DNA of 20,458 nt, from IMG/VR virus record IMGVR_UViG_3300031787_000054; one strand, 5' to 3'. The DNA comes from a virus. Lineage: Duplodnaviria; Heunggongvirae; Uroviricota; Caudoviricetes. Below the pieces are notes generated by a model, which did not search any database, was not told the DNA's origin, and saw only the letters and a program-made list of their open reading frames with translations. Below are positions 1 to 20,458 of this stretch, piece by piece; within the stretch, counting starts at the first letter, position 1; each line of letters opens with the position of its first letter. The translations under genes and the position numbers were made by a program.

Positions 1-2
1 GA

Positions 3-1907
3 TGGAAAATATTCATTAGTACAACTGGTTCTGTATTATTTAATGGTGCTACATTTCTAGTTAATTCAGTGGATTTAGCTGACTTTATAGCATCTCCTCC
101 TACTTTTGGATTTGCAACAGGAAATGATCAAAAGGCTGTTTATAAATTACACGACAATAATAGCGTGATGTCTGCATCTACAACAATAACTGTAGCATCT
201 CCTGGTAAAGTAAATTATGTTTCTCACCCTTTTCATGTAAACGACCCTGTTATTTTTATATACGGAACTTTACCAACAGGTTTAGCTTTAAACACAACAT
301 ATTATGTTAGAAATCCATCAGCAAACGATTTTGAATTATCTGCTACAGTAGGTGGAGCTTCTATAAATACTACAGGAGCAGGAGGAACTGCTCAAATTTC
401 TGGAGTATATTACCAAACTTCAATAGCTGGTTCTATTTTAGATTTATCAGGAAATAAATTATATGTGCATAATGGTGTAGCAGCTACTCATCAATACCAT
501 GTTTATAACACAAATACTGCTCCAACATATTCTAAACAATCAGCATTGGTTGTAGATGATGTAGGTGACACTATTCAATATACAGCACATCCTTTTCAAA
601 ATAACGATCCTATTTTTATTACAGACTTGGTTGGTGGAACTGGATTAACAAATAATACAAACTATTTCGTAAGAAATGCAACAGCTAATACATTTCAATT
701 ATCAGCTACTTCTGGTGGAGCTGTTATAAATATAACAGTAGCAGGAACAGCTTCTGTTGGTAGATCATTTGGAACAACTAGTGCATTATTTTCTCATAAG
801 ACTGCAAATTTACCAGCATTAACTGGTACACTTCTTGCATCCGACTCAGAAGATTTTGCTCAACCACAACATACTACAAATTCTGGATTTAATTGTGCAT
901 TCTTTGCTACAACAATTAACTTATATTTAGGTAGATTATCAGAACTAACAGCAGGAGCTACAACTTGGGCATCTCTTGTAACTTCAAATTTATTAGGTAC
1001 AACTAATCAAATAACAGCACCTACAGCGTCTTTAGCAACATGGTCTAACGTATTAGATTCTGCATTTTTTATTACTAACGCATCAATTATCATACAAAAG
1101 AAAGTAGTAAACAATCAACTAGAGTATATTTTTGGTGGAGTTTCAAATAACTTTTACGAAGCATTTTCTATACCAGAGACAGTTGAACTTGAAGGTTTAT
1201 CTTTTACTGGTATGGATGTAGAAGATGGTGTTTTATTCATGATAGGAAGTACAACAGGACAAAGAGGATTATTCACTGTTGATTTAAGATCAGACTCTGT
1301 ACATGATTATTCTTATATGGTAACTCCTGTATTAAACACTCCTTCTGCTGTTTATAAAGTAGTAACTAGTGTTGAGGCATTATTTGAGAAAACAGGAAAT
1401 ATAAAAGTACAATATAGGACTTCAGGTTTTGGAAGTATTTCTGGAGGATGGACAAACGTAACATCTTTTTCTGACTTATCAGGACTAGCAACTGGAGCAC
1501 AAGTTCAGTTTAAGATTCTATTTAATATGCAATCAGAAGGAAGTTCTACTCCTGCACAAGTTAGTGAGTTATATTTAGGATATAGCACAATTACTGAATC
1601 TTCTGAAAATTGGGAGTTCTCTGATGATAATTCAGTAAATACTGTACCATCTAGAATTGCATATAGATTGAAAAATGTTTATGCTACTTCGGTTCCTACA
1701 TTGTATTTTAGAGCACATGATTTATCGGACACTCTATTAACTACTAAAAATACAGTAACAAATGTTAGTGAATTCGAATACTCAACAGATAATGGCTTTA
1801 CTTGGCTTCCATTAGGAACTATACCTAACACAGTAGGAACTTTAGTAAGATATTCACTACCTAGTGGTTTTGGTGTAGACATAAGACCTTCTATTAAAGA
1901 GGAATAA
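3..1907 (+). CDS. Large beta-rich virion-associated protein (fibre/adhesin-like), 5'-truncated by the window edge
   Basis: The frame of the 69..1907 ORF is open back to base 3 (WKIFISTTGSVLFNGATFLVNSVDLADF...), so the GTG at 69 is probably not the real start. The protein is Thr/Ser/Gly/Asn-rich and has two ~55-aa repeats HPFxxNDP-I...TxYxVRNxxANxFxLSATxGGAxIN at 225-392 and 588-752. Confidence 0.6.
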   Translation, partial: WKIFISTTGSVLFNGATFLVNSVDLADFIASPPTFGFATGNDQKAVYKLHDNNSVMSASTTITVASPGKVNYVSHPFHVNDPVIFIYGTLPTGLALNTTYYVRNPSANDFELSATVGGASINTTGAGGTAQISGVYYQTSIAGSILDLSGNKLYVHNGVAATHQYHVYNTNTAPTYSKQSALVVDDVGDTIQYTAHPFQNNDPIFITDLVGGTGLTNNTNYFVRNATANTFQLSATSGGAVINITVAGTASVGRSFGTTSALFSHKTANLPALTGTLLASDSEDFAQPQHTTNSGFNCAFFATTINLYLGRLSELTAGATTWASLVTSNLLGTTNQITAPTASLATWSNVLDSAFFITNASIIIQKKVVNNQLEYIFGGVSNNFYEAFSIPETVELEGLSFTGMDVEDGVLFMIGSTTGQRGLFTVDLRSDSVHDYSYMVTPVLNTPSAVYKVVTSVEALFEKTGNIKVQYRTSGFGSISGGWTNVTSFSDLSGLATGAQVQFKILFNMQSEGSSTPAQVSELYLGYSTITESSENWEFSDDNSVNTVPSRIAYRLKNVYATSVPTLYFRAHDLSDTLLTTKNTVTNVSEFEYSTDNGFTWLPLGTIPNTVGTLVRYSLPSGFGVDIRPSIKEE

Positions 1908-1909
1908 AA

Positions 1910-3259
1910 ATGTCAGATATATTAGTTACCGATAGAGCATATATCTCAATTCCTGATGCTTGTGTGGACGATCTAACTCCTCCAACATTTGCGGGACTTG
2001 ATACATTAGATGTTGAATCTAGAGGTCAAATTAGAGCAACATGGTTAGCAGGAACTGATATTAGTAACCCTGTAAGATATGAGATTTACATACAAGCTTC
2101 TACTAATGTTGGACTATTTAATACTGCAAACATAGTAGCTATTACTCCTAATTTACAATATGATATATTTACAATGCCAGATGGTTCATTTTTAGTAAAT
2201 GGAACCACATATCACGTAGGAGTTAGAGCAATTGACGCTCTATCTAATAGAGATGCCAACTTAGTTTCTGATTCTGTCATTTCCACTGGTATTTTAACTT
2301 CTATTGATGTATACAATGTTAATGGGGCATTTGCAATAAGTGCTTCTAACCAATTTCAAGGTACATTATGGTGTTTAAAGAACTCAGGACTAGCTACATC
2401 AAGTAATGCCACAATGGGAACAGCTTCTTATCAGGTATATGATAAAGCAGGAAATCCTGTAGTAGGTATGACTCAATCTGGTATTTCTGCTGATTCTAAT
2501 GGACAATATAAAATTACAGCTATATCTAACTCTCTAAGTGAATCATTAGAGCATTACATGGTTAAAATCGATATTACAGTAGATGGAGCAATTAGGTCTG
2601 GATATGTAGCTCTTATTCAAAAAGCACCAGAATATAATATCGAAGGTGTTATGTCTATCGATAGTGCTTCTGATTTACAAGGTTCTTTCTGGATTACTGA
2701 GAATGAGAAGATTAAAACTTCAGGTCTTGGAACAGCTTCATATACTATTTATGATGCTGCTGGTAATGCTGTAGTAGGAATGACTGAATCTGGAATTTCT
2801 GCTGACGGTAATGGTTTATTTAAGATTACTCCAGTAGCTTCTGCTCTTAATCAAGAATTATCTTTATATTCTGTAAAAGTAACAATAAATGCAGATGGTA
2901 TTAATAGAAGTGATTTCTTACCTATCCAAGGTAAAATACCTTCTTATGAATGTAAAGCTGTATTTTCAATAAATGCTTCTAATCAATTAGAGGCTACGTT
3001 ATGGGGAACAGCAGATGGAATTATACGATCTGGAGCAAGCTTAGGAACTGCTTCTTATACTATATACGATGTTGATGGAGTAGCTGTTGTTGGTCTTACT
3101 GAGTCAGGAATTGTTGCAGATGGTAATGGTAGATTTCAAATTACTCCAGTAAGTGCTATATTACTTACAGACTTAACACATTTTACAGCAACAATTAATA
3201 TTGAAATAGATGGAGTAGTAAGACAGAGTATTAAAGGCTTTACTCTTTTAGGAACATAA
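1910..3259 (+). CDS. Fibronectin type III domain plus three tandem Ig-like repeats; putative virion surface adhesin/decoration protein (449 aa)
   Basis: The N-terminal PPTFAGL...IRATW...YEIY...YHVGVRAID pattern is typical of FN3. Three ~105-aa repeats start at 2312, 2633 and 2945 and share GTASYxxYDxxGxxVVGxTxSGIxADxNGxxxIT. GAGGA lies upstream, within the end of the previous gene. Confidence 0.6.
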   Translation: MSDILVTDRAYISIPDACVDDLTPPTFAGLDTLDVESRGQIRATWLAGTDISNPVRYEIYIQASTNVGLFNTANIVAITPNLQYDIFTMPDGSFLVNGTTYHVGVRAIDALSNRDANLVSDSVISTGILTSIDVYNVNGAFAISASNQFQGTLWCLKNSGLATSSNATMGTASYQVYDKAGNPVVGMTQSGISADSNGQYKITAISNSLSESLEHYMVKIDITVDGAIRSGYVALIQKAPEYNIEGVMSIDSASDLQGSFWITENEKIKTSGLGTASYTIYDAAGNAVVGMTESGISADGNGLFKITPVASALNQELSLYSVKVTINADGINRSDFLPIQGKIPSYECKAVFSINASNQLEATLWGTADGIIRSGASLGTASYTIYDVDGVAVVGLTESGIVADGNGRFQITPVSAILLTDLTHFTATINIEIDGVVRQSIKGFTLLGT

Positions 3260-3810
3260 TGGCAACAAGAAAGTTAATAGCTGACATTTCTTCTGAAGAT
3301 AGTCAAATCCTTAAAATGGATTCTATTAGTCGTTACATTGTAAACAGTAACAATGATTGGCAATTTATATTTAATGCTAATTCAGATTTTACAAATAGTG
3401 TTCAGATTCCTAAAATTGCAGCAGAGTTCGATACTGAAAATTTAAGTAAGATTAGAATGACTGCTTATTTATATAATACAACTAATGGAACTATAGATAA
3501 TGCATCTAGTTGTAGCTTTAAGATATTTAGAGTAGAAAAATTAGTAAATCCTAGATGGAATGATAACTTAGTGACTACTATTTCTGGAACACAGGAAGCT
3601 AATAGTTATTATTTTGCAGATATAGATACAAGCTCAGTAACTGGAGCTAATTTAGATGGAGATACTACTTTAATGATAGAAGCTACTATTGTTAGATTAG
3701 GAAGATCGTATAAAGACAGAGTATATGTTAATCATCTTGGAGTTTATGATAGTATTATCAGATTAAGACAAGATGTTGAATGGTTAGATATTTCTAAGTT
3801 AGACGAATAA
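3259..3810 (+). CDS. Hypothetical protein (183 aa), probably virion-associated beta-sandwich protein
   Basis: Translationally coupled to the previous gene (TAATG) and has an alternating hydrophobic beta-strand pattern. No family recognised. Confidence 0.55.
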   Translation: MATRKLIADISSEDSQILKMDSISRYIVNSNNDWQFIFNANSDFTNSVQIPKIAAEFDTENLSKIRMTAYLYNTTNGTIDNASSCSFKIFRVEKLVNPRWNDNLVTTISGTQEANSYYFADIDTSSVTGANLDGDTTLMIEATIVRLGRSYKDRVYVNHLGVYDSIIRLRQDVEWLDISKLDE

Positions 3811-3821
3811 AAGGATAAAAA

Positions 3822-4277
3822 ATGAGATTACATGCTTTTCTAAGAGAAAATGTAGTAGTAAAAGTAGAGTCTATTGACGAGGCTCAATATGCTGAACAGA
3901 TAAAAGATTACCAAAACATTATTGATGTACAAGATTTATTAATAACTCCTTCAGTTGGTTATATTTTAAGTGGTAATCAATTAGTTCCAGGAGTGGGACA
4001 ATCTGTAAGTGTTAAGCAAATGATTATTGCAAAACTTACAAACTATCAAGCAGTCGCTCCGGCATTACTAAAAGATTTGTATGCTGATAATACGTTAATG
4101 GGAATAACAGCAGCTCAATCTGATGCTATGTTTGATGAATATCAAGACGTTATTGTTAGATTATCACAAGGTGCATTTCCTACTGCTATTTATAGATTAC
4201 AACAGAAAACACCTTCTGGATTTGTAACACAAGAGTTAATTGATAATTGGATAATTAGAATTCAAGTCTATTTATAA
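3822..4277 (+). CDS. Putative tail-fibre assembly chaperone-like protein (151 aa)
   Basis: AAGGA RBS upstream. The N-terminal HAFLRENVVVKV...TPSVGYILSGNQL and the later MGITAAQSDAMF resemble motifs (YAxIxxGxV...PxIGWxYxG; LGLTxxQIDALF) I associate with small phage fibre chaperones. Recognised by eye only. Confidence 0.4.
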   Translation: MRLHAFLRENVVVKVESIDEAQYAEQIKDYQNIIDVQDLLITPSVGYILSGNQLVPGVGQSVSVKQMIIAKLTNYQAVAPALLKDLYADNTLMGITAAQSDAMFDEYQDVIVRLSQGAFPTAIYRLQQKTPSGFVTQELIDNWIIRIQVYL

Positions 4278-4279
4278 TA

Positions 4280-4777
4280 ATGAAAAAAATAATAATAGGA
4301 TTCTCAAAAACAGATCAGATATTTTCTAAAGCTATTATGTGTTTAGAAGATATTGATTTTTCTCATGTCTACTTTAATTTTTATTCTGAATCACTAGAAA
4401 GGAATATTATATATCATGCTAGTTTCTTTAATGGTGTTAGTTTTATAAATAAAGAAAGATTTTTGGAAGTATCAGAAATAGTTCACGAAGTTGAAATACA
4501 ATACACAGACGAAGAATATAAAAAACTAATGCAGTATATGATTGATAAAGCTGGTATAAAATATGGTAAATTACAAATTTTAGGTATGGGATTATCTAGA
4601 GTATTAAGGAAAATAGGAATTAAAATAGCTAATCCTGTAAAAGACGGTAGCTTAACTCAAGTATGTAGTGAGATTGTTGGTGAAGGATTAAAACGTAAAG
4701 GACTTATAGATAAATCTGTTGATTTTGAAGAAGAAGGTCCAGGATATATTTACAATGCGATTAAGAATAAGAGATAA
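4280..4777 (+). CDS. Circularly permuted papain-like (NlpC/P60, YiiX/YaeF-type) cysteine amidase/peptidase (165 aa)
   Basis: His precedes Cys: F-S-H29-V, I-Y-H46-A, G-I-K-Y95, V-C129-S-E. This is the diagnostic order and motif set of permuted NlpC/P60 enzymes. Confidence 0.78.
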   Translation: MKKIIIGFSKTDQIFSKAIMCLEDIDFSHVYFNFYSESLERNIIYHASFFNGVSFINKERFLEVSEIVHEVEIQYTDEEYKKLMQYMIDKAGIKYGKLQILGMGLSRVLRKIGIKIANPVKDGSLTQVCSEIVGEGLKRKGLIDKSVDFEEEGPGYIYNAIKNKR

Positions 4778-4922
4778 GAGATTATCTAAAACTAATTCAG
4801 TTAAACAGAACAAAATCAATAATGTTCGTAGTAAATATTATTTTTATAAGAAAATATCATTAGCTTTAATTATATTAAACATTATATCGTTTATTGTATT
4901 ATATAAACTAACAACTATTTAA
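4755..4922 (+). CDS. Small basic protein with one C-terminal transmembrane helix (55 aa from ATG 4755; 67 aa from 4719)
   Basis: AGGA at 4741-4744 precedes ATG 4755. A Lys/Arg-rich N-terminus is followed by hydrophobic ISLALIILNIISFIVLY. The ORF fills an otherwise non-coding gap, but AT-rich DNA readily yields such peptides. Confidence 0.35.
   Translation: MRLRIRDKRLSKTNSVKQNKINNVRSKYYFYKKISLALIILNIISFIVLYKLTTI
4909..4918 (+). promoter_or_regulatory. TAACAACTAT motif copy 1, candidate phage late promoter for the scaffold gene
   Basis: Exact 10-mer shared with 6018, 7788 and 14227; 70 nt upstream of ATG 4989. Confidence 0.6.
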
Positions 4923-4974
4923 TGAACTACCCAATAACGGGCGTTCAAACTAACCTCTATCCAATAAGGACGAG
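4923..4974 (+). promoter_or_regulatory. Tandem RNA hairpins in the scaffold 5' leader (candidate translational operator)
   Basis: Hairpin 1: TGAAC/GTTCA, TA/C internal loop, CCC/GGG, loop AATAAC (4923-4947). Hairpin 2: CTC/GAG, TA/C internal loop, TCC/GGA, loop AATAA (4955-4974). The SD AGGAG follows at 4978-4982. Confidence 0.6.
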
Positions 4975-4988
4975 TGTAGGAGAAAAAT

Positions 4989-5966
4989 ATGTCAGAAGAA
5001 ACAAGTGCTCCAGTGGAAGCATCCGCTGAAGTTCAAGAACAAGCCCCTGTAGAAGGTCAAGAACAAGTAGCTCAAGAACAGGTTCAAACAGAACAGTCTA
5101 AACAAGAAGCAAAGAAAGAAGCTGAAGTTAAGAAGAAACTTAAACAGTTAAAGATTAAATTTAACGGTAGAGAGTTTAACGAAGAACTTCCTTTCGAAAT
5201 CGACGATGACCCTAAAGCTATTGAGTACATGACCAAACAACTTCAATTCGCTAAGATGGCAACACATAGTGCACAAGAGAAAGCATTGTTAGAGAAAGAC
5301 GTAATGTCGTTCTTTCAACAATTAAAAGAGAATCCAAGAAAAGCTCTTAATAATCCAAATTTCGGTGTTGACCTAAAGAAACTAGCTACTGAGATTTTAG
5401 AAGAAGAGATTGCTAATTCAAGAAAGTCTCCAGAACAATTAAAAATTGAAGAATATGAAAGAAAGTTAAAAGAGTTTGAAGAAGAAAAGAAAGTAAAAGA
5501 AGAAGAGCTTAGACAAACCAAGTATCAGAAATTAGTAGATGATCAGTATTCTTATTATGATAACGAAATGAGCAAAGCTATCAGTAAGTTGGGATTACCT
5601 GATAGTCCTTATGTTATTAAGAAAGCAACTGACTATATTATCTATAGTATTGAAAATAACAAAGATGTCGATGTTGAAGCTATCATGAATGTTGTCAAAG
5701 ATGAATATTCTAATGACATTAAAGATATGTTACCTAGAATGAGTCCAGCTCAACTTAAAGATTTCTTTCAAACAATGAGTCCTGAGATTATAGAAGAAAT
5801 TATTGGTGAAGAAAAGATTGATCAAATCCGCAAGAAGAAGCTAGCTCAAGCTCGTCAAAAACAAGCACCAGCTAAGCCTAATATACTAGATACGGGTAAA
5901 ACAGGAAATGAACAATCTAATAAGAAAGTTGAAGTTAAGTCTTATAGAGACTTCTTTGGTGTATAA
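4989..5966 (+). CDS. Capsid scaffolding protein (325 aa)
   Basis: Acidic Glu/Gln-rich disordered N-terminus, LKIKFNGREFNEEL motif (like the KVKVDGEExEV of phage scaffolds), long charged helical/coiled-coil body and basic C-terminal tail. It has a strong AGGAG RBS and lies shortly before the major capsid gene. Confidence 0.8.
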   Translation: MSEETSAPVEASAEVQEQAPVEGQEQVAQEQVQTEQSKQEAKKEAEVKKKLKQLKIKFNGREFNEELPFEIDDDPKAIEYMTKQLQFAKMATHSAQEKALLEKDVMSFFQQLKENPRKALNNPNFGVDLKKLATEILEEEIANSRKSPEQLKIEEYERKLKEFEEEKKVKEEELRQTKYQKLVDDQYSYYDNEMSKAISKLGLPDSPYVIKKATDYIIYSIENNKDVDVEAIMNVVKDEYSNDIKDMLPRMSPAQLKDFFQTMSPEIIEEIIGEEKIDQIRKKKLAQARQKQAPAKPNILDTGKTGNEQSNKKVEVKSYRDFFGV

Positions 5967-6016
5967 GTTATTGATTTTATTAGATAAGTGAATATTTATT
6001 ATAAGTTATTGATTTT
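5962..6016. repeat. Perfect 17-bp direct repeat TATAAGTTATTGATTTT (5962-5978, 6000-6016); each copy contains an IHF-consensus site on the - strand
   Basis: The reverse complement of TAAGTTATTGATT is AATCAATAACTTA, which fits WATCAANNNNTTR. The copies start 38 bp apart. Confidence 0.7.
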
Positions 6017-6017
6017 T

Positions 6018-6027
6018 TAACAACTAT
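6018..6027 (+). promoter_or_regulatory. TAACAACTAT motif copy 2, candidate late promoter for the capsid operon
   Basis: Exact 10-mer, 130 nt upstream of ATG 6158 and directly after the second 17-bp repeat. Confidence 0.6.
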
Positions 6028-6157
6028 TTACGTATCGAAGTGTTTTCTTCTCTCGATGACTTGTTATAACCTTAAGTGGGTAACAATATCTGAACAGTAG
6101 TTTGTAAACATCTGAGTACGTTAGAATAATGGTCTTGTAAATTAAGGAGAAATTAAA

Positions 6158-6442
6158 ATGAGTTTTCAAGCAAAAAATTCTGCCATACAGGATAGACAAC
6201 TAAAAGTTCAAGAGTTAGTTATTCCACATGGTAGTTCACTGTACGAAGTAGACGGTGGAGATGTAGTAATTGATATTGGCGAAAACGTCAAATCAGTAGA
6301 GTGTTGTCATTTATCAGATGATTCAGCAGGAGAAATTGTTGTTATCCCTCAAGCGGATATCAGTATTTCTGGTTCTGAAATCACAGCAACGGTAACGATC
6401 GCTGCTAATGATAGATTAATTTTAAAATATATCGTTGAGTAA
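6158..6442 (+). CDS. Small acidic beta-rich protein (94 aa), possible capsid decoration/cement protein
   Basis: Strong AAGGAG RBS and position between scaffold and major capsid genes. The function is inferred from position only. Confidence 0.5.
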   Translation: MSFQAKNSAIQDRQLKVQELVIPHGSSLYEVDGGDVVIDIGENVKSVECCHLSDDSAGEIVVIPQADISISGSEITATVTIAANDRLILKYIVE

Positions 6443-6457
6443 TAGAGGAGAAATACA

Positions 6458-7717
6458 ATGAGTAATACAGCAAACGAATTATCGACGCTGAATGGATTTT
6501 TTAAAGAAACTTATGCAGATAAGCTTAAAGAATTGATTCCAGATGGCGTTAAATTATTAAACAAAATTAAGTTCATGGCTAAACAAAAACAGCCAGGTAA
6601 CTTCTTTCACCAACCATTAATCCTTGGTATGGAGCACGGTGTGACTTTCGCTGGTTCAGACGAAGACGCATTTAACTTAAATCCACCAGTTGCTGGTCAG
6701 ATTAAAGATGCTTCTGTTAAAGGTTCACCACTAGTAATGAGATCATTATTAGGATACGTTGCAGCTTCAAGAGCAGCACAAGGTGGAGCACAAGCTTTCG
6801 AAGACGCTACTAAATTTTTAGTTGCTAACATGCTTCGATCAATGGCTAAGAAATTAGAAATCCAAATGCTTTATGGTCAAAAATCATACGGTGCGATTTC
6901 TGCTGTTTCTGGTGCTACTTTAACAATTAAGACTTCTGAATGGGCACCTGGTATTTGGGCTGGTGCAGAAAATATGCCGATTGAAATCAGAACGTATCAA
7001 GCTGCTGGTGACACACCATCGTCTTCTTCTTCTGTAGGTGAAGCTATCGTTAAATCTGTTGATTTAAATGCTAGAACAATCACTCTTCAAGCTGCTGTTT
7101 CTGGTATCACAGTTACTGCTAACCAAGAAGATGTTATTTTCCACAAAGGTGCTTTCGGTAACGAATTCCCTGGTATCCACAAAATTATCTCTCAATCAAC
7201 TGGTTCTTTATTTGGAATCAACGTTGGAGATTACAATATGTATCGTGGTAACACATACGATGCAGGTTCTGCTAACCTTTCATTTGCTAAGTTAAACCAA
7301 GCTTTAACAAGAGCAGTTGAAAAAGGATTAGACGGAAAAGTTCTAGTTCTTTGTAACCCTCGTACATGGGCTTCAATGCTTAATAACGAGTTAACTTTAA
7401 GACAATACGATCAGTCTTATTCAAGTGCTAAATTAGAAAACGGTTCTAAAACATTGAAGTTTTTCTCACAAAATGGGGAAATGGAGATTGAACCTTCTAT
7501 TTACGTAAAAGAAGGATATTGTTATATTCTTTCTCTTGAAGATTGGACAAGAATCGGTTCAAGCGATGTTTCTTTCAAACGTCCAGGTAAAGGCGATGAG
7601 TTTTTCCGTGACCTTGAGAACTCAGCAGCTTATGAATTAAGACTATTTACTGACCAGTGTATCTTCACAAGTTCAGTTGGTAGAAACGTTTTAGTTCACG
7701 GAATTGTCAATTCATAA
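6458..7717 (+). CDS. Major capsid protein (419 aa; HK97 fold inferred)
   Basis: GAGGAG RBS; typical capsid size; N-terminal LNGFFKETYADKLKELIP; visibly biased codon usage (many TTC/AAC/GCT/CGT) consistent with high expression. It follows the scaffold gene and is followed by an intrinsic terminator. Confidence 0.87.
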   Translation: MSNTANELSTLNGFFKETYADKLKELIPDGVKLLNKIKFMAKQKQPGNFFHQPLILGMEHGVTFAGSDEDAFNLNPPVAGQIKDASVKGSPLVMRSLLGYVAASRAAQGGAQAFEDATKFLVANMLRSMAKKLEIQMLYGQKSYGAISAVSGATLTIKTSEWAPGIWAGAENMPIEIRTYQAAGDTPSSSSSVGEAIVKSVDLNARTITLQAAVSGITVTANQEDVIFHKGAFGNEFPGIHKIISQSTGSLFGINVGDYNMYRGNTYDAGSANLSFAKLNQALTRAVEKGLDGKVLVLCNPRTWASMLNNELTLRQYDQSYSSAKLENGSKTLKFFSQNGEMEIEPSIYVKEGYCYILSLEDWTRIGSSDVSFKRPGKGDEFFRDLENSAAYELRLFTDQCIFTSSVGRNVLVHGIVNS

Positions 7718-7742
7718 TTGGTTCCAATTGAATGTTCTTACT

Positions 7743-7774
7743 AAGCCCGATGCAATGTCGGGCTTTTTTATTTT
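7743..7774 (+). terminator. Rho-independent terminator after the major capsid gene
   Basis: AAGCCCGA-tgcaatg-TCGGGCTT stem-loop followed by TTTTATTTT. Confidence 0.9.
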
Positions 7775-7787
7775 AAGAGTCCTATAT

Positions 7788-7797
7788 TAACAACTAT
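7788..7797 (+). promoter_or_regulatory. TAACAACTAT motif copy 3, candidate late promoter re-initiating after the capsid terminator
   Basis: Exact 10-mer, 13 nt after the terminator U-tract and 28 nt before ATG 7826. Confidence 0.62.
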
Positions 7798-7825
7798 ATG
7801 AGCAATCATTGCCTTTTGGAGTACT

Positions 7826-8323
7826 ATGCCTACAATTAATATTAAAGGAACTATTCTAGAGCTACCTGATTCAGCTAGTTCGCCTAATTGGGCACCAAAC
7901 GTCGTTGAATTCTTTAAACTTGTAGCAGACGCAATTAATGGTATTTCTGGAGCATTTGATGTTGCTCCTCAAGCTTTTAACATTGACGCATATAATAATG
8001 CAACAGACGAAGATGTTGATGGTTTACTTTTCCCCCCTTCAGACGTTAGAAGTTCAACAATCATTTATGCTGTTTATAGACAGACAGAAGAAACAACTTT
8101 AGGACAAGGTGATAACCAAGCTGTCTCTGAAGCTGGAATACTAACAATTAGTTACAACGATTCTACTGGAGTGTGGTCAATGTCAAGAGAAGGCGTTGAT
8201 AATGGTAAAATCAATTTTTCAATAGATTCAAACGGGCAAGTTAAATTTAGCACTGACCCATTAACAGGAATCAATCACACTGGAATAATAACATTTAGAG
8301 CATTAGCTGTATTAAATACTTAG
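7826..8323 (+). CDS. Virion protein (165 aa) whose C-terminal domain is homologous to the C-terminus of the 600-aa fibre
   Basis: GGAG RBS. Shares VxGxxF...VRS...AVxR...W...DNxxIxFSIxSxGQV...FRA with 13953-14210. Confidence 0.6.
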   Translation: MPTINIKGTILELPDSASSPNWAPNVVEFFKLVADAINGISGAFDVAPQAFNIDAYNNATDEDVDGLLFPPSDVRSSTIIYAVYRQTEETTLGQGDNQAVSEAGILTISYNDSTGVWSMSREGVDNGKINFSIDSNGQVKFSTDPLTGINHTGIITFRALAVLNT

Positions 8324-8330
8324 GAGTAAT

Positions 8331-11174
8331 ATGATGGTTTTTAAAAAAATATGGAAAGGTTTGCAAATTGTTGCTGAATCTGTTCTAGATTTAAATACTA
8401 AAGGTCAAATACAGGTTGACGATTCGACTGGTAAAGCTCATTATCATAATGGAACGAGTGCTTCACCTATTGTAACAGAAGCACATACTGCAACTTTAAC
8501 TAATAAAACAATTGATGCTGATAACAATCCAATTACAAACATAGATAATGATAGTATTAAAGCTGCCGCTGGTATCGTAGAATCTAAACTAGCTTTAGAC
8601 CACTCTACCTCTAGTTTAAACACAGCAATTAATAATCACATTAATGATACAACTGATGCACATGATGCTTCCGCTATCTCTAACTCTCCAACTGGAAACT
8701 TAGCAGCTACAGATGTACAAGGAGCATTAAACGAACTACAAGGTGATATCGACACACTAAATACAGATATGACTGCTGTTGAAGGTGATGTTGCTGATTT
8801 AATAACTCTTTCTGGAGTTGCAGCTAATTCAACAGATTTAGGAACATTTACAGGAACTACAATTCCTGATAACAGTGATGTAAAAGAAGCACTACAAGCT
8901 TTAGAAACCGAAGTTGAATCTAAGATTGATTCTGCTGACTTAACTAACCACATGTCAGATACTACTACTCACGGAACTACTGGAGATATTGTAGGCACTT
9001 CTGACACACAAACATTAACTAATAAAACAATAGTTGCAACTAATAACACAATTACAACTGCTGCTTCAGGTAACTTAACATCAACTGAGCTAAACGCTGC
9101 TTTAGATGAGTTACAAGATGATATTGATACAAGAGCGACAAGTTCTGCACTAACTACCCACACTTCAGCATCTTCTGGAGTACATGGAGTAACTGGTTCT
9201 GTTGTAGGAACATCTGATGCTCAAGTATTAACAAACAAAGATATTGATGGTGGAACTGCTTCTAACTCAAATAGAATTACTCTACCTAAAGCATCTAAAT
9301 CTACATTAGACGGACTTACAAGAAAAGAAGCTACATTAGTTTACGCTTCTGATTTAGATAAAGTATATTATGATGATGGTACAAATTTAAGAGCAGTAGG
9401 TTCTGGAACAGGTTCTAGTATTAATTATATTGAGAATGGAGATGCAGAAGTAGGAACTATTGGATGGACAACTTATGATGATGGAGCAGCTATTCCTGTA
9501 GATGGAACTGGAGGTTCTTTAAATAGATTAACATTTTCTCAAAATACTACGAATCCTCTTAGAGGTGCTGCTGATTATAAAATGAGCGTACTTGGATTAG
9601 CTGGAGCAACTGGAGAAGGTGTTAGTTATAGTTTTTCTGTAGATGACGCAGATTTAGCTAAACAACTAGTAATAAGTTTTGATTATATAGCTAATGATTC
9701 CGACTATACTGATGGATTGTTATCTGTATTTATAATTGCCGATCCAAATGGAACCCCTTCAGTTATTAGAGTCAACGGAGAAAGTATAGTAGCTGGAAGC
9801 GGAACACATTACGCAAGATTTCAAACTCTACCAAATGTAAATGACTATAGACTATGTATTCACATAACAGCAGATACTATTGCAGCTTATGACTTTTATT
9901 TTGATAACGTACAAGTTGGACCTAAAGCTATTGTTTACGGAAGTCCTATGACTGATTGGACTTCATATACTCCAGGATTAACATCTACTACTAATGTTAG
10001 CTTAAACGAAGCTAGATATCGTAGAGTTGGTGGAAATATGGAAATTGAAGGCAGATTAAATTGGTCTGGAGTAGGAGCTGGGGCGAACTTTACTGTAGAT
10101 ATACCTACTAATGTTTTAATGGACAGTTCCCTAGTTAATACTACATCTGGTGAAACTCATTTTGGAACAGCAACTTGGACAGATAGTGGAACATCTTTTA
10201 AATCTCTTCATGTTAGGAGAAGTAATAATACATCATTTAGCTTTTGGGAAATAGGAGCTAATAACATTTGGGATGGAACTCAAGCCGCTTCTGGAGATGT
10301 TTTAAGTTATCATATAAGTATACCTATTGCAGGATGGTCAGCTAATTCTGCAATGTCAGAAGATTTTAGTGGACGTGATGTAAGAGTTACTTGCTCAGGA
10401 AATTCTGGAATAGCAATTACAGCTAATTCTACGCTAGTTACATTTACAGAAGTAGAGGATACCACAGCTTCATTTTCTGGAACTACATTTACAGCTCCTG
10501 AAAAGGGAGAATACTTATTTACTGGATCTACAAAATATACTACAAATGTAGCTAGATTTACAAGACCTGTAGTTAATGGAACTCACAATGGTGAATTCTC
10601 TGGAATTTTTAGCAGTACAGCAACGGTAAATCCATTCACTTTTAAGTTAAAATTAGAAAAAGGAGATACTGTAGCATTTCAAGAAACAGTAGGAGGTACA
10701 CTAGACAATACATCAGCCCATGTGCTTAAAATAGAAAAGCTTCAGTCAGCTCAACAAATATTTGAAACAGAAACTGTAGCAGCAATTTATAACAACTGCG
10801 TACAAAATATAAGCACTTCAACAGATACAGTTCTAACTTTTGATAATATGTTACAAGATACTCATGGAGCATATAATACTTCAACTGGAGAATTTACAGC
10901 ACCACACTCAGGATACTATCAAGTAAATGCTAGTGCAGGAATAACTTCAGGATCGGCAGACACTGGCAGAGCTTATTTATACATTGTAGGTCCAGATGAT
11001 ACTGTATATGGAACTAGAATATTAATGACAACTATAACAATAACATTTGAAGTCGCTAGTGTAATATATTTATCTAAAGGGCAGACAATAACTATTAATA
11101 TATCTCAAACATCGGGAACAACAAGGGCAATGTCTGATGCTTTTTGTAATTTATCAATAATAAGGGTGAAATAA
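8331..11174 (+). CDS. Multidomain phage fibre / receptor-binding protein (947 aa; real start may be the second ATG at 8334)
   Basis: N-terminal half has TLTNKTI and His-containing coiled-coil repeats. NYIENGDAExGTxGW...FDNVQVG is a CBM4/9-like domain (~9420-9923), WTSYTP...YRRVGG is a fibre domain (~9948-10340), and two FTAPxxGxY C1q/TNF-like jelly rolls follow (~10374-10745, ~10770-11171). The AGGAG SD at 8322-8326 is spaced 7 nt from 8334. A chaperone-like gene follows. Confidence 0.75.
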   Translation: MMVFKKIWKGLQIVAESVLDLNTKGQIQVDDSTGKAHYHNGTSASPIVTEAHTATLTNKTIDADNNPITNIDNDSIKAAAGIVESKLALDHSTSSLNTAINNHINDTTDAHDASAISNSPTGNLAATDVQGALNELQGDIDTLNTDMTAVEGDVADLITLSGVAANSTDLGTFTGTTIPDNSDVKEALQALETEVESKIDSADLTNHMSDTTTHGTTGDIVGTSDTQTLTNKTIVATNNTITTAASGNLTSTELNAALDELQDDIDTRATSSALTTHTSASSGVHGVTGSVVGTSDAQVLTNKDIDGGTASNSNRITLPKASKSTLDGLTRKEATLVYASDLDKVYYDDGTNLRAVGSGTGSSINYIENGDAEVGTIGWTTYDDGAAIPVDGTGGSLNRLTFSQNTTNPLRGAADYKMSVLGLAGATGEGVSYSFSVDDADLAKQLVISFDYIANDSDYTDGLLSVFIIADPNGTPSVIRVNGESIVAGSGTHYARFQTLPNVNDYRLCIHITADTIAAYDFYFDNVQVGPKAIVYGSPMTDWTSYTPGLTSTTNVSLNEARYRRVGGNMEIEGRLNWSGVGAGANFTVDIPTNVLMDSSLVNTTSGETHFGTATWTDSGTSFKSLHVRRSNNTSFSFWEIGANNIWDGTQAASGDVLSYHISIPIAGWSANSAMSEDFSGRDVRVTCSGNSGIAITANSTLVTFTEVEDTTASFSGTTFTAPEKGEYLFTGSTKYTTNVARFTRPVVNGTHNGEFSGIFSSTATVNPFTFKLKLEKGDTVAFQETVGGTLDNTSAHVLKIEKLQSAQQIFETETVAAIYNNCVQNISTSTDTVLTFDNMLQDTHGAYNTSTGEFTAPHSGYYQVNASAGITSGSADTGRAYLYIVGPDDTVYGTRILMTTITITFEVASVIYLSKGQTITINISQTSGTTRAMSDAFCNLSIIRVK
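8493..8753 (+). repeat. 87-codon segment paralogous to 12678-12938
   Basis: Gap-free protein alignment, 64/87 identical residues by manual count. Confidence 0.9.
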
Positions 11175-11175
11175 T

Positions 11176-11628
11176 ATGTTTAAAGTAAATATTGAATGTT
11201 TAACAAAAGACATCTCTTGGTCAAAAGAACTTCCAACAGAACAAGAAGCTCAAGCTTTTCTAAACTCACAAATAGGTAAACCTCACAGATTACCTCAGCG
11301 TGATAAGCTTGTATCTGAGTGTTCTCAAGAGGAACTAGATTCAGCTCTTTCTATTAGCAACGAAGTGCTGGATGAGAATAATGAAGTAATTCAACCAGCA
11401 ATGGCAACATTGCCAGCTACGTTTACGTACAGTATTGTTGACATTACAGCTCAGAAAGCACAGGAAGAGACTAATAGAAACGCTAGGAAGTTCTTAGCTG
11501 ATACTGATTACAAGATTACACGACACTCAGAAGATTTATTAGCTGGAAGAACTCCTGCTATGAGTCAGCAAGAGTTAGAAGATTTAATGACACAAAGACA
11601 AGCTGCTAGAAATAGTATTGTCGATTAA
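11176..11628 (+). CDS. Fibre assembly chaperone-like protein (150 aa)
   Basis: Directly after the 947-aa fibre. The C-terminal ARKFLADTDYKITR...RQAARNSI motif is typical of small phage fibre-associated chaperone proteins. Confidence 0.55.
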   Translation: MFKVNIECLTKDISWSKELPTEQEAQAFLNSQIGKPHRLPQRDKLVSECSQEELDSALSISNEVLDENNEVIQPAMATLPATFTYSIVDITAQKAQEETNRNARKFLADTDYKITRHSEDLLAGRTPAMSQQELEDLMTQRQAARNSIVD

Positions 11629-11639
11629 AAGGAATAAAG

Positions 11640-11975
11640 ATGAATTTAGTTATCCACCAATTAAACAAAAAATTATTCGAAAATCATGACATGACAACGG
11701 ATGAATCAAGTGAAGTAATTAACATTAATAACTTTGCTTTATTTGCTATTCAATATGTCACTGATTCTTTTGCTGGTACAGGATTCGATGTTAATCTCGA
11801 AGTATCAAATGATGGTGAAAACTTTGCTATAATGGATACATTTAGTGGTACAGCAGACGCTAACCACATGATCAATGTTGAGAAAGCAGGGTATTCATTT
11901 GTTAGAGTTAGTTTAGTTGGAGATACTGTAACCGCTGGAACATTAACTGTTATCTTTAATGGAAAAGTATTATAA
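11640..11975 (+). CDS. Small beta-sandwich (discoidin-like) virion protein (111 aa)
   Basis: AAGGA RBS. The LEVSNDGENF...YSFVRV motif resembles the 'xSxDGxxW/F...RYVRV' signature of F5/8-type jelly rolls. Confidence 0.45.
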   Translation: MNLVIHQLNKKLFENHDMTTDESSEVININNFALFAIQYVTDSFAGTGFDVNLEVSNDGENFAIMDTFSGTADANHMINVEKAGYSFVRVSLVGDTVTAGTLTVIFNGKVL

Positions 11976-12406
11976 TGAGTTTTAAGAATTTCCCAGAATC
12001 ATCTGCCGAACAATTTAAGTCACCAGTACAATCTGTTGGTGATTTACCTTCTTCAGGTAATGGTTATGGTGACGTTCGTGTTGTTTTAGACTCAAACGAA
12101 ATATATGTTTGGGCACAAACCGATTCTTGGGAATTAGCTTCAGGAACAGGAGGAGGTGGAACTTCTCCTTTTGAACTAACATTCCAAATCATAGATTGGA
12201 ACTTAGACTCAGGTCAATATAAAATAACAATAAATGAATCTACTCATACGAGAGGTTCAGATATAATAGTAGATGTGCAAGAACTTGTTGGTTCATTTTA
12301 TCAACCAGTTGATGTGTCATATACTATAAATGGTTCAGGTGATTTAATATTAATAATAGGAAATGACTCTCGATTCGAAGGAAGAGTTTTAATACAAGGA
12401 GCATAA
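11975..12406 (+). CDS. Two-domain small virion protein (143 aa)
   Basis: Coupled start (TAATG). The N-terminal VxSVxDLPxxGNxxGDxxVV...YVW motif is common in phage fibre/collar proteins. A Gly linker (SGTGGGGTS) is followed by a beta-rich C-terminal domain. Confidence 0.5.
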   Translation: MSFKNFPESSAEQFKSPVQSVGDLPSSGNGYGDVRVVLDSNEIYVWAQTDSWELASGTGGGGTSPFELTFQIIDWNLDSGQYKITINESTHTRGSDIIVDVQELVGSFYQPVDVSYTINGSGDLILIIGNDSRFEGRVLIQGA

Positions 12407-12410
12407 AAAA

Positions 12411-14213
12411 ATGGCTAAGAAAATTAAAAGCGATGTTAGTTTTGAGCAAAAACTATCATTAGCAAACAAGACGGCGTCTAGAGCTTTAATTTTAGATGGT
12501 AGTGGTGAAGTAACGCATTCAGCGACAACAAGTACTGAAATAGGGTATGTTAGTGGTGTGACTTCTGGAATTCAATCACAGATAAACTCTAAAGCAAATG
12601 CTTCCGATTTAACAACACACGAATCAGATACTTCCACTCACGGAGTTGGTGAGATCGTTGGTACATCTGAAACTCAAACATTAGAAAATAAAACAATCGA
12701 TGCAGACAATAATACTATTAGTAATATTGCAAATGCTAATATTAAAACAGGAGCAGCTATTGCTGAAGCTAAATTATCATTAGACTTCTCAACTAGCTCA
12801 TTAAACACAGCAATAAGTAATCACATTTCTGATGCTTCAGATGCTCACGATGCTTCTGCAATTAGTAATGTGCCTTCAGGTAACTTAGCAGCTACTGATG
12901 TTCAAGCTGCATTAGATGAATTACAATCTGATGTTGATTCTAGAGCTTTAGATTCTGCTGTAATTAAGAAAGATGGTTCAGTCGCTTATACTGGAAATCA
13001 AGCAATGGGTGGAAACAAGATTACAGGTCTTGGTGCTCCTACTGCTGGTTCAGACGCAGCTACTAAACAATATGTAGATAATGCTATTGAAGGTGCAAAA
13101 CCTAAACAAGCAGTACGTGTTGCTACTACAGCTAATATTGATTTATCTCAAGATTTAGAGAATGGAGATTCAATTGACGGAATCACATTAGCTACTGGAG
13201 ATAGAGTATTAGTTAAAAATCAAACTGATGCAGAAGATAACGGTATTTACGTTGTTGTTGCTTCAGGTGCAGCATCTAGATCAACAGACTTTGATTCACT
13301 TTCACCAGTTGATGAAATTAATAAAGCATATGTAGCAGTACAAGAAGGTACAGCAAATGCTGGTAAAATATTTATTCAATACGGAACTGTTACAACTTTA
13401 GGAACAGATGATATTAACTTTACATTCTACAATTCTATTTCAGGATTAGTAGGTGGAGATGGTATTACAGTTTCTGGTTCAAATATTTCAGTAGATCATG
13501 ATGGACAAGGTTTAGCGTTCTCTGCTGATCAATTAGTTCTTGAATTAGATGGTTCAACATTATCTAAATCAGCTTCTGGATTGAAAGTAGCAGATAATGG
13601 AATTACAGCTACACAAATTAATACAGATGCGGTAACTACTACTAAAATACAAAACTCTGCTGTAACAGGTGAGAAAATTGCAGATAACGTAGTAGATGAA
13701 GGACACTTAACAACTTCCGTTGCTGGAGCCGGTTTAACTGGTGGAAATGGTTCAGCTTTAACTGTTGACATTCCTGGAACAACAGCTGAAACAGTTAATG
13801 ATAATGCTGACTTAATTTTAATTTACGATGATTCAGCAAGTGCTCTTAGAAGCATGACTAGAGGTGATTTCTTAGATGGAATTAGCTTTGGTAGTGCAGG
13901 TGATTTAGTTGAAGCGTCTGCTTCATTAAGCGATAATCAAGGTTCTGCTGCTAACGTCACGGGTTTTGCTTTTGCCAATGCAACAGTTAGATCATTTGAA
14001 GCACAAGTAGCAGTTATTAGAGGTTCAACTTACGAGAAATTTCAATTAGAAGGAATACAAAAGGGAGCATCTTGGGATTTATATGTAGAATCAATTGGAG
14101 ACAATACTGGAATTACATTTAGTATTAACTCTTCTGGTCAAGTACAATATACTTCTACTAACACTGGTTCTGGTGCTACTGTTAAATTTAGAGCAGAAAC
14201 AACAACCGTTTAA
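12411..14213 (+). CDS. Second multidomain fibre/decoration protein (600 aa)
   Basis: GGAG RBS. Shares an 87-aa block with the 947-aa fibre. Carries the KITGLGAPTAGSDAATKQYVD...VRVATTANI...GDRVLVKNQT...NGIYVV module widespread in phage fibres, ITATQI/VTTTKI/VTGEKI short repeats, and a C-terminal domain shared with the 165-aa protein. Confidence 0.72.
   Translation: MAKKIKSDVSFEQKLSLANKTASRALILDGSGEVTHSATTSTEIGYVSGVTSGIQSQINSKANASDLTTHESDTSTHGVGEIVGTSETQTLENKTIDADNNTISNIANANIKTGAAIAEAKLSLDFSTSSLNTAISNHISDASDAHDASAISNVPSGNLAATDVQAALDELQSDVDSRALDSAVIKKDGSVAYTGNQAMGGNKITGLGAPTAGSDAATKQYVDNAIEGAKPKQAVRVATTANIDLSQDLENGDSIDGITLATGDRVLVKNQTDAEDNGIYVVVASGAASRSTDFDSLSPVDEINKAYVAVQEGTANAGKIFIQYGTVTTLGTDDINFTFYNSISGLVGGDGITVSGSNISVDHDGQGLAFSADQLVLELDGSTLSKSASGLKVADNGITATQINTDAVTTTKIQNSAVTGEKIADNVVDEGHLTTSVAGAGLTGGNGSALTVDIPGTTAETVNDNADLILIYDDSASALRSMTRGDFLDGISFGSAGDLVEASASLSDNQGSAANVTGFAFANATVRSFEAQVAVIRGSTYEKFQLEGIQKGASWDLYVESIGDNTGITFSINSSGQVQYTSTNTGSGATVKFRAETTTV
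12678..12938 (+). repeat. 87-codon segment paralogous to 8493-8753
   Basis: TLENKTIDADNN...ELQSDVD versus TLTNKTIDADNN...ELQGDID. Confidence 0.9.
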
Positions 14214-14226
14214 TGACTTAGTTCAT

Positions 14227-14236
14227 TAACAACTAT
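14227..14236 (+). promoter_or_regulatory. TAACAACTAT motif copy 4, candidate late promoter for the acidic protein/adaptor/nozzle genes
   Basis: Exact 10-mer, 27 nt before ATG 14264. Confidence 0.62.
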
Positions 14237-14263
14237 AATAGAAATTTTTAACTGGAGAATTGA

Positions 14264-14596
14264 ATGGACGAATTAATGAAGAAAGCGAAATTAGCTGTTC
14301 TTAAAGACTTGAAAAAACAATGTATGGACGCAATGGGTGACAACATGTCGAAAGGTATGCAAAAGGTATCAGTTGCTGCTCCAACACCTGAAGGTCTTAA
14401 ACAAGGATTAGAAAAAGCTGAAGAGCTAATGGAAGGTAAAATGGGTTCTGAATCAGAAGAAGAGTCAATGGACTCAGAAAATGAATCAGAGTATTCAGAA
14501 GAACCTTCAATGGAAGAGTCAATGGAGTCAGAAGACGAACTTGACAAGAAGATTCAAGAATTAATGGCTAAAAAAGCTAAGATTGCTAAAGCCTAA
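14264..14596 (+). CDS. Low-complexity Glu/Ser/Met-rich protein with basic termini (110 aa)
   Basis: GGAG RBS. Helical Lys-rich ends flank an acidic EESM(D/E)SE repeat region. A near-perfect 21-nt repeat sits at 14459-14479 and 14513-14533. Confidence 0.65.
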   Translation: MDELMKKAKLAVLKDLKKQCMDAMGDNMSKGMQKVSVAAPTPEGLKQGLEKAEELMEGKMGSESEEESMDSENESEYSEEPSMEESMESEDELDKKIQELMAKKAKIAKA

Positions 14597-14608
14597 TAAA
14601 GGCACCAA

Positions 14609-15817
14609 ATGAAACCATACAAAACGTCTACTGATATTATTGAGTCAGTAAAACGTAATATATCATTTCCTATATCTCAGAACACTTTTAGTGAAGAAGA
14701 TATTTTAGCGTTTGCTAATGAAGAAATGGATATTTCTCAAGTACCTAATGTTCTTCAATTCCAAGAAAATTATTTCCTATATGAAGAAGATATTCCTCTA
14801 GTTGCAGGTAAGAATAAGTATCCTATCCCATCTAGAGCTATTGGAATGAATGTTAAAGCTGTTTTTTATAAAGATAATAATAGTAACTTATTCGAAATGA
14901 CCCAGATTAACGATGATGACTCTCCTTATTTTCAAAGAAATACAGGAAGCGAAACCGTAGCATATTCTTATTACTTTAAGAATACAGAGATAGTAATAAC
15001 TCAAGGTTATCAATCATCTCCAACAGGATACTTAACAATTAGATATTATTTAAGACCAAATAAATTAGTATTAAATGATAGAGCTGCTACTTGTATTAAT
15101 TTTATTAAAACAATAACAGTAAATAACACTGGATTGAATTCTGGTGATAAAGTAACTATAAACAATACTGAATTTGAAGCAGATGTTGATTTCGCTATAG
15201 GAGTTAATTCAATAGCTACAGCAACTAATTTAAATACAGCAATTAATAATGCTGGTTTTACTTCAACTAATATAGTTGGAGCAAGTACAACAGATACAAT
15301 AACTGTTAGATTTAAACAATTAGATATTGAATTTGAATCAGATAATAGTACATCTTTATCTGTACAAAGCACTATAACTTTGGAATTTGATGCTGTTCCA
15401 GAGAATATTATAGACGGAGCATTGGTTGACTTCCTTGAAACTAGAGCAGGTCATAGAATATATGACTACGATATCGAATTATCAAATGGTTCTGTTGTTG
15501 GGGATAAAATAACTTTTAATGTTTCAGACGTACCATCTGATTTTAAAATAGGTGATTATGTTTGTGAACAACATGAATGTATTATTCCTAATATTCCAGA
15601 TGATTTACATATATCATTAATTCACAGAACGTGTGCAAGGGTATTATCTTCTATTAATGATCAAATTGGTTTATCTTCAGTTCAATCTAAAATAGGTGAA
15701 ATTGAATCTAAACAAGGAACAATGATCGACAACAGAGGTTCAGGTGACCCTAAAAAAATAGTTAATAGACACTCTTTACTTAGATATGGAAAACATGGTG
15801 GAAGAAAAGGGTTTTAA
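14609..15817 (+). CDS. Head-tail adaptor / tail tubular protein A-like (402 aa)
   Basis: Helical N-terminus (TDIIESVKR...EEDILAFANEEM), YPIPSRAIG middle and IPDDLHISLIHRTCARVL C-terminal motif resemble podovirus adaptors. It sits directly before, and is coupled to, the nozzle-like gene. Confidence 0.6.
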   Translation: MKPYKTSTDIIESVKRNISFPISQNTFSEEDILAFANEEMDISQVPNVLQFQENYFLYEEDIPLVAGKNKYPIPSRAIGMNVKAVFYKDNNSNLFEMTQINDDDSPYFQRNTGSETVAYSYYFKNTEIVITQGYQSSPTGYLTIRYYLRPNKLVLNDRAATCINFIKTITVNNTGLNSGDKVTINNTEFEADVDFAIGVNSIATATNLNTAINNAGFTSTNIVGASTTDTITVRFKQLDIEFESDNSTSLSVQSTITLEFDAVPENIIDGALVDFLETRAGHRIYDYDIELSNGSVVGDKITFNVSDVPSDFKIGDYVCEQHECIIPNIPDDLHISLIHRTCARVLSSINDQIGLSSVQSKIGEIESKQGTMIDNRGSGDPKKIVNRHSLLRYGKHGGRKGF

Positions 15818-18800
15818 TGTCAAGTACTATAACACTAAAAGCATCTGGTTTATTTACTTCAGATAACGAACTTACTTTGCCAGAAGGTTCTCTGGTTGAA
15901 GCTTCTAATGTTGTAATCCAAAATGAAGGTATTATTGAATCACGACGTGGCTATAAATTATATGGCAACGCATTACCGTCTATTTCGGATAGAGCAAAAC
16001 AATTAACCTCTTATCGTGAAAGAATTCTAAGACATTTTGGGACAACACTACAATATGATGACGGTGATGGTAATTTTACTGATTATACACTTCCTGTTGA
16101 GGAGACTCAGCAAGGATTAAGAATTAAGTTCACTGAATCAAATGGCAATTTGTACTTCACAACTAGTTCAGGAATTAAGAAACTATCAGCTAAAACATCA
16201 AATGATTTGTCTTTAATTGAGATAGAATCAGCAGGTGCAATTAAGGCTCTAGATATTAAAGCTACTACAATATATTCATTCGGTAATCAATCTGGATTCA
16301 TGACTCAAGATAGTGTTGTTGCTTACCGTGCTTTATGGGCAAAAAAAGATTTAAATGGTAATTTATTAAGAGGGACACCTAGTTCAACTACTACAGTATA
16401 TAATTCACTATTGACTTTATTAATACAAGATTATCTTAATGTTTTAGGTGCACTAGATGACGTAACAGACACTACTGAAACTAGTAGAATATCAGATGGT
16501 AATTACGTTAATACTTTGAAAGTATCTATAACAGCAGATGCTCTAACTTTAAAAAATAATTTAGTTGCTTTAGCTTCTAAAATAGACAATGACATATTAC
16601 TAGCTGATGATATTGCAGGTGCTACATTACAAATAGCTTCAGCTAACGTTTCAAGTGGAGTATGTACAGTAACATTTACTGCTGGACAAACAGAATCAAA
16701 TTACTTTACTGTTGGCGATAGTATTAGATTATCTGGTTTTACAGGCATTGAAGAAGAAAGAAGTATTGTTACTGTAGATAATACAGCAAACACTATAACT
16801 TTCTTAACAGCAGCAGCAAACGGTGCTATTGTTTTATCTTCACCAACTATTCATTCTAATACATTTAGAAATATAACAGAACCTAGTGACCCTAATATAC
16901 CAGCAACAAACAATGATTTATTAGAATTACAAGATTATTTAGATACAATTATAACAGAGTTACAAGATATTCGTGACACATCTATAACCCCGTCTAATAA
17001 ATTAAATTATATCGATAATCTAGATATAACAACGAGTGTTAATGTTAGCTTAAATGTAACAATACCTTCTGATATCGATGACCAATATTTCTTACAAGTA
17101 TATAGAACTGATGTATATGAAGCAACAGGTGTTTCAGTATTAGATGATATTATTCTTCCTTCTGAATTTCAATTAGTATACGAAGCATATCCTACTCCAG
17201 ATGAAATAACTGCTGGGGTTTTAATATTTGAAGATATAACACCTGATGAAATTAAGGAAGCAAACTTATATACAAACCCTTCAACTGGTGAAGGCGAGCT
17301 ACAAGCTAACGATGTCCCTCCTTTTGCTAAAGATATAAATAGATTTAGAAATCATGTGTTCTATGCTAATACTAGAACAAAACAAAGAATGTTCGTTAAT
17401 CTATTAGGTATAGAAGTATTGAGAGATAATATAATGAGTAATACACCAAAGATTACTATATCTAATGGTGAAGACTCTAACACTTATACTTTTGTATTAG
17501 GAGAAAGAGAAAGTGTTGATATAACTGTTACTGGAACTGGTACATTCAATACAGGAAGCATAGGTAAATATTGTGATATTCCTTCTATTAAAGGAAACGT
17601 ATATCGCTTCTGGTTTAATACTGGAACTGAAACAGCACCATCTGTTACAACAGAAATATTAAAAGAAGTTAAAATCAATAATTCTGACCCTAACAATACT
17701 ATTGCTCAGAAATTTGCCGATAAGATATCTCTATTAGTTAATGATTTCAATGTGACAGTATTGACTAACGTTGTAACTGTATTACAAACAGAAATAGGAG
17801 ATGCTGACGATTTTGACGATCAAACATCTGGGTTCTCTTTTTCAATAACACAGGGAGTTGGAGAAGACGCTATAACTAGAACTGTTGTTATATCTGATTC
17901 TTTATCTTCTGGTAGAGCATCAGATGAAACAGCTAGAAGCTTAATGAGAATTATTAATGCTAATCCTAATGAAACAATTAGAGCATATTACTTATCAGGA
18001 ACAGCTGATATTCCTGGTAAATTATTCTTTGAATCTAAAGATTTAAGTTCTGAAGCTTTTTATATAATAGCTAATAGTGAAATAACTTCATTAGCTTTTA
18101 ATCCTGATTTTACTCCACAGAATTCAATAACTACTGTTACAACTGGAACTCAAACGACAATCGAGTCTTCTGACCCACACAATTTAATACAAGGTGATTT
18201 TGTCTTAATCACTGGAACTACTGCTACTCCAGCAATTAATGGTCAATCACCAATTGATGGTTTATTTGAAGTAGTACAAGTTAATAGTTCAACTGAATTT
18301 GTTATAGATGTTAATACTTCAACTGCTTCAAACGCTGGTGTTTTCTCTAGAGCAAGTTATTCTCAATATTCTGAAAATGAAGTTAAACCTAATAGAGTAT
18401 ATTATTCTAAGTTTTCTCAACCGGATGCAGTTCCGTTAGTAAATTACTTTGATGTTGGAGCTGAAGAGAAAGAGATTCTAAGAATATTCCCTTTAAGAGA
18501 TTCATTGTTTGTGTTTAAAGAAGATGGTGTATATAGGGTTTCTGGCGAAACTGCTCCGTTTAACGTTGCACTATTCGATAATACTTCTAGATTAATAGCC
18601 TCTGATAGTTTAGGATTACTAAATAATCTTATTTTTTGTTGGACTAAACAAGGAATAGTTGCTGTATCTGAAGGTGGTATAGAGATTATTTCTAAGCCAA
18701 TTGATGATCAAATACTTAAACTTGGTTCTAGTATATATGATAATTTTTCAACAGCTACTTTTGGTGTCGGGTATGAATCTGATAATAGTTACATGGTTTG

Positions 18801-20109
18801 GACAGTAAATAATACTTCAGATGAAATAGCTCAAATCTGTTACAGATATTCAACTTTAACTGGAACATGGACAACATTTGATAAGTCAAATACATCGGCT
18901 GTAGTTAGTCCTAATTTAGATTTATTGTTCTTAGGAGCAGGAGACACTAATTATCTTGAAAAAGAAAGAAAAACATTTACTAGATATGATTTTGCTGATA
19001 GAGAACTAGATTTCACTATTTCTAATAATAAGTATAATCAAGGGGTAATCACATTACCTAGTGTTTCAGGAATCGCAGTAGGAGACGTTGTTGTTCAAGA
19101 ACAATTTGTTTCATTATATGAATTTAACATGTTACTTAAGAAACTTGATATAGACCCTAGTGTTAATGATACAGACTATGAATCTACTTTAGAAACATCT
19201 GCTGGTGATAATTTAAGAGATGCTTTAGAAGATTTAACAGATAAATTAGATTTAGATACCGGTGTAGTGTTCACTAATTATAAATCAAGAATAAATAGTT
19301 TCTCAGGAACAATAACAAATATCCAAGCTGGTGATGAGACTATAATAACAACAAGTGTAGCTCACAATCTACAAAACAATCGTATTGTTAGAATAGTTAA
19401 TTCAGACTGCGACCCTGTTGTAGACGGAGATTATTCTGTTGAAGTGTTGTCTTCTACAACATTTAAAATTAATAAAAGAACGATAGTAAATGGTACAACA
19501 GGCAATTGGAATACGGTTATTACTGATTTAAGAGATATTAAAACATGTTATAATTTAATTATTACTAATTTAAATAATGACAACGGTGTTTCATTTTCTA
19601 ACTACAACCAAGCAAGTAACTCTACGATTCAAGAAGCAATCATTACTAAAGTAGATACAATTAAAAAACAAATAACTTTAAACTTAGATATTGACTTCTA
19701 TGTTGGTTCTATTGTTGTTTATAAAAGTATCCCTACTACTTTCACATATGGACCTAATTTAATGGGTGACCCTATTAACTGGAAACATGTTAGAGAGTTC
19801 ACTTTAATGTTTAAAAGTAAAGCTTTAACATCTGCATCTGTTGCCTTCGGTACTGATTTGTTGCCTGAGTTTGTTGAAGTAAATTTTGACTTAGATGGTA
19901 ACGGAATATTTGGTAGTCAACCTTTTGGTTATGGATTCTTTGGTGGAGCATCTAACTCGGCTCCTTTTAGAACAACAATACCAAGAAATGCACAAAGATG
20001 TAGATTTATATCCGTTAAATTTAATCACTCTATTGCAAGAGAACAATATAAGATATTCGGTATTAGCTTAACGTTTGAAAACTTAAATAGTACAAGGGCG
20101 TATAGATAA
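15817..20109 (+). CDS. Tail nozzle / tail tubular protein B-like beta-propeller protein with large insertions (1430 aa)
   Basis: Propeller-blade motifs (PPFAKDINRFRNHVFYAN; NRVYYSKFSQPDAVP...EILRIFPLRDSLFVFKEDGVYRVSG) and a C-terminal WKHVREFTLMF...QRCRFISVKFNH segment, in the position of T7 gp12 / P22 gp10. Confidence 0.68.
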   Translation: MSSTITLKASGLFTSDNELTLPEGSLVEASNVVIQNEGIIESRRGYKLYGNALPSISDRAKQLTSYRERILRHFGTTLQYDDGDGNFTDYTLPVEETQQGLRIKFTESNGNLYFTTSSGIKKLSAKTSNDLSLIEIESAGAIKALDIKATTIYSFGNQSGFMTQDSVVAYRALWAKKDLNGNLLRGTPSSTTTVYNSLLTLLIQDYLNVLGALDDVTDTTETSRISDGNYVNTLKVSITADALTLKNNLVALASKIDNDILLADDIAGATLQIASANVSSGVCTVTFTAGQTESNYFTVGDSIRLSGFTGIEEERSIVTVDNTANTITFLTAAANGAIVLSSPTIHSNTFRNITEPSDPNIPATNNDLLELQDYLDTIITELQDIRDTSITPSNKLNYIDNLDITTSVNVSLNVTIPSDIDDQYFLQVYRTDVYEATGVSVLDDIILPSEFQLVYEAYPTPDEITAGVLIFEDITPDEIKEANLYTNPSTGEGELQANDVPPFAKDINRFRNHVFYANTRTKQRMFVNLLGIEVLRDNIMSNTPKITISNGEDSNTYTFVLGERESVDITVTGTGTFNTGSIGKYCDIPSIKGNVYRFWFNTGTETAPSVTTEILKEVKINNSDPNNTIAQKFADKISLLVNDFNVTVLTNVVTVLQTEIGDADDFDDQTSGFSFSITQGVGEDAITRTVVISDSLSSGRASDETARSLMRIINANPNETIRAYYLSGTADIPGKLFFESKDLSSEAFYIIANSEITSLAFNPDFTPQNSITTVTTGTQTTIESSDPHNLIQGDFVLITGTTATPAINGQSPIDGLFEVVQVNSSTEFVIDVNTSTASNAGVFSRASYSQYSENEVKPNRVYYSKFSQPDAVPLVNYFDVGAEEKEILRIFPLRDSLFVFKEDGVYRVSGETAPFNVALFDNTSRLIASDSLGLLNNLIFCWTKQGIVAVSEGGIEIISKPIDDQILKLGSSIYDNFSTATFGVGYESDNSYMVWTVNNTSDEIAQICYRYSTLTGTWTTFDKSNTSAVVSPNLDLLFLGAGDTNYLEKERKTFTRYDFADRELDFTISNNKYNQGVITLPSVSGIAVGDVVVQEQFVSLYEFNMLLKKLDIDPSVNDTDYESTLETSAGDNLRDALEDLTDKLDLDTGVVFTNYKSRINSFSGTITNIQAGDETIITTSVAHNLQNNRIVRIVNSDCDPVVDGDYSVEVLSSTTFKINKRTIVNGTTGNWNTVITDLRDIKTCYNLIITNLNNDNGVSFSNYNQASNSTIQEAIITKVDTIKKQITLNLDIDFYVGSIVVYKSIPTTFTYGPNLMGDPINWKHVREFTLMFKSKALTSASVAFGTDLLPEFVEVNFDLDGNGIFGSQPFGYGFFGGASNSAPFRTTIPRNAQRCRFISVKFNHSIAREQYKIFGISLTFENLNSTRAYR

Positions 20110-20458
20110 TGAAGTTACCTAGCTTTAAAAGAATATTAAGTACTGACTTTCAAGATGAATACAAGGGTTTAGTAAATAAACTAGCTGTTTCTATTAATGA
20201 TGGATTAGAAAGTGTATATAATGCTCTAAATAAAAGAATAACATTAAAAGATAATATACAATGTACAGTTAAAACAGTACAAGTTACAGTTAATGCTTCG
20301 GGATTACCAACAACAACGACTACTTTTCAGGTAGACGTACCTAATACTAAGGTTGAAGGATGTATGGTTATCAGTGCTATCAACCAAGTGAATACAACAA
20401 GTTACCCTAGTTCTGGAGTATTTATATCATTTACTCAACTAGAAAATACAGTTAGAAT
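20109..20458 (+). CDS. Hypothetical phage protein, 3'-truncated by the window edge (not in the supplied ORF track)
   Basis: ATG at 20109 overlaps the previous stop (TAATG). The frame MKLPSFKRILSTDFQDEYKGLVNKLAVSINDGLESVYNALNKRITLKDNIQCTVKTVQVTVNASGLP... stays open to base 20458. Confidence 0.8.
   Translation, partial: MKLPSFKRILSTDFQDEYKGLVNKLAVSINDGLESVYNALNKRITLKDNIQCTVKTVQVTVNASGLPTTTTTFQVDVPNTKVEGCMVISAINQVNTTSYPSSGVFISFTQLENTVR

Follow-up and report, generated by a model that had tools for sequence, protein, structure and literature searches.

A recurrent twin-hairpin RNA element before the scaffold gene of uncultured tailed phages, a candidate two-site translational operator

The leader of a scaffold-like gene in an uncultured tailed phage (Caudoviricetes; IMG/VR record IMGVR_UViG_3300031787_000054) raises the question of why two small hairpins of the same build stand directly before its ribosome-binding site (RBS). 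The whole stretch of DNA analysed, 20,458 nucleotides in length, is referred to as the window, and the features discussed are collected in Table 1. An earlier note, made from the sequence alone, had described the two hairpins (HP1 and HP2) as one architecture used twice, filling the 5' untranslated region (UTR) up to the Shine-Dalgarno (SD) sequence, and had proposed them as an autoregulatory operator. Reading of the sequence and folding with RNAfold, the check proposed at the time, show that this description and its coordinates are exact, as HP1 and HP2 make up both the minimum free energy (MFE) and the centroid structures. The common plan consists of a lower stem, an internal loop with UA on the 5' strand and C on the 3' strand, and a YCC/GGR upper stem, and it is also seen in homologous leaders. 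The UTR is indeed filled, with 4 nt between the end of the TAACAACTAT motif (4918) and HP1 and 3 nt between HP2 and AGGAG. In the window, HP1, which belongs to the seed of the covariance model R2, scores 33.1 bits with that model, and HP2, which lies outside the seed, scores 14.2 bits (E=0.07). The pair of hairpins has a z-score of –2.6 in RNAfold, so that stability alone is modest; thermodynamics by itself is insufficient for the case, and it is the comparison with relatives that carries it far beyond chance. No U run lies 3' of HP1 or HP2, and a scan of the + strand for intrinsic terminators is empty here. A 67-aa open reading frame (ORF) with a TTG start at 4719–4922 was treated as spurious. 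An Rfam 15 cmscan of the whole window at E<=1 gave no match in 4900–5000 or 6030–6160, in agreement with the earlier remark that they were not recognised as a described RNA family, and full-text searches of the literature brought up neither the motif nor an operator in a scaffold leader.

Table 1. Positions of the leader elements and adjoining genes in the window
Feature	Position	Strand	Details
TAACAACTAT promoter-like motif	4909-4918	+	One of four exact intergenic copies: 4909, 6018, 7788, 14227
HP1	4923-4947	+	Reads TGAAC-TA-CCC-AATAAC-GGG-C-GTTCA; RNAfold -8.3 kcal/mol, z -3.0
HP1 lower stem	4923-4927/4943-4947
HP1 5' bulge	4928-4929		UA
HP1 upper stem	4930-4932/4939-4941		CCC/GGG
HP1 loop	4933-4938		AAUAAC
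HP1 3' bulge	4942		C
HP1-HP2 linker	4948-4954	+	AACUAAC; family consensus about AACUWA
HP2	4955-4974	+	Reads CTC-TA-TCC-AATAA-GGA-C-GAG; -4.0 kcal/mol, z -1.4
HP2 lower stem	4955-4957/4972-4974		CUC/GAG
HP2 5' bulge	4958-4959		UA
HP2 upper stem	4960-4962/4968-4970		UCC/GGA
HP2 loop	4963-4967		AAUAA
HP2 3' bulge	4971		C
Shine-Dalgarno sequence	4978-4982	+	AGGAG, 3 nt past HP2
Start codon of scaffold-like gene	4989-4991	+	ATG
Scaffold-like gene	4989-5966	+	325-aa acidic, mostly helical protein, taken as scaffold from gene order, AlphaFold2 model and weak BFVD matches
Second TAACAACTAT motif	6018-6027	+	Heads capsid-operon leader
HP3	6061-6086	+	Third, derived module; UUGUUA-UAA-CC-uuaagu-GG-G-UAACAA; UAA/G internal loop; 71 nt before ATG 6158
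Small gene	6158-6442	+	94 aa; downstream of HP3
Major capsid gene	6458-7717	+	phrog_14242; downstream of HP3

The designation of the 325-aa protein as a scaffold is accepted as a working identity on the basis of the gene order in a related locus (L007; portal, phrog_156, then a scaffold-like gene, a small ORF and the major capsid protein, phrog_14242), the AlphaFold2 model and the weak BFVD matches of that model, among which are several annotated scaffolding proteins. The model, built with 28 homologues (pLDDT 73), comprises one beta hairpin and long helices between an acidic N-terminus and a basic tail, both of them disordered; it matches no fold in the PDB and contains no recognisable RNA-binding fold. 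Searches of Pfam (including Phage-scaffold, PF09306) and PHROG gave no match for the protein, and the protein atlas offers PF09306 as a weak lead (0.87). The family itself is large, with 3751 clusters (50% identity representatives) in a profile search at E<=1e-3. Upstream, at 4280–4777, lies a gene for a 165-aa protein with a weak crotonase/ClpP-like PHROG match (E 9e-6), which could be a prohead protease; relatives such as L007, in which the scaffold leader directly follows the portal gene, do not have this gene. In two other relatives a 188-aa ORF that looks homing endonuclease-like by eye follows just after the scaffold gene (L039:2324–2887 and L041:2374–2937).

Relatives were gathered by protein-guided scans of IMG/VR and JGI metagenomes, at scaffold identities from 79% down to about 31%, and one or two modules of the same build stand right before the SD in 28 of 28 homologous leaders examined. 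The total rose to 31 distinct homologous leaders with one or two modules (IMG/VR and metagenomes; scaffold identity 79% to about 26%). This recurrence in some 30 related uncultured phages argues for a real, uncatalogued control element. A curated set of 48 modules from 27 distinct leaders contains lower stems of 39 and upper stems of 27 different sequences, all of them complementary, and in the alignment made with covariance model R1 double changes occur at 6 of 8 pairs, with a covariation score of 0.66 against 0.17. The covariation of the stems claimed by the earlier note is therefore borne out. The apical loops, which the note had also called conserved, come in 31 variants of 3–8 nt, in addition to one helical extension of 27 nt; only closer relatives share the AAUAA(C) loop, and the length of the upper stem varies freely. 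Homologous leaders had been expected to preserve pairing and loops alike: the pairing is kept, the apical loops are not, and it is the internal loop that is conserved instead.

The conserved core of the module is this internal loop, in which the bulged A and the C-G pair above it are invariant and a Y-R pair adjoins the 3' C or a C.A/U variant of it. Across the curated modules, the second base of the 5' bulge is A (48/48) and the second upper-stem pair is C-G (48/48), and the bulge reads UA in 41 modules and CA in 7. Two classes of internal loop are distinguished. In class A, UA (or CA) faces C beside a Watson-Crick Y-R pair, which is U-A in 22 cases and C-G in 11 and never U/G or C/A, whereas class B, found 15 times, has the form UA-C ... 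A-U. Both classes occur side by side in single leaders (L005 and L062), and both could be drawn as a bulged pyrimidine and an A.C (or C.A) mismatch beside a Watson-Crick pair.

The pairing of the modules was compared with several controls. In the R1 alignment, 91.8% of the cells are paired, as compared with 66.4% after column shuffling and 33–55% with the partner strand slid. A strict descriptor gave 47 matches in 28 leaders, as compared with a mean of 0.57 (maximum 4) in 300 dinucleotide shuffles, an enrichment that is partly circular because the descriptor was built from the same leaders; hence, loci fetched afterwards were also checked. All three of these, with scaffolds about 26–30% identical, carry modules: L076 with 24.2 and 20.1 bits, L078 with 23.7 bits, and L074 with two class-B modules read by eye, the HP1 of which scores 11.4 bits. 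The element is also clearly oriented. On the reverse complement of the 28 leaders the strict descriptor finds 1 match as opposed to 47, the 48 curated modules contain 15 G.U pairs on the + strand, and all R1 matches and all but two R2 matches below E=0.1 lie on that strand. RNAalifold on a MAFFT alignment of whole leaders predicted nothing, since the variable loops and linkers misalign, and single-module alignments were used instead. Pattern and model scans of five relatives on contigs of 78–86 kb located true copies only in the scaffold leader and, in some, in the next (capsid) leader. A match at L002:2075 lies inside an ORF and was assigned to chance, as were the matches in the window at 15992 (–) and 2424–2450 (–); the other pattern matches on whole contigs were likewise taken as chance, their counts being equal to those of a reversed-pattern control.

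The position of the modules is fixed relative to the RBS. In nearly all leaders, 8–17 nt separate the end of the last hairpin from the ATG and 0–6 nt separate it from the SD; of 21 twin leaders, 20 have an HP1–HP2 linker of 4–9 nt. By comparison, the distance from the promoter-like motif to the hairpin ranges from 0 to 27 nt, and the motif is absent from several leaders; in many, HP1 starts 4–10 nt past the motif. The element thus tracks the RBS and not the promoter. The motif TAACAACTAT is found in exactly four exact copies in the window, all on the + strand and all intergenic, and in most relatives both structured leaders are headed by a similar motif, with a consensus of about TTTAACAACTAT. 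Those with such a motif include L002–L006, L039–L043, L052, L062, L064 and L067; it is lacking in L001, L056, L061, L071 and L078, in which the end of the portal ORF, or of another ORF, directly adjoins the hairpin. No sigma-70-like site was found near TAACAACTAT in the window, and TAACAACTAT is probably a phage-specific promoter. In addition, the linker may contact the SD itself. In the MFE fold of the window, CUA at 4950–4952 can pair with UAG at 4977–4979, overlapping the first two SD bases, and of 27 leaders, about 15 have an MFE helix of 2–5 bp beneath HP2 that takes in some of the SD, whereas about 12 have none. The summed energy of the linkers (consensus AACUWA) with the SD-bearing tails is –28.8 kcal/mol, as compared with –11.4 +/- 5.0 kcal/mol for shuffled linkers (1/1000). 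The helix is a weak but consistent hint at sequestration of the SD beneath HP2.

A third, derived module, HP3, is located in the next leader, that of the capsid operon. HP3 is the sole element in the centroid fold of the leader 6028–6157 and scores 12.8 bits with R2 (E=0.22, window). Its homologues in relatives have 10 different complementary lower stems, and R2 also matches the second leader of relatives; the hairpin at this position is of class A in L002 and L005 and of class B in L006 and L067, and it is also present in L078. UACC often follows hairpins of the HP3 type. The major capsid protein encoded downstream is 46% identical to that of L002, in which the intervening small gene is absent. 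The small protein belongs to a family of 94–159 aa with the motif QLKVQE, encoded between the second leader and the capsid gene (6158–6442; L006:4033–4497; L007:4007–4483), which is present in some relatives and absent in others, gave no family match and may function in decoration or assembly. In the interval from the scaffold stop codon to the second promoter motif (5966–6016), GTTATTGATTTT is present in two copies and was IHF-like according to the first reading; GTTATTGA after the scaffold stop codon is kept in L001, and similar TTGA-containing strings follow the stop in L003, L041, L052, L053, L057, L064 and L069. Past the capsid gene, a strong terminator-like hairpin (AAGCCCGAT...GTCGGGCTTTTTT) at 7745–7770 lies directly before the third promoter motif.

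The element has clear limits of distribution. In the distant scaffold homologues L077, L079, L080 and L082, the portal stop codon lies directly before the SD, with no leader and no module, and L081 is also without a module; the C-termini of these five proteins differ from the ...(K/R)DFF end of the module-carrying homologues. The lack of the element in leaderless distant homologues indicates that it is not intrinsic to the scaffold protein family, and it is a trait of one large clade and not of all scaffolds of this type. Single-protein scans of IMG/VR with P0150 and P0143 and a DNA search of INPHARED with the 1.7-kb region gave no match, and tblastn with the capsid protein retrieved only a Silvanigrella phage (29% identity), the corresponding region of which has no module. 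No relatives were found among cellular genome contigs, which thus gave no clue to a prophage or host.

Taken together, HP1 and HP2 constitute a real, uncatalogued element that probably sets the amount of scaffold protein. The best explanation, and one that we judge could equally well prove right or wrong, is that they form a two-site operator for a sequence- and shape-specific RNA-binding protein at the scaffold RBS. A protein-recognised site that interferes with the 30S subunit is suggested by the invariant bases within otherwise free helices, the duplication at fixed spacing, the polarity with respect to the mRNA strand and the fixed position relative to the SD; binding by a protein, repression and the nature of the binder are inferred. 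An RNA-binding protein, probably a dimer, would occupy HP1 and HP2, and the bound protein would hold HP2 and the weak linker–SD helix against the SD, resulting in less 30S binding and less translation of the scaffold. The same factor would act on the capsid mRNA as well, through the single related module, and the presence of a module in the capsid-operon leader means that control may extend beyond scaffold autoregulation. Since HP3 lies at least 70 nt from its RBS, simple occlusion cannot explain the third module.

The leading candidate for the binder would be free, unassembled scaffold, in the manner of P22-type autogenous control. In its favour, of all genes only that of the scaffold adjoins the element in every leader examined. 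Against it, the protein is strongly acidic and its model is without a known RNA-binding fold, and an extra site on the capsid mRNA is hard to explain if free scaffold is the repressor. That the scaffold itself is a specific RNA-binding dimer, reading the bulged-A loops of the two hairpins at its own RBS and of one on the capsid mRNA, is thus a doubtful proposal. If true, assembly-coupled autoregulation of a tailed-phage scaffold would for the first time have a defined RNA operator, and the scaffold would bear a new type of RNA-recognition surface. The 94-aa protein was rejected as the binder, as no gene for it is present in L002, L005, L043 and L063, in which all modules are retained and the capsid proteins are homologous to that of the window.

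The start of HP1 close behind the promoter-like motif in many leaders would also suit hairpins that stabilise the mRNA against 5'-end-dependent decay, or that mark a site at which an endoribonuclease of the host or the phage processes the polycistronic transcript, with no dedicated repressor at all. Modules are found only on the two mRNAs expected to be most abundant, and processing between the cistrons would be sensible in those leaders in which the hairpins directly adjoin the portal ORF. A plain stabiliser, however, needs neither an invariant bulged A and C-G pair nor a constant distance from the SD, the promoter motif lies at variable distances and can be missing altogether, and HP3 lies away from the 5' end of its leader. 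Processing by RNase III requires about 20 bp, or about two helical turns of double-stranded RNA, and most modules, with 5–10 bp, are too short for it. We consider stabilisation or processing unlikely.

The RNA might instead act without any protein, either by offering the 30S subunit a standby or enhancer site or by serving as a switch that senses a ligand, an ion, pH or temperature through the A.C/C.A mismatch beside the bulged pyrimidine. Both classes of internal loop can be drawn with one A.C mismatch, as such a sensor would have it, and the weak helix with the SD is placed beneath HP2. In its layout, a pair of small hairpins of like build with a short variable linker immediately before the SD, the leader resembles the guanidine-II (mini-ykkC) riboswitches, but the conserved ACGR tetraloops of that family are lacking here, the gene context is unrelated, and no riboswitch family is matched even at E<=1. 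The modules are also very small and have few conserved positions, the variable apical loops make a kissing-loop mechanism unlikely, and it is hard to see what a scaffold gene would gain from a metabolite switch. A protein-free mechanism appears improbable on this evidence.

Action at the level of transcription would have the nascent hairpins pause RNA polymerase, or would let late transcripts read past downstream terminators by antitermination in the manner of the HK022 put RNAs, which consist of two stem-loops. The location of the modules in the first 10–60 nt past a TAACAACTAT-like motif in both leaders of most relatives, and the terminator-like hairpins after the scaffold or capsid genes, would fit such a role. 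Unlike put, however, the element keeps its distance to the SD and not to the promoter, and it persists in the five leaders named above in which the motif is absent; furthermore, the put stem-loops are much larger, and a separate promoter motif, downstream of the scaffold gene, heads the capsid operon. We regard a transcriptional function as very unlikely. A DNA-level inverted-repeat site, a single-stranded DNA hairpin or coincidence is close to refuted, because although the reverse strand folds too (–18.6 kcal/mol, z –3.2), only the mRNA strand preserves the asymmetric bulges and G.U pairs, the stems covary extensively, the element is always in the 5' UTR on the coding strand, and shuffled leaders do not approach the observed number of matches.

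The mRNA-stabilising, protein-free and put-like explanations each explain less of the anatomy of the element than a two-site operator at the scaffold RBS does. What the operator explanation offers is a compact element with clear rules (an invariant bulged A, an invariant C-G pair, two interchangeable versions of the internal loop, and free stems) at the place where an operator should lie, before a gene whose protein family is seen thousands of times in metagenomes. The question can be addressed directly with a 60-nt RNA and one or two recombinant proteins, and an uncatalogued RNA motif is added for the annotation of phage genomes.

Feedback control of scaffold synthesis in phage P22 has been known since the 1980s, and we know of no RNA operator or target that has been defined for it. 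According to a preprint (bioRxiv 10.1101/2022.12.13.520362, citing Wyckoff & Casjens 1985), the P22 scaffold autoregulates post-transcriptionally, at the level of translation. The gene here is taken to be of the same kind, and the same logic is plausible, with unassembled scaffold limiting its own synthesis. The systems differ in that the present protein has no Pfam match, PF09306 included, and in that an RNA element is defined here, whereas the protein–RNA link is not.

Operators bound by CsrA/RsmA also consist of several small hairpins, one of them at the SD, much as in the scaffold and capsid leaders, and many modules contain GGA. By comparison, the GG is base-paired here and not placed in a loop, the G that belongs to the invariant C-G pair is never single-stranded, and many class-B modules do not retain GGA (GAGAU, GCGAU and CAGAU). 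A phage-encoded CsrA was excluded as the binder, as PF02599 is absent from the contigs of five relatives, 91–100% complete, in a search in which control genomes were positive.

The E. coli thrS operator contains two similar hairpin domains for the two subunits of a dimer, and the operators of thrS, T4 gene 43 and T4 gene 32 mimic the main nucleic-acid ligand of the respective protein. As in these leaders, which compete with the 30S subunit, structured elements lie directly 5' of the SD in the scaffold leader; no similarity in sequence or structure accompanies this common layout. In the coat operators of MS2 and PP7, a dimer of the capsid protein binds the hairpin, reading bases of its loop, and so couples translation to assembly. 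The present modules share with them a length of about 20–25 nt, an A (invariant here) that stays unpaired in the 5' strand, a few pairs down from the loop, stems that are free in sequence as long as they pair, and a hairpin that abuts the RBS of the controlled gene. Unlike the MS2 and PP7 operators, in which the loop is conserved, the modules vary in their loops; they carry an invariant C-G pair and, in the 3' strand, one C or U that is left unpaired, occur as two tandem copies, leave the start codon outside the hairpin and belong to a double-stranded DNA phage, in which the binder is a candidate protein. The MS2/PP7 coat operators and two-site operators such as that of thrS are the closest working analogues of an element that belongs to none of these systems.
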